The notes below the pieces were generated by a model. The model was not told the DNA's origin. It searched no databases and saw nothing but the letters and a program-made list of their open reading frames with translations. DNA of 60,654 nt, counting the filler, from Dugesia japonica (lineage: Eukaryota): the NCBI GenBank assembly GCA_001938525.1. It is 6 parts of 6 records of this genome, joined end to end, with 100 filler letters (N's around TTAATTAATTAA, not from the genome) between each part and the next. Parts side by side here need not be neighbours in the genome. Positions count along the whole stretch, not along the records: positions 8,710 to 17,188 come from MQRL01627831.1; 5 more parts are not named here. One strand, given 5' to 3'. The position numbers were made by a program, and so were the translations under genes. Every line of letters starts with the position of its first letter. Positions within the stretch are counted from its first letter, which is position 1. Below, piece by piece: positions 1 to 60,654 of the stretch.

Positions 1-39
1 AAATAAGAAATACATTTTCAATAAGAAAACTATATTTTT

Positions 40-372
40 ATATAACAAGTATAACTAAATCTTTCAATTATAATGTTTTTTTAAACCATAATAAACAGTG
101 TTGTCCAAAAACGTTTTGTAAACGCATCTTGATATTGAATTTTGCTGTGACACTTACATTGACGGATAATAAAATGCTAATGGATCAAATACAAATACAT
201 TTGCAGGCTTATTGTAAACAGCTATTCACTGTTCTCCATCTATATTCGATCTACAATTAAGGCATTATCTACTGGAATATAATTTGGACGTTTATCTCAC
301 GCATAAAAACTTAACAATACTGATCCAAGCCACTTTGTTGCAATTCAATCAATCTGAATAGAATTAATATAA
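40..372 (-). pseudogene. Adenain-type cysteine maturation protease (Polinton PRO), disrupted
   Basis: The - strand reads INSIQID...DGEQ*IAVY (GEHW motif decayed)...VFVFDPL...KIQY...NVFGQHCLLWF (CGxxC catalytic region decayed). Boundaries are approximate. Confidence 0.8.
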
Positions 373-464
373 TAAAAATAATTAATATAATAACTTTTTA
401 CTTCATAAAATGTTTCGAGTATACATCATACTGTTTACACTTATACTGTTCCGTTGGCTTTGAT

Positions 465-1652
465 CTAAATTTCTTTTTCAAAAACTCTATAAATTATAAC
501 ATATGCCGATGTTGGTAAAGCTTTGGTGAACTTGATATCCAATCTCAAATTTCTTTGTTTAGGTAATTGACTCTGGTTTATATCAAAATTTGGAGCAAGA
601 ACAAATGTAAAGAAAGGATAATTGTCCTTAAAATCAGTAAGTGTTATTCTACAATTCATNTTCTTATCCAAATATCCCATATTTCTTACTATATATTGCA
701 TATAAGTATAATTACCGTTTGTAAAATCTTGAGTATATATTACTCGATAATCAGTGTTTTTGGTCAAGGAAACCGAAACAGCATCTAGATTTTAAAATGT
801 TGAACTCGATTTTTTATAGCTTCCGTTATATTGTTCTCCACTTTGAAGTGTAACCAAAATAAAGCTTGGTAATCAGCAAAGATTTCTTCCTTTTAAAACG
901 ATGAACTATCTTTGCGAATACAAATGAAATGACTTCCTTGGATCTTATCGGATAAATAGCATTTTGATTTTTTAGTCACAATTGATGAGCAGCTAGTACT
1001 GAGGGTTCAACTTGTACACGTCTGACCATTAATTTTGCATCTAGTAATACATAGGTAGGTTCATTGGCTGCAGATTCCAAAAAAATTTTAAAAATGATCT
1101 TTTCAACCGAAAATAAACCTTGATACCTTGAATATGGTATTTTCGTAGATCCATGAAATCGAGTAGTAATTAACTGTATAGAGATTATTGTTTTGATGTT
1201 TTAATAGACTTTTTTCTATTTTCTTCTGTCCCAAATCCCACTGCTGCAAGATAGATATTTTTGCTATTACCATTATAATTTGTTATAGTTTCAATTAGTG
1301 CTTTGTGAAAATAAAATTCATTTCCACTTTCTATTTTGAAATTATTAAATGAAAGAATTACATTCTTAAAAATCATATGCACCAAAATCATATACATATA
1401 GTTACAAAGAACTGTTTCATGTTTTTCAGTCAAATCTTTACCTGCCTTTTTAACTGCCTTCACTTTAATATACAGTAAAGTATCATTCAAATCCAGATAT
1501 TCTGTTTGAGATCCATTTATAAAAAACTTTACATCACTTTGTGATTCAGAAATTGAATTCATAGGAAAGACATCTTCCAAACTACCACTTTAAATTTTAG
1601 CTTGAGAAGATTTTCGATCAAAAATACATAATTCAGTTTTACCACAAATCAT
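465..1652 (-). pseudogene. Polinton major capsid protein (double jelly-roll, PY/hexon-like), disrupted and internally deleted
   Basis: ATG at 1652 gives MICGKTELCIFDRKSSQAKI*SGSLEDVFP...FFINGSQTEYLDLNDTLLYIKVK. The C-terminus is NLRLDIKFTKALPTSAYVIIY. Both ends are typical of Maverick MCP. Confidence 0.88.
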
Positions 1653-2011
1653 TTTTCAAAGATTGTTCCATGTCCTCTCATACGTTTGTTTATACGCGAT
1701 GAGTGAGATTTTTTACGTTTTCTATTAGTTTGTTGTGTTTTGATTTGATTTAACAGCATATTAGTTATTTTAGATAGTATTTCATTTGTTATACTTTGCG
1801 GTAATATGTTTGCTACTTTTGGGATCATACTGGTTAATCCACTAGGTAACGAAGACACAGAATTTCTACGTTCAAGTAATGCATTTGATTTCAATGCTGG
1901 TAATAGTTTTCCATCATTAGCTATAGGTTCAACAAGACTATAGGTTAACATTTGTTTATTTAACTTTATTATTTGTGGATTTCTATCACCTTGTATTACA
2001 CCATTCTTCAT
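1649..2011 (-). CDS. Small basic-tailed Polinton virion core/membrane-type protein (putative), open ORF of 120 aa
   Basis: Sits between penton and MCP with ATGA overlaps at both ends. It has an Arg/Lys tail ending MRGHGTIFEK. Confidence 0.55.
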   Translation of the reverse strand: MKNGVIQGDRNPQIIKLNKQMLTYSLVEPIANDGKLLPALKSNALLERRNSVSSLPSGLTSMIPKVANILPQSITNEILSKITNMLLNQIKTQQTNRKRKKSHSSRINKRMRGHGTIFEK

Positions 2012-2679
2012 ATCTGCAAGTGAAAATGTTCATTTTTCAAGCCTAATGTTCTTGCCAAAACTTTATCGAATGTAACAGTTTTGATATAATCTTTTAGAGA
2101 GAATTGAAATAGATTATTTGCTTTGAGAGAAATCGTTATTAAATAGTTCAGAATTGCTTTCTGTTAATTATTTATTTAGTTTCTCTAATTTTGCTATACA
2201 TAATTCATCTTTCAACTGTATAGTATGATAACTTACTTTAGAATAAGTTATTTTAATTTTTACATTTTCTATTGAAGAATTATCTTTAAATAATGTATAC
2301 ATAATATGAGTAAATCTAATCTTCTCTTTGGTAGTCCTAGGTTGGTATCCGAATTTATATGCGATTTTTTCATCTTCAAATATGATAACATATGGATATT
2401 TACTTGCAATAGTTATCATCCTCCTATCACGTATAAGAAGATTGTCATTTTGATCGATTTTGAAGAATTTTGCTTTATTATTAATTGTAACAATCATTTC
2501 ATTTGATATAGCTTTTGATGACATGATGAATCTTAGAATTTCTATATAACGGGAATGTTTGATATACAAATACAAAAGAATCTAACAATGCTATTCCGAC
2601 TGACCATCCATAGCATTATTATACGAGAAAGAGGACAACTATTACTCAGTAAAAGTCTATAGAAATGACTTGATTTCAT
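2008..2679 (-). pseudogene. Polinton minor capsid protein (penton, PX-like), disrupted
   Basis: ATG at 2679 gives MKSSHFYRLLLSNSC (compare FYxxLPSNSS), then a frameshifted DGQ.E.IALLD (compare GxWEVxL). It lies right after the integrase and includes ORF 2168..2575. Confidence 0.55.
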
Positions 2680-3689
2680 CTAAATTTTCTTCTTGATTAA
2701 CTATAAGCGATGCCAATATCCAACTTGGTTTTTCGTATCCATGCCACTTCACATAGTATTGTTTATTTTTTACAGTTCCCTTTGATTTGATAATGTTTTC
2801 TATTCTATATATTTCTGGTGGTGGAATAACTTGTAATTCTTGTTCATAGAAATTGTTTTGCAGGATATTATTTTCATAGCCTTTAATAACGTAGATGACT
2901 GGATTTTGTTTCGTGTTGATTTTTGTTGTTTGAAACACTTCATCACTCCAATTAATATTGAAATTCTAGATAAATGATGAAATTGATATTTTCGAGATTC
3001 TCACATGATCACTAACTTTACACTTTGGTTTTATTTGCTTTTGAATGTTTACGTGATAACCATAGCTTTAATTGATTGTTTGTACTTACATCAACCGGTC
3101 TATCTCCATTTCATCCCTTATGACCAGAATGATTATAACTATGTATAATTTTCGGTAAAATATTTATCCAAATGCATTTATTTAATGCATCTCTTAATGT
3201 ACGATTAAATCTCTCTACGTGTGCAGCTTTTTACTACGAGAATGCACTATAATAGTTTATTTTTAGAGGATTAATAAGTTACTTAACTTTGGAAATATAA
3301 AATTCCCTACTCAAATCCGTTTGTAAATTATCTGGATGTCCATTTTTAAATATTAATTTGATTGCAGATTTTGATTTAACTGCAACAGTTCTTGCCAATC
3401 TACTAAATACATTGATACATGTCAAAATATACTTGTATCTTTTATTTATTTTTGAATATGTAATCATCTCCATTAGATCCATTTGCTATAAATCATCGAT
3501 ACCATATATTTTATATGATCTGTTTGGAAATCTTTTCAACATCGGTTTGTTCAGGCTGTACACTAGTTGACTCAATAACCATGTTCTTGTCTTTCTTTTC
3601 GATTTTTTAGCTGCTTTCATCAATTTTTCTACGCCTCGGAAATCTACTGAATCTTTTGAATCCATCTATATTGTCTTTAGTTTCCCCAT
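2657..3689 (-). pseudogene. Polinton retroviral-like DDE integrase with C-terminal chromodomain, disrupted
   Basis: MGKLKTI*...GVEKLMKAAK...DDL*QMDLMEM...YKYILTCINVFSR...LQTDLSREF; AHVERFNRTLR; FYEQELQ; chromodomain YRIENIIKSKG..KQYYVKWHGY. Confidence 0.93.
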
Positions 3690-4098
3690 TACTACAATTC
3701 GATGCAGATTGTGGGTCAAAATTAGGTAATGATTGCAATACACTTATTGTATACTTAAATATTGCTATAAATTACCCATTGTTTATTTGAAATGAGTTAA
3801 TTCTAATGCTGCTATAAAGTCATCTTCTTGATTATTCATTATTACTCGTCTCATCAATTTTCAATTTTTTGTATTTATAAGCATTAATAATGTTCAAATG
3901 TACAATACCACGAACATTATTTACAATAATCTTAATTAAATCATCTATAACATATGGTGGAAATATTTGTACAATTTTCATACTAAAAATTTTCGATGAT
4001 TTAATCAAAGCTGTAAAAAACGAAATACTTGTTTCTAACTTCATTTTGTTATTTCGATAAAACATACATACCAAAGATTTGTTTATAATGATATCCAT
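3690..4098 (-). pseudogene. Polinton conserved small basic protein (PW-like), degraded
   Basis: DDLIKIIVNNVRGIVHL resembles the ExxxNxLxGNVxL motif, and the position between ATPase and integrase fits. Confidence 0.4.
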
Positions 4099-4329
4099 TT
4101 TCTATTCATTATTTTTAGTTTCTTTCCGGCACTATTTGCAAATTTTTAACCTTATTCAGTGGCTTTTTTTAATTACATGTTTTCTTATGGGATTGCTTCT
4201 TATTAGATTTTTCTTTTAAGATTTTTTCGTCCTTTTCTTTACAGCCAGGTTTTTTCGTTGTTTAACAACATCAGTAACTGAATCAACTACAATTTTCTTA
4301 AATTGAACCATTTTATGTAATATTAATAA

Positions 4330-4960
4330 AATTATCTATTTTGCTTATACACTGTTATACCGTTTGGACTAAATATATCAGTTGGCACTCTATAGTCATC
4401 TGGACATTGTTGAGTAAAGTCGAGTAATAAATATCCACGTGGATTTTCTGTTGCATCTTGAAATGATTCAATCAAAAATTGTATGTTATTTGAATATACT
4501 TGTCTTGCTAGGAAATCATCAAGTCGGATCTCTAAGATTTTTGAATAGAACCAAATATAATAAGTTTAAATAGCGGATTCTCTGACTACTACCTTAATGA
4601 AATAGACTTTGAGTAATAAATATCACAGTCACATTACGATGTCTCGATATGTTCGTGAATAAATTATTGAAATCGCTTTCTTCAATTTGCTTCCTGATAC
4701 AGATCGTCAACAACAATAACATCNCCTGGTCTCAATATTTTGCTCCAATTTTTATCAAATCCATTTATAATTTTCATTTTAATATTACAAAATTCAGATG
4801 TAGTCATTTCATTTTCTTCATCTCCACCCCTATTTTAGTATATGTTTTTAAATTTCGACTTGAATAAATTTGATTTCAACAATGTTCATACAAACCAAGT
4901 TTTTTCACTACCACTAGGTCAAACAATTTGATAAACTGCATCATTTCTTAATTTAACCAT
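4330..4960 (-). pseudogene. A32/FtsK-like genome packaging ATPase, disrupted
   Basis: ATG at 4960; Walker A decayed to YQIV*PSGSEKT; VIVVDDL Walker B; SRHRNVTVIFITQSLF; FQDATENPRGYLLLDF...YRVPTDIF. Confidence 0.92.
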
Positions 4961-5055
4961 CTTTTCTTTTTCTTAAATTTATTAATAATTCAGTACATTG
5001 TTTAGATTTGTTTTAACTGATCAATTAAATTAACCCCATTAATTAATAAAACCCC

Positions 5056-5277
5056 ATTGTTCCAAATAATTCATTAATTATAATAACCAATATTTATTAC
5101 AGAGATAAAGTGACGCAAGAAGTAACAAAGAAAATGAGCTTTCCAATAAGTAAACCATGTCAAATCAAAGTCCAAAGTGACAAGTTTACTATTCTATTCT
5201 TCAGATTAGGAAAATATAGAATAATGGGTTGTAAGAAACCATTGGAACCACTACCATTTACAATCACATTTAAATAA
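5056..5277 (+). pseudogene. TBP-fold-like fragment inside the Polinton
   Basis: Stop-free frame IITNIYYRDKV...KPCQIKVQSDKFTILFFRLGKYRIMGCKKP. The FxxGKxxxxGxK spacing is identical to the TBP repeat LIFSSGKMVCTGAK. Confidence 0.5.
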
Positions 5278-5341
5278 GTTAATGATAGAAAATTAAAAAA
5301 ACAATGGTGTAAGAATTAGATCAACTTGGAGTCCAAATTAT

Positions 5342-6830
5342 TTGAATGAAATTAAGGATAATATTGATTATGAGAAGAATACACCTCTTTGTAAAAGGAT
5401 TCAAACTGGTACTACGTTGTATACATTGCCTACAGAAAAAGGGTTAATATTTAAGGATTACTCTAAAACTGTGACTCCGCAATTTTTTATTTATGCAGAT
5501 TTCGAATCTGTATTTGAAAAAGATGAAAAGTATTTTTAAAAGCATTTACCTATTTCTGCTGGATTATTTTTGATGAACAATTTTACTAATAAACCTAAAT
5601 ATCATCAAAATAGTGATATTTGATATTTTCCATTTTTGAGTATGAATTTTGAAATTTGTTTGAAAATAACAAATTTATGTTTATAGTTTGGTTTTGTGAA
5701 TAAATCTTTTAATGGAAATGAGTTTTGACATTAATGATACGATAAATACTTCAAACTCATCTAACAATATTCATGATTATTTGAAAAATCTCCCTGTAGC
5801 TGCTAAACATCAGACAGTACCAGGTTCAAAAGTGAAGAAATTATTATGAACGCATTATTCAAAAAAGAATTATGTAATATATTGGAAGTTACTTCAATTT
5901 TATTTAAAAATAGGTGTTGAAGTGACTAAAATCCACGGAGCTGTAAATTTTAACCAAGATTTTATCTTTAGGGCTTATGGAGATTGCATTACTGACTTAA
6001 GATCTGAAAGTAAAAACAAAATGAATAAAAATTATTATAAGCTACTTAATAATAGTCATTACGGAAAAAATGTTGAAAATTTTAAGAAGCGAATAAGTCT
6101 CCATGTTTGTAGCTCCGCTAAAAACTAATGACCTATTGTTCAAAACCAACATTTAGGAAATCATTTAAAATAGATAAAGATATGATAGCAGTATAACTAC
6201 ATAAGGAAAAATATGTTTAGATCGTCCTAGTTATATCAGACAAGCTGTGTAAGACTTTAGTAAATTAAGGATGTATCAGTTTCAATATATAAAATTAGAA
6301 AGTATAGGAAACAAGAAAATTTATAATAAATATTGCAGCAGGTGATACCTTATAGTTTCTTTCTTGAGATCAAGGATATTAGATTATAAAGGATAATATA
6401 AAACAAATGAAAAACGTTAACTTAATTGATACATCTAATTTTTGTACAAACAACACACTTCATAGCATGTCTTTGAATTTCATTTTTGGTAAATTTAAAG
6501 ATGAGTCCAAAAATATAAGATATAAGGAATGGAGTTTTCTGAGACCAAAATGTTACCGTCTCCTTAGAGAAAAACCTTCTATGAAAACTAAAGGTTTAAC
6601 ATTACAAAGTACCGGCATAAACCATCAGTCGTTATGATAATAATATCAAATTGTTATGATAATAATCAAAAGGTCTTTGTTAACAAATTTAGAATTTGTA
6701 GTAAAAACCATCAACTATATAGCATTAATAGTATTAAAATAGCTTTGACTAACACAGACGATAAGCGTGTATGGGTAGATTAAAATATAAGTATACCATA
6801 TAGACATTATAGTATTTCAAACCGCTATGA
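5342..6830 (+). pseudogene. Protein-primed family B DNA polymerase (pPolB), fragmented with large deletions
   Basis: ExoI FIYADFES; YYKLLNNSHYGK; SKLRMY; GDT..SF (decayed DTDS); GKFKDE; FLRPKCY; KTKG; ALTNTDDKRVW. Confidence 0.93.
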
Positions 6831-7053
6831 TAAGAAACCAACTAATGCAATGTAAAGGTAACAATATTTTTTAATTGTTAATTGAAATGAATTAATTAAT
6901 TAATTATTATTTAGAAATTCAACTTAAAAGTTTCAGAGAACTCAATCAAATGAATAAAAAACAAGATTTAGTATGAATAAATATTAGTTATAACGTTGTT
7001 TGGTTATTTACTGTTTTTTATTAGTCAATATTAATATTCTCCAGTAAGAATTG

Positions 7054-8339
7054 TGTTGGGGTGAAACACCCGGTTTGAAAAGAAGAACAAGATCAGGGGC
7101 CCAAAGAAGAAAATAGTATCAAAAGGCGGTCGAAAGGTTAATCAATTAGGAATGAGGGCAATAATTATTAATACGAAAACGAATAAAGAATGAAATGTTG
7201 AAGGAAGATATCAAATTTGTAAAATAGTGGCCGAAACCAAGTTAATTAAGAAAATTATTGTCATTAAAAATAAAATAAGAAAATGATCAGGAAAATAATA
7301 ATTAATTAATAAAGGAAAATTAATTAATTTTATCGAAAAATAAATTAGAATTAGACAAAAATCAGTTTTGGTCGATTAACTCCACTCAGGAGAATCACAG
7401 GGAACGGTAGCAAGAAAATCTGAAAAGAAAATGACAAGGAGCAAAAGAATTTTGCAATAAGAAAGATTTGAAGAATGGGCCAATAAGGAGTCAGAAAAAC
7501 AAAACAAAACAAAAGACCAGAAAATCACATGGTGATCTAAAAATAGGCACCAATGATAACTCTAAAAATTCTGGAAAAAATCAGAAAATTGGCACCATCA
7601 CTAATGAGAAGCATGAATTTCAAACTAAAAATAGAAGCTCAAAAACAATGATGCCGGGTTGCATTTGGAAAGCTATATAAGCCCTCTGAAATTGAGAAGA
7701 AAATCAATCACTTTTTCAAAAGATTCAAGCATTGGAAAACTATTGTCCAATTTTCTAACGAATTATTAGAAAAGCTTGTCTATTATTTTAGCATAACTTG
7801 GCTAAAAAATTATTCACTTAATGTTCGCAAGGAAAATTTGCTGCGCTATTTAGAAAATAATTAAGTAAAGTTACCGTTAAATCTCACCAAAATTAATTTC
7901 ATTTAAAAAGAAATCAGGAAAAGAAGTACCTCGGCTATATCTAGGAGAATCTGTGATTATTGGAAACNTACACCAACTCAACCCTGTTGCAGGAATACCA
8001 ATTGTGAATTAGAAGCCAAAAATTTTATTGCAATTCTATGTATCAATAATTTTTCGTTGTCATATAATAGTAAATAAACTACATTCCGTAATTTTAATTA
8101 ATTTTGAATCTAAAGTAAAGTTTTCTATTACAATTATGTAATCATATTCCGTAATTACCATATAATAATAAATAATCATTAAAAAAAGTTATGTTGGATT
8201 AATATATTAAAAACGAGTAAATAAACAAACGACTTTCGTAACTTTTACTTAATCGATAAGCTTACTATTTTCCAGTCAGAGTTGATAGAAATCTAATGAG
8301 CATGTGATACTGAATCGGTCTATAACATTAATTCCAACA
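7054..8339 (+). mobile_element. Probable solo LTR (about 1.29 kb)
   Basis: Termini TGTTGG...CCAACA form a 6-bp inverted repeat. TTG flanks both sides. There is an internal TATATAA at about 7674, downstream AATAAA motifs, and no coding capacity. Confidence 0.65.
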
Positions 8340-8609
8340 TTGAAAAATAAACATCCATAAATAAATTTGAAGGGTTAAAAAAAGGAATAAATCAAGGACA
8401 ATAATCTTCACAACTCCTACTCTGTGTTATCATGACTGTTTCTGATCATCAAATGTACTGCAGCCTAATTGCTATATACATAAAATCCGAAATTTCAGAG
8501 AAAATAGATCTGCTATATTTATTGCATGTTTGAAGCAGAAAAGTCTCATAGTTACAAGACACAATTGAATAGCGCTTTTAATTTCTTCTGGATTAAATTC
8601 ACCAATATT

Positions 8610-8709
8610 NNNNNNNNNNNNNNNNNNNNNNNNNNNNNNNNNNNNNNNNNNNNTTAATTAATTAANNNNNNNNNNNNNNNNNNNNNNNNNNNNNNNNNNN
8701 NNNNNNNNN
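8610..8709. other. Artificial contig linker (44 N + TTAATTAATTAA + 44 N); also at 17189-17288, 25868-25967, 34689-34788 and 51951-52050
   Basis: An identical six-frame-stop 12-mer is centred in 100-bp N blocks five times. Confidence 0.97.
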
Positions 8710-8769
8710 CATACATACTTGTATGTATGTATATACACATATACATACATTTTTCATAAAATTAAAAAA

Positions 8770-9570
8770 AACATCATAACAAGTACATTTCCAACGCGTT
8801 TCTGGATATGAAGATATTTACGCAATAAAGAGAAAGAGTTATTCAAACGTGTTAAAAGGATACCAAAGTAGTCATGAGAGACGAGCTCAAAACCAGCCGT
8901 CAATAAGTTTTATGAAAAATCTATAACAGAAATTTCAACGTATCAAATAAAATACAACGAGAGGATGTCATAATCAGCGATTACAGAGAAAAGAACCCAG
9001 GGTTTAAATAGACAACTAACAGTTTTAATGAACAGCTTGCATGATATCATTTTGATAGATGTAGAGGATTATCACAAGAAGAAAAATTACGAGAAGAAAA
9101 ATGTTATTGTTGCGTAGAACATCGANATGTGCGTTATCAATGTTTATTAAGACATATGTTTAGTATGCCGGAAAGCTGGACACAATTTCTGGCAATGTTA
9201 TTTTGTGCAAGGTCTATCTAGTAGCGGAAATACTAAAATTCTATGCATCCAAAAGGAACAAGATGTACAAACTGATAAAGATCAAAGTTTTGAAATGTAT
9301 GATATTTTCAAAGAACAATCATAACAACTCCGCTTCATACATTTTGTCAGAAGTGTTAGTTTAGGAAGGGATAATTCGAATCAAAATAATGAAGACAGAA
9401 GAGAGATGAATGAAAAATGAAGACGGAAGAGAATGAAGCAGAGTGGATGTAAATGAAGTGCATTTGTTAATGTTATGGGATTCAGGAGCATTGATTACAG
9501 TTATGATTGAAGAGTGCTGGTTGAAGGTAGGAAATCACTCTTGTTATGTTGCAACGTCATATTAAATTGA
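8770..9570 (+). mobile_element. Ty3/Gypsy gag (zinc knuckle) and N-half of the aspartic protease, decayed
   Basis: CYCCVEHRxVRYQC knuckle-like motif at about 9102; MLWDSGALITV protease active site at about 9470. Confidence 0.75.
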
Positions 9571-9580
9571 ATATTGGTTG

Positions 9581-10011
9581 ATCTTGTTGATCCTGCCAGT
9601 AGCTTATCTCAAAGATTAAACCATGCATGTCTAATGACACAGATTTATAAACTGAAACCGCGGATGGCTCATTATAACAGCCATGATTTAAGAGATATAA
9701 TCTATTTTATAATCTTATCTATAACTGTGGTAATTATAGAGCTAATAATTTAATGAATGCCGTAAACAACAAAGCGGCTGATCAAAACTAACATGTCGCA
9801 AGACAAAACTTTGATGGCTCTGGATAACTTTACTGATCGTACGATATTACGTTGACGACGAATCTCTTGAAATGGCTGATCTATCAACTTTCGATGGTAA
9901 GATCAAAGCTTACTATAGTTGTAACGGGTAACAGGAAATCATTGTTCAATTTCTGAGAGGGAGCCTGAGAAACGGCTACCACATCCACAGAAGGCAGCAG
10001 CGCGAAAATTA
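9581..10011 (+). pseudogene. 18S rRNA 5' fragment (about 430 nt), mutated
   Basis: GTTGATCCTGCCAGTAG, AAAGATTAAACCATGCATGTC, CTATCAACTTTCGATGGTA, GAGCCTGAGAAACGGCTACCACATCC, GAAGGCAGCAG. Confidence 0.97.
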
Positions 10012-10031
10012 GCCTGGAAACGATTTATTGC

Positions 10032-10378
10032 CAACACGTAAATCATAAAATATTATTCAAACCCCTAACTTATTTTCTTAGGTTAGTTAGAGTTTAAATA
10101 TATGGCTAAACCACATCCAACAAATCCAAATATTCATCAGGTAATATCTTTATATCAGGTAATATCTTTATGAGGTAGGCTCTGAATAATCATTACGTCT
10201 ATGCGAGATTCAGACTTAATCTCGGATGCTAGCTTCGTCCCAAGGACCTTTCGATCAAGCACATTTACCAGTGATCCGAATCTGCGGTTTTTCTCGTACT
10301 GAGCAGAATTATCATTGTAATGACACTTTATATAGAAACGTAAAACTAACGACGGTCTAAACCCAGCTGACGTTCCCC
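10032..10378 (-). pseudogene. 28S rRNA 3'-domain fragment including the sarcin-ricin loop region (copy A)
   Basis: The - strand reads GGGAACGTCAGCTGGGTTTAGACCGTCGT...CTGCTCAGTACGAGAAAAACCGCAG...CGAAGCTAGCATC...TAAGTCTGAATC. The lower boundary is inferred from similarity to copy B. Confidence 0.9.
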
Positions 10379-10429
10379 ATGTTGCTGCTGTTATTTATAA
10401 TTATTATTTGAATTTATTCACAGTTTTTT

Positions 10430-10950
10430 TCTTTGCCATGTATTTCTATTTTTTCGTTGGTATTATTGCCATTTAGCCAGATGGATTTCATTTTCTTTAT
10501 ACTGATTTTTATTTATTGGCAACATTCATTCATTCAGCCTCTTCAGGTTATCATTCAGTCCTTTCACTGTTTTATCCACGAGGTATAGGTCATCTGTATA
10601 GGCACCATATGTTAGATTGTATGGCATTTTAACTGTTTTCAATTTCAATCCTTCCTTCAAGTTTCCTGATTCTATGGCATGGTCAAACACTTTTTTGAAT
10701 AGCGTTGGTCCCATAAAGCATCCTTATCTCACTCTTCTTTCCATCATGAATCTTTCATCACCAATTCTTTGAATTATTTGATTATTCTTGCCATATTTGT
10801 TGGTATTTCTATCTTTTTTAGAATTTGCTACATGATTTCTCTCGGTATACTGTTGAATGCCTTCTCAAGGTCTATGAATGCGCATATAGTGAATCTTTTG
10901 TTTCTAAAACCGAATTGACTATCATCTAGTTCTTTTTCACTATAGTCTTG
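10430..10950 (-). mobile_element. Non-LTR retrotransposon reverse transcriptase fragment
   Basis: ELDDSQFGFR; AFIDLEKAFNSIPRE; RGVR*GCFMGPTLF; GAYTDDL. Confidence 0.88.
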
Positions 10951-11269
10951 CAGGGGTTTATTCGACGTCGTTCTTAAGAATAGTTTGGCGGCCGTAGTAT
11001 CCTGTTAGGGACCAATAACCTCTCGTCATTTAGCAATTACCTTGAAATAAAGTGATTGTAGTCTCCAAGCGCCCATTTTTAAGCTTGGCAGTAAATTGCT
11101 TCCCCACTAATCTTAATCCTAACACTTTGTGAAGGTGATAAGATTAATTCAGCATTCGTCTATGGTTGACCAGTTTCCATAGTACAGGATAAACGTCAGG
11201 CAGGTGCCCCCTGGCTTATGAGTAGTAGCTTTTCGCAGGTTTCTGATCAATAAATTATTCGATTTAAGC

Positions 11270-11560
11270 GGCTTGTAGCCGGTTTATTTCAATTACAATG
11301 ATTAATCACAAGCTAACCATCCATAAAAGATGGCTTGTGGCTAGATTCTTTCAATCACTATTGTTAATAACCAGCTAACCGCTTATCCGAATGATTATAT
11401 CTAATTTGCTGTTATTACTATAATTAGATTTATGAGTTTCTTAGAGTGATAGGCTTAGGGCCAGGTTCTTTCGATTGGAATGATCAATCACGAGCTAACC
11501 ATTTATGAAGAACGGCTTGTGATTCTTTCGATTGCTACGGTCAATCACTGGCTAAACAAT
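11270..11560. repeat. Degenerate subrepeats (core TTCTTTCRATT...ATCACxAGCTAACC, four copies), possibly rDNA spacer
   Basis: Copies at about 11282, 11344, 11465 and 11521, next to 28S 3' pieces. Confidence 0.55.
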
Positions 11561-11615
11561 CATTTGGGCACTCATTAATCATATTGAATCCGCTTATAAG
11601 GCGACTTATTTTAGG

Positions 11616-11770
11616 TCACACGTAAACCATTTAAATGGCTCGAACATCCAATCCACTTGCATAGAAAGGTCTGAGTTTAAATATATGGCTAGGCCATACT
11701 CATTGACTTGCGTCGATGAGTAATATAATTGAGCGATTTTATCATGATATCTAGGTGAGATTCAGACTAG
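11616..11770 (-). pseudogene. Second, divergent 28S 3' fragment (copy B)
   Basis: Shares collinear anchors ACACGTAAA, GAGTTTAAATATATGGCTA and GAGATTCAGACT with 10034-10216. Confidence 0.65.
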
Positions 11771-12216
11771 ATAATATGGTCTCTGTAATTTTAGGAATTG
11801 TTGAAAACTTTCAAAGCCAAGTTTTGACGAATACTGACGATTACGAAAAAAGGCTGTTATTTTAAAGAAAATATGCCTAAAGATTTTATGCCAGAATCAG
11901 TCAAGAGATCTAATAATGCTTGCATTTCTCAAGATATGCCTGAATATAAAACGTCTATAAAGATTGATGATTTTGAAGAAAATATATCAAAATATTTTAT
12001 TTCAGAATCTGTCGAGATAAATAATAACTATTGACAATAACTACAATAAAAATGATCTTTAGAAAGACGATCAGAAAGATATGGACTTGGAAAAATGATT
12101 GATTTATCCAAAGGATTGATAAGGACTTCGTGCAAATGATACTCATGCTGGAATCAAATCCAAAAGAAATGTAAGAAAACCTAAGTTTTTATGAAAATAA
12201 AATTTCGATAAAAAAT

Positions 12217-12278
12217 CCACAAGCAGGGATAGTACCTATACAGGGAAACCCCATTGGATTTCAAACTCAACGCCTTAA
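12217..12278 (-). pseudogene. tRNA-Ser(UGA) relic, 5'-truncated
   Basis: The - strand reads TTAAGGCGTTGAGTTTGAAATCCAATGGGGTTTCCCTGTATAGGTACTATCCCTGCTTGTG, matching the metazoan tRNA-Ser-UGA pattern with a long variable arm. The anticodon is at 12261-12263 and the T-loop is mutated. Confidence 0.85.
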
Positions 12279-12424
12279 AATAAAAAATTTTATTATCTAT
12301 TTTATTATCTCAGTCTCTTGGATGTTGTTTCATGCTTCTGTCGGTTACCTTGGAATAAAATAGCTGTCAAGCGCCCATTTTTAAGTTTGATAACCCAATA
12401 AAACGTCATCGGCATATTTTAATT

Positions 12425-12468
12425 GATCCAAAACTGCTGTTCCTTTCGTACTGTGCAGAGTTATTATT
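12425..12468 (-). pseudogene. 28S sarcin-ricin loop fragment (second divergent copy)
   Basis: The - strand reads CTGCACAGTACGAAAGGAACAGCAG. Confidence 0.75.
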
Positions 12469-12576
12469 ATCTTTGATCATTATGGTAGTCTGATCGTTGA
12501 CTTTGTCGTTCTTGTCCCAAATCTGTAACAGATCGTTAACCTTCTCTGGCCTAGTGCTTTTTTTTCGGTGATCACT

Positions 12577-12717
12577 GTAGGTTTCGGCTGGACTCCAGTA
12601 CAGTTCAGGTTAATAACCATTTCAGCCGGACCACATGGAGGTTGTCCACCTAGCACCCACAACAATGAATTACGAAGCAAAACGCCACGCTTTCCAAAAG
12701 TCATAGTTACTCCGGCC
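12577..12717 (-). ncRNA. HDV-like self-cleaving ribozyme (probably decayed) at a 28S/R2- or R5-type 5' junction
   Basis: P1 GGCCGG (12717-12712) pairs with CCGGCU (12629-12624) with a G1-U wobble; P3 ACC/GGU; L3 UCCAUGU. P2 and J4/2 are ambiguous. Confidence 0.65.
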
Positions 12718-12757
12718 GTTAAACAGCGCTTGTTGGAATTTCTTCACGTTGACATTC
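12699..12757 (-). pseudogene. 28S rRNA fragment immediately upstream of the R2/R5 target site
   Basis: The - strand reads GAATGTCAACGTGAAGAAATTCCAACAAGCGCTGTTTAACGGCCGGAGTAACTATGACT, then loses similarity to 28S. Confidence 0.9.
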
Positions 12758-14112
12758 CTAACAGTAGAGAGAGGCTGTTGGGAAGTGTAGAACTGAGCGT
12801 TAAATAGAAGAATATAATGAGAATTACTTAAATCATAACAGTTAAAAAGAAACGACCACAATTTATTGGTGGGATAAATGCAACGAAATGTTTCAGAATA
12901 AAACTGACAGAAGTTAATAACATTGAAACTAGAAGTTTGGGAAGAAGCCACTCAAACGATGATAGAAAGAATTATGCATTATAGGTCTTTAAAGAAACAA
13001 TTAACAAAGATCTAAATAATCTAATTTTGAAATTCGCTGAAATATTAATGGCGTCTAAAATTTGATATAGGACACAAAACAAGTTGAACATGAAATAAAA
13101 GTATTGAGAGATCCCATTTTTAAAGGTATCATCATATATCTAGATGGTATACGATGATATACAGTATATTATCCATAGTGAGTGGAAGGACGGTCAAAGA
13201 TCATCATGAAATTTTGAAAGAAATTTTTAACAGAATCAGAGAATCAGGATTGAGGATAAATTCAGAAAAATGTAAATTTTACCAAAAACAACTGGTCTTT
13301 TTGGGGCATACAATAAGTCCGAAAGGAATTAAAACAAACGAAAGTACGATTTGGGAAATAAAAAATGCCGAAGAATCAAAATGCTCATCTAAACTCTGGT
13401 CTTTTCTTGGCTTAACGAATTATTACAGGTGTTTTAACAGGGATTATTCTAGAATTGCAAAACCTTTCTATGAAGCTATTTCAGGATATGAAAAAACCTT
13501 GATGTGAACAGAAACATGCAGAACAAGTTTTGAAAACTTAAAAGACAAGTTATGTAATGCATCAATTCTAGATTACCCTAGAGAAAATAGAATGTTTATC
13601 CTAGATACTGATGCGAGTTTTGTAGCTATCGGTGCTATGCTGAGCTAAAGAATGGAAGATGGTGAAGAGATATGATTACAACTTTACTTAAAGGAAATTG
13701 TAGCGAGAAAAACTGAGATGCATTACTTCCGAGAATTGAGTTCAGTATAAACTCTTCTGTTCAAGAGTCGACAAAACTTTCACCATTTGAGATTATATTT
13801 AGAAAGCGTATAAATTTGCATGCAAAAACGGAAACCATTTCTGAAAACAAAACAGTTAATCTAGAGACAGTTTGACAAAATTTAAATAAAGCGGCTAATA
13901 AAATGGCGAATTTTGAAAATGANNNNNNNNNNNNNNNNNNNNNNNNNNNNGAGAAGTGGGTGTTAGTTTGTGTAGAACCACACCAAAGAAAGAAAAGTGA
14001 TTTCCAATATAAAGGACCATATCAAATAATGAAGTTCATATCAGTTCGGCAAGTAGAAATCAAATTTTCTCATGGCTCAAATTACAGAAGAAAGAAATGG
14101 AAAGCATTTTGA
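12758..14112 (+). mobile_element. Ty3/Gypsy pol relic: protease C-half, RT, RNase H and integrase C-terminus, followed by a PPT
   Basis: LLGSVELSV...PQFIGGIN; IIYLDG; KCKF...VFLGHTIS; SFLGLTNYYR; FILDTDAS; YKGPYQI; purine tract GAGGAAGAGGGTGAAG at 14111-14126. Confidence 0.9.
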
Positions 14113-14126
14113 GGAAGAGGGTGAAG

Positions 14127-15050
14127 TTGCAATGATTAATATTTTATTTAAATATTATAAGAAATTGTTGTAATTTTGATGTTTATAAATATATTGTATT
14201 TATATGAAGTCTGATTTTGAAAGTAATGTAACTGAGAGTTAAAATCTTGATGATGTTATTTAATAGCTATAATTGGGAAAAGTTAGTTTTGCTGGTCAGC
14301 AATTTAAACTTCATTTTATTTAATATGTACAAAAGAGATCATAAATTAGATCCTTTCACAATGCGAATATTTGTGAAATAGAAAGAGAAATGACAGGTGA
14401 AGATCATAGCATTATAATAGGAAGTTAAAAAGTTGAAGGTTTAATTACAGTTCATTGCCGGTAAATATTACAATATAAAGAATAGAGAATTAATCTTAGT
14501 GTATAACAAAAGATGGTAAGCGGACGTAATAAATAATAATGTGAACAATAAGTCGGCTCTGTTTAGTCGTAGCGCATGTTATGAAGACAGTTTAAAACAT
14601 AAACTGAAGATAAAGAAGTCATAACAGTTGGAAGAAGAGATGGAGATCATGTTATGAAAATAAATTTTCATAAATATCCCGATTTATTATTGCAAAACAA
14701 TGTATGCAATAAATCAAACATCAAAATCTCAAGACAAACTACCACAAAAGTTTGCTAAGCTCAGGGGAAAGAGCAAGAGCAATGGAAAATCGCAGATGCT
14801 TGAAATTTCCATGGTATATGTTTCTAGAAAGAGGTAGGAAGGAAGAATGAAAATTAAAATAGCCACGAATGTGAAAAGTCAGCTCTATTATAAAAGAAAA
14901 TGTATGGTAAGCCAACAAACGTAATTTGTCAATAATTTATTAAACTGAAACATTTACAAATATTTATATTAAAAATCACCTGATATAGGATTTTAAAGTG
15001 CCATTCTTGCATACTGATAGTTATAATATAATCATAATATAATCAATTAT
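14127..15050 (+). mobile_element. Probable 3' LTR of the Gypsy relic
   Basis: Non-coding sequence directly after the PPT, with a TATA-like TATAAAAG at about 14889. The right boundary is uncertain. Confidence 0.4.
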
Positions 15051-15239
15051 CGTTTTTTATTTAAAATATTACTTTGATGAGAAAATAATATCGTTTTTAA
15101 CCTTTATTTTTAAAATCAAATAAGTCATATCCAAATAATATTTATTAGTTGAAATAACATCAATTGCAAACGATACATGCTTGTCTACAAAAAATAAATT
15201 TATTTATCCAGGTAGTATGGAGTTCATGTGTCCTGTAAT

Positions 15240-15639
15240 CAAAGTTCCCTCTAAGCTGCGTGCACGCGCGGCCGCGCAAATTTTACAAAAATTCAGCGCA
15301 AAAATTATATTTGCTGCGCACAAAATTCAGTCTAATAAAAATGTAATTTTAACTCATTTACTATATTATTTAAATTTTATTTTTTCTAAATATAAGTTTA
15401 AGTTACTAGCCATAAAACCTGTATAATTCACAATTACAATAATCAAAAACATAATAATGATATTGCATGCTTCATATTAAATTTCTTTAGTTTGAATATA
15501 GTTGTTGTTCTAGTGTCTGATCTATATATAATGTCAGTAGATATAAAATTATGAGCACCCAAATTTTCCCAACTTTAAAAAATTTGCCCCAAGTAATATT
15601 TTTTCCAGGCATTGACGTCAAAAATTAGAGGAAACATCG
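15240..15639. mobile_element. hAT-type MITE (400 bp)
   Basis: TIRs CAAAGTTCCCTCTAA / TTAGAGGAAACATCG; 8-bp TSD CCTGTAAT / CCTGGAAT (7 of 8 match). Confidence 0.85.
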
Positions 15640-16510
15640 CCTGGAATCAAAAAATTGTCGGATTTTTAGCAGTACACTGGTTAAACGTTTTACCTTGCAA
15701 GAAGAGCCCAAAATGATAATTGGTGGGTGAGCGGTTCAGCTAGTTTGTTGGATGCTGTAAAATTCCATTCTTCGTTGGTAAAGCTCTGCTTTTGGAAAGT
15801 ACTTTGCGACTTGGTCGTGGTTTAACTATTAATAATATTGTGGTTGTCATATACAATCCATTTTTCATTGCAGGTCACTTCGAATTTTTGTTTTTAATTT
15901 AAATCATTAGGCCCCGATTTTCAAGTTTCTTCAACTTGCCCAATTGTTTAAAATGGTCTAACTTTTAAGTGAATTACATTGAACTTTTCATCAAATTTTT
16001 TGTGCGTGAATCTACCATAATCAAATTACTCAATTTATACTTGTCAATTGCAACTGGTCGTTCACGAAACTTTGTCTCCAAGTCTTTGTGATTTATTTAA
16101 ATGATATTAATATTTTATTAAAACTTGTAACTATTTATCATATGAATATTCTATAACTATATATTTGTAGAAAGGCTCTATTGAAAATGGGAGAGGAGTT
16201 GCATTACCTTTCTTGATATTGAATATTAATATGGGATTTTCCAAGATTAGAAGAATTTATTTCGAAGTCAGATTATATTTAGAAAAATGTTTTTTTCGAG
16301 AGGTAGGTAGTTTTGCGAGGTCATGCAATAAGAGGAGAGGATTCAAAATCTATGTTACGTAATTTATGGATGGCATATATTAATACTTATAATTATTTAT
16401 TTGTAGTAACAATTTACAACAATTAGAAAGCATATGTAAAAGACAAACGAATATTTTAAACTAAATTTTATTTCACTGAAAAACGATTCCTATTTTTAAA
16501 AGAATTTATT

Positions 16511-16999
16511 TCAATTTTCTTTCAATTTCGATCGAATTCTCTGCATTAATTTCGGTAGACTACTATCGAGATGAGAATCAACGCAACTTCTGGCACACCG
16601 ACTAACTTCTTTCTCAGCAATTTGTATTTCACTTTCAGTTGGAGATGAAGACATTTTATCTTTCTGTTTATCAGCACAATCCAGCATGCATCGTTGCAAT
16701 CGATTCTAGTAAACAAACAAATATTTCATTGATTTATTTAACTTAAAACGAAATATGATTGCCTGGAATGTATTTATCTCATTTTCAATAAAAGATTGAG
16801 CTTTTGCAACAGGTTGACTGCATTTTGACAAACAATTTTGGACGTCTTCACTGGTCATATCGAAATTCTCGCAACACTTTATCGAACACCGATATTGATC
16901 AGCTTGCATCTTTCTGAGAAAGTCTTTATCAATAGATTCGATTGAGTTTTGAAATGCTTTTTGATAAATTTGTTGCAAGTCATTTAGTTCCCGATTCAT
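16511..16999 (-). CDS. FAM136A: FAM136A homologue, 143 aa; exons 16999-16763 and 16705-16511; 57-bp GC-AG intron
   Basis: LRKMQ...CSIKCC...VQNCLSKCSQP...FQ|NRLQRCMLDCADK...RCARSCVDSH with twin CX3C motifs. The spliced frame is open end to end. Confidence 0.92.
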
Positions 17000-17288
17000 C
17001 TAAACAAAAAATATATCTGATAAAAATCAAAGTTTATTTACATAAATAAACTGAAAATTTAATTTTTCAATTTTGATAACCGAAGCTCGATTAAATCTTT
17101 AACATTACATTTTAAATAATACAAATAAATAATATTTATAAAAAAGAATGATTGATAATTATATCAGATAATAGATAAATAATTTTTTNNNNNNNNNNNN
17201 NNNNNNNNNNNNNNNNNNNNNNNNNNNNNNNNTTAATTAATTAANNNNNNNNNNNNNNNNNNNNNNNNNNNNNNNNNNNNNNNNNNNN

Positions 17289-18939
17289 GTTTGATTAGTT
17301 TGATTTCCTCTATTTCTTCTTGCCATTTACATCTCTCTATCTTTATCATCTGATTTATCTGTATTGTTTTCATCTTCTCCATCTTTGGATCTTTAAGTTG
17401 CATTTGACATTGAGTGCACGTTCCGCATTTTATTCTTGAGAGCATATATGAGTTTTTGTGTTTTTTGCCTTGTCTATATATTAGTTCCATGTCTAAGCTG
17501 CTAAGGTAATTCATCCATGTCTAGAATTGAGGTGTTATCGGTTTGTTCGTCTTTTTAATGAATACGATGGTTTTGTGATCTGTTCTCGTTATGAATTTAT
17601 TTCCATATAAATAATGTTTAAAGTGGTTGCAGAAGTAGAAATTTGCTAGTAATTCCTTCCGTGTGATACAATAACCCTTCTCATGTGATGATATTGCATG
17701 TGAGCCGTAAGCAATTACTCTTTCTCTTCTATCATCATCATTTTGTGATAGAACCGCTCCTTTGTGTCAAAGCTGGCGTCAGTATCTAAATAAATGTCAT
17801 CTTTATATCAGGAAATAATAAAGTAAGTGCTTCTATCAGGGCTTGTTTCATTTCTGCGAAAGCTTTCTCACATCTATTTGACCATATTAGTTTCATGCTG
17901 TTACTTCCACATAATTCTTCTAGGGCTCTTGATTTCTTTGAATAATTCTTGATGAATCTTAAATAATTTCATATTCCGAGAAAGCTTCTCAGGTTCTTTA
18001 CGCATTTGGGTTTCTCGAAATTTTTGATAGCTTCGATTTTCATTGGATCTGTTTGAATTCCTTCTTCATCTATTATGTGGCCAAGAAATTTCACTTCTTT
18101 GCGTAATAGTTGACATTTTTCCGGATTCACTCTCAACTCGGCCGTTTGGATCCGCTCTAATACCTGACCCTGAATNNNNNNNNNNNNNNNNNNNNNNNNN
18201 NNNNNNNNNNNNNNNNNNNNNNNNNNNNNNNNNNNNNNNNNNNNNNNNNNNNNNNNNNNNNNNNNNNNNNNNNNNCTGGGGCTGCTGCTATGCCGAATGG
18301 CATTCTTGTGAAGCAATATTGACCATTTCTTGTCGAAAAGGCTGTTTTCACTTCTGACTCTTTTTCTAACGGTACCTGGTAATACGCCTTTCCCAAGTCT
18401 ATCGTACTGAAATATTTGGCTTCATACAAATTGTCTAAAATTTCTTCTACGTTTGGCATCGGAAAGGCCTGTCGTTCCGTAACTGTATTTAGTTTTCTGA
18501 AGTCCAAGCAAAGTCTCACATCCTTTCTTTCTTTTCCCCAGACGCATATCAGCAGTGTGTTCCACTGCAAATTACATTTTCTTATAATATTAGCGTCCAC
18601 TAAATTCTTTATGGCTGTATCTATTTTTTTTCTAGACTCATGGGTTGTCCACAATGCTTTGTATTTATGGTTTACCCTTTGTCACTATCTTGTGTTCCAC
18701 CAACGTTTTTGGTGGCATTCGTATGCTTCTCTAAAGTCTCGATCAATTAAGCCAACCACCAAGAGGTTTTTAACCTTTTTCTTTACACCAATACATTCAA
18801 AGTATTTGGTGCAACCATTGATAAACTGTTCAATATTGTCCCCATGCAGGTAAATTCCTGGGTGTAGTGCTTCTCGAATGAGGTCCATTGAAGCGTTTGT
18901 CGCCATGTTAGTTACTGATAAACTTTCTGAAAAGTCCAT
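17289..18939 (-). mobile_element. Ty3/Gypsy relic: gag N-terminus fused by deletion to RT-RNase H
   Basis: RLCLDFRKLN; YFSTIDLGKAYYQV; KTAF; RMPFGI; VKFLGHII; LRSFLG; YCITRKELLA; YRQGKKH. Confidence 0.93.
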
Positions 18940-21900
18940 AAAATTTCAAATTTTCAAATCTTCAAAAAAAACTATTTTTTTAAAAGCTGATTATTTAAAC
19001 AAAACTTTTTAAATATTTTAAAAAATTCTTGAAATCTTTTATAACATTTTCTTCAAAAATAAAATTTCTATTTCAAATTTTTAATCCTTAAATATTTTTA
19101 AAAGTTCTTGAAATCTTTTGAATCATTTTCTTTAAACTTTAAAGTGCGATTTTCAATTTTTAATCCTTATAGAGGCAATTAATTATCAATATCAAATATG
19201 AAAAATATAGATTGCCAAACTTTGGACTTCAGGCAATCCGAAATTTCATACTTAATGACCTAATAAGCAAACTCTTGTTGGTTCGTTAAGCAATTTCTGC
19301 TTATCAGTCCAAGTGATCAATCAACAATTCTAGACTTTCTCTACTGCAGACGTTTGAACAAAAATAGAGATTTTCTCCATTTATTTTGTTAAATTATAAT
19401 GAGGTTACTTCAATGTGTGCATTCAGATTGAAAGTGTTTTATGCAGTTTTCAATATTATAGACATGAAGAATTCAAAGATATTCTTGTTGAAATCAATTC
19501 AATAATATGTTTACCAGAAACAATTTTTATGTTCTCCAGAAAATATTTGATAATATCCTCGCCATAAATAATTCAACGGTAAGTTTGCTGAATAAATCAA
19601 CGTATACATGCTAACTCTTATTAGATAATAAAATTATTTTCATTTATCTTTTAGTTTTACTTAATGTTTAAGTTTCTTTAATAATTATCATCAGATGTTT
19701 ACAATTTTAAAATTCATAATTATATCATCAATTGTATTCCAGATTAAATTAATAAACTTTATCTCTATATGCAATGTCAATTTTGTATTCATTCAGTATA
19801 ATCGTTGTTTTCTTGCTTATTTTTTAATAAAATCTCAATAAATAATTTGTTTGTGGTTTCATGAATTTGTTTAAATACAGCTCTAATTAATTGTCCACAA
19901 ACAAACTTAAATTAAATCAGGATTCATAAGCATTACAATATTAAAATTAAGAGACGTCGGTTTAAGAATCAAAAATATTAAAAGATTGAAGTTTATGCGA
20001 GCTATCAAACTAAATTTTCATCCTTCACAAATAATTTATACATGTTAGTTGAGAGCAATTAATAATATACTTTCGAATACTACGAATTAGAAATTTGTGG
20101 AAATTAGAGAGATATGCCTGTAGGCTAAATTAATCTCATTATACTTACATAATAGATCCCGATATCATTGAACACATGTATACTCGGGAAACGTTTATAG
20201 TACCTATAAGCCCTGCTGAATTACTAACAGCCGAGAACAATCCTAGGACAACAAACTCTTTCTTTTAAAACAATACTGTAATTAGAAGCAAATTTTCAAA
20301 TAAAGTAAAATTTAATTTAAAATTAATTAAGCACTTAATAAATGTTTATTTTAAATATATGACTTCCATATTTAAATTCTTCGGAAAATATTTGACATAA
20401 TAATATGGAACTGAAACAACTAAATTAACATGCTTTATCATATACAAATACAATCAAGTGTATAATTTATTTAAACTAGCAATGCAATATGATTATGTAA
20501 TCATCTCAATACATAAATCGCGATTATATAAAAAAAACCAATGTCATATGAATAATGTCTAGATAATATATCAAAATATTATCCTCTAAATATCTTAAAC
20601 AATTACTAGAAATTATTTATTTATTAACATTACTTTACTAAAATTATTAACAAATACACCCATCATTTATCCAATCATTATTTCGTTTTCAATTTAAGAA
20701 AATATTAAACAAAGCAAATATTTAAAAAATTGCTCAACTGAATAATTATTTCAATTTAATAAAATAAATAATTATTATAAAGCATCGTATTTTTTCTTTA
20801 AATACAAATTTCTCAAAGCTTATAAGATACTAACGACAGAGAATAATTCAAAGCATGATCGTGCTATTATAAAAAGATTTTTTCTTACAATGTTTACTAT
20901 TAGTCGGTAAAAATCCAATTACTTTTAATATATTTCTAATTGGATTCATGGCTTAGTACAAAATACATTGAAATTATTTCTTAATTGGTTTATAAATTGA
21001 TTTAAATTTATAAATTGATTTATATATCAATATCTAAAGAATCATTTTATTTTTAAGTATTAATGGCCACTTTTTAATGACACTAGTTGGAAATTCTTAA
21101 AGAAATCACGATTGAATTAATTTTATAATATGATAGACTGATAAATAGGCATTTATATGCAACGCATGAACGACTAATTGTTAATCAAAATCAACCCAGC
21201 AGACAGAGAATCGGATACATATTATTCCATTCCGGATTCTCCTTATCAACCTACTGTAGATAATTGAAGGACTCTCTGCAAAGGAAGCAGCTAGATTCAT
21301 AAGATAAAAGCTGTATTTTTTCCTATAATGTTGGTGAGACAAATGAAAATAGTCCGTGATAAAAAGCTACACTTGTTCAAAGAGACTTTGGTTCAAAGTA
21401 AAAATGTTGTTTGTTAAAAAAAATTAATGTCAATGTCAGTTTTACTGTTTATGTTCAATTGGTTTATTTTATTCTAGAGTTTGTCTATTGTTTATTTTGA
21501 TAGAAATGTTACAATTGAATTTGAAATTCAATTTTTGACAATAGTAAAATTTTAGACAGAATTTTTCTAATTTTATTTTATCCCAGAGGCATCATGAGGA
21601 ATATTTACTAAAATTTGCGATGATGAATTTCTAATTATCGTAGGGCAATAAAACTTTTGAAAAATTGAAGATTTAAGTGATTCTGATTGTTTGTTGATTT
21701 TCTTATTCAAGTATTTCTGAGTTATTTCATATTGTATTTCAATTATTAAAATATAGTTTGCGTGACATGTATTATAAAAAAGCAACAACTAATGTTTAAC
21801 TATTTTATTGATTTACAAAAATTATCTCACAGCGAGTCAGGTATTCCGGGAACATGTAATTTAAACACATCAGCCAACTCTTCTGGTGTCGAAAGTTGTC

Positions 21901-22369
21901 CGTACAATGTGTTCTTTACATATCGATTTACAAACGTCATAAGGAGCCACATCAAGACTGACAGATGATTCATCAACTCAACGTTGTTTTCACTGATGTG
22001 TGTAAACTTGCATTGCAGTGATTTATTTTGTATTGAAAATTTTAAAAACCCGGGAAAATTAAAAATTTATGAATTTGCATTTAAATAGAAGCATATACAA
22101 TATATTTGCAATATAAAATGTATATTACAATGGAAAGCCTTGTTATATAATGCCTACATAGAATAATACATTCACTATATCTACGTTATTTGTATAAAAT
22201 AAATAATTTTCGAAAATACTGAAGACATTTGTAATTCAAAAAGTAAGCGTAAGTTTTTAAATTATAAATATATTTACTATTTTGGAAGATTGTTATGTAA
22301 CATAACAAAAGTAAATAATACTAACAAAACCAAATTATATTTATATCACATGCATATTCTATTATTTAT

Positions 22370-22935
22370 TCACTTTTTATTTTAAAAAATATAAAGAATA
22401 CTAATGCATCAAAGGTATGATCATTCAACTTACTTCTTAATTAACTTACTGCAGAAAATACCCGCTCATGTTCAATGCTTGATGGTGGAATTGATAACAA
22501 ATACTTTAATTCTAAATTTTGTTCTCGGATTCTACCATTTTCAAATAGATTCATTTCCTTCTAAAAAGCATCAATTAAATTAGTTGTCCGTTTGTTGTAA
22601 GTGTAAAATGATGTTTAATTATTTTTTTCGCTGAAGGCTAATTATTGACACTATCATCTCCACTCAAACTAGGTATATCATGACGAGTTTTATTAACTGT
22701 TAAACAGTGTTTGCTTAATAAATGTGTATGGAGACCTTTTAAGATTAATCGACATTTCTTACAATTTGCTATTTTATTAATGTTTGACCACACTGAATTT
22801 GTATCTCCATCTGTTTTGTGTAAAATGTATGACTTTACAGACATATTTCAGTTTTAAAATATTCTATATTAAAATTTTATTATAATCCCGAAAATCCAGA
22901 GATATTTGCGATCAGAAATATACCGGCAATTCCTA
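22370..22935 (-). mobile_element. Internally deleted hAT transposase relic (BED finger and dimerisation domain)
   Basis: SVW...ANCKKC...LHTHLLSKH and KYLLSIPPSSIEHERVFSA. Confidence 0.8.
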
Positions 22936-23370
22936 CTTATAAAAAAACGTAATTACTTATTTTCAATTTATATTTAAATAAAAAAATCTTTTGAGAATTT
23001 CAAATGAAATGACAAAAAATACTCAACTCTGAATTTTTAAAACAACCTCAACATTAATATTTGCTGGCACCACGTGTTTAATTAATGTTCCGTTATATCG
23101 CATGAAATAATTTTGGAATTCAATAACATTTAAGTAACTTAAATAAGTGTTCTCAGTATTCTCAGTCATTATGAACGTTCACGTGGAGATGTTTACTAGC
23201 TATTATGTACTGCGTAATCAAGAAAAATAAGTTAATATTTAATAAATTAGTACTATACGGTTTATGTAAATTTTAACGTTAACAGGTGAAAAATAAATTT
23301 AGAGGCAGTAAAATTGAACATTCATTTAAAATAAAAGCTTTGATCAAAATTAGTTTTTTTTGGTTTTTGA

Positions 23371-23405
23371 AATTCCTGACGAAGGCAAAGTCGAAATATA
23401 GAATT
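23371..23405 (+). ncRNA. Minimal type I hammerhead ribozyme (Penelope pLTR type)
   Basis: AATTC-CTGACGA-AGGCAAAGTC-GAAA-TATA-GAATT: core boxes, short helix II, and helix I AATTC/GAATT. Confidence 0.8.
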
Positions 23406-25337
23406 ATTTTCAGAAACCAAAAATTAGAGCTTTTATTTTAAATGAATTCTGAAAAACGATCAATGGTTATGTCCAACAATTATTCTCGCAATAATTGCAA
23501 TTTTAAAACAATATTGAACGTTTTTGGAAAATTTAATATCATTATAAACTACGGAAATAAAATTCGAAAATAAGAAGTTAGAATAGTATGAGTTAAAATG
23601 GCGTTGCCCGAACGATAATGCATTAAAAATGGATAGAAGAGCGAAGTTGACAATTCAATAATTTGATGATAAAGCAAAGTAGTTAATGTAGTCATGAGTC
23701 GAATTTTTTCAGGCATGAAATGAGAACTTCAATTTTTAAAAGTTTTTGGTATCATTTTGTTTCAAATAAAGATTGAAGGAAAGAATTAAAATTTTAATTT
23801 AGAGAAAATTTTAGTAGGTTGGTTGTTTATGGGGTTAATTTGAAGAAGGTATGTATTATTATAAATTGGAATAGGGCTTTACAATTATAAGCAATGTTAA
23901 CTCTAATTTAATTGCTATAATAGAAGCTAGCTATTTTCGTTTTTCTTTTTCGTAGGTTTTATTTTCAGTATTGACTGGTTAAGTCTATCAAGATTTGTTG
24001 TCACTTCAAATATTGCGAACACTTTTTTAAATATGTTTCTTATGGCAATAAAATTTTCTTTTGTCATCTATGTTACCCTAATTTCAATGGTTTAGTTTCG
24101 TTCTGCAAGTAATGAAATTTTGGGATAAACTTCAAGCTTATTAAACATAATGCCCATCATATCAGTAACTAAATCTTCTACTCCAGATCTATTCAGTCTT
24201 TCCATTGATTATTTTCCAAATTGCAAATGTCCGTTTCTGAAACATGCAAAAATAATTTCTTGCGTTCTTTTTTAAAAGTTGATTTTTAATTGATTGATGT
24301 TTTCTGTATGTCTACAAAGGAGAAATGTAAATATTCGTTTGTAAATATACTTATTTTGTTTTTATTCAGCATACTGTAAAAAAGGTATAAAAAAACAAGC
24401 AATATAACCTTGAAAATACTCCGTAACGAAAAGGTTATGTTGGATATTTATACTCAACAAAACCTAATATGGTTGTTGTTAGGGTATTGATGTTAGGACA
24501 TTTATTGTTTATTTTAAAGATATTTTATTTTAAAATGATGTTGTATGTAGATACAATGAGATATATTAATATAATTAATGTAAAACTTGTATAAATAACT
24601 AATATATGAGTTAGATCTTATATAAATAAGCAATAAACACCTTGTATCAAAATCTTTTATTTTAGGACAATAACAATAAAGAATGTACAACTAATAGGCA
24701 AATATATAAATTTATATACTATTTTCAACCTCGGAACGACCTTGGGTGAAAATAAAATATCCGATGCAAACTAAAAAGTGATTAGTATTTATACTAATTA
24801 TGCATGCATTGGCTTCGTGTTAGCCATCAAATATTTACATTATTGTTTATAAAAAATTCTACACTTTTATATTGACAAAAAATTTATTTAAATTTTCTAT
24901 GAAGTTTTCATCATTATATTTTAAAGTTCATATTGATTGACATTAATATTCTAATAAAAATGAAATTGGGTTCAAATAATGTCTTTTACTGGTAATTATA
25001 ATAAGTCATTTGGTATTATTTTGTAATAATGCATTTTTGTGTTTATTTTTACTATATTTTTTGTATTTTTCATTTTTAATTATCGACACAATAATAATTT
25101 GGTAAAATTTTTAATAATGTATTTTTTTTAATTCAGTCTAACATTTATTTAAATAATTTTTATAATTTTATTCATAAATAATTTTATTTATTTCAATAAG
25201 AGAAATAATAGAAATGCATTTTTATAAATTTGTCACATTATATGTAAAATAAGATAACTTATAACAAAATAAGTAAAATATAAAATAAACATAAAAATCA
25301 ACATTTAACATAAAATATAAAATTTATTTGTAAAAAA

Positions 25338-25371
25338 GTTCAAATTTNCGACAATAGTCTTCTTCAGGAAC
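25338..25371 (-). ncRNA. Minimal hammerhead ribozyme copy (one N in the core)
   Basis: The - strand reads GTTC-CTGAAGA-AGACTATTGTC-GNAA-ATTT-GAAC. Confidence 0.6.
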
Positions 25372-27439
25372 ATGTTGGCTTCTTGAGATATTCAATGCAA
25401 TAGATCTTTGTTACTAAATTCTTTAAAATTTTATCAAAATTTTATTGGTTTATTTTTTAAAATTTAATGATTTTAATTTTTATTTTTTTTTAAATTAAAT
25501 GATTTTAATTTTTTATTTTTAAATCAACTCAAAAAATTTTCAAAAAATAAATTTTTGATTAATACAAAAAAGTCTTTTAGATATTATAGATATATTATAC
25601 TTAGCATTTTTTAATTTTGATTTTTTAGTATTTTTTTATGTTATAAATATTATTTTTTAAAAATTTCTTTATTAAAATTCATTCAAAAATGAACAAATTC
25701 TATACAATATTATAAAATTAATTTTTTTCCGAACTAAAAACTTAAAAAATTAAAAAATTTTTTTCAAATTTCTTTAAAATTAGTATTAGGATTACTAATT
25801 AATATATTTAATTAATATTATTAATATTATACTTAATTAAGATTTTTTCGTTTTTTTTAATTTTTTANNNNNNNNNNNNNNNNNNNNNNNNNNNNNNNNN
25901 NNNNNNNNNNNTTAATTAATTAANNNNNNNNNNNNNNNNNNNNNNNNNNNNNNNNNNNNNNNNNNNNAATGAAAACAAAATAATAATGAAAATAATAAAA
26001 TAAATAAATAAAAAGTATGATAAAATTTGAATAAAAACGTATGACGTCATCCCTGGTTAATTCAGTCAAATTATCAAATCAGAAATCGCGATAATGAAAA
26101 TTCTTACTTATTTTATATTTTAAAAGACCAAATAAATCAAATGGAAAATAAATAAATTTTAAATTTCGTAAATTAAATCATTTAAATTACTATTATTGTT
26201 TTACACGCTTATCATTGTAATTAAAATTTTTAAAACAATTAAAAGAAATATCATCATTATTAGTTTTTGTTTTAAATGTCGATCGAAAATAAAACTTGCG
26301 GAAAATTTTAACTTTTCAAATTTCAATATTGATTTGAGAAAAATATAATACAACGAAAAAAAAAATTCATAATTTAATAATTTATTTATTCTGAATTTAT
26401 TTTTATTTATGAATTAGAATCAGAAATTCAAATCAAAGATTTTCATGAAAATAGAATATTTAATTTGTCTAATCAAGTTTACATAAAAGAAAATTAGTTT
26501 TTTTTTTGGAAATTTCAATTTTTATCATAGGAAATTTTTCCAAAAAATTTTATAGATTTATTTTAAATATTTACAGAGTTTAAAAAGAAAATTTGTTTAT
26601 TAAATAATCTTTTTAAAACTTTTTTTATTACCTTCATTATTTAACAATGCACTATCGATTAAGAAATAGTTTGAGTAATGAAAAAATTCAATTTATTTGT
26701 CCAGTTCAAATAAAGAACACTTTTCAGAATGAAATACAGAAATAAGAAATGGTTTGAAGAAATTTTTAACTTTAATAACTTTTAACATATTTGTGAAAGT
26801 AATAATGCATACTAATTTAATAATAAGGAATTTTTAAAACATATATTATACGGTAGAAATTTGAAATTTATAAGAAACATTACTTGTTACGAACAATGAA
26901 CACGATTTTATGAAAAAATGTATACATATTCAAAGAAATTAGAATTTATTAAGAAACATACTGTTTTAATAATACATTTTTATTACATTTTTTAAATGCT
27001 TGATTACATAAATTAGGAAGTAAAACTGTATTGTAATTTCATTGGATAATACAAATTCTTACATAATTGTTTCTTAAATCTCTTTAGCGAAAAATTTCTA
27101 TTTTGTCAATTCTAGTGTTTCTTATAGACAGGTTTGACTGTAAATGATGTGTACGGTTTTTAGACAGTAACAGCAAGTACTTCAAAATTGCTATAAAAGT
27201 CATATATCTATTAGTATTTGTTTTTCTTAACAAATCACATTCTGTTTTACACATTTAATTACATTATTGATTTTCAATAATAACATATACGCTCAATCAA
27301 ATGAAATATAAATCAAAATATCAGAGTAACAGAATTAAAANNNNNNNNNNNNNNNNNNNNNNNNNNNNNNNNNNNNNNNNNNNNNNNNNNNNNNNNNNNN
27401 NNNNNNNNNNNNNNCTTTATACTGAAAAAAGAGATTACC

Positions 27440-28110
27440 AAACTAACCTCAATGGTCATATTTGACCCATTAAAATATTTTAAGTAAAACAGTTTTCAAC
27501 GAAATGTGTACGGCAAAAAAACAGAGACATTTGATAGTAAACGTCAATGATAGTAAAAGAATCGTCTCGAAACTTGCCTTCGTTTTTACTTATATAACAT
27601 AAAGGCATGCTATTTCTTTGATATATCGTGACTTGTGATGAAAAATAGATTCGTTTTGATAATCATAAGCATTCATCTCAATAGTTGAATAAAAGTGAAA
27701 CTCCAAAACAGAGTACAAATCCGAATATTCACCAAAAAACTAATAGTATTTGTTTAATACTATTATCCAGTACAGCTTCTAAAAATCTTGTCAATGCATT
27801 AAAGCGGATGTCTACTGCAACCAATTAGACAATATAATGAGATTTCTTTCGGTTAAGCAGCCAAGATTAGTTAAAAGAAACAGGTAACATGTTGCCCAAG
27901 TAACACTTAAATAGCAGGGGTTAGAATTGGAAACTACATAGTACTATCATTGCTTCTAGGAACTAGATAACTTCTTGGTGGAAAAACTTTTCAGATCTGA
28001 AGAGACTACAGAAAACACCTTTAGTGATTTTATTGCCACTTTATTGCCAGACATTTCCGCTGCTGTATTAACTAAGTTGATGTTAAGATAACAGAACTGT
28101 GTCGATTGAT
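27440..28110 (+). mobile_element. Possible piggyBac relic
   Basis: Terminal-like GGTCATATTTGACCC palindrome and VTCDEK*IRF (compare TVDEQLIPF). Confidence 0.35.
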
Positions 28111-28297
28111 TTGGTGCATATTTCGAATAAATTTATAGTTTTTTGCTTGTTATATAATAATCCATACTTTTGATTAAAAGTTCAAATTTTCTTACTTAAT
28201 GACCATATATTTACTTTTTACAATTTATCATTGTAGTACAAAACGCTGAAAATTTAAATATTTTAAAAATAAATGATTAACAAACGATTATTGTATT

Positions 28298-28700
28298 CGT
28301 TAGCTTAATGTATCTATTTGCTTACTGTGTTAGTTGTCTTACTATGTCTAGTAGCTTATCGCAACTATTGGCTTATTATGTTCATAAGCTTACAGTGTCC
28401 ATTGCTTCATTTTTGACAATAGCGTTCTTCATTCTTTGATTTATCTATTAGCCTGCTGTATCCATAAGCTTACTATGACCATTAGCTTATTATATTTATT
28501 GGCTTACTGTGACAATAAGATTACTATTTTCATTAGCTTTCTTTACCCATTGACTCACTGTTTCCAATTTCTTACTGAAACTATCAGCTAACTCTATTTA
28601 TTGGGTTACTGTAATCATTTGGTGACTATGTTAATAAGCTTACAGTTCTCACTTACTAATGTTTTCCAATAGCTTACTATGACCATTGCCTACTGAACTG
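28298..28700. repeat. Degenerate minisatellite of about 18-20 bp (core TAGCTTACTRTG)
   Basis: Roughly twenty diverged units, ending just before the MULE TSD. Confidence 0.8.
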
Positions 28701-28722
28701 TATGAAATAAATACAGAAAAAT

Positions 28723-29979
28723 GGTTTACTATAACAAGGTTACCTTCAAAAGGGCAACATTATTAATGTTGTCAACTTGAAACAAACGATTCGACGCGTT
28801 TTTCATCATGTGCAGGCACCACTGCCAAATCCAACCAATTTACATGAACTTACATTGCCTGCTGAATATACATCAACGTTGAAAAGAGATAGTTTTTTGC
28901 TGCACGATAGTGGTCCTGGTTTCTTGGATTCTTGACTTTTTCTACTACTCGCAATCTGGAACTTTTGTCTAGATGTCCAAACTTGTATGCGGACGGAACT
29001 TTTAAAACAGCACCTCCTTTATTCCACCAAATCTACATTATTCATGTATTGAAACAGCGTATTATAATTCCTGTTGTTTTTGTGCTGATGAGTGATCGTA
29101 GCACAATAGTTATGTTCGTGTTCTAAGAGAAATCAAAAATCTTCGTGCTGATTTAAATTCAGAGACATTGATAACAGACTTTGAGCATGCTGCACTTCTT
29201 GCATTTAAAAGAGTTTTTCTAAATGTTGTGCAACATGGTTGCTTATTCCATTTAAGTCAATGTATGTGGCGTCGTTTACAGCAGATACCAGATCTCCAAG
29301 CCAGATACACATCAGATGTGCAATTTGTACTTGAAATACGTCAGTTGGTTGTACTCGCATTTGTTCCTGTTGATAACGTTGTAAATGCATTTGAAACACT
29401 CTTGGATTGTGAGTTTTACACTGATAACGAAGTTTCTATTCGTGAACTGATTAATTATTTCGAAGACACCTGGATTTTTTAGACCAAATTGACGAGGAAA
29501 CCACACTGATGCCGTTTACCCACTAACGTTATGGAACATGCACAATGCAGCGCAACAGAATCTGCCAAAAAAACCAACAATACTGTGGAAAGATGGCACA
29601 GAGGATTTGCACAAATTATCGAATCTTACCACCTTACTATATAGAAATTTATAGATGAATTTAAAAAGGAGCAAAGCCTCAATGAATTGAAGCTTGAACA
29701 ATATGGGGTTAGTCAAGAACCTCCTGCTGGAAGGAAAAAATACAAGGATTCAATAAATCGCATAAAAACAGTTGTTGCTGATTATAACAATCGACCAATT
29801 CTTGAATACTTGCGTGGGATTGTCGATAATTTGAATCTACACGCAAAAAGCCTATGTTAGCAGTATTTGGCGTATAATAATAAAATACATTCTATAAAAT
29901 ACTATACTTTATTTTATGTTTATTGGAATGAGCTCTTTTTAATGTCGCCCTTTTGAAGGCGCTATTATTATAGGATACC
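28723..29979 (+). mobile_element. Mutator-like (MULE) element, internally deleted, with a disrupted transposase
   Basis: TIRs of about 39 bp (shared CCTTCAAAAGGGC); perfect 9-bp TSD CAGAAAAAT; YADGTFK, ITDFEHA, GCLFHLSQ, YFEDTWI, TNNTVERWH. Confidence 0.96.
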
Positions 29980-31491
29980 CAGAAAAATATCTCTAATGAA
30001 CCGAATAACTGAAATTAAAAAAACTCTAGGTAAATTGCATAAAATTGAGTACTCTTAAAGTCCTGCTTACACTAGTTCTGTGTACATATTATACATAATG
30101 AAATTCAAAATTACATTTACAGTAATAAGATTAATGAAAATTAATTTTTTAAAAATTTTTAAAATTATTATTTAAATTTTAAAATTTTTAATTAACTTCA
30201 ATTAAAAATTAAAATTTAAATACTTCAAGAAAANNNNNNNNNNNNNNNNNNNNNNNNNNNNNNNNNNNNNNNNNNNNNNNNNNNNNNNNNNNNNTAAAAC
30301 AAAAAATATTTCCAGCTAGTACTGATTTTAATTTCTCCATTTAAATATGTAGAAAAAAACATTCCGATATTATCAAGTGAAATTCAACGTTTTAGTTAAA
30401 ATTTTGTCTTGGTATTTCAATTCTAAAGATGCAAGCTGTGTTTATCAAATTAATTTTGTCAAAACTTCCACTAATTGGCATTATAAATATTTTGATTTCA
30501 AGAATTATATTCTAAATATTCTTATATATTTATATTTCTAAATATTTATATTTTATAAAATTAGTCAATTTTTTGAAAAAAAATTTGTGTTTAGAAATAA
30601 TTTTTATTTTTAAAAATTTTTCTCTACTTATTAATATTAATTACAATAAATTCGCAAACCAATCATTTATTTTATTGATTTTTCATCTAGTCCTATTGGA
30701 TATTTATATTTAATAAAATAATTATTAAAATTAGTAATAAAATATTTATAAAAAAAATTTTTTAATTTAAATAATTTTAATTTAATTTAAAAAACTTTAA
30801 ATTTTAAACTAAAAATTTAGAAATTAAGAATATACAAATATTTTTTGATTAATTTGGTTTGTTAAAAAATATTTTAATATCAAAATTGTCGTTAGCTACA
30901 TAAATAAATGTAATTAAATATTTTCAAATTAAATTTTAATATAGAAAATATTTTAAGGCATGAATTACTTGTTTGAATATTATAAATAAATCCTCTTTTA
31001 CAACTTGTGTGAAATTCTATCCAAACTTGTTGGTATAAATAATTTTTATTGATGGAAAATTTTGAAAATATTAATTTAACAAATATTGATTACCTATAAA
31101 AATTTATAAAATCCATATGAATAATTTTCAATCAATTAAAAATCTTAGATCAAATAAATACAGTAAATCAAATGTAAACCTATAAATAATTTTTAGAAAA
31201 AACTAGAAAAAATTAAATATTATAAGACAAAATAATCTGTATCTTTAAATGATGAGAAATATGATTACAAAATAAAACATTATGAATTATGAGGCATACA
31301 TTTAAATACAACTATTTATATATTTTATAGAAAACATAAAAGTGTAAAATAATAAATCAACAAATAGACTTACTACGAAATCCTTATGCAGAAATAGCGC
31401 TAAGATTTTACTTTATTTAGAGTTTTGTTAAAGGTTCNNNNNNNNNNNNNNNNNNNNNNNNNNNNNNNNNNNNNNNNNNNNNNNNNNNNNN

Positions 31492-31880
31492 NTTTAGATG
31501 TATTTTCCTCGTTGTTTAGTTGATTTGTATGAAAAATTGGTTTCATCTCTTTAAATTATTTTGTGGGTAATGTAATGGCGATTAAAACTTAGTATGGTAA
31601 TTGAATCCATAGAAAATTATGTTTGAAGGGAACATAATATAACTGTTTCTAGAAATTTACTAGTGTTTTAAATATTATTCTTAGGTTGGGCATTAGTTTT
31701 GGTTTGTGTATTATAATTTGCATGATTTGGCTACATTTCTCATTAATTCCATTACTGTAATGGTTTGATTTTGTTAAATTCTCTATTAGAAAATAGATAT
31801 TTTTGTTACATCAGAAATATCTACGTATTGAAATGAAATATTTTATAATCTACAATTATTTATGGTAATTAATTAATAAT
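31492..31880 (-). mobile_element. Penelope-like element fragment
   Basis: INEKCSQIMQII matches INEKFSQIMQNI in the Penelope copy at 52440. Confidence 0.65.
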
Positions 31881-33148
31881 ATTTGTTTTTCATTTAAAAT
31901 TTTCATTTATAAACTCAGAATGGTGGTCAGGTATTTTCATCACACTCTGACGTGGAAATGAATTTCTAATCCAATGAGTAACTCTTTTGGTCACAATGTT
32001 TAGCACTTCATTAGAGTAGACTTCATGCATCGGATTACTTGAATGATAAATATTGGAACTATTAGGTTCTGAGCATACATACTCATTCATTTAAAAGTCT
32101 GATGTAGCTAGAAANNNNNNNNNNNNNNNNNNNNNNNNNNNNNNNNNNNNNNNNNNNNNNNNNNNNNNNNNNNNNNNNNNNNNNNNNNNNNNNNNNNNNN
32201 NNNNNNNNNNNNNNNNNNNNNNNNNNNNNNNNNNNNNNNNNNNNNNNNNNGATCAATAGTTAAGTCCAACAATAATTCTTGTAATTGTAAAAAAAGCTGC
32301 AAATCTATATATAATAAAAAAACCAATTAAAAAAAATTATAAAATATACAAATTTAAATCTAAAATTTTTTTTAATTAAATTAGTCTATACATTAATGCT
32401 TGGATTATGAAATCTAAATATTAACGCTTCATACTACTTTTTCATCCCAATAATTTTTATATCTTTTAAATAAACTTTTAAAATTTGAAATGATAACATT
32501 CGATTTACATTTATTTGTATGCTCAACAATATTTCTATCTCTACCAATACGATAATGCTCATGAACCCTTGTACAGAGATGACAGTGTATGTAACATCAA
32601 ACACATTACGTTTAAATTGATAAACAAGTTTAGAACACAAATCAATCAGTTTATGGAATTTATTTGNAAAGCTATATAAATATAAATAATTTTAAAATGT
32701 TATCTAATTTAAAATTCGAAATATTTTTTCAATTAAAAGAATTTATTAAGTTTATCGGAATGAAAAAGCAAAATTTCTATTTCAACCAATATGTAATCAT
32801 GTGTAAATATTAAAAGAAAAAACAACAATCGGTAAATATTCATGTGATAACATCACGCTTAAATTATAAAGTCAAACATGAAAAATAATTTTTCTTTCTT
32901 ATCTGAAACTTAATTTTATATTTCACTGATTGAAGGTCAGTTGTCAAATTATTGATAATTTTTTTTTAATGAATCATTATTAATATTTCCAATTATTTTT
33001 ATTAAAAAAAAATTTAGCTCTTTGATTGGTGAAAATTTTAATCCAATAAAATGTTGGTATTTATTCTGATTTTTTTCCAAATCCAAATCTAAAAATCAAT
33101 GTCTGTTTTTATCATTCTATGAAACTTGATCAGTAAAACTGCCACATT

Positions 33149-33838
33149 ATGTGGCCTGACACCTATTATCAGATGTTGATTTTGTTTGGGAAATTTCTTT
33201 TAATATGTGGAGAATCAAAGATTTTATTCGATATTGACAGCTGCAAGTTTGTTGTTTCTCCTCAAATAGTACCTTCTCTTCAAGAAGGAAATAATACAAA
33301 ACTCACAATCAATTGCTCATGCTTTACCGGCAATCCACATTTATTCAGGAAAAACTTTACTCCACCGAAGGGTGTTATTTCCATATCGATATATACTTAT
33401 AATAAACATGTTATTCTGCCAAGTTTGAAAGGTTATCGTTCACATCATCCGGAAAATATGATTTCTTGCCAAATGACCCAATGGTGCTCAACGCTTAATT
33501 TTGATTATCATGATCAAACGTTTTTTTTTCTTCATGCTAACCAAGTTGGTGTAGCGAAAATTCTAATTGAAGTCGAACAAAGAAAAAATTCTCAAATTAT
33601 CGTTCAAACTGTTGAAACCGATTCTACTTTAAATATTTTAAAACGGCATTACGTTGTTAAAGTTATTAGAAATTATAAACTATTTCATTCTGTGTTCGAT
33701 TATAGTGCTACTTTCATTGCGTCTTTGACAGTTTTTTCTGTCGGATGCTGTACGGATATCAGTTATATAAAATCCAATATTGTCAATCCGAAAGCTGTGA
33801 TAATATCTTTAATTTGTCAGCATTTATTAATGCCTTTA
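33149..33838 (+). CDS. First coding exon (230 aa) of an SLC10-family sodium/bile-acid cotransporter-like gene; the rest is beyond the contig end
   Basis: Hydrophobic leader, long luminal region, then FSVGCCTD...PKAVIISLICQHLLMPL followed by a GTAAGT donor at 33839. Confidence 0.82.
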
Positions 33839-34618
33839 GTAAGTTTCTATTATCACGTTCTTTCCTTTTTACTAAAAAAATCTTATTTAAAATTTNNNNN
33901 NNNNNNNNNNNNNNNNNNNNNNNNNNNNNNNNNNNTATCGCGAAAATATTTGTCGTAGAGCTTAAAGTAAAAAAAGGAATATAATATTTCCTGGTTTTCT
34001 CTTTTACAAATCCACTAATACTGTATAATTGAAAATTTTCTTAAGTAATTTCTTTGATGAATTTCATTAAAACAAAAAAAAACCCAGATAGAATTGGTAT
34101 ATTTTTTATTGCAAGTTGTAATAATTTATTAATGAACAGCTGACAAATAAATATAATTTATTTAAATCNAAAAAAAATTTCTGAAAAATAAAATAACATT
34201 TAATCAAATAGTATTGCGTAATAAATTCAGCTCGATACACACACTTGATTACAATGAAAATATTTGTCGTAAAAGGTTTCATGTTCAAATAAAAAAATTA
34301 AAATTACATTAAAAAGATTATATTAAAATATAAAAAAATCTAAACATTTTTTAATTTCTCGAAATAATTAAATAATTCAAAACTAAAATGAATGAAAATA
34401 AGTATTTTGTTTATTAAGAATTATCAATAATTAATTATATTTGTCATTATTTCAGACAAAAATTCGATTTCACTCTTAGAAAATTAAGAGTTTCTAAATA
34501 TTTTAAAAACTTTATAATAAGAACATTATACTATAAGGATAAAATTTAGTTTTTTTAATTTACATTTAAAAAAATATATTAAGAGAACTTCAACTGAAAC
34601 GACAAAGAATTTACTCGG

Positions 34619-34688
<70 letters not shown>
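34619..34688. repeat. (TAT)n microsatellite; others at 51351-51416 and 55107-55172
   Basis: Trinucleotide runs abutting gaps. Confidence 0.97.
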
Positions 34689-37600
34689 NNNNNNNNNNNN
34701 NNNNNNNNNNNNNNNNNNNNNNNNNNNNNNNNTTAATTAATTAANNNNNNNNNNNNNNNNNNNNNNNNNNNNNNNNNNNNNNNNNNNNGTTTTAGTAATT
34801 GCTTTAAACATTCTAAGTAACAACAAAATTCATTGGCATTTATTAACTTTCAATAATACATACTACTCCTAACAATCTTTAATAATATTAACTTATCAAA
34901 TGTAATTTAAGAAGGAAGATATAAAATTACTTTTGACCAATTGACGATCCTTCGTTTTTGCGGATGAGGTTGGATTCTCTGTCACTACTAACAATAATTT
35001 TCACCTTCAATCAATCATTCTTATTATCTCTTAATAAACTTTGTTCAACTTTATTATCATGCGCAAATTCGTGTATTTTATTGCGAGACATCCATTCTCC
35101 TCCGAATAACTACTGATCCATTAGCCAGCTTCGCTATCAATTTCCTTAAAAAATAATAAATTTCTGAAACTTGTAAGTGTTTTAGAAATAGTGATAACTC
35201 CACCATCACATGCAAATATAAACACATCGATCCTAAATTCTTACATGAAATCATCAGACCTTCATCTAGATATAAATTTCCTGTCATAATTCCTTCTTGT
35301 TATTATGTAATTATTTTTTTAAAAGAAATTGTATGTATATACGTGTGTATATACATACATACATACATAATTTGAATAAGAATAAAAATATTGAGATTAA
35401 GAAAAACTGCGAAAACGAAAAATTACAGAACTATTTATTTCCTAATTGAAGTCANNNNNNNNNNNNNNNNNNNNNNNNNTTTATTAGTTAATAAAGTTTG
35501 TTAATTATTAATATTCTTACTGAAGATATCACAAATTAAACATTTAATAATAAAATCCAACATAGCATACACCCCGGTTGTCCCGACATGAGACATCCTG
35601 GCTCAACAAATTTTCCTTAAACAAATAAAATTCATTAAAATAATTGTAAACCGAAATAATTAAAATTTAAAGAAAATATACAATAATTCTATAATAGTGA
35701 GCTATCAAAATTCAAAAATATTCGTATAGGTAAATTATCGGATGCATCAATTGAAACAATGAAGAAAATTATTGAAGCTAGTAGTCAATTTCAGAGATTA
35801 TTTTATTTATAATACAGATTTAAAGTTGTTTTTTTTTAAAATTAATTAAACAAATACAGTTCATTTAAAATATTTAGTATAAAAAAAATTAGTATAATTT
35901 TCCGAATTAGAATTTCATTTTATATTAATCGCCATTTATCGAATATTTTTATTTTTATCCTTCATCCATTCTATTAGTTTATCTTATAGTTCTCCGAAGT
36001 CTTTGTTGCGACAACCATCTGTCAATCGTCTTTCGACTCGAATTGAAATTTCTGGATTCGACAATGTTTTAAAAATTTCAATTTGATCTTTGCCCCAGCC
36101 ACAGATGGTTGATGTTGTTAAGATATATTTTACAGCTAAAGCAGCAAAACAATGTCCAGAAATGTTCGCTTTAGATTCTTTTATTACATGCATTTTAAAA
36201 TTTTAATAATATGACCTTCTATTACCGTTCATCTTTGAATTTGGGGCTTAAACAAAAATAAATAATAAAATATTTGAATTTTAAACATAACCAATAATTT
36301 TGGAAATCACTTAATTGATAATTATGTTCTCATTATTTATTATTATTCTTTGGATTACAATTATATAATTAATTTTTTAAAACTCGAAAACGTGCTTATT
36401 TTATGTTTAAGACATAATATATTTAAATACTGATTTATAGACTTTCACACTTTCCCCTAAACCAGCGGAACTTTATAAAACTCTAGACAAAATTTTCTTT
36501 AGAAAACTACTTTTGACAAGTTAATTTTAAAATCAAAAAAAGATATGGATCTAAATTTATTTATTGGATATTTTTAACTTTATGTGTGTAAAATGTGTTT
36601 ACTTTATTCAAATATAAGTATGTTCTATCTTGAACTCTTATTTTTTAACAATTTATCTGGTAATTAGGTATTTAAACGAAAATAAAACCCAAGAAAAGTA
36701 AAGAGCAAGCATGGTTACTAATGAGCAAGCAAAGAAGCAGAAGATTAATCAGTTGATTAAAAGTATACTAAATGATTATATTATTTTAAATAAGAAGCAT
36801 GACATATCAACTCTCACTCACCATCACACAGTATTAATGTATCATTTTATCTTTAAAAGTTACTCATTAAAGAATAAGACGCAATAGAAATTAGAGAAAA
36901 ATGTAGATAAATGATGATGAATGATATATGTTTTATTGAAAAGGAAACATATAATTAAAACAGTCTAAGTGACACATGATTTATTAAGTAACAAATACAG
37001 ACATATAATTTATTACGTAATCAGTAACACGACATCTGATATATTAAGTTATAATTAATTTTTAGTGGGTATGTTAAGTAATAAATAATTCACTGAAGAA
37101 AAAGAAGAAGAGCAAGATTAAACCAATATGTTTGACAGAATATCAATAAAGATTAGGAGAGAAGAACATTAAAATTACTATTTTATTTCTAAAGATTAGC
37201 ATTATATTTTGTTTCTAGTTTTCTCTATCTCTTTACTGGATTTATCTTGATTTCCTTCCGAGATGTATTAGAAATTTATAAAGAATTTCCAAGATATGTC
37301 CGAAATTTACACAGAATTTCAGAGAAATGTTGGAAAATTCTCAAAACCTATGTAAAACACTGGGAAAATAATTCAATTATTTCCGATATATGTTGAAACT
37401 TTATGAAGTATTTCAGGAAGTGTCGAAAAATTATCCAAAATTTCCGAGTAGTCATGGAAATCTATCCAAAATGTCCAAGAATTGTGTGAAAATTATTCAA
37501 AATTTCAGAGAAGTCGTGGAAGTTTATCTAAAATTTCACAGAAGTCATGTAAATTTATCCATTCATTCTAATACGTTGATAAAATATTCCATACTCTATT

Positions 37601-38369
37601 TACCTATAACCAAAGATTTTTATTGTAATCATACTTTTATCTTCCTTTAGATTAATAAAAGTTGTTACACATATTTGTTTTATGGATACAAGTCATCAAT
37701 TCTTGAAAATAGAGTACTTAAAACCTAAATGTTATTCAGTCATATTTCAAAATAAGTCTACTATAGATTTTGAAAATTTCAGTTTAAATTAATTATTATA
37801 TTAAAATTTTAAATATATTTTGTTTAAATTCATTGTTTGTTGTAAATGTAATCTTTTTATATTTTAAAAATTTGTTATTCGTATATACAAGTCACATCCT
37901 TTAGAAATTGTTTATTATAATAAAGAAAAATGTGACAACACTTGTATACCTTCTATCTAAACCAATCATTAAACCAGCTACATTCATTATCATAATACAA
38001 TCAATAAGCCTAGTAAATTCAATGAACCTGATACATTTATTAAACTTATACATTTACGTATTTGACTTATATATTGTATTCAATGCTTTTATGTATCTTA
38101 ATCTCTTAATCTAATCGTTCAAGTTAATCAACACAACCAGTTAATTTTATTGACTATGCTTAAATTGTTTCATTAGACATAAATCTATAAGCAATAGTCA
38201 TTATTTTAATTAAAATAAACACTAAGCGGAGACTAATGTTTACTGAGGGTTAACATTATTCTATAGTCTACCATCATAATCCATTTTATCTTACAACTAA
38301 TGATAAACTTATTCAATTTACATCATTATTTATTAAGTTCTAGAAAAATTTTGTCAAGAAAAATACACT

Positions 38370-38940
38370 AATTAGCCAATGAGTACAGTGTATTACAGTA
38401 AGCAAATGAGTACAGTAACTCAATATAATAGAGTAAAACCAATGGATATAGTAAGCAAATGAGTATAATAAACCAATGTAATACAGTAAACCAATATGTT
38501 ACAGTAAAATAGTGTGTAACAGTAAAACCGATGGTTACAGTAAAGACAATATGTTACATTAAAACCATTGTAATATAGTAAAGTCAATGAACACCGCACA
38601 TAGTACCTGATCAAATCAAATTGTTAAAATTAATTATTCGACTTATTACTAACTTCTCTAATTAATCTACAATCATTCATACATTATTTTCATTAAGTGA
38701 TGCGTAAATTACCACCACCTATGAATACAATGTTCACATATTCTAGCAAATTGTCACCAACTATTTGAAAATTTTAACCATCCTGTGACAAATTACAACT
38801 ACCTATGAATCAATTGTAGACATCTATAGGCAAATTATCACCACATATGTGTAAAATATATTAAAGTATGTACAAACCGTTGAAAGCTATGAGTAAAGTG
38901 CAACTTACTATGTGTAAATACAACCACATACGTATCAATT
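38370..38940. repeat. Two adjacent degenerate minisatellites (cores CAGTAAAxCAATG and AAATTACCACCACCTATG)
   Basis: Visible periodicity at 38370-38610 and 38700-38940. Confidence 0.7.
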
Positions 38941-39407
38941 AAGACATTAGTTTGAAATTTTAAGTCTAAATTTTATTTGTATTACTTGATTTTTATAATT
39001 TTCTATAGATATACACAAAATATATATTGAGTCCATAAAAAATGTATAGACCCGTAATTACAGCATAGACTTATTTCATTAAGATTTATTAAATATTCAT
39101 TTATTTCAGTAAAATTAGTTAAATTTAATTAATTTCACTAAATTTCATCGATAATGATAGGTTTAATAGATTTATAGTATTCATTAAATATGCTCTATTG
39201 TCTATGTATCGTAGAGTTTAACAGTTGCATTTAAACTGTAAACCAGTGGTTATAGTAAAATAATAGAAAATAATGTAATAATATAGACAAATTTTATTAA
39301 TATAATTACAATTGTTGTCTGAATATTTGTTGGAGTTAACCATTGATCGTATTTGAGATTTCATTAAAATTGAGAAAAAGCTTCGATCAAAATATATTTG
39401 TAAAGAA

Positions 39408-39441
39408 ATTCATATTTTCGACAATTGTCTTCTTCAGGAAT
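39408..39441 (-). ncRNA. Minimal hammerhead ribozyme copy
   Basis: The - strand reads ATTC-CTGAAGA-AGACAATTGTC-GAAA-ATAT-GAAT. Confidence 0.7.
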
Positions 39442-39525
39442 GACGACTTTCTGATAATTCAAAGGACAATAGATCTCTGCTACACAATTCTCTATATTTT
39501 ATCTAAATTTTATTGGTTTATTTAA

Positions 39526-39757
39526 CCCTTTCGCAATGACTTTCTGCTGATGACACTAAACTAAATTTATATATTGGAACTTGTTAATATTGACCTAAAT
39601 ATGAAAAATTCTCATTTTTTAATCGTGGCTCTTCTGAATGTCCTAGAATGTCCTGGGATAATAGGTCGCATAAGGGTTTTATAGACTATTTGAAAATATC
39701 CCAGTAGGATCATAATGAAAGTTTCTGGGACGTATTGTCCCAATAGGGGCAAACTGG
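39526..39757. mobile_element. TTAA-flanked piggyBac-type MITE (putative)
   Basis: TTAA-CCC...GG-TTAA. It starts where similarity to the repeat copy at 25350-25455 stops. Confidence 0.5.
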
Positions 39758-40139
39758 TTAAAGTATACTGTTTTTATTTTAAAATTAAATCTCAAAAAAT
39801 TTTTATTTATTAATATTCAAATATTACAATATTAAAACTCTAACTTTTCACTAATTCTTTCAACATTTTTAAATTATTTTAATCATTGAACGTCTTTGAA
39901 AAAAATGTTTTATTTATTTTAAAATTATTTAAAATTATTTATTTTGAAATTATTTAAAATTATTTACGTTAAAATTATTTCAAATTATTTATTTTAAAAA
40001 TTTTTTTAAATTATTTATTTATTATTATTTATTAAATTATATATTTATATTAACTTATTGAAATTATTGACAATCTTGATAATTCTAGTTATTGAAAGAA
40101 AAAAATTCTAATTATTGTAATTATTGAAAATCACGTTTA

Positions 40140-40560
40140 TCTTAGGTTTCTCCTCTTTAATTAATATTTGTTCATGTTTTTTTCTGTGAAGTGTAGAAAT
40201 GTAGCCTATTCCTAATGTTTAAATATAATTCTTGTTAAATATAATGTTAAATATAATTCTTGTATTGTGTTTGAGTTTCGATTTTTTCATTATATTTTGC
40301 ATGATTTGGCTACATTTCTCATAAATTTAATTACTGTGTTTGTCTTTTGTTTGATTTTATTAAATTTGGAATTCGAGGATAGATATTTAGATATAATTCT
40401 ATTTGGATAACCATTATTTAGAAATTTATTTTTTTTCAACCTGAGGGAAGTTAGTCTCATTTCTTCATTTGAAGATAGTCTTTCAGCTCTTATTCTTTCA
40501 CCCTTGATTATTTCAATTTTCTGTCTGATGTTAGTGTTGGGCTAGAACACTGATATTAAT
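40140..40560 (-). mobile_element. Penelope-like element fragment
   Basis: CATGATTTGGCTACATTTCTCAT is shared with 31721, and the translation resembles 52440-52520. Confidence 0.6.
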
Positions 40561-40659
40561 AAAAGTTGAGAGGGAGCAGGTTAGTTTATGATGTTTAGGA
40601 TTTTAGTCTGAATGTTGTGGAAAGATTATTTATTTTTGAATGGTCGATCATGGAATGTT

Positions 40660-41030
40660 TTGGTCGATCATTTCCTCGGGATTGGTAATTGTAGGTGGTT
40701 TTTATCCAAAGTTTCCTCGGTGAAGTTGAATAAGGTCAAATTTTGGTTGGTTCAGAAGAATTTAGTCGAATATTTTCTCGGAAATGGTTAATTTGGTTCA
40801 TTTTTTGGAGGATTAGGTCATTTTTTGTTGGTTCAGGTGAATTTGGTTACTTATCTCTTCGGGATTGGTTAGTTTGGGTAATTTTTAGGCGTTATTTCCT
40901 CGGGATTGGTAATTTTTGGGACATTTAGGTAAAAGTGGTTGAAATTTTCCTCGGTGAGTTCGAATAAGGTTGATTTTTGGTTGGTTCAGATGAATTTGGT
41001 TGACAAGTGGCACGGTGAGGTCGAATAAGA
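40660..41030. repeat. Composite repeat (TTTCCTCGG and TTGGTTGGTTCAG units)
   Basis: At least three recurrences of a higher-order unit. Confidence 0.7.
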
Positions 41031-43324
41031 TCCCAAATCTTGTCTGAGACTAAGGAAAATGATATAAACCCAAGATTATTTGACAATTTTTGAAAATATT
41101 TTCGTCTCAAATCGTAAAAAAAGATACACTATTTGACAGATAATGTTTATCTGATCAAGAAAAACATAACTTAAAATCATCAAACTTATTTTACAAATGA
41201 AATTTGAAATAACATAGTCAAAAATCTCGATTACGCTTATAATTTTCATCCAAATTTAATGATTCAAGTACAATTAGATAGAGAATTTTTTACTGATCAA
41301 GAATATATACGGTAGAAATTTTTCAAATTAAATTACTTTGAAAAAAGTTAAAATTTTTATTTCTCAATAGTTAATTAAAAATAAAAGGTATCTCAAATTT
41401 AATTAAAAACCAGTCTGTTTGATAGAGAATTTTACACTGATTACAAATATATTAACTTAAAATCACCAAACTTTATAAATAAAAAGTAATTTTGAATAAA
41501 ACAAGTACTTAATTTGAATGTTCTCAACGAATATAAAAATAAGATGATAATTTATTCGGTAAGGTCAATTTTGAGTGGTATTTTAGATGAAAATTCAATC
41601 TTCACCAGTCTTCAGCTATCAATGCTCTGTGATTTGACAATCAGATTTCAGACATTACAACTCTGCTAACTGTACACATCTCCTCAGGCATCAAAACGCT
41701 TATAACTGTGCACTAAATTTCAGTCATCGAAACTCGAATTATCAACGATTTTCTCACTCTTTGTGGGTTAGGGTTAATTTTATCTTTTACTAGTTTTCTT
41801 TCGCTATTTGATAATATTAATCAGTGGTAAATGTACTATTTAATCAAAAATTAATTATTTAACCTGTTCTGTATTTTTACTTGTAATTTTGATTACTTTA
41901 ATTAGATAATGCGTATTTTTAATTTGTGTTCTATTTTTTATCGTAAAAATTTAATTTATGTTAAATTTATAATAAGAATTTTTTCAAAAATTTGTAATTA
42001 TTTATTGAAAATATCTTTTATAATTGATTTAATAAATTAAGTATGATGAATTGATTAATTTTCAATGTGTAACTTGATTAAAACCATACTTTTGTAAGTA
42101 TATGTTTAATTGAGTTTTGAAAATTAATTAGATTTCACTTATATATTTTTATGTTTAAATTTTTTACGGTTAAATAAAAATTATAATAGAAAATGTTTAT
42201 TAATTATTGATGAAATTTTGAAATATTTTAAAATCAAATTAAATTTCGCATGTATTTTTTACAATTAATGTTTTCAATTAATGTTTAATTTATAATATAA
42301 AATTTTTATTAAGCATTGATTAATTAAAATAATTTCTAAACAATGATTTGAAATAACTCAAATAATTGATAAAATAGATTAAGTATGATGGATTTAATAA
42401 TTTTCAAATAATTATCAGTAAAANNNNATACAACTTGAATTTATGTGAAAACACATTAATTTTAGAAAATTATTTCAAATAAATAGTTAAAATTATGTTT
42501 TTTAAATAAGACTCGAGTATTGATAAAAATAAAAACTTAACTCAAATTTAAGCATCAAAGTAACTATTAGATAGAAAATCTAATGCTAAGTAAAAATAAC
42601 ATGTTTAAAAATCGCCAATCTTTAACCTTAATGAAATTAATTAATTTCAAACTTTAATTATAATAATTAAAATTTTTATTAAGCATTAGATAATTTGGAA
42701 TAATTTTAAATATTAATTGAAAGTTACTAAAATAATTGATTGAATAAATAATTTTCAAATAATTATGAGAAAAATATCTAAAACNTTAATTTAAAGTGTA
42801 AAATACAGCTACTTTAGACTTTTTAAAATAGTAAGTGAAATTTAAGCTTTTACAATTATAAAGATGAAAAGACCTTTACAATTTTTTATTTTCAATTACG
42901 ATATTACAATAAATAAGAATAAATTTAAAATTAAATTCTATGAATCAAATTAGTTACTCAAATCGTTATTGATTTGATTATAGTTTTTCTTTGAATAAAA
43001 TAACTTTGAAGGTTTAACTAATTAATTTTAAAAAATGTTTAAATGAATAAATTAATTGATTTTAAAGATTAATAATAGGTTTAATTGGATAAAATTTTAA
43101 TGAGTGAATGAATTTATGTTCCAAGTAGGTGATTAATTGATTAATTAAAACACATTAGAAATATATTGTTTAACAGATATTACTATATTNNNNNNNNNNN
43201 TTAATCGGTTTATTCGGGTTATTAGTTGTAAAGTATACATATATTCAGTGGGAATAATAGAGTTGACTATATGAAATAGGCGATGAACAGATTTAACCAT
43301 TAACTGAATAATTAATAGGTAAAT

Positions 43325-43625
43325 AATGACAGAGAGTATTGTGTATGTTAACACTTGATTATAGTGAGAACTGTATATGTTAATAGCGGTTGATAGCGAG
43401 TATTTTGTAGGTTAATACTTACTGATAGCGAGTATTGTGTATATTAACACTTGATTATAGTGAGAATTGTATATGTGTATAGCTGTTGATAGCGATCATT
43501 GTGTATATTAATACTCTTTTAGTATTATGTATTAATACTTAACGATAGCAAGTATTGTATATGTTAAGATGTGTTGATAGCGAATATTATGTATGTTAAA
43601 ACTTGGTGATAGCGAGAGTTGTGTG
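43325..43625. repeat. Minisatellite of about 30 bp (GATAGCGAGTATTGTGTATGTTAAYACTT)
   Basis: About ten degenerate units. Confidence 0.85.
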
Positions 43626-45529
43626 CTATGACTTAAATCTTATGATAACTAATATTATACTGAGTATGATTAATAGGTGACTAATGTACATTAGTTAGGA
43701 TTAACCTATATTTTCAAAGGATTTTATTATATTAAGGTAACAATTTGTGAATGATTGACTGAATTATTTGGTTTGATTGATAGTACAACCAAAGCACAAT
43801 TGATTGAGTGAAAAATTGGTAGATTGTATATAATCACTTGTCAGTATTAGAGTCATTATTACAGAAAAGTTTATGTAAATTTTAACTAATTTTAGAAAAG
43901 TTTGTGGAAATTTTTCAATGATGATTAAAAAGTTCCTGTAAATCTTAACCAGCTTTAGTCTTGTTCATTTTTCTAACTTAAAGCAAACTTATTGAAAATG
44001 AAATGAAACGTAGTTTGAATAAGAAATAGTAGAATAAGCATTATTTGTCTGTCCTTGTGTTGGTCTAAGTGTTGAAATATTAATAAATCCTAATGTAGTG
44101 TATTGAATATATCNAATTTAATGGTCTTATATTCAATGATAAAACCAAAGTTTTCATTATAAAACTCATATTTTATTTTTAAAATCCGCATTTTCATGAT
44201 AAAACCCTGTTTTTCATTAATGAAATCATAAATTTATCAATTGAAACTAATATTTTTGATGTTGAGATCAATTTTTTTAATATTAAGATCAGTATTTTCT
44301 AAGTTGAATTATTATTTTCTAACATTGTATTTGAATATTGGCTATCAAATTGAAAAAGGGAACCCATAAAACTAAAGAGCAAGCAGGATTGATAAGGAGC
44401 AAGCAAAGAAGCAGAAGGATAATCAGATGATTGACATATACTGAAATAGTTATATTATTTTATCAAAAAGCATATCATACTAGGTTTCACTAAGTCTTAT
44501 TGTTTTGTTTTTATCAATATATGACACTTTTTAAAGATTATTGAAGCGAGGTCTATAAAAATATGCATTAAAATCAAATGGAAAATAATGAAAATATGGT
44601 TAAATATAACTAAATAGTGGAAAATGATGGCAAATTGTGGAAAATAAGGATAAATATAGTTAAATGTAAGTAAAAATGTAAATCAGGAAAATATAGGGTA
44701 AATGATCGAAAATGACTAAAGTATAGGCAATGGTGGGAAAATAAGTCAAAATTGATAAAAGTAGACAAATTAAGCATATTAAATGACTATGTATAGAATA
44801 AATGGAGTATAATTAGTGACTAGATTAAATCTATTAAATATTTTCTATGTCAAAAATCAAATTTTCTAATCCTAAATCTTGTATTTTCTATGGTAAGTCA
44901 ATCATTTTTTCTATGATGAAACTCATATTTTCCATGTCAAAACCATATATTAATGTTTACGTTATATTCAAAGGTTTGATTTGACCAAATCTGTCACTGA
45001 TAATTAGGTATTTAAAAGAAAATGAAACCCACGAAAACCAAAAAGCAAGCGAAGAAACCAATGTGCAAGCAGGGCTCAGATGAGAAGCAAGCAAATAGCG
45101 AAGAATTTTATAGAATGGAATATCTATATTTCACAAGATAAACCTATTATTGTCATGTTGAAACCTATATTGAACTCAAAATTTAATGGACTTATTCCTT
45201 TATCCAATAAAGTAAACCATGATTTATTATTATCATTTGAAATTTAATATATTAATATAAAGAAAATTTAGGAAAATCCAGCAAAATATGGGAAATTGAG
45301 AAAACTGTAGGAAAATCTAGTCAAATCGGCTATAATAGGGTAAATAGAGTAAAGAAGGGGTAAAATATGATTAACAAGGGAAAATATGGTAAAATAGGGG
45401 TTAATGAAGTTAACATAGAGTTAAAACACGAATAAAATATGGTAAAAACCGGGATAAATAATGATGAAATAGGGTTAAATAATGAATATTTGTCAAATAA
45501 AAAATTAAAATAAAAAAACAGAGAACAAA

Positions 45530-46750
45530 TATTTTATGCCATAAATTACAAGGTAGACCAAGTGCTACTGTATCAATTCAAGGAAATAAAGTGGAATATC
45601 GTTTAGATANATGGACTCAAATTAACATAATGCGTTTGAGTTGTTTTAATAAATTATGAGAACTACTTTTAGAAAAAAGTAATAAAAGGTTATGTTGTAC
45701 AAACCATGGTACACTTGACATTGTTGGGAAAGTTAGAACTGGAATGACAATTCATGATGTTTACAAAGAGATTACTTTTTTAGTTGCAGAAAGAGTGACA
45801 CCAGATTTGATTGGAAGAATAGATATGCATAAGATTATTGGAATACCAGTTTGTATAAAAGATATATAGTAAAACATATGAAAAGCCAAAAATTACGTTT
45901 GTAATATTGAAGCAAAATTTGGGAGACAAATTAAAAAGGGAGAGCAATTGACAAGAGCTTTAAGTATTCTGAAGATTAATAACGATAAACGGTTATTGAA
46001 AATAATTCAAAATAAAAAAGTTGTTTTTGTGGCAGATAAATGGGTGTAGGATTCACATATCTGACAAAACACAAAATAACTACAACTGGTGAATCAATCA
46101 ACGTAAAACCGTACTAGCAATCAATCAACTCATAAGCTATAATTGAATAAGCTGTCAAAAACAGTTTTGAGAATAATATTATCCAGAATTGCAACTCTCA
46201 TATATCAGTTTATTCTAAGCGAAATCAAATTTATTTGGCACATAATAAGCAGAAATGGTGTTAAAACTGATCCGTCTAATATAGAAGCAATACGAGCATT
46301 TGGCAAGCATAATTGTGTCAAGACATTACGAGGATTCTTAGGAATTTCTTATGGCTACAAGAAGTTTGTAGAAAACAACGCAAGGAAATCAAAGATCTTA
46401 GAACAGTTGTATAGCGGGCCAAGCAACATAAATTTAGAATCGACAGATGGAATAAACGATACTTCTGATGGTCTTAAGAAATCTTTAATGACTGCGTCAA
46501 TATTGTGTTTTCCAGAGAAAAACATAGAATTTTATATTATATATAATACATTTTAAGAAATATTTAATAAGAAATGCATTCTAGGAATAATATACCAGTT
46601 CAGTAAATATCTGGTTCTTATAGCAATGCCTAGACAAGACGAAGAAACTATACAAAAGCTATTTTTAGAAGTGAATATTGAGATTTGAATTCCCAAAATG
46701 ATCTGATAATAATCGATATTATAACAAAATGCTCAAAACAGAATTAGTAA
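45530..46750 (+). mobile_element. Ty3/Gypsy pol relic (protease, RT, RNase H and integrase pieces)
   Basis: FLVAERVTPDLIG; TKHKITTTG; IKFIWHIISRNGVKTDP; LRGFLG; MPRQDEETI. Confidence 0.85.
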
Positions 46751-49298
46751 GGTTCTAAGACTATGTCGGGTGATTATAGATTATGGCAAACATTTTAAAT
46801 CACGATGACTTCTAGAATATAGCGATTAGAAAATGGAGGTTTGTATCAGTTATATACCAGTTATTCTATTTCGCAATTTTTTCGAAATAACTATGTAAAA
46901 CATTCAAAAAAATTTTTAATATAAATAATATTATAAAGAAATTTGAAAAAGAAAATTCTTTATATAAAATTTTCTTTTTTATATCAGAAAATATTTACCA
47001 ACAAAAGAAAATTTCAAAAATATATTCAGTAGTTTAACTTTTCAATTTTTATCAAAATAAATATAAACAAACAATAAGAACTCTTTTGTTTCTATTTTGG
47101 CACTGATATATTAAAAAGAAAACTTTCTTTTTCAAAAGAATTTTAATGTTTTTTACAGTTTCATTAAAAAAAATCGAAACACTTTCTTTTGTTACGAATA
47201 AAGTTCACTTGTTATTAATATAGATTTTTTGTGATTTTAACTCGCAGTATTTCAGTTTTCAAATTGCAACATTATTCAGATTATTCAGGTTAGATTATTC
47301 AGTCATATTATTCAAACAAACACTTAAGTAATTATACTGATCGCTCACAATTCCCGAAAAAGATAAATTCGAAAATTTCGAAAAAATAAAAAACGTTTTT
47401 TGAAAAATTTTTTGTTACTTTAATAAAAAGTTTAAAAAAGAAACATTTTTTTGAAACTATTTTGATTTACTCGTAATTTTGAAAATATTTAAAATTTTTT
47501 TTATTAGATTACTATTATAAAAATTCAAAACTTTTAAAATCTTTTAAAAACAAATAGTTAAAATTTTATGAAATTAGAAACCTAAATTATAAAAACCAAA
47601 ATCCAAATTTAAATCTAAAAATTCATTAATTTAGACGAAAAAGTTATCTGCTTGTAATATGAAATCTAATACATCACTCTTTCCCAATTTTTTTAAAACT
47701 GTTTAGATAAAATTTTCAGATTGTATTTTTAACATCAAATTTATAAATACCAAATAACTTCCTACGATTAAAAAATATTTTATGTTCTGTGAGTCAATTT
47801 AATTAGGAACTGAATTATTAGACAAAACGTAGCCATCTTAATGCACATATAAAAGCAAAATTAATTGTTTACTTCATACAAGACTGATCTCCAACACTAA
47901 ACTAAAAATTAGATTTTTATCTAATTAGATTTAAACTAAAAATTAGATTTAATTAAATTAAAAGGTTTGATTAAAATAAAACTAAACTAAAAATTAAACT
48001 AAAATTAGATTAAACTAAAAATTTAATTTTAGTTAGATTAAAATTAAACTAAAAATTAGATTTTATTAAATTAAAAGGTTTGATTAAAATATTGTTTTTG
48101 TATTTTTATTATTTATTATTTTAGTTTTTGATATTATTTCAAATTTTTGAGTTTTTATTCGTCAGAAACTGAAAAAAGGAAAACACAAAAAAAAAGTCTA
48201 AAAATTCGAAATGCTATCAAGAACTAAAAAAACCCTAAATATACATAATAAGAAAAACAATATTTTGATCGAAGCCTTTAATTTATTAAAATCTCAAATA
48301 CGACCAATTATGCTTTCAATAATTGTAATGGTAAAAATAAGTTTTTAATAATGTTGCGGAACACAAAAATAAATCTAATGCACATATTAGATTTTGTAAT
48401 TTTAAAATTTTGTCTGAAGAATTTAAAAATCATTGTGATTCTTGTATGAAGCTTTAATGATTAGATTTCATAATCCAAGCATTAATGTACTGACAACTCT
48501 TTCAACTGAATTAATAAAAAATCTTTAGATTTATATTTAATTTATCGAGGATAAAAAAATGTATATTTGCATCACCACCATCAAATCAAATTAAATACAA
48601 CGAAATGTCACCTTATTGATATTTTATATTCGATTTGCTGGATTTTTCTAGAGAAATTATCTTTAATAAATTAATTATGTTGAGGAATGGTTTATAATTG
48701 TATTTTGCTGTTTGTTTTAATTTCTTTCCGGTACTAAATTTCCAGCATATTGATTTTCTAAAAAATAGGCCTTTTTGTTAACAAATTATTTTTTTTATTT
48801 TTCGTAAAAAACAGAAATAGTAAAAAATATTTGAATTGATATAAAACACCATATTAAATTTGTTTAAATGATTGAATGACATGTTAATTTTTTTGAAATT
48901 TTATTTATTTAATTGATTTTATTTTTGACATTGTTTTAATTTTAAAAGATATTTTAATTATAAAGTTTAATGAAATAATTTATCAATTTTCTTTAACATA
49001 TTTTTTGATTTAAAATCGGATAAAAAAGAAAAATTTTTAAACGTTAAAATATTAAAATAATCTTTTACAATTACAATTATTGTTGAAAGAAGACAGTAGT
49101 CGAAAATCAGGAAAACTACCAAAAAAAGATAAAAAAAGAAGAAAACCACATTTTGATCAAAGCTCTTAATTTAATGAAACTACTGTTTATTTAATTATTC
49201 GAAAAAAGAGAGCATGTAATAATTTATAGAAGGAAATGTGTTATAAATATGTAAAAAAAACAATAGAAAATATTTGATAAAAAATAAATAACCTCATT

Positions 49299-49710
49299 TA
49301 TAGGGTATTTAGAAAAAAATGATCGTTTTTAAATTTTAAATATGTACAAATATTTCGAATTAAAATTGTGTTTAATTAATTGAATAGGTAAGCGTAACAT
49401 ATTTGTTTTATAAATTAATTTCAGATTATTATGATATGCACAAAAGATAAAATTTATTTCTTAATTGAAACTCTTAGACGTAAAAACATGAAGCCTTGTG
49501 AGGTTTATGAGATCCTTCATAAAGCATGGCTGAAGGAATATATAAGTGTTATTCAAATTAGAAGACTTGTAAGGCAATTTCATAATGGAGAAAGACAAAG
49601 ATTTCAGCGTCAGAAAGGAAGTGGAAGAAAATAAAGCGAAGAACGTTTACTTAACATTGATAATGTTAAAATGTGTATAGAAGAATATGGTAATATGACT
49701 ATTGACGAGC
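49299..49710 (+). mobile_element. Tc1/mariner 5' fragment (HTH domain)
   Basis: TA-TAGGGT terminus-like sequence; ORF 49431..49634 has EVYEILHKAW...RQFHNGE...KGSGRK. Confidence 0.75.
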
Positions 49711-51359
49711 CTATATGTAAGAATGGTCTTCTTTTGTTTATCAAAATATTACTCAGTAGCTTAATGTTGTTATAATAATATCTTTTTATCAAATCTAGCG
49801 ACAATTTCTGTATTAAATATTATTACCAATAAGGCTTTATCATCATCACTCTTTTCAATATCATTGTTATTTATGTCTATTATCTGATTGTTGTAAAGTC
49901 ATCTCATATTATTATTATTACTATTATTATTATTGAATTACGAAAGAATGAATGGCAGACTATTGAGATTCAGCTTCTCAAAGAATAATAGAAATAATTA
50001 TGTCATTTAGATCGATAGATTTACTATTTTTAAGTAAACCAATTCAGAGCTCGTCACCAATAAACAAGTTTGAAAGGGTGACATGTGATAATTATAAAAA
50101 TATTTATGGATAAAAATATTGTTCTCTTTATTTATTAGTAATAGGATTTGGCCTCACTGACACAACAAGACTATCATGCCACTCTTTCACTCCTCTTTCC
50201 CTTGTGACGTAACTTAATCCTGTTGTATAATGAGATTATTTACTTATTTTAATTATGTAATGATAACATCTAGTAAATTCTATGTAATTAATCTGAAATT
50301 TGATCTTTGAATTAATTCGTAATGGATTTTTACGGAAATTTAGTGAAAATTAATATTTTTGTTTAAATTATTAAAATTTTAAATTTTAAATTCGAAGTAT
50401 TTTAAAAATTTATTGAATCTAATATCAATCGATAGAAAATTTTACGTTGGGTAAGAATATTATTATCTAAAATCGCTAAAACCTATCCTTAATGAAATAA
50501 ATTGAAAAAACTAACTCTTAATATTGGTTACTCTCCCGGATAATCAGTTGTTCTAAAGTGCGCTGTACTTGTTAAATCTTTTATTATTTTCACGAGAAAA
50601 CCATTATTTTCTACAGTAAAACAATAATGTTACACGATTTAGGTTTAATTTTCCCTCAGTAAAACGATAATAAAATATACATTAAGAACAATTATTCATT
50701 GTTTAGTTTCCTTAACATATTCAATAACTTAATAAGTCTTTTATTTTACTTAATATTCATAATATAGTCCAAATAAATGATTTCTTTATCAATTCGTAAA
50801 AACGGTTTTCTCAATATTTTAAATTAACAACCAAATTCGTTTAGTTATTCATTATATTACCCCACAAATTTTTATCGTATTATTTTCATATATCATCTGG
50901 AATAATTCCAAGAAAAATCTAAAAAAATAGAAGTTTAATTACAAAAGGAAGTTATGATAATATTGATTTACGGTTTGTTTGTGAGTATCAAATCTGTTTT
51001 TCTTTATTTTTTTCATTTCAGCAGCTGGATAAATTTTATAAAAAATTAATTTGAAGAAAAAATAGGTTTTTATCATCGATTTAGTTTAATGGAATGTATT
51101 AAAATCATATTATATGTTGTATAAAATTTGAATGAAAGAAAGATATTGAAATGACCAAAGAATCGAAGTAGAAAGAGAGAGAGAGAGAATATTGATGTCC
51201 AATAATCAAAGTGAAAAGATGAAATAATTGATTTTAGAAAGTATAATTAGGAAAAACTTTATTTTAGTTATGTGATAATTTATTCAATACAAATAATAAG
51301 TTTTCTTTTAATAACTGCTTTTTAGAATGAATATAAATCAATAAATATTTAATAATAAT

Positions 51360-51416
<57 letters not shown>

Positions 51417-52050
51417 NNNNNNNNNNNNNNNNNNNNNNNNNNNNNNNNNNNNNNNNNNNNNNNNNNNNNNNNNNNNNNNNNNNNNNNNNNNNNNNNNNNN
51501 NNNNNNNNNNNNNNNNNNNNNNNNNNNNNNNNNNNNNNNNNNNNNNNNNNNNNNNNNNNNNNNNNNNNNNNNNNNNNNNNNNNNNNNNNNNATATTAATA
51601 TAAAAATTGCAATATAATATTATCCAAATAATTTACCAAATTATTATTGTTATTCTATTTATTGTATGCATAATTCATATGAAATATCTACAATCGATAT
51701 ATTCATTCGAGTATGACAATATTAAATTTTACTTTCGGTTCCTTAAACATTATAATTTTGAAATTATTATTTTTTCAAAATTCATTAAAAAAACGGTTTT
51801 TAAATTGTTTTTTAGTAAATTTAGTATAACAGTTTTTGTGGAATTTTTGTCATTCAAACGAAATATGCTTGTAAATTCGCAGGAAATTCCAAATGGTTTA
51901 TGTTATTTTAACAATCAATAGTGCCCAACAATGAATTTCAATAGATAATANNNNNNNNNNNNNNNNNNNNNNNNNNNNNNNNNNNNNNNNNNNNTTAATT
52001 AATTAANNNNNNNNNNNNNNNNNNNNNNNNNNNNNNNNNNNNNNNNNNNN

Positions 52051-53110
52051 GAGAACATTTTAGAATTAGCCAACAGTATAAATGATAACATTAAATTCAC
52101 TTTAGAGAAATCAATTGACTTTTGGATTCTTTTTCTGGACACTTTAATCCAAAAGAAACCTGTTGATATATTAACCACCCAATTATATATGCAACCATTC
52201 CACATTGGACATAAATTACCTTATAGTAGTAATACTACCATCAGACAGAAAATTAGTATAATTAAAGGTGAAAGAATTCGATCTATCTTCAAATGATGAA
52301 ATGAAATTGATTTCTCTCAAGTTGATAAAAAATAAATTCTTTAATAACGGCTACCGAAATAAAATTATATCAAAATATTTATCTTTAAATACAAAACAAA
52401 ATAAAATCAAACCAAAAACAAACACAGTTATTAAATTACCTTTTATTAATGAGAAATTTAGCCAAATCATGCAAAACATAATAAAAAGTTCTTAACTCAA
52501 ACACAATCCAAGAATTATATTCTAAACGCAAGCAACTTTGGGTATCCAATTACAGAAACCAAGACAGAATTTTTGTGGTCCCAAATGCATTTGTGATGGT
52601 AGAAATATATGCAATAAGAAAAATGTCACTTATAAAAAAACATGCCCCATTTGTCAAGAAATATATATAGGTGAAACATGAAGAACCATCCGAACAAGAA
52701 ATAAAGAATATCTCAAACAAAAAAGTGAAGTCTTCAAACACTTTCAACACAAACCTCAAATTTCACCAGAACAACATCACTTAACATGGAAAACACTAGG
52801 AACAGGCTACATTTCTACACTTCGTAGAAAAAACCATGAACAATTACTAATTAAAGAAGACAATCCTAAAATCAATGTAATTTATCAATGTAATAATTAA
52901 AATTTTAAAAAAAATTAAAATTAACCAATTAAAATTTAGTAAAAATAAATTAATCCAAATANAATTACTATTGCAAAATTAATTATTTAATGAATCAAAA
53001 AGCCAATTCCTGAAGAAGACAAAGTCGAAATATAGAAGTATTATCAAAAACAAAGAAAACAAATTTTGATCTAAGATTTTATTTTAATGAATCTTAGTGA
53101 AATTAGGAAT
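52051..53110 (+). mobile_element. Penelope-like retroelement 3' part: RT C-terminus, GIY-YIG endonuclease and pLTR
   Basis: DFWIL; LPYSS; NNGY; KLPFIN; YKKTCPICQEIYIGET*RTIRTR; hammerhead downstream. Confidence 0.9.
53005..53040 (+). ncRNA. Minimal hammerhead ribozyme in the Penelope 3' pLTR
   Basis: TTC-CTGAAGA-AGACAAAGTC-GAAA-TATA-GAA. Confidence 0.82.

Positions 53111-60654: not shown

Follow-up and report, generated by a model that had tools for sequence, protein, structure and literature searches.

A TATA-binding protein gene remnant in a decayed Polinton of Dugesia japonica and its candidate link to late-gene transcription

A decayed Polinton in the 60,654-nucleotide stretch of Dugesia japonica DNA analysed here (the window) contains the first repeat of a TATA-binding protein (TBP) at positions 5080-5268, and this identification is secure. 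We hold with moderate confidence that the segment is the surviving first half of a Polinton minimal TBP gene that suffered a deletion, and that the protein of its intact relatives, mini-TBP, is likely a late-gene promoter factor. The evidence comes from the remnant itself, from the anatomy and genomic setting of intact mini-TBPs, and from a short DNA word that recurs upstream of Polinton structural genes.

A first TBP repeat among Polinton remnants

An earlier note on this DNA had described a TBP-like gene fragment at 5056-5277 (+) inside a Polinton. Its quoted translation is reproduced here, and the frame closes with a stop. The earliest ATG of the enclosing 75-aa frame lies at 5134, and the initial 8 residues of the quoted frame precede the family start, with homology running from 5080 to about 5268. 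The window peptide alone scores below the Pfam cut-off for TBP (E = 0.026, 14.8 bits; cut-off 22.9), and its sole match in the PDB at E ≤ 10 is the archaeal TBP 1mp9 (E = 0.94). A search for longer relatives returned one of five candidates, the 150-aa protein P0002, which is 68% identical to the window peptide over 57 aa (E = 1e-28) and contains two Pfam TBP stretches (E = 1.9e-12, 47.2 bits against the cut-off of 22.9). Since the window half remains below this cut-off by itself, its membership in the TBP family is established through P0002. A profile of the family from which the window peptide had been left out gave this peptide 61.9 bits, as compared with at most 7.3 for shuffles (1000 run, 957 reported), and 201 of 218 family proteins match a single site in the window, the TBP remnant. 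Scanning 1.84 billion representatives with the window peptide (HMMER) yielded nine matches: three known members of the family; two low-complexity sequences, P0097 and P0101, which were excluded from the family set; and four new matches to the same N-terminal stretch.

The TBP-like identity proposed in the earlier note is thus borne out by the homology to P0002, by its Pfam match and by its predicted TBP fold. The spacing FxxGKxxxxGxK, which the note had read as that of a TBP repeat, maps to strands S4-S5 of the first repeat. As to its other cue, ITNI as an echo of the first TBP strand, MAFFT sets S1 in another register than ITNI/QNI, and we claim no residue equivalences for S1.

Positions 127-6846 are a decayed Polinton (Table 1). 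The minus strand carries protease, major capsid, chromo-integrase, a small conserved gene and ATPase, the plus strand the TBP piece and PolB; all five Polinton hallmarks (pPolB, rve integrase, A32-like ATPase, capsid and protease) are present as remnants. The L014 ATPase matches Pox_A32 and the L008 protease homologue matches Peptidase_C5, and the capsid label comes from gene order together with a weak DJR-like match of the L014 major capsid protein (E = 0.039). PolB contains a second gap, where about 260 nt (about 5575-5835) cover some 460-480 residues of related PolBs. The element continues past the left window end, beyond the protease remnant, and self-blastn of positions 1-9000 gave no long repeat. 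A short AACCCCATT repeat occurs twice at 5027-5061, in the divergent region between ATPase and TBP.

Table 1. Features of the decayed Polinton in the window.
Feature	Position	Strand	Basis or remark
Adenovirus-type cysteine protease remnant	127..246	-	E = 1e-4 to L009 protease
Major capsid protein remnant, 6 stops and frame changes	444..1652	-	tblastn E = 1e-89, L014 MCP
rve integrase remnant with C-terminal chromodomain, 7 stops and 1 frame change	2699..3701	-	Pfam and tblastn
Small conserved gene, next after ATPase in related elements	3853..4047	-	Comparison with related elements
A32-like packaging ATPase remnant, 5 stops and 2 frame changes in aligned parts	4341..4960	-	tblastn E = 1e-57, L014 ATPase
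Divergent intergenic ATPase-TBP region	4961..5079	.	Late word with one mismatch
Stop-to-stop frame with the TBP remnant	5050..5277	+	75 aa; encloses 5056-5277
Mini-TBP gene remnant, N-terminal repeat, family residues 1 to ~64	5080..5268	+	68% identity to P0002 and family profile
Junction: end of TBP homology, then mid-PolB (~residue 467 of the 1372-aa L029 PolB)	5269..5320	+	tblastn
Protein-primed PolB remnant, several frames	5321..6846	+	Pfam DNA_pol_B_2 E = 0.0038; tblastn with L019, L029 and L035 PolB

Elsewhere, the window contains a host-type DUF842 gene in two pieces probably separated by a short intron (16511-16999, minus strand), which we take to be FAM136A-like; a sodium/bile-acid symporter-like gene (33137-33958, plus strand); a Quiver/Ly-6-family gene (54192-54605, plus strand), which suggests an animal host; and, at 13124-14112, 17233-18945, 29102-29482 and 55777-56286, decayed LTR-type reverse-transcriptase pieces, part of a MULE transposase and another rve integrase remnant.

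Intact mini-TBPs: anatomy, setting and descent

The AF2 model of P0002 (pLDDT 95.2, pTM 0.84) was compared with the PDB by Foldseek, and every listed match at E ≤ 1e-3 is a TBP, the best being 1cdw (TMq 0.77). Pfam stretches, model and Foldseek matches agree on a two-repeat saddle in the intact family, and P0002 is a full-length, two-repeat copy of the kind that the earlier note had wished to see recovered. Profile and fold similarity to TBP, the absence of which would have spoken against that note, are both found in this family. For residue-level comparison, 71 of 94 family proteins were aligned with the window peptide, those excluded being mostly partial or extended. The L5.1 phenylalanine is present in both lobes of all 71 (F41 and F117), with the N-lobe residue also kept in the window. 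The C-lobe stirrup retains its Phe in 70 of 71 and its glutamates E97 in 70 (one Asp) and E99 in 71. These two C-lobe glutamates are TFIIB contacts, according to the available part of Ravarani 2020 (PMC7221094). A scan of 32 neighbouring ORFs, 13 of which belong to L019, gave no TFIIB match (3 more L019 ORFs lay outside the scan).

Two features of canonical eukaryotic TBPs are missing. First, the first N-lobe Phe column is Pro in 25 of 25 mini rows, which leaves three of the four phenylalanines that wedge into DNA. Second, the linker between S5 and S1' measures 18-23 aa in the 25 mini rows versus 33-36 in 34 of 35 full-size rows, and the AF2 model has no long helix at this place; linker length and model together show that the N-lobe has lost its regulatory helix H2 and, with it, the basic patch that binds regulators. 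In the available text of PMC7221094, H2 bears three of the basic residues that are used by TAF1, Mot1, TFIIA and Brf.

The DNA-binding face has changed as well. Near-invariant R47, M49, S72, R105, C113 and N115 stand where eukaryote-type rows have V/T/N/I/V/L. The last three presumably correspond to I194, V203 and L205, the positions altered in yeast TBPm3. According to the available part of PMC1636458, the TBPm3 changes at I194, V203 and L205 alter TATA specificity. The same paper assigns the reading of the 3' half of the box to the N-lobe and notes that TBPm3 disfavours C in that half. The C of the Polinton word described below falls in this 3' half.

By sequence and predicted fold, mini-TBP is therefore a true TBP-family protein that lacks two canonical eukaryotic features. 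With cellular and archaeal TBPs (PF00352; 1cdw, 1mp9, 2z8u) it shares the saddle, the L5.1 phenylalanines, the C-lobe stirrup Phe and the TFIIB-contact glutamates. It differs from them in size (about 150 aa instead of a core of about 180 aa, with H2 lost and H1 shortened), in the Pro at the first N-lobe Phe column, in its polar DNA face and in being encoded by a mobile element; identity in structural alignments is 16-24%.

The family is sizeable. A search with P0002 placed 94 of 96 candidates in it, all with PF00352 and mostly 145-160 aa long, and a wider search gave 513 matches among 3666 candidates, the best 120 of these 513 all carrying PF00352. From a metagenome scan with 595 pattern matches, at least 121 were confirmed and 80 loci kept, with L001-L023 forming the close family. 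Genes at these loci were labelled by Pfam on seed ORFs, and minor capsid by position only. Among the matches listed, 11 of the 23 close-family loci carry an ATPase, capsid, minor capsid, protease, integrase or PolB gene, 8 more carry only genes that adjoin hallmarks elsewhere, and the remaining 4, each shorter than 1.9 kb, carry neither. The most informative locus, L019, combines PolB, TBP, ATPase, integrase and capsid genes, with TBP as a stand-alone ORF 5.5 kb from PolB. The segment is thus found in other Polintons, where it forms an ORF of its own. The earlier note had further proposed a constant linkage to ATPase and PolB. Linkage to Polinton elements stands, since, among the matches listed, 10 of the 12 close-family loci of at least 2.2 kb carry a hallmark gene; a fixed gene order does not. 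Near-identical members group in clusters as large as 18, and some lie on contigs of 15-32 kb, as expected of a multicopy element. IMG/VR gave 41 pattern matches, none of which was confirmed, and the family was not found in GTDB; a 20-residue GTDB match on a Lachnospiraceae contig was treated as chance. The near-complete L019 also contains KilA-N and phospholipase A2-like genes (L019:7145-9487).

Another conserved gene adjoins the TBP gene in nine loci (L001:2024-2389(-), L003:665-1012, L004:576-923, L007:641-1015, L011, L013, L015, L018 and L021), and some copies have an acidic tail. Its beta-rich model (pLDDT 84.7, built on 8 aligned rows) resembles giant-virus proteins and phage ssDNA-binding proteins, and the product is probably an SSB. 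On the strength of this model we reject a role of the gene as TFIIB- or TFIIA-like partner. No copy of the gene was found in the window.

A tree was built from 64 rows (50 of the 80 loci, 13 family proteins and the window peptide), excluding partial and near-duplicate loci; types (eukaryote, archaeal, virus) were assigned by eye, and the rows include no named animal TBP or TRF. The window peptide clusters with P0002 and P0003 (100/97). Mini-TBPs, the intermediate TBPs of L016, L019 and L022, and those of L029 and L031 form one clade (99/96) on a long branch off the eukaryote-type TBPs, and within this clade the S5-to-S1' linker shrinks from 35-36 through 28-32 to 18-23 residues. The Polinton TBPs of L035, L060 and L072 lie outside the mini clade, and a single origin of TBP in these elements is therefore not demonstrated; their placement suggests that Polintons may have captured TBP more than once. 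Full-size TBPs (169-188 aa) that lie outside the mini clade occur in Polintons L035, L045, L060 and L072 and, by likeness, in L038, L073 and L078.

An upstream word and its possible readers

The word HATAAAC occurs in 21 of 25 regions upstream of packaging, capsid, integrase, protease and related genes from nine loci (shuffle mean 1.8, maximum 6 in 500 shuffles), a count to be read with the facts that the word was first noticed by eye in these same regions and that related loci are not independent. An unbiased k-mer ranking of the upstream regions also put ATAAAC on top. The reverse strand has HATAAAC in 1 of 25 regions, and TBP genes are preceded by it in 1 of 13 cases. The extended form HATAAACA sits 25-99 nt before packaging, capsid, integrase and protease genes, mostly at 32-50 nt.

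In the window, TATAAACA lies 42 nt before the ATG of the major capsid gene (site 1694), a spacing equal to that in L014, and 43 nt before the ATG of the small conserved gene (site 4087). Two AATAAACA sites at 3787 and 2767 go with the integrase, and the minus strand of the ATPase-TBP intergenic region carries TCTAAACA, the late word with one mismatch, 46 nt before the ATPase ATG. The overall count of 7 in 5050 nt is not significant (shuffle mean 3.6, maximum 9). Near the C-terminus of the ATPase in L001, L007, L014, L016 and L019, the conserved residues YKQ owe their codons to the TATAAACA word that belongs to the next gene. Accordingly, this peptide motif may be a side effect of the DNA signal; the end of the window ATPase (~4341-4352) holds a copy of YKQ/TATAAACA with one mismatch.

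Canonical TATATAAG boxes followed by TCATT about 25 nt on were seen by eye before the TBP gene (L001, L003) and before other non-structural genes, in upstream regions of L001, L003, L035 and L045. Their placement suggests that they are putative early promoters read by the host.

A second word accompanies a different TBP. L031 encodes a full-size TBP of 181 aa from a different clade, with L/H/A at the three specificity positions. Upstream regions of this element contain ATGCAAA in 6 of 14 cases (shuffle mean 0.45, maximum 3 of 300) and HATAAAC in none of 14, and ATGCAA lies 10-46 nt before 7 of 14 genes. L029 and L030, from the L031 clade, have the second word in 1 of 3 and 0 of 5 regions, mostly of non-structural genes. 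We regard the pairing of ATGCAAA with the L031 TBP as a lead from one element, short of demonstrated co-evolution. The TBP-bearing L035, L060 and L072 have neither word, and a de novo search in them gave no clear word. The IMG/VR and GTDB scans supplied no TBP-less Polinton as a control: MCP queries had no match in IMG/VR, where the ATPase alignment found three distant loci.

These observations suggest the following model. The TBP gene would be transcribed early by host machinery from canonical TATATAAG boxes, as placed in L001 and L003. Once made, mini-TBP would attach to HATAAACA and, by way of its stirrup, bring in host TFIIB and RNA polymerase II; because H2 is missing, it would evade TAF1, Mot1, TFIIA and Brf. 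The outcome would be a nuclear early-to-late switch resembling that of herpesvirus TBP mimics. If the words are private to their TBPs, mini-TBP should favour TATAAACA over TATAAAAG, and the L031 TBP TATGCAAA over TATAAAAG. Such a switch would amount to the redirection of host polymerase to viral promoters which the earlier note had surmised, a conjecture to which the shared upstream word and the retained TFIIB-contact residues now lend support. In a broader and more tentative version, which we consider possible and hold with less confidence than the promoter-factor role itself, animal Polintons would have a late-transcription programme of their own. Captured TBPs would have shrunk stepwise (~185, 167, 150 aa) and been re-tuned to TATAAACA in one clade and TATGCAAA in another; they would constitute natural altered-specificity pairs of TBP and promoter, working with host TFIIB yet unresponsive to the TBP regulators of the host, and would include the smallest working TBPs.

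The words could also be read by host factors. ATAAACA is a forkhead-type site and ATGCAAA an octamer-type (POU/Oct) site, so both fit a host consensus, and mini-TBP, still a real TBP, could act as a decoy for TFIIB or as a booster at ordinary TATA boxes. A decoy would need the near-invariant TFIIB-contact glutamates just as much as a promoter factor, and three TBP-bearing elements do without a private word. We nevertheless find this explanation unlikely. The word is one-stranded (21 versus 1) and clustered 32-50 nt before the ATG; GTAAACA, a usual form of the forkhead site, is present in 0 of 25 regions on either strand; and the near-invariant polar changes on the DNA face suit a new sequence preference better than a decoy.

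It is considerably less probable that the word is a late promoter for the machinery of a helper virus, as in virophages, with TBP as an accessory. One Polinton-like virus does carry the promoter motif of its helper, according to the available text of 10.1101/2022.07.28.501842. In the sole case available here, however, the word varies with the element's own TBP, and no helper virus of these elements is known from this analysis.

Slightly more doubtful still is that HATAAAC has nothing to do with TBP and reflects the polyadenylation signal or the TAA stop of the upstream gene. TATAAA and CATAAA are weak poly(A) variants, and 7 of 22 plus-strand sites overlap or abut the upstream stop codon. Yet at nine sites the word is located 36-102 nt deep within the coding sequence of the upstream gene, so that cleavage would precede the stop, one site stands before a divergently oriented gene (L001), and AATAAA is found in just 4 of 25 regions. 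A promoter word read by mini-TBP remains the explanation that we prefer.

Fate of the window copy and place of the family

The window copy itself would no longer take part in such a switch. The earlier note had estimated that about one repeat survives, and indeed only residues 1 to ~64 are left, with no second repeat anywhere in the window; matches at E = 0.04 and at 8.9 bits, the best for this repeat, were rejected. The start codon is missing at the family start column. At two near-invariant columns the copy has residues found in none of the 71 relatives; departures at two or more of 16 conserved columns occur in 15 of 71 members, so that two are not unusual in number. Its end branch in the tree is 0.37, three to four times the 0.09-0.11 of its sisters. 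Downstream, the jump at the junction (Table 1) points to a deletion of TBP repeat 2 and the N-terminal part of PolB, with an assembly join as the alternative. Given the missing start codon, the absent second repeat, the jump into mid-PolB and the broken neighbouring genes, the copy appears to be a non-functional pseudogene.

Could the half-TBP be a working single-repeat protein, retained by host or element? Its 75 codons are open whereas the adjoining genes are riddled with stops. Chance alone can keep so short a frame open, however, and a start at ATG 5134 would remove strand S1; together with the lack of a start at the family position, the substitutions without precedent in 71 relatives and the long end branch, this makes a working half-protein very improbable. 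That the segment is merely the N-terminus of PolB or a chance motif match, suggested by its position next to PolB and its score under the Pfam cut-off, is already refuted by the close identity to P0002, a separate TBP, by the lack of similarity between the window peptide and three Polinton PolBs (best E = 0.98), and by the distance between the TBP gene and the end of PolB in L019.

Among virus-encoded relatives, giant-virus TBP-like proteins (PMC7221094; BFVD matches) are likewise two-lobed and devoid of the eukaryotic N-lobe regulatory signature. In contrast to mini-TBPs with their near-invariant stirrup, these viruses mostly have their own TFIIB, and the stirrup glutamates are about 40% conserved, according to the available part of that paper, the main text of which mentions no Polinton, Maverick, transposon or virophage. 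The TBP mimics of beta- and gammaherpesviruses, such as KSHV ORF24, combine a polar-rich DNA face with service at late promoters by host Pol II in the available text of PMC12529657, and their likeness to mini-TBP is a working model. ORF24 is described there as a multidomain protein that is part of a viral complex and binds Pol II, with no TFIIB binding predicted, whereas the Polinton protein is reduced to a minimal core, has retained the TFIIB stirrup and is not a member of the ORF24 family.

With the Polintons/Mavericks known as adintoviruses (Starrett 2021, PMC8502044), the elements studied here have PolB, rve-chromo integrase, A32-like ATPase, capsid and adenain-type protease in common. TBP appears in the available text of that work (preprint 10.1101/697771) as a figure-legend label only, and neither its available passages nor section 3.4 describes a TBP family, promoter word or mechanism. 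Beyond it we found no other link between Polintons and TBP among the matches listed from open-access papers and preprint texts; the available texts of PMC11131425, 10.64898/2026.06.19.733378 and PMC12220804 contain no mention of TBP or of a relevant TATA element. TBPs are mentioned in mirusvirus-like elements in the available part of PMC10675990. The Polinton mini-TBP family is thus apparently undescribed beyond one figure legend, and the present analysis adds its stepwise reduction in size and the second pairing of TBP and word.

The window copy adds one more occurrence, a dead one, and by itself nothing beyond that. The intact family bears on how Polintons time and drive their capsid genes without an RNA polymerase of their own, a question that touches on whether they make virions. 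A self-encoded TBP with a matching word is directly testable, as it involves one small protein and one 8-bp site. Mini-TBPs are natural variants of a nearly invariant protein, in which the regulatory helix has been dropped and the positions that govern TATA specificity in yeast have changed. As such, they could show how TBP reads sequence and supply orthogonal pairs of TBP and promoter.

What the first reader, a model, noticed from the sequence alone, without database searches (positions are those of the whole stretch)
12577..12757. HDV-like ribozyme at an R5/R2-type 28S junction, with P1 matched to a variant 28S
Seen: 28S similarity ends after TAACTATGACT. Downstream, ACC-UCCAUGU-GGU-CCGGCU forms P3/L3/P1', which pairs with 28S-derived GGCCGG. 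Canonical 28S has GGCGGG, so the pairing matches this variant. Known: many R2 elements self-cleave at this G, 28 nt upstream of the R2 site, and planarian R5 (NeSL-related) inserts 8 bp upstream of that site in type II rDNA. Inference: this is the 5' end of an R5- or R2-like element whose ribozyme co-evolved with a divergent rDNA type. P2 is ambiguous: UAGGU/ACCUA after a canonical CGAA, or a decayed GGACA/UGUAC. P1.1 reads GA rather than GG.
Basis: partly seen in the sequence, partly recalled or inferred. Interest (0 to 1): 0.75.

Follow-up and report, generated by a model that had tools for sequence, protein, structure and literature searches.

The report
Decayed retrotransposon ribozyme at 28S junction
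This is the worn-down front end of a jumping gene that once inserted into a flatworm's ribosomal RNA gene, still carrying most of the self-cutting RNA such elements are known to use, so it is a real but largely expected relic.

Summary
On the minus strand a 59-nt 28S piece (12757-12699) stops 9 nt short of the R2 site. An HDV-like core follows: 6-bp P1 from G12717 (the -28 G), P3 ACC/GGU, L3 UCCAUGU. It is not chance: the only hit in the window, and 0 of 20,000 anchored shuffles. The 'GA' at P1.1 is a two-allele site: about half the depth in 3 of 3 DNA runs reads GG, the canonical form. P2 and J4/2 stay unresolved; four registers exist, none canonical. The core sits at single-copy depth, outside an rDNA array, with no R2 or R5 reading frame. 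The nearest reverse transcriptase, 1.5 kb on, is APE/RTE-type. P1 does need C at -25; depth arithmetic hints that a high-copy rDNA-type sequence carries it, but published S. mediterranea 28S does not. Cleavage at -28 is already predicted for planarian R2. Verdict: a real relic of an R2-type 5' junction. R5 identity, co-evolution and activity are not shown.

The parts
12699..12757 (-). 28S rRNA piece ending at -10 relative to the R2 site; differs from canonical at -25 (C, 12714)
   Evidence: rDNA-level depth and loose end at 12757
12712..12717 (-). P1 5' strand GGCCGG; predicted cut 5' of G12717
12651..12711 (-). J1/2: rest of the 28S piece, then non-28S leader; two allelic differences at 12686 and 12684 in run X4
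12643..12652 (-). P2 5' strand candidates (UAGGU 12652-12648; GGUGGACA 12650-12643; GGACA 12647-12643)
12630..12642 (-). P3 (ACC/GGU) closing L3 UCCAUGU
12624..12629 (-). P1 3' strand CCGGCU; G12627 pairs with C12714
12622..12623 (-). P1.1 3' side: GA in the assembly, GG in a second allele at 47%, 60% and 49% of depth
   Evidence: row 12622
12608..12618 (-). small hairpin GGUU/AACC, possible P4
12567..12607 (-). J4/2 and P2 3' strand candidates: UGUAC 12602-12598, GUCCA 12593-12589, CGAA 12586-12583 plus ACCUA 12582-12578, UGAUCACC 12574-12567; none established
12314..12492 (-). member of a multi-copy repeat: diverged 28S sarcin-ricin-loop piece (12467-12422) plus an RT-like 45-nt motif also found at 11087-11037; sister copies leave the window beyond 12492
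11602..11775 (-). diverged 28S 3'-end piece, collinear with the two 28S pieces above
   Evidence: 117 identities, 0 of 500 shuffles; likeness to the S. mediterranea template, by eye
10450..11090 (-). broken reverse transcriptase of APE/RTE type, not R2 or NeSL type
12762..14150 (+). broken Gypsy-like pol, high copy, abutting the upstream end of the 28S piece

Best explanation
A relic of the 5' junction of a 28S-specific non-LTR retrotransposon (R2 or R5 type) in a dugesiid planarian. In the living element, RNA polymerase I read through from 28S; GGCCGG paired with CCGGCU, P3/L3, P1.1 and P2 formed the HDV double pseudoknot, and the RNA was cut 5' of G12717, leaving a short 28S leader that anneals to the target during insertion (mechanism from PMC3774820; inferred here, not shown). 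This copy lies outside an rDNA array among broken rDNA pieces, has lost its reading frame by deletion, and is decaying: one of two alleles has lost the second G of P1.1, and P2/J4-2 is damaged in every register. Shown: the core, its position, the allele, single-copy depth, no frame. Inferred: element type, past cleavage. My split for the element: R2 0.45, R5 0.35, other 0.2. For C(-25): taken from a high-copy rDNA variant 0.55, element-borne 0.3, later mutation 0.15. Chance that the GG allele still cuts in vitro: about 0.25.
For: Core at the -28 G beyond chance. -28 is the commonest R2 cleavage site and is listed for planarian R2; P1 is typically 6-7 bp; a third of R2 ribozymes have a mismatch in the first 5 pairs of P2 (PMC3774820). 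R2 5' junctions with uniform 2-7 bp 28S deletions are known. P1 pair probability 0.99 for transcripts ending at 12620-12593. S. mediterranea holds R2 and 28S-targeting NeSL families.
Against: No Rfam HDV-clan hit. No canonical P2 plus J4/2: each option turns up in 1.5-59% of shuffles. No zinc-finger, R2-type RT or restriction-like nuclease trace in six frames of 10399-12575; the 66-codon open stretch after the core found no relative. No sister copy for covariation (contigs show presence, not absence; 908 pieces and 38 rows were not displayed). P1 probability falls to 0.63 when the transcript runs to 12560.
Confidence: 0.75

Rival explanations
1. The ribozyme headed an APE-type (RTE-like) element or a chimeric non-autonomous RNA that picked up 28S pieces, and cut at the same G.
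For: The nearest non-LTR RT is APE/RTE-type; a multi-copy repeat 70 nt downstream joins a 28S piece to an RT-like motif; RTE elements have HDV-like ribozymes (PMC3774820 discussion).
Against: Sister copies of that repeat leave the window beyond 12492 and do not carry the core (pieces 3 and 11); the RT is 1.5 kb away behind a 28S 3'-end piece; the -28 G is the R2 hallmark.
Confidence: 0.1
2. A short, still working non-autonomous element or ribozyme: the GG allele cleaves, using P2 GGUGGACA/UGAUCACC or UAGGU/ACCUA, and ends near the A-run at 12565-12558.
For: GG allele completes P1.1; an 8-bp P2 with one mismatch directly abuts P3.
Against: Single-copy depth; that P2 appears in 457 of 5000 shuffles, 102 with a C-N-A before it; J4/2 spacing is off; no polymerase I promoter context.
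Confidence: 0.1
3. A decayed 28S pseudogene piece in which the HDV-like core is chance.
For: The locus is a string of collinear 28S pieces; 12625-12570 resembles downstream 28S weakly (13, 7, 273 and 72 of 1000 shuffles reach the score for four references).
Against: 0 of 20,000 anchored shuffles; GG allele at P1.1; the 28S profile does not match 12698-12470.
Confidence: 0.05

Closest known systems
R2 5' HDV-like ribozymes cutting at -28 in 28S (Eickbush et al. 2013, PMC3774820), including the predicted one of S. mediterranea R2
   Same: P1 5' strand is the 28S -28 GC run; 6-bp P1; P3/L3 core; short 28S deletion at the junction
   Different: C at -25 paired with G; 9-nt deletion (2-7 nt in the paper's examples); single broken copy; no frame. 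The planarian R2 sequence itself could not be read (supplement unreadable), so identity with it is untested.
Horseshoe crab R2 ribozyme (PMC3774820)
   Same: P1 mismatch at -25 with canonical 28S; a G-to-C change at -25 made in vitro gave 9% cleavage
   Different: Here the C at -25 is natural
R5 of dugesiid planarians, NeSL clade (Burke et al. 2003; only the title seen in reference lists, content recalled)
   Same: Host group; junction within 1 nt of the recalled R5 site
   Different: No R5 frame here; no R5 ribozyme turned up in searches
LIN9_SM, LIN24_SM, LIN26_SM (PMC4640811 S6)
   Same: 28S-targeting NeSL-clade elements of S. mediterranea
   Different: Other sites and opposite orientation to the rRNA; their junctions do not resemble this one

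Membership tests
HDV-like ribozyme | 6-7 bp P1 starting with a G pair at the cut site | tested here: met
   G12717.U12624 plus 5 Watson-Crick pairs
HDV-like ribozyme | 3-bp P3 closing a 7-nt L3 with U-C-C and the conserved G | tested here: met
   ACC/UCCAUGU/GGU
HDV-like ribozyme | P1.1 (CC of L3 with GG after P1) | tested here: met
   Met in the second allele (GG); one pair only in the assembly allele
HDV-like ribozyme | P2 of 5 bp or more contiguous with P3 | tested here: inconclusive
   Four registers, none beyond chance
HDV-like ribozyme | Catalytic C in J4/2 at the right distance from P2 | tested here: inconclusive
   CGAA fits only a P2 set 5 nt off P3 (77 of 5000 shuffles)
HDV-like ribozyme | Match to an Rfam HDV-clan model | tested here: not met
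   No hit at E<=10
HDV-like ribozyme | Self-cleavage | not testable with these tools
   Needs a bench assay; run X8 laid 3 reads, none on the core
R2 retrotransposon | 5' junction at or just upstream of the R2 site in 28S, same orientation | tested here: met
   Ends 9 nt short
R2 retrotransposon | Single frame with zinc finger, Myb, RT and restriction-like nuclease | tested here: not met
   None found; nearby RT is APE-type
R2 retrotransposon | 3' junction rejoining 28S at the R2 site | tested here: not met
   28S resumes only at the sarcin-ricin loop, about 780-1160 nt further on in intact genes
R5 retrotransposon | Insertion 8 bp upstream of the R2 site (recalled) | tested here: inconclusive
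   Junction is 1 nt short of that site
R5 retrotransposon | Sits in type II 28S (recalled) | tested here: inconclusive
   rDNA type of the piece not assigned; it differs from the 28S at 7 of 59 places, by eye
R5 retrotransposon | NeSL-clade RT and restriction-like nuclease | tested here: not met

The most novel reading that the evidence does not exclude
The junction comes from an R5 (NeSL-clade) element with its own -28 HDV-like ribozyme, whose P1 partner is matched to a diverged high-copy rDNA target reading C at -25. That would be a first ribozyme for R5 in the papers searched, and a way for an element to be processed only from one rDNA type.
Probability: 0.2. Interest if true: 0.55.

Novelty: new member of a known kind. 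Interest (0 to 1): 0.33.

Why it matters
As it stands it adds one decayed example of a described mechanism, with a natural version of the -25 G-to-C change that rescued the horseshoe crab ribozyme in vitro. If a high-copy planarian rDNA variant really reads C at -25, it matters twice: that base pairs at the foot of helix 69 of the large subunit (own knowledge; L043 shows the compensating change), and P1 pairing could restrict an element to one rDNA type, a simple testable idea about how R elements spare the active rDNA.

Tried and rejected
No whole genome is held, so no genome-wide copy search. Rfam scans: rRNA pieces only. Whole-region folding is not above shuffles (z -0.6 to -1.5), as expected for a pseudoknot. 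28S origin of the core region: rejected by profile, weak and reference-dependent pairwise. The 19-nt repeat at 11691/10108 looked like a target-site duplication; it is 28S 3' sequence. Viral contigs: 0 hits for the 28S motif; 11 hits for the core motif, 0 of 11 with GGCCGG within 120 nt upstream. PDB searches of the RT pieces gave only chance hits; word-based protein searches found nothing. No RNA holder listed, which is no evidence on expression. Earlier findings: nothing. Planarian 28S types at -25 could not be read from supplements: cells cut at 400 letters, no sequence, unreadable file. Ruminski et al. 2011 is not held.

Full report
Setting. The window is AT-rich eukaryotic DNA with no long frame near the finding. 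It holds an 18S piece (9583-10094, plus) and a 28S 3' piece (10319-10176, minus). The 28S 3' piece and its continuation to about 10020 closely resemble the S. mediterranea template in the supplement of PMC6884822 (compared by eye), so the host is taken to be a dugesiid-type planarian; the species is not determined. No whole genome is held.

The observation. On the minus strand, a profile from 16 of the 117 fetched 28S loci (those long enough to reach the sarcin-ricin loop) matches 12763-12699 and nothing in 12698-12470. Laid contigs show the host 28S leaving the window at 12757 and a high-copy Gypsy-like repeat starting at 12762 (Pfam RT and RNase H hits). So the 28S piece is 59 nt, cut off upstream, and not in an rDNA array. 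It ends at -10 relative to the R2 site. G12717 is the -28 G. Sixty-nine bases after P1 come ACC, UCCAUGU, GGU, CCGGCU, GA.

Chance. A descriptor for P1, P3, L3 and the following G hits once in both strands of the window, at 12717. With the 28S piece fixed and 250 downstream bases shuffled, 0 of 20,000 give a P1 at that G and 1 of 20,000 anywhere in the piece; 2 of 30 whole-window shuffles give a hit. The descriptor was written after seeing the site and had no positive control; 0 of 117 28S loci hit it at the motif. Rfam reports no HDV-clan match at E<=10.

Independent support. In one search the base at 12622, the A of the P1.1 'GA', has a second state: 3.34 of 7.04, 12.8 of 21.3 and 5.2 of 10.6 depth in runs X1, X2 and X4 (three studies) read G on the minus strand. 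The summed depth is single-copy, so this is best read as two alleles of one locus, one with canonical GG. Only three variant places were displayed in 12493-12698 (12622, 12684, 12686); 38 of 78 rows were not displayed. One of the DNA runs may be the source of the assembly.

The weak half. In 5000 shuffles of the next 69 nt they appear 923, 2930, 244 and 457 times; with a J4/2-like motif 77, 143 and 102 times for the three so tested. None is established, and the catalytic C cannot be named. A helix between the P1 3' strand and 12590-12585 lowers P1 probability from 0.99 to 0.63 in the longest transcript.

The element. Depth over 12488-12679 is 4-24 (X1), 13-72 (X2) and 6-52 (X4), against 15,000-155,000 on the 28S piece; the contigs displayed over the core differ at 0-2 places. 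No family of intact copies at 80% or more is listed, though contigs cannot prove absence. Six-frame Pfam scans of 10399-12575 give only two sub-threshold RT hits near 11090-10450. That RT found 25 relatives; of 15 scanned, 14 have an RT domain and 3 also an APE nuclease; none showed another nuclease family. The sequences read as RTE-like (clade name from own knowledge). It is therefore not the R2 or R5 frame. Between lie a diverged sarcin-ricin-loop piece in a multi-copy repeat and a 28S 3'-end piece, in rRNA order. The simplest history is an inserted 28S copy that lost most of the element and some 700 nt or more of 28S by deletion (inference).

The variant base. GGCGGG is in 115 of 117 loci and in the S. 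mediterranea 28S of PMC4640811 S6. With it P1 has a G-G mismatch (-6.4 against -9.9 kcal/mol). For a high-copy variant: in X4 the high-copy contigs cover all 24 places of 12704-12727, and in every two-contig scenario a contig with at least 5% share, or the dominant one, spans 12714 at 12 or more letters from its aligned end, yet no run tallies a G>C change. This rests on my reading of how the tool counts. Co-evolution is not shown.

Known systems. PMC3774820 (abstract; sections 10, 12, 14, 15, 16, 17; supplements unreadable) gives -28 as the commonest site, lists planaria among the predicted cases, and reports the horseshoe crab mismatch at -25. PMC5035012 (passages, supplement 1) and PMC4640811 (passages, S6 parts 1-2 of 3) list planarian R2 and 28S-targeting NeSL families. 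PMC3636483 (passages) says target deletions go with NeSL elements and most R2-clade elements, so a 9-nt gap fits R2 and a 1-nt gap fits R5. PMC7650587, PMC3849761 and PMC6884822 were seen as passages, PMC10991399 as a supplement search only. The R5 site and its type II preference are recalled; I saw only the title of Burke et al. 2003. The unread supplement of PMC3774820 holds the planarian R2 ribozyme and may show whether this is the same family.

Verdict. It works, or worked, like an R2 -28 ribozyme (0.75). Membership in R2 or R5 is not met for lack of a frame. A new, decayed member of a known kind; interest 0.33.

Noticed in passing
window 12314-12492 (-): Multi-copy repeat joining a diverged 28S sarcin-ricin-loop piece to a short RT-like motif; depth tens of times single copy. 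May be a chimeric rRNA/RTE family.
   Followed up: partly
window 9583-11775: Cluster of broken rDNA: 18S 5' piece on plus, head to head with a 28S 3' piece on minus, and a second more diverged 28S 3' piece.
   Followed up: partly
window 11270-11563: Degenerate repeats of about 60 nt right after the 28S 3'-end piece; possibly intergenic-spacer sub-repeats.
   Followed up: no
window 16520-17000 (-): Apparent two-exon host gene of about 140 codons with paired cysteines, resembling FAM136A (name recalled, from the translation).
   Followed up: no
L037 141-730: A 28S locus interrupted by about 550 nt near the R2 site, rejoining at the conserved sequence; probably an intron or short insert; no ribozyme core hit at the motif.
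   Followed up: no
L043 and L014: Two 28S loci with C at -25; L043 has the compensating G on the other strand of the helix, L014 does not.
   Followed up: partly
window 12680-12755: Depth arithmetic in X1 suggests one more low-depth contig that carries the 28S base at 12723 and aligns at least 8 nt past the junction: possibly a second junction copy; not displayed as a piece.
   Followed up: no
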